This document shows, in pieces, positions 1 through 21,528 of a DNA stretch of 21,528 nucleotides (its first letter is position 1; every line of letters begins with the position of its first letter). The notes beneath the pieces were generated by a model. The model saw nothing but the letters and a program-made list of their open reading frames with translations. It was not told the DNA's origin and did not search any database. The stretch is taken from the IMG/VR virus record IMGVR_UViG_2526164668_000015; one strand, 5' to 3'. The position numbers and the translations under genes are program-made. The DNA comes from a virus. Lineage: Duplodnaviria > Heunggongvirae > Uroviricota > Caudoviricetes.

Positions 1-202
1 TACTGATAAGTTCCAGATCCTCCTGGCAACTTGCACAAGTCCGACAACCCTGAACGACCAGGCGTCTTCGTTCATCTATGGGATCGCCACACTCACAACA
101 ATGAGTGGCGGATATAGTCTGGTAGTTCAGACGACGCATTTTTATTGCTGTATTGCGCTGTAATTCTTCAATTTCTGATGCTGAATCAATGATGTCCGCC
201 AT
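1..202 (-). CDS. DksA/TraR-type C4 zinc-finger protein (lambda Orf73-like), 3' end beyond window start
   Basis: Minus-strand ORF starts with ATG at 200-202 (MADIIDSASEIEELQRNTAIKMRRLNYQTISATHCCECGDPIDERRRLVVQGCRTCASCQ...). It has the CxxC-x17-CxxC zinc finger typical of TraR/DksA and sits left of orf61/orf63 as in lambda. Confidence 0.55.
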   Translation of the reverse strand, partial: MADIIDSASEIEELQRNTAIKMRRLNYQTISATHCCECGDPIDERRRLVVQGCRTCASCQEDLELIS

Positions 203-429
203 CTTTCATTAATCCCTGAATTGTTGGTTAATACGCTTGAGGGTAAATGCGAATAATAAAAAAGGAGCCTGTAGCTCCCTGATGATTTTGCTTTTCATGT
301 TCACCGTTCCTTAAAAACGCCGTTTAACATGCCGATTGCCAGGCTTAAAATGAGTCGGTGTGAATCCCATCAGCGTTACCGTTTCGCGGTGCTTCTTCAG
401 TACGCTACGGCAAAATGTCATCGACGTTT

Positions 430-585
430 TTATTCCGGAAACTGCTGTCTGGCTTTTTTGATTTCAGAATTAGCCTGACGGGCAATGCTGCGAAGGGCGT
501 TTTCCTGCTGAGGTGTCACTGAACAAGCCCCATGTCGGCAAGCATAAGCACACAGAATATGAAGCCCGCTGCCAGAAAAATGCAT
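430..585 (-). CDS. small lambda b-region ORF (orf61-like, 51 aa here)
   Basis: Minus-strand ATG inside the palindrome atgcat, with an in-frame stop immediately upstream. Position matches lambda orf61. It is below the 60-aa cutoff of the ORF track. Confidence 0.3.
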   Translation of the reverse strand: MHFSGSGLHILCAYACRHGACSVTPQQENALRSIARQANSEIKKARQQFPE

Positions 586-595
586 TCAGTGGTTG

Positions 596-787
596 TCATA
601 CCTGGTCTCTTTCATCTGCTTCTGCTTTCGCCACCATCATTTCCAGCTTTTGTGAAAGGGATGTGGCTAACGTATGAAATTCTTCGTCTGTTTCTACTGG
701 TATTGGCACAAACCTGACTCCAATTTGAGCAAGGCTATGTGCCATCTCAATACTCGTTCTTAACTCAACAGGAGATGCTTTGTGCAT
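596..787 (-). CDS. lambda orf63 hypothetical protein
   Basis: 63-aa ORF ([26 protein letters not shown]...) in the conserved position left of orf60a and exo; recognised as lambda orf63. Confidence 0.8.
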   Translation of the reverse strand: MHKASPVELRTSIEMAHSLAQIGVRFVPIPVETDEEFHTLATSLSQKLEMMVAKAEADERDQV

Positions 788-948
788 ACCGCCTCCCGTT
801 TATTATTTATCTTCTCAGCCAGCCGCTGTGCTTTCAGTGGATTTCTGATAACAGAAAGGCCGGGAAATACCCAGCCTCGCTTTGTAACGGAGTAGACGAA
901 AGTGATCGCGCCTACCCGGATATTATCGTGAGGATGCGTCATCGCCAT
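760..948 (-). CDS. lambda orf60a hypothetical protein
   Basis: [34 protein letters not shown]... overlapping the exo start, as in lambda. Confidence 0.8.
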
Positions 949-1619
949 TGCTCCCCAAATACAAAACCAATTTCAGCCAGTGCCTCGTCCATTTTTTCGA
1001 TGAACTCCGGCACCATCTCGTCAAAACTCGCCATGTACTTTTCATTCCGCTCAATCACGACATAATGCAGTCCTTCACGCTTCATACGCGGGTCATAGTT
1101 GGCAAAGTACCAGGCATCTTTTCGTGTCACCCACATGCTGTACTGCACCTGGGCCATGTAGGCCGATTTTATGGCCTCGAAACCACCGAGCCGGAATTTC
1201 ATGAAATCCCGGGAGGTAAACGGGCATTTCAGTTCAAGGCCGTTGCCGTCACTGCATAAACCATCCGGAGAGCAGGCGGTGCGCATACTTTCGTCGCGAT
1301 AGATGATCGGGGATTCAGTAACATTCACGCCGGAAGTAAACTCAAACAGGGCTCTGGCGTCGTTTTCGTACTGTTTTCCCCAGGCCAGCGCTTTAGCGTT
1401 AACTTCCGGAGCCACACCGGTGCAAACCTCAGCAAGCAGGGTGTGGAAGTAGGACATTTTCATGTCAGGCCACTTTTTTCCGGAGCGGGGTTTTGCTATT
1501 ACATTATGAACTTCTGACGCTGTGATGACACCGAGCCGTAATTTGTGCCACGCATCATCCCCCTGTTCGACAGCTCTCACGTCGATCCCGGTACGCTGCA
1601 GGATAATGTCCGGTGTCAT
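939..1619 (-). CDS. exo: lambda exonuclease (Red-alpha)
   Basis: 226-aa ORF recognised as lambda Exo ([52 protein letters not shown]...). Confidence 0.97.
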
Positions 1620-2403
1620 GCTGCCACCTTCTGCTCTGCGGCTTTCTGTTTCAGGAATCCAAGAGCTTTCACTGCTTCGGCCTGTGTCAGTTCTGACGAT
1701 GCGCGAATGTCGCGGCGAAATATCTGGGAACAGAGCGGCAATAAGTCGTCATCCCATGTTTTATCCAGGGCGATCAGCAGAGTGTTAATCTCCTGCATGG
1801 TTTCATCGTTTACCGGAGTGATGTCGCGTTCCGGCTGGCGTTTCTGCAGTGTATGCAGTATTTTTCGACAATGCGCTCGGCTTCATCCTTGTCATAGATA
1901 CCAGCAAATCCGAAGGCCAGACGGGCACACTGAATCATAGCTTTATGCCGTAACATCCGTTTAGGATGCGACTGCCACGGCCCCGTGATTTCTCTGCCTT
2001 CGCGGGTTTTGAATGGTTCGCGGCGGCATTCATCCATCCATTCGGTAACGCAGATCGGATGATTACGGTCCTTGCGGTAAATCCGGCATGTACAGGATTC
2101 ATTGTCCTGCTCAAAGTCCATGCCATCAAACTGCTGGTTTTCATTGATGATGCGGGACCAGCCATCAACGCCCACCACCGGAACGATGCCGTTCTGCTTA
2201 TCAGGGAAGGCGTAAATTTCTTTCGTCCACGGATTAAGGCCGTACTGGTTGGCGACGATCAACAATGCGATGAACTGCGCATCGCTGGCATCGCCTTTAA
2301 ATGCCGTCTGGCGAAGAGTGGTGATCAGTTCCTGTGGGTCGACAGAATCCATGCCGACACGTTCAGCCAGCTTCCCTGCCAGCGTTGCGAGTGCTGTACT
2401 CAT
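1616..2403 (-). pseudogene. bet: bet (Red-beta single-strand annealing protein), frameshifted
   Basis: The N-terminal 179 aa read as lambda Bet (MSTALATLAGKLAERVGMDSV...DEAERIVE), then the frame is lost. The Bet C-terminus ([23 protein letters not shown]...KAAEQKVAA) lies in another frame as ORF 1616..1798. Two extra A residues in short A-runs near 1840-1866 (gaaaaatact, gaaacgcc) give a net +2 shift. Confidence 0.9.
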
Positions 2404-2408
2404 CCGTT

Positions 2409-2825
2409 TTATACCTCTGAATCAATATCAACCTGATGGTGAGCAATGGTTTCAACCATGTACCGGATGTGTTCTGCCATGCGCTCCTGAAACTCAACAT
2501 CGTCATCAAACGCACGGGTAATGGCTTTTTTGCTGGCCCCGTGGCGTTGCAAATGACCGATGCATAGCGATTCAAACAGGTGCTGGGGCAGGCCTTTTTC
2601 CATGTCGTCTGCCAGTTCTGCCTCTTTCTCTTCACGGGCTATCTGCTGGTAGTGACGCGCCCAGCTCTGAGCCTCAAGACGATCCTGAATGTAATAAGCG
2701 TTCATGGCCGAACTCCTGAAATAGCTGTGAAAATATCGCCCGCGAAATGCCGGGCTGATTAGGAAAACAGGAAAGGGGGTTAGTGAATGCTTTTGCTTGA
2801 TCTCAGTTTCAGTATTAATATCCAT
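2409..2825 (-). CDS. gam: Gam, RecBCD inhibitor
   Basis: 138-aa ORF recognised as lambda Gam ([61 protein letters not shown]...). Confidence 0.97.
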
Positions 2826-2923
2826 TTTTTATAAGCGTCGACGGCCTCACGAAACATCTTTTCATCGCCAATAAAAGTGGCGATAGTGAATTTAGTCTGG
2901 ATAGCCATAATTGTTTGATCCAT
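2780..2923 (-). CDS. kil: Kil (host-killing, FtsZ inhibitor), 47 aa
   Basis: [47 protein letters not shown], with ATG at 2921-2923 and an upstream SD ggagtcc. The 89-aa track ORF is an upstream extension of this gene. Confidence 0.9.
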
Positions 2924-3057
2924 TTTTTTGGACTCCTGGCTGATTAAGTATGTCGATAAGGCGTTTCCATCCGTCACGTAATTTACGGGTGATTCGTTCA
3001 AGTAAAGATTCGGAAGGGCAGCCAGCAACAGGCCACCCTGCAATGGCATATTGCATG
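2893..3057 (-). CDS. cIII: cIII (FtsH/HflB inhibitor), 54 aa
   Basis: Hand translation from ATG 3055-3057 gives [54 protein letters not shown], with the stop overlapping the kil start as in lambda. Below the ORF-track cutoff. Confidence 0.9.
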
Positions 3058-3128
3058 GTGTGCTCCTTATTTATACATAACGAAAAACGCCTCGAGTGAA
3101 GCGTAATTGGTATGCGGTAACGCCGCGC

Positions 3129-3497
3129 TCAGGCGGCCTTGATAGTCATATCATCTGAATCAAATATTCCTGATGTATCGATATCGGTAATTCTTATTCC
3201 TTCACTACCATCCATTGGAGGCCATCCTTCCTGACCATTTCCATCATTCCAGTCGAACTCACACACAACACCATATGCATTTAAGTCGCTTGAAATTGCT
3301 ATAAGCAGAGCATGTTGCGCCAGCATGATTAATACAGCATTTAATACAGAGCCGTGTTTATTGAGTCGGTATTCAGAGTCTGACCAGAAATTATTAATCT
3401 GGTGAAGTTTTTCCTCTGTCATTACGTCATGGTCGATTTCAATTTCTATTGATGCTTTCCAGTCGTAATCAATGATGTATTTTTTGATGTTTGACAT
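3129..3497 (-). CDS. ea10: Ea10 (lambda early protein, 122 aa)
   Basis: 122-aa ORF MSNIKKYIIDYDWKASIEIEIDHDVMTEEKLHQINNFWSDSEYR..., in the lambda position between cIII and the ral/sieB slot. Confidence 0.85.
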   Translation of the reverse strand: MSNIKKYIIDYDWKASIEIEIDHDVMTEEKLHQINNFWSDSEYRLNKHGSVLNAVLIMLAQHALLIAISSDLNAYGVVCEFDWNDGNGQEGWPPMDGSEGIRITDIDTSGIFDSDDMTIKAA

Positions 3498-3514
3498 CTG
3501 TTCATATCCTCACA

Positions 3515-3542
3515 GATAAAAAATCGCCCTCATCTTGGAGGG
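3515..3542 (-). terminator. putative intrinsic terminator (tL2-like) on the leftward transcript
   Basis: Minus-strand hairpin CCCTC-caagat-GAGGG followed by a U-run (plus strand ataaaaaatcgccctcatcttggaggg). Confidence 0.35.
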
Positions 3543-3685
3543 CAAAGAAGATTTCCAATAATCAGAACAAGTCGGCTCCTGTTTAGTTACGAGCGACATT
3601 GCTCCGTGTATTCACTCGTTGGAATGAATACACAGCGCTGTGTTTATTCTGTTGTTTGCGTGAAAATGAAATCCGCCTGAGCGGG

Positions 3686-4567
3686 TTATGACCACTTTTT
3701 GTTTGGGTTTCGTTGGTGAGCGTGGTTTACAGGATTATTTGATATACCCCATAACTCTGACTCGCTTATCTCTACACGAGAGAAAGACCTGCTTTCTTTC
3801 AGTTCTTTTATAAACCTAGAACCTAAGATGACATCTATTGTACCAGAAAGTTCTTGTAAAAGATCTATGTTTTTTCTGAGGAAGAAAATATCTTCTTTAT
3901 ATTTAATTTTTACATAGAATTTATTCTGTATTTTTAATATATCAAAGCATGGCAGATATCTATATCCCTCATATTTTCGCCACTGCTTAACAATTATAAC
4001 ATCTTTTTCATTTACTGCATTAATCAGCCCAAGACCAAGTACAGGTATGAATATTCTATTGTCTGCCGAAAGCGTACAATTATCACCACCAGGCAAATAT
4101 GTATAAATCATGTCGGAATTTTTATACGCATCAACGAATGCACGTAAGAAGCGTACATATTTTTGCCATCCGTTTATACCGAATTTACCATATAAGTATT
4201 CTTTATTTGTTAGAAGAAAACTATTTGTATCAGGATCCTTATCTACAGACCTGTCGATAAGATCTCCAACTACGTTTACAAAGTCAAAGACAGAGTTTAA
4301 TAAGAACAATTGTCTTTCAGTAGGGCGAATTTCAATTATGTAGCCAGGATGAAGACGATATTGCATCTGCTTACGAAGTATACCGAACGCTTGGGTCCGA
4401 GCATCTGAAAGCAACTTCTTGTCGCCATCGCCGTGAGCATTGTTTCTAATAAAACTGATATAATTTGCTAATTTTTCAGCCTCTTTTTTGTGTTTTTTTC
4501 GCTCTGATGCTGAGTCTATTGGTTTTGGTATGGACTTGTAATCAATCTTCTTCATTACGTACCTCAT
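3686..4567 (-). CDS. hypothetical 293-aa protein (289 aa if ATG 4555), AT-rich moron replacing ral/sieB; candidate exclusion or defence gene
   Basis: Continuous ORF in a segment of about 33 percent GC, flanked by lambda backbone of about 50 percent GC. Its start ATG (4565-4567) overlaps the N stop as ATGA; an alternative ATG at 4555 has a better SD (gaggt). No recognisable motif (no Walker A, no clear PD-ExK, no HEPN). It sits in the lambda slot that holds ral and sieB. Confidence 0.7.
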   Translation of the reverse strand: MRYVMKKIDYKSIPKPIDSASERKKHKKEAEKLANYISFIRNNAHGDGDKKLLSDARTQAFGILRKQMQYRLHPGYIIEIRPTERQLFLLNSVFDFVNVVGDLIDRSVDKDPDTNSFLLTNKEYLYGKFGINGWQKYVRFLRAFVDAYKNSDMIYTYLPGGDNCTLSADNRIFIPVLGLGLINAVNEKDVIIVKQWRKYEGYRYLPCFDILKIQNKFYVKIKYKEDIFFLRKNIDLLQELSGTIDVILGSRFIKELKESRSFSRVEISESELWGISNNPVNHAHQRNPNKKWS

Positions 4568-4887
4568 GCCAATGGAATGGATTCCCCTTTAACCTTTTGT
4601 CTTCCTTGACAAGTTATACCGAACTCACCTGGCTTGCTATACCAAACTCGATGATTCTTGCGCTCAATACGTTGCAGGTTGCTTTCAATCTGTTCGTGGT
4701 ATTCAGCCAGCACCGTAAGGTCTATCGGATTCAGTGCGCTTTCTACTCGTGATTTCGGTTTGCGATTCAGCGAGAGAATAGGGCGGTTAACTGGTTTAGC
4801 GCTTACCCCAACCAACAGGGGATTTGCTGCTTTCCATTGAGCCTGTTTCTCTGCGCGACGTTCGCGGCGGCGTGTTTGTGCATCCAT
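4564..4887 (-). CDS. N: N transcription antiterminator (107 aa)
   Basis: MDAQTRRRERRAEKQAQWKAANPLLVGVSAKPVNRPILSLNRKPKSRVESALNPIDLTVLAEYHEQIESNLQRIERKNHRVWYSKPGEFGITCQGRQKVKGESIPLA, with ATG at 4885-4887. The track ORF is extended upstream artificially. Confidence 0.95.
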   Translation of the reverse strand: MDAQTRRRERRAEKQAQWKAANPLLVGVSAKPVNRPILSLNRKPKSRVESALNPIDLTVLAEYHEQIESNLQRIERKNHRVWYSKPGEFGITCQGRQKVKGESIPLA

Positions 4888-5042
4888 CTGGATTCTCCTG
4901 TCAGTTAGCTTTGGTTGTGTGTGGGAGTCGTAGTCCTGAACGAAAACACCCCGCAATGGCACATTGGCAGCTAATCCGGATTCGCACTTCCGGCCAATGC
5001 TTCGTTTCGTATCACACACACCAAAGCCTTCTGCTTTGAATG

Positions 5043-5072
5043 CTGCCCTTCTTCAGGGCTTAATTTTTAAGA
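5043..5072 (-). promoter_or_regulatory. nutL: nutL (boxB 5043-5059, boxA about 5062-5072)
   Basis: Reverse complement reads CGCTCTTAAAAATTAAGCCCTGAAGAAGGGCA, the lambda nutL boxA plus the boxB hairpin, between pL and N. Confidence 0.8.
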
Positions 5073-5120
5073 GCCTCACCTTCAATGGTGGTCAGTGCGT
5101 CCTGCTGATGGCTTAAAATT

Positions 5121-5188
5121 ACAAGGAAGATTGTATGTTGTAAACAAGAAATATTGTAAAAAGGGGCGTGAAAAACAAACTCCATTGT
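5121..5188. promoter_or_regulatory. OL operators and pL of the phage-434 immunity type
   Basis: Three 14-bp ACAA-n6-TTGT sites: acaaggaagattgt (5121-5134), acaagaaatattgt (5144-5157), acaaactccattgt (5175-5188). The lambda-like sequence diverges exactly at the imm434 left boundary, after gtcctgctgatg. Confidence 0.85.
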
Positions 5189-5238
5189 TTTTAAACGGAA
5201 AATAGTTTGTTTTTTTGTTATCGAGATTGAGGTGGGGA

Positions 5239-6591
<1,353 letters not shown>

Positions 6592-6599
6592 GACATTCC

Positions 6600-6631
6600 C
6601 GCTCTTACACATCCCAGCCCTGAAAAAGGGC
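6600..6631 (+). promoter_or_regulatory. nutR: nutR (boxA cgctctta 6600-6607, boxB gccctgaaaaagggc 6617-6631), followed by the tR1 region
   Basis: Lambda-type boxA and boxB hairpin immediately downstream of cro. Confidence 0.8.
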
Positions 6632-6710
6632 ATCAAAATAAACCACACCTATGGTGTATGCATTTATTTGCATACATTCAATCAATTGTTATCTAAGGAA
6701 ATACTTACAT

Positions 6711-7004
6711 ATGGTTCGTGCAAACAAACGCAACGAGGCTCTACGAATCGAGAGTGCGTTGCTTAACAAAATCGCAATGCTTGGAACTGAGAAGACAGCG
6801 GAAGCTGTGGGAGTTGATAAGTCGCAGATCAGCAGGTGGAAGAGGGATTGGATTCCAAAGTTCTCAATGCTGCTTGCTGTTCTTGAATGGGGTGTCGTCG
6901 ACGACGACATGGCTCGATTGGCACGACAAGTTGCTTCGATTCTCACCAATAAAAAACGCCCGGCGGCAACCGAGCGTTCTGAACAAATCCAGATGGAATT
7001 CTGA
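6711..7004 (+). CDS. cII: CII transcriptional activator (97 aa)
   Basis: MVRANKRNEALRIESALLNKIAMLGTEKTAEAVGVDKSQISRWKRDWIPKFSMLLAVLEWGVVDDDMARLARQVASILTNKKRPAATERSEQIQMEF, with ATG at 6711. The track ORF starts 20 codons earlier. Confidence 0.95.
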   Translation: MVRANKRNEALRIESALLNKIAMLGTEKTAEAVGVDKSQISRWKRDWIPKFSMLLAVLEWGVVDDDMARLARQVASILTNKKRPAATERSEQIQMEF

Positions 7005-7026
7005 GGTTATTACTGGAACTATCAAC
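6949..7026 (-). ncRNA. oop: oop antisense RNA (about 77 nt) with its terminator
   Basis: The minus strand reads ...GUUGCCGCCGGGCGUUUUUUAUU (plus 6949-6975 aataaaaaacgcccggcggcaac) antisense to the cII 3' end, starting near the cII-O junction as in lambda. Confidence 0.55.
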
Positions 7027-7036
7027 AGGAGTCATT

Positions 7037-7936
7037 ATGACAAATACAGCAAAAATACTCAACTTCGGCAGAGGTAACTTTGCCGGACAGGAGCGTAATG
7101 TGGCAGATCTCGATGATGGTTACGCCAGACTATCAAATATGCTGCTTGAGGCTTATTCAGGCGCAGATCTGACCAAGCGACAGTTTAAAGTGCTGCTTGC
7201 CATTCTGCGTAAAACCTATGGGTGGAATAAACCAATGGACAGAATCACCGATTCTCAACTTAGCGAGATTACAAAGTTACCTGTCAAACGGTGCAATGAA
7301 GCCAAGTTAGAACTCGTCAGAATGAATATTATCAAGCAGCAAGGCGGCATGTTTGGACCAAATAAAAACATCTCAGAATGGTGTATCCCTCAAAACGAGG
7401 GAAAATCCCCTAAAACGAGGGATAAAACATCCCTCAAATTGGGGGATTGCTATCCCTCAAAACAGGGGAACACAAAAGACACTAATACAAAAGAAAATAG
7501 AAAAGATTATTCGTCAGAGAATTCTGGCGAATCCTCTGACCAGCCAGAAAACGACCTTTCTGTGGTGAAACCTGATGCTGCAATTCAGAGCGGCAGCAAA
7601 TGGGGGACAGCAGAAGACCTGACCGCCGCAGAGTGGATGTTTGACATGGTGAAGACTATCGCGCCATCAGCCAGAAAACCGAATTTTGCAGGGTGGGCTA
7701 ACGATATCCGCCTGATGCGTGAACGTGACGGACGTAACCACCGCGATATGTGTGTGCTGTTCCGCTGGGCCTGCCAGGACAACTTCTGGTCCGGTAATGT
7801 GCTGAGCCCGGCCAAACTCCGCGACAAGTGGACCCAGCTCGAAATCAACCGTAACAAGCAACAGGCAGTCGTGACAGCCAGCAAACCAAAACTCGACCTG
7901 ACAAACACAGACTGGATTTACGGGGTGGATTTATGA
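7037..7936 (+). CDS. O: O replication initiator (299 aa)
   Basis: Recognised as lambda O (MTNTAKILNFGRGNFAGQERNVADLDDGYARLSNMLLEAYSGADLTKRQFKVLLAILRKTYGW...). The origin iterons lie inside it. Confidence 0.97.
   Translation: MTNTAKILNFGRGNFAGQERNVADLDDGYARLSNMLLEAYSGADLTKRQFKVLLAILRKTYGWNKPMDRITDSQLSEITKLPVKRCNEAKLELVRMNIIKQQGGMFGPNKNISEWCIPQNEGKSPKTRDKTSLKLGDCYPSKQGNTKDTNTKENRKDYSSENSGESSDQPENDLSVVKPDAAIQSGSKWGTAEDLTAAEWMFDMVKTIAPSARKPNFAGWANDIRLMRERDGRNHRDMCVLFRWACQDNFWSGNVLSPAKLRDKWTQLEINRNKQQAVVTASKPKLDLTNTDWIYGVDL
7385..7510. repeat. ori-lambda: four roughly 19-bp iterons (7385-7469) plus the adjacent AT-rich unwinding region
   Basis: Direct repeats atccctcaaaacgaggga, aaatcccctaaaacgaggga, acatccctcaaattggggga, tgctatccctcaaaacagggga, then acactaatacaaaagaaaatagaaaag. 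These are origin iterons, not a CRISPR array. Confidence 0.85.
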
Positions 7937-8634
7937 AAAACATCGCCGCACAGATGGTTAACTTTGACCGTGAGCAGATGCGTCGGATCGCCAACAACAT
8001 GCCGGAACAGTACGACGAAAAGCCTCAGGTACAGCAGGTAGCGCAGATCATCAACGGTGTGTTCAGCCAGTTACTGGCAACTTTCCCGGCGAGCCTGGCT
8101 AACCGTGACCAGAACGAACTGAACGAAATCCGCCGCCAGTGGGTTCTGGCTTTCCGGGAAAACGGGATCACCACAATGGAACAGGTTAACGCAGGAATGC
8201 GCGTAGCCCGTCGGCAGAATCGACCATTTCTGCCATCACCCGGGCAGTTTGTTGCATGGTGCCGGGAAGAAGCATCCGTTATCGCCGGACTGCCAAACGT
8301 CAGCGAGCTGGTTGATATGGTTTACGAGTATTGCCGGAAGCGAGGCCTGTATCCGGATGCGGAGTCTTATCCGTGGAAATCAAACGCGCACTACTGGCTG
8401 GTTACCAACCTGTATCAGAACATGCGGGCCAATGCGCTTACTGATGCGGAATTACGGCGCAAGGCTGCCGATGAACTGTCCTGTATGACCGCACGAATTA
8501 ACCGTGGTGAGGCTATACCTGAACCAGTAAAACAACTTCCTGTCATGGGCGGTAGACCTCTAAATCGTGCACAGGCTCTGGCGAAGATCGCAGAAATCAA
8601 AGCTAAGTTTGGGCTGAAAGGAGCAAGTGTATGA
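7933..8634 (+). CDS. P: P replication protein (DnaB helicase loader, 233 aa)
   Basis: Recognised as lambda P (MKNIAAQMVNFDREQMRRIANNMPEQYDEKPQVQQVAQIINGVFSQLLATFP...). ATGA overlap with O. Confidence 0.97.
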   Translation: MKNIAAQMVNFDREQMRRIANNMPEQYDEKPQVQQVAQIINGVFSQLLATFPASLANRDQNELNEIRRQWVLAFRENGITTMEQVNAGMRVARRQNRPFLPSPGQFVAWCREEASVIAGLPNVSELVDMVYEYCRKRGLYPDAESYPWKSNAHYWLVTNLYQNMRANALTDAELRRKAADELSCMTARINRGEAIPEPVKQLPVMGGRPLNRAQALAKIAEIKAKFGLKGASV

Positions 8635-8921
8635 CGGGCAAAGAGGCAATTATTCATTACCTGGGGACGCATAATAGCTTCTGTGCGCCGGACGTTGCCG
8701 CGTTAACAGGCGCAACAGTAACCAGCATAAATCAGGCCGCGGCTAAAATGGCACGGGCAGGTCTTCTGGTTATCGAAGGTAAGGTCTGGCGAACGGTGTA
8801 TTACCGGTTCGCTACTAGGGAAGAACGGGAAGGAAAGATGAGCACGAACCTGATTTTTAAGGAGTGTCGCCAGAGTGCCGCGATGAAACGGGTATTGGCG
8901 GTATATGGAGTTAAAAGATGA
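8631..8921 (+). CDS. ren: Ren (96 aa)
   Basis: MTGKEAIIHYLGTHNSFCAPDVAALTGATVTSINQAAAKMARAGLLVIEGKVWRTVYYRFATREEREGKMSTNLIFKECRQSAAMKRVLAVYGVKR. Confidence 0.95.
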   Translation: MTGKEAIIHYLGTHNSFCAPDVAALTGATVTSINQAAAKMARAGLLVIEGKVWRTVYYRFATREEREGKMSTNLIFKECRQSAAMKRVLAVYGVKR

Positions 8922-8945
8922 CCATCTACATCACTGAGCTAATAA

Positions 8946-8977
8946 CAGGCCTGCTGGTAATCGCAGGCCTTTTTATT
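8946..8977 (+). terminator. tR2 intrinsic terminator
   Basis: Perfect 8-bp stem AGGCCTGC-tggtaatc-GCAGGCCT followed by TTTTATTT, between ren and ninB. Confidence 0.75.
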
Positions 8978-8994
8978 TGGGGGAGAGGGAAGTC

Positions 8995-9435
8995 ATGAAA
9001 AAACTAACCTTTGAAATTCGATCTCCAGCACATCAGCAAAACGCTATTCACGCAGTACAGCAAATCCTTCCAGACCCAACCAAACCAATCGTAGTAACCA
9101 TTCAGGAACGCAACCGCAGCTTAGACCAAAACAGGAAGCTATGGGCCTGCTTAGGTGACGTCTCTCGTCAGGTTGAATGGCATGGTCGCTGGCTGGATGC
9201 AGAAAGCTGGAAGTGTGTGTTTACCGCAGCATTAAAGCAGCAGGATGTTGTTCCTAACCTTGCCGGGAATGGCTTTGTGGTAATAGGCCAGCCAACCAGC
9301 AGGATGCGTGTAAGCGAATTTGCGGAGCTATTAGAGCTTATACAGGCATTCGGTACAGAGCGTGGCGTTAAGTGGTCAGACGAAGCGCGACTGGCTCTCG
9401 AATGGAAAGCGCGATGGGGAGATCGGGCTGCATGA
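8995..9435 (+). CDS. ninB: NinB (Orf recombination mediator, 146 aa)
   Basis: MKKLTFEIRSPAHQQNAIHAVQQILPDPTKPIVVTIQERNRSLDQNRKLWACLGDVSRQVEWHGRWLDAESWKCVFTAALKQQDVVPN..., with ATG at 8995 after the SD gggagaggga. Confidence 0.95.
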   Translation: MKKLTFEIRSPAHQQNAIHAVQQILPDPTKPIVVTIQERNRSLDQNRKLWACLGDVSRQVEWHGRWLDAESWKCVFTAALKQQDVVPNLAGNGFVVIGQPTSRMRVSEFAELLELIQAFGTERGVKWSDEARLALEWKARWGDRAA

Positions 9436-9959
9436 CTATCAAATCAAATACGCCAGCACACGACAAGGACTGCTGGCAAACGCCGCTTTGGCTTTTTGAT
9501 GCACTGGATATTGAGTTTGGATTCTGGCTGGATTCGGCAGCGAGCGACAAAAACGCTCTGTGCGCTCACTGGCTAACTGAGGCTGACGACGCGCTAAATT
9601 CTGAGTGGATAAGCCACGGTGCAATCTGGAATAACCCACCGTACAGCAATATCAGGCCGTGGGTGGAAAAAGCCGCTGAGCAGTGCATACAACAGCGACA
9701 GACGGTAGTGATGCTTGTGCCAGAGGATATGTCTGTCGGATGGTTCAGCAAGGCTCTGGAGAGTGTTGACGAAGTTCGTATTATCACTGATGGACGGATT
9801 AATTTTATCGAACCATCGACAGGGCTGGAGAAGAAGGGAAACAGCAAAGGCTCCATGCTGCTGATTTGGCGACCGTTCATTAGTCCTCGACGGATGTTTA
9901 CTATCGTATCCAAAGCGGCATTGATGGCGATCGGGCAGGGCGTCAGGAGGGCGACATGA
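9432..9959 (+). CDS. phage Dam-type DNA N6-adenine methyltransferase (about 175 aa), in place of lambda ninC/ninD
   Basis: ATG 9432 overlaps the ninB stop (ATGA). It carries the catalytic NPPY motif ([18 protein letters not shown]), and its size and position are typical of lambdoid nin-region Dam methylases. Confidence 0.85.

Positions 9960-21528: not shown

Follow-up and report, generated by a model that had tools for sequence, protein, structure and literature searches.

On balance, the gene that directly follows N in the 21,528-nucleotide stretch of DNA analysed here (the window) appears to encode a transcription-elongation arrest factor of the Nun type, a 289-residue protein in which a TnpB-like lobe would replace the boxB-binding arginine-rich motif (ARM) of Nun as the targeting scaffold. 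The support for this reading is computational only, and comes from the architecture of the protein, the conservation of its tail and a genomic position equivalent to that of nun. Phage 434 carries this gene as CPT_434_48 (OL657226, OL657227; 99.7% identical), which is labelled 'Nun C-terminal peptide-containing protein' in GenBank; the C-terminal similarity to Nun had thus already been noted in the 434 record. The phage 434 genome announcement does not discuss CPT_434_48, and literature searches returned no functional study of the gene, no 434 phenotype mapping to it and no paper linking Nun with TnpB.

The gene and its setting in the early-left operon

By its sequence, the window is a phage 434-type lambdoid prophage, with the 434 repressor gene (5640-6272, minus strand) and 434 cro. 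The early-left genes and sites follow the order pL, nutL, N, the 289-aa gene, ea10 (DUF2528), cIII, kil, gam, bet and exo. The pL leader carries the nutL boxB (GCCCTGAAGAAGGGC, 5045..5059, minus strand) upstream of both N and the 289-aa gene. N (4564-4887, minus strand; Pfam N36) is of the lambda type, encodes 107 aa including the ARM MDAQTRRRERRAEKQAQW, and is co-transcribed with the 289-aa gene. Downstream of the latter are an intrinsic terminator (3518..3545, minus strand), part of a backbone common to many lambdoid phages that lack the gene, and ea10/DUF2528 (3129-3497), followed by cIII and kil. The preliminary description had proposed that a distinct AT-rich cargo gene replaces ral and sieB between N and ea10 in an otherwise lambda-like backbone, and this picture holds: the flanks are kept on both sides, neither ral nor sieB occurs in the window, and the body of the protein is without a match to annotated families.

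The open frame given in the ORF list spans 3686-4567 on the minus strand (293 codons); at the same composition, 293 stop-free codons would arise by chance with a probability of ~3e-10. The frame matches PHROG 12139 over ORF residues 5-293, that is, end to end from M5 (E 8e-206). Comparison of four diverged homologues gave pN values of 0.19-0.41 against saturated pS values of 0.76-0.89, which places the gene under purifying selection. The ORF is real and AT-rich as first described, but its GC content is 34.7% instead of the ~33% originally given (34.6% for the 289-codon CDS; 45.2% for the window and 48.8% for N).

The true start is almost certainly the ATG at 4555-4553, which corresponds to M5 of the ORF. 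The CDS of the 289-aa protein (the CPT_434_48 equivalent) would accordingly cover 3686..4555 on the minus strand, whereas the mechanical ORF reaches 4567; the product has a mass of 33.8 kDa and a pI of 9.5. The start was reassigned because a GAGG Shine-Dalgarno sequence (4562-4565, minus strand), overlapping the N stop codon (TGA, 4564-4566), stands at a 6-nt spacer from this ATG, because the PHROG profile, the NCBI proteins and the 434 GenBank CDS share it as their start, and because homologue L007, in which the Shine-Dalgarno/start arrangement is likewise conserved, has an in-frame TAA after the ATG of the ATGA overlap. That overlap, previously proposed as both the start and the basis of translational coupling to N, does exist (4564-4567), but the real start lies 12 nt downstream of it. 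Coupling to N is still tight; it is provided by proximity, the gap from the N stop to the gene start being 8 nt, and not by an overlapping start codon.

No minus-strand promoter-like site was found upstream of the gene in the window, where the number of such sites is below chance, and no promoter for expression in a lysogen was detected in the window, which makes classical prophage-encoded exclusion less certain in the 434-type context. The region 3498-3700 folds well (z -4.7). A gene-specific downstream RNA was considered and rejected, since the ~160 nt downstream of the gene belong to the general lambdoid backbone and recur in 329 phage records, the majority of them without the 289-aa gene; a partner RNA could be encoded elsewhere. 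An Rfam scan of L005, L007 and L002 (HK022) gave a chance-level match only and no put family.

The gene is present at full length in 83 of 5426 complete E. coli genomes (~1.5%), in which its RefSeq name is 'hypothetical protein'. Close homologues are only a few among 5.8 billion clustered proteins, a HMMER scan of 1.84 billion representatives returned 24 matches, and a scan of GTDB representative genomes found no Nun-tailed relative. The protein matches nothing in Pfam, NCBIfam or PADLOC-DB, and its relatives give one sub-threshold chance match per library.

The C-terminal tail and the nun position

No recognisable motif had been reported for this protein in the preliminary description; its last 14 residues are in fact the arrest peptide of HK022 Nun. 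The tail (VNHAHQRNPNKKWS, residues 276-289, 3689..3730, minus strand) forms the extreme C-terminus and is identical at 14 of 14 positions to HK022 Nun 96-109, the RNA polymerase translocation-arrest peptide. The C-terminal 20 residues (ORF 274-293) match PHROG 5632, 'Nun-like transcription termination factor', at profile positions 93-112 of 112, and the sole significant match to a solved structure is Nun itself (PDB 6ALG chain N; residues 263-289 on Nun 83-109). In HK022 Nun, only residues 87-109 are ordered in the active-site cleft of the E. coli elongation complex, and the contacts are made by N97, H98, H100, R102, K106, K107 and W108, while N103A behaves approximately as wild type; Nun deprived of its last 13 residues is inactive and neither binds nor arrests RNA polymerase (PMC5386594).

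The invariant tail positions of the long family, N277, H278, H280, R282, K286, K287 and W288, coincide exactly with the Nun contact residues, and the positions equivalent to Nun Q101, N103, P104 and N105 vary. Throughout this family the tail forms the extreme C-terminus. The contact positions are invariant across six diverged homologues down to 38% identity, and to that same level all full-length homologues retain the tail, which those at 38-68% identity encode with different codons. In the window, the last 13 codons lie within a 106-nt block (3619..3724, minus strand) that is 96% identical to the 3' end of HK022 nun plus ~67 nt downstream, with a mosaic recombination joint within the tail codons. 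A recent graft of the tail from HK022 was considered and ruled out, since the diverged homologues keep the tail with other codons; for the same reason the tail is taken as ancestral and selected, and the 106-nt block as a mosaic joint.

The similarity to Nun is confined to the tail. The equivalents of Nun 87-95 are not conserved, the window protein having ELWGISNNP there; in Nun, H93 and R94 are also in the cleft and contact upstream DNA, and R94A weakens binding. Because this segment is not conserved, the affinity of the protein for RNA polymerase may be lower than that of Nun. A resemblance to Nun beyond the tail (SFSRVEISES versus FPRDVEKIEDE) was examined and rejected: an HMM of the 43 pre-tail residues scores -2.0 on tail-less Nun, a score matched by 273 of 500 shuffles. 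A candidate N-terminal ARM, KKHKKEAEKLANY, which resembles RRRERRAEKQAQW of lambda N, was also discarded, as its basic and aromatic residues are not conserved in homologues. The basic stretch SERKKHKKEAEKLANY is not conserved either (homologue P0003 has SERTKQDIAAKMLRNC), and the 289-aa protein has no Pfam match to N36 or N_peptide.

The long gene and nun are positional alternatives that form a two-by-two pattern, with either put or N upstream. put is followed by nun in HK022 and by the long gene in loci L005 and L056, where the gene comes after cI and an HK022-like pL-putL leader and occupies the exact nun slot. The cI-to-gene leader of these two loci is nearly identical to the cI-to-nun leader of HK022, and the three share a 70-nt stretch that we take to be putL. 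N is followed by nun in PA28 and Stx1a phages, where it is of the phage-21 type, and in Hafnia phage Pocitis76, whose Nun-like ORF43 carries a lambda-N-like ARM and matches N at E 4e-15; it is followed by the long gene in the window and in L007, L008, L054, L058 and others. The synteny with N expected from the preliminary description is thus found in other prophages: of 27 non-redundant loci, 20 have the end of an N-like ORF 1-22 nt before the gene, and in 16 of these 20 the ORF has a lambda-type ARM. A restriction of the long gene to lambda-type N was considered and is not strict, as four contexts have other ARMs. The tail motif itself occurs in at least 120 IMG/VR loci, among whose listed matches there are two scaffolds, one consisting of short proteins of ~88-124 aa with at least eight different arginine-rich motifs and the other of the long family.

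The tight, translational linkage to N in 20 of 27 contexts, the terminators downstream of the gene and the lack of a detected lysogenic promoter in the window would also suit a protein that regulates its own phage. Such a protein would time or attenuate transcription from its own pL (or pR), for example by limiting leftward transcription or by resolving transcription-replication or convergent conflicts, and would use the tail as a polymerase tether. We consider this improbable, because the position is interchangeable with that of nun, which has no known role in HK022 growth or lysogeny, because relatives of the protein occur in defence islands (see below), and because the gene is absent from most lambdoid phages with the same backbone; its low frequency among E. 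coli genomes fits accessory cargo.

The protein body and its distant relatives

Four segments precede the tail, all encoded on the minus strand. Residues 1-65 (4361..4555) form a basic N-terminal extension of pI 10.0, which is predicted to contain two long helices and is specific to the Nun-tailed subfamily. Residues 66-222 (3890..4360) form the core, with a predicted strand beta1 at 72-77, a helical bundle at 80-145 and beta strands at 152-217; the core includes the most conserved motif of the family, C160-x-x-S163 (CTLS here, CSIS in the family consensus). Residues 223-257 (3785..3889) form two predicted helices, the end of which is the start of the invariant motif ESRSFSRVEISES (residues 254-266), and residues 258-275 (3731..3784) are a predicted disordered linker with pLDDT below 50. 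These assignments follow an AlphaFold model built from a 30-sequence alignment (pLDDT 83.8, pTM 0.79); a model from a 4-sequence alignment was unusable (pLDDT 42.6), confidence being reached only with 30 sequences. Residues 258-282 are disordered in the model, as are the C-terminal ~30 residues overall.

As modelled, the core is a WED+REC lobe of the TnpB/Cas12 type without the RuvC nuclease. Foldseek searches of the PDB and BFVD gave weak E-values, but the matches are enriched for the TnpB/Cas12 superfamily. After the WED strands the model continues into two helices and the disordered tail, and the RuvC lobe is absent. Comparison by hhalign with ISDra2 TnpB, the sequence of which was checked against the PDB, placed residues 71-96 on TnpB 6-31 over 26 columns (E 0.045, probability 1.2%). 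Since the sequence alignment is limited to these 26 columns at E 0.045, the protein is not regarded as a member of the TnpB family and the link is one of fold only. A search of PDB sequence profiles returned nothing for the core, and Pfam gave no match of the protein to OrfB_IS605 or OrfB_Zn_ribbon.

The 24 HMMER matches include distant relatives of 213-326 aa that share the core (residues ~73-225) and, after it, an S-(Y/F)-S-R-V-(D/E)-F motif, and end in GGLPSLGKRR in place of the Nun tail. Four BREX operons have a relative of this kind between BrxC and PglX, another such relative adjoins DISARM-like genes, and others stand alone in Dechloromonas and Burkholderia. PADLOC-DB identifies neighbouring genes as BrxA, BrxC and PglX, and its defence HMMs match neither the window protein nor the relatives P0028, P0031 and P0032. 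Because the tail of these distant relatives differs, their defence-island context says nothing on the function of the Nun tail.

The existence of relatives that work with a different tail, together with the 96% identity to HK022 DNA that places a recombination exactly at the tail, would be compatible with a core whose function is unrelated to RNA polymerase arrest, such as that of a DNA-binding regulator or an anti-defence protein, the tail being a tolerated by-product of recombination; alternatively, the gene could be a decayed TnpB or IS remnant. Both are very improbable. All full-length homologues down to 38% identity keep the tail, with diverged codons and invariant contacts, the full-length frame is under purifying selection, and RuvC remnants, IS ends and tnpA are absent near the gene in the window.

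Proposed role and comparison with known systems

If the protein acts as a Nun-type arrest factor, its tail would enter the elongation complex as that of Nun does and block translocation, and the lobe, tethered by ~18 disordered residues, would lie at the entrance of the cleft, close to both the upstream DNA duplex and the channel by which the RNA leaves. The lobe would then do what the ARM does in Nun and concentrate the tail locally on certain elongation complexes, which it may find through a nucleic-acid feature (DNA, nascent RNA or a hybrid) of the transcription unit of a competitor. As lambda-type N and nutL occur alongside the gene, the target is presumably not lambda boxB. The phage's own early transcription would probably be spared through modification by N or, in the HK022-type arrangement, through put RNA: put-modified polymerase reads through Nun-dependent termination and resists Nun, and N occupies the entrance of the cleft next to upstream DNA. 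In the 434-type arrangement the protein would be expressed with N from pL, and in the HK022-type arrangement from the same context that expresses nun in lysogens.

Most probably, the protein serves to exclude other phages or to compete with them. An exclusion function had been among the first suggestions for this gene, and it is now the best-supported reading given the Nun arrest peptide, the nun position and the relatives in BREX operons and beside DISARM-like genes. Restriction alleviation, suggested at the same time, finds no support, as the protein has no ral-like feature.

Nun alone arrests nut-less, non-specific elongation complexes (Kd ~300 nM) and is toxic when overexpressed (PMC5386594), and these properties speak for a general shut-off. 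The tail would in that case arrest any unmodified complex, whether of the host, a prophage or a co-infecting phage; the protein would be made plentifully from pL with N, complexes of the phage itself would be immune through modification by N or put, and the lobe would provide only general affinity for nucleic acid or polymerase, or stability. The gene always stands directly behind an antitermination device, N or put, both of which have the properties described above. The analysis turned up neither a specific target element nor a candidate partner RNA, and the non-coding DNA downstream is generic. We nevertheless consider general shut-off unlikely. A domain of 270 residues under purifying selection is more than a tether seems to need, and every short tail-bearing protein among the matches listed uses a specific RNA-binding motif. 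HK022 nun mutants, moreover, show no defect in lytic growth, which speaks against a general need for such a function, although this result concerns Nun itself.

The targeted arrest that we favour could be one case of a wider arrangement, a possible but doubtful one, in which the recognition lobe of TnpB/Cas12, naturally exapted after the loss of its nuclease, delivers interchangeable C-terminal effector peptides to particular sequences. The lobe of the lambdoid phages would bring the Nun peptide to elongation complexes that are on a specific foreign DNA or carry a specific nascent RNA; a bound RNA cofactor may take part, and the resulting block could be reprogrammable. In Betaproteobacteria the lobe would carry the GGLPSLGKRR tail and work in BREX operons.

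Nun has so far passed for an isolated case, one small protein whose only known target is lambda nut. The IMG/VR motif scan shows its arrest peptide to be, rather, a portable module, joined to many different arginine-rich motifs and to an unrelated scaffold of ~270 residues. If the tail works as it does in Nun, the gene would, as far as could be found, be the first case in which a recognition lobe of the TnpB/Cas12 type is tied to the direct jamming of RNA polymerase. It also offers a handle on what a nuclease-less TnpB lobe recognises. The rationale for self-immunity is testable, since N- or put-modified complexes may resist the tail, and experiments are easy to set up because the classic phage 434 carries the gene, as do ~1.5% of complete E. 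coli genomes. The analysis further draws attention to an uncharacterised gene conserved between brxC and pglX in certain BREX operons.

The protein occupies the same accessory slot between N and ea10 as lambda ral and sieB and is, like them, transcribed from pL, but it has no sequence or predicted structural relationship to either, and nothing about it suggests restriction alleviation or membrane-linked abortive infection. With TnpB, Cas12f, Cas12n and Fanzor it shares a predicted WED+REC lobe, whose first strand-helix motif, IEIRPTERQ...L...F, is in register with TnpB 6-31. It differs from TnpB and Cas12 in lacking RuvC, the zinc finger, the TNB domain and any Pfam OrfB_IS605 signal, and in its shorter REC bundle; no IS ends, tnpA or omega-RNA-like element were found at the gene, and the Nun tail stands in place of the nuclease lobe. 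TldR proteins are TnpB-like nuclease-dead repressors that still have the RuvC lobe, in inactivated form, together with a guide RNA, and act as a DNA-bound roadblock to initiation or elongation. The 289-aa protein would resemble them as a TnpB-derived scaffold exapted to interfere with transcription and not to cut DNA, but it lacks the RuvC lobe and carries a peptide that would enter the polymerase.

Compared with HK022 Nun, which has ~110 aa (~90-125 aa in the Nun family), the 289-aa protein is much longer, has neither a conserved arginine-rich motif nor homology to N or Nun outside the tail, and coexists with lambda N and nutL, so that it cannot target lambda boxB as Nun does. The two proteins share an identical stretch of 14 C-terminal residues, including all those that contact the beta' rudder, the RNA, the template DNA and the downstream DNA; in both, this tail lies within a disordered segment, and in both the gene has the same place, either first after pL-put or directly after N.

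Neighboring features of the window

The minus-strand open reading frame (ORF) at 5239-5643, which overlaps the 3' end of cI and when called mechanically extends to 5715, is the counterpart of the phage 434 'Hex' repressor-protection protein annotated in the 434 GenBank record. According to that record, the Hex start codon inferred in the cited paper (PMID 23303392) is incorrect. Upstream of ea10, the intergenic RNA of positions 3498-3700 is strongly structured (z -4.7) and contains a perfect 9-bp hairpin on the minus strand (GTGTATTCA...TGAATACAC, 3606-3633); hundreds of lambdoid phages have this sequence in common, likewise upstream of ea10.

Alternative contexts and decay of the long gene

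The long gene, which encodes the TnpB-like lobe and the Nun tail, also occurs in two HK022-type phages that have no N gene (L005 and L056). Their leaders (L005, 2802-3110; L056, 3666-3973) are nearly identical to the pL-putL region of HK022. In these phages, the long gene is driven by a predicted pL-putL-type leader and substitutes for nun.

In some prophages (L091, L114, L125 and the E. coli hit H88) the gene is truncated or frameshifted, with 141-242 aa still open, which indicates that it decays occasionally. P0008, a homologous protein of 96 aa known from one E. coli contig, is a chimera in which Bet residues 1-23 are fused to the C-terminal 73 residues of the target protein, Nun tail included; presumably it arose by deletion within a prophage.

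Relatives in BREX operons

A conserved gene of 276-288 aa lies between brxC and pglX in a BREX operon (L009, L010, L011, L012, L014 and L017). Its product belongs to the same core fold family as the target protein and ends in a conserved GGLPSLGKRR tail. Where enough of the contig is left after PglX (L009-L012), it encodes proteins of 376 and 423 aa, an HSP70-like protein and another PglX-like product. The 376- and 423-aa proteins have no match in Pfam (L009-L012) or, for those of L009, in PADLOC.

Nun tails on short proteins

In Hafnia phage Pocitis76 (L003, 2240-2767), a Nun-like protein of 88 aa, ORF43, is encoded directly behind the phage's own N. Over residues 1-52, ORF43 shares 50% identity with lambda N (E 4e-15), and the Nun tail forms its end; this suggests that Nun proteins consist of an N-derived N-terminal half and a portable tail.

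A motif scan of IMG/VR found the Nun C-terminal tail on further short Nun-like proteins of 88-124 aa (loci L066, L068, L076, L085, L090, L092, L143, L153, L165 and L167), with L085 carrying a tandem pair of such genes. The arginine-rich motifs of these short proteins are of at least eight different kinds. Because the same tail accompanies such different motifs, Nun appears to represent a varied family of exclusion factors that differ in the RNA they recognize, rather than a lone oddity of HK022.
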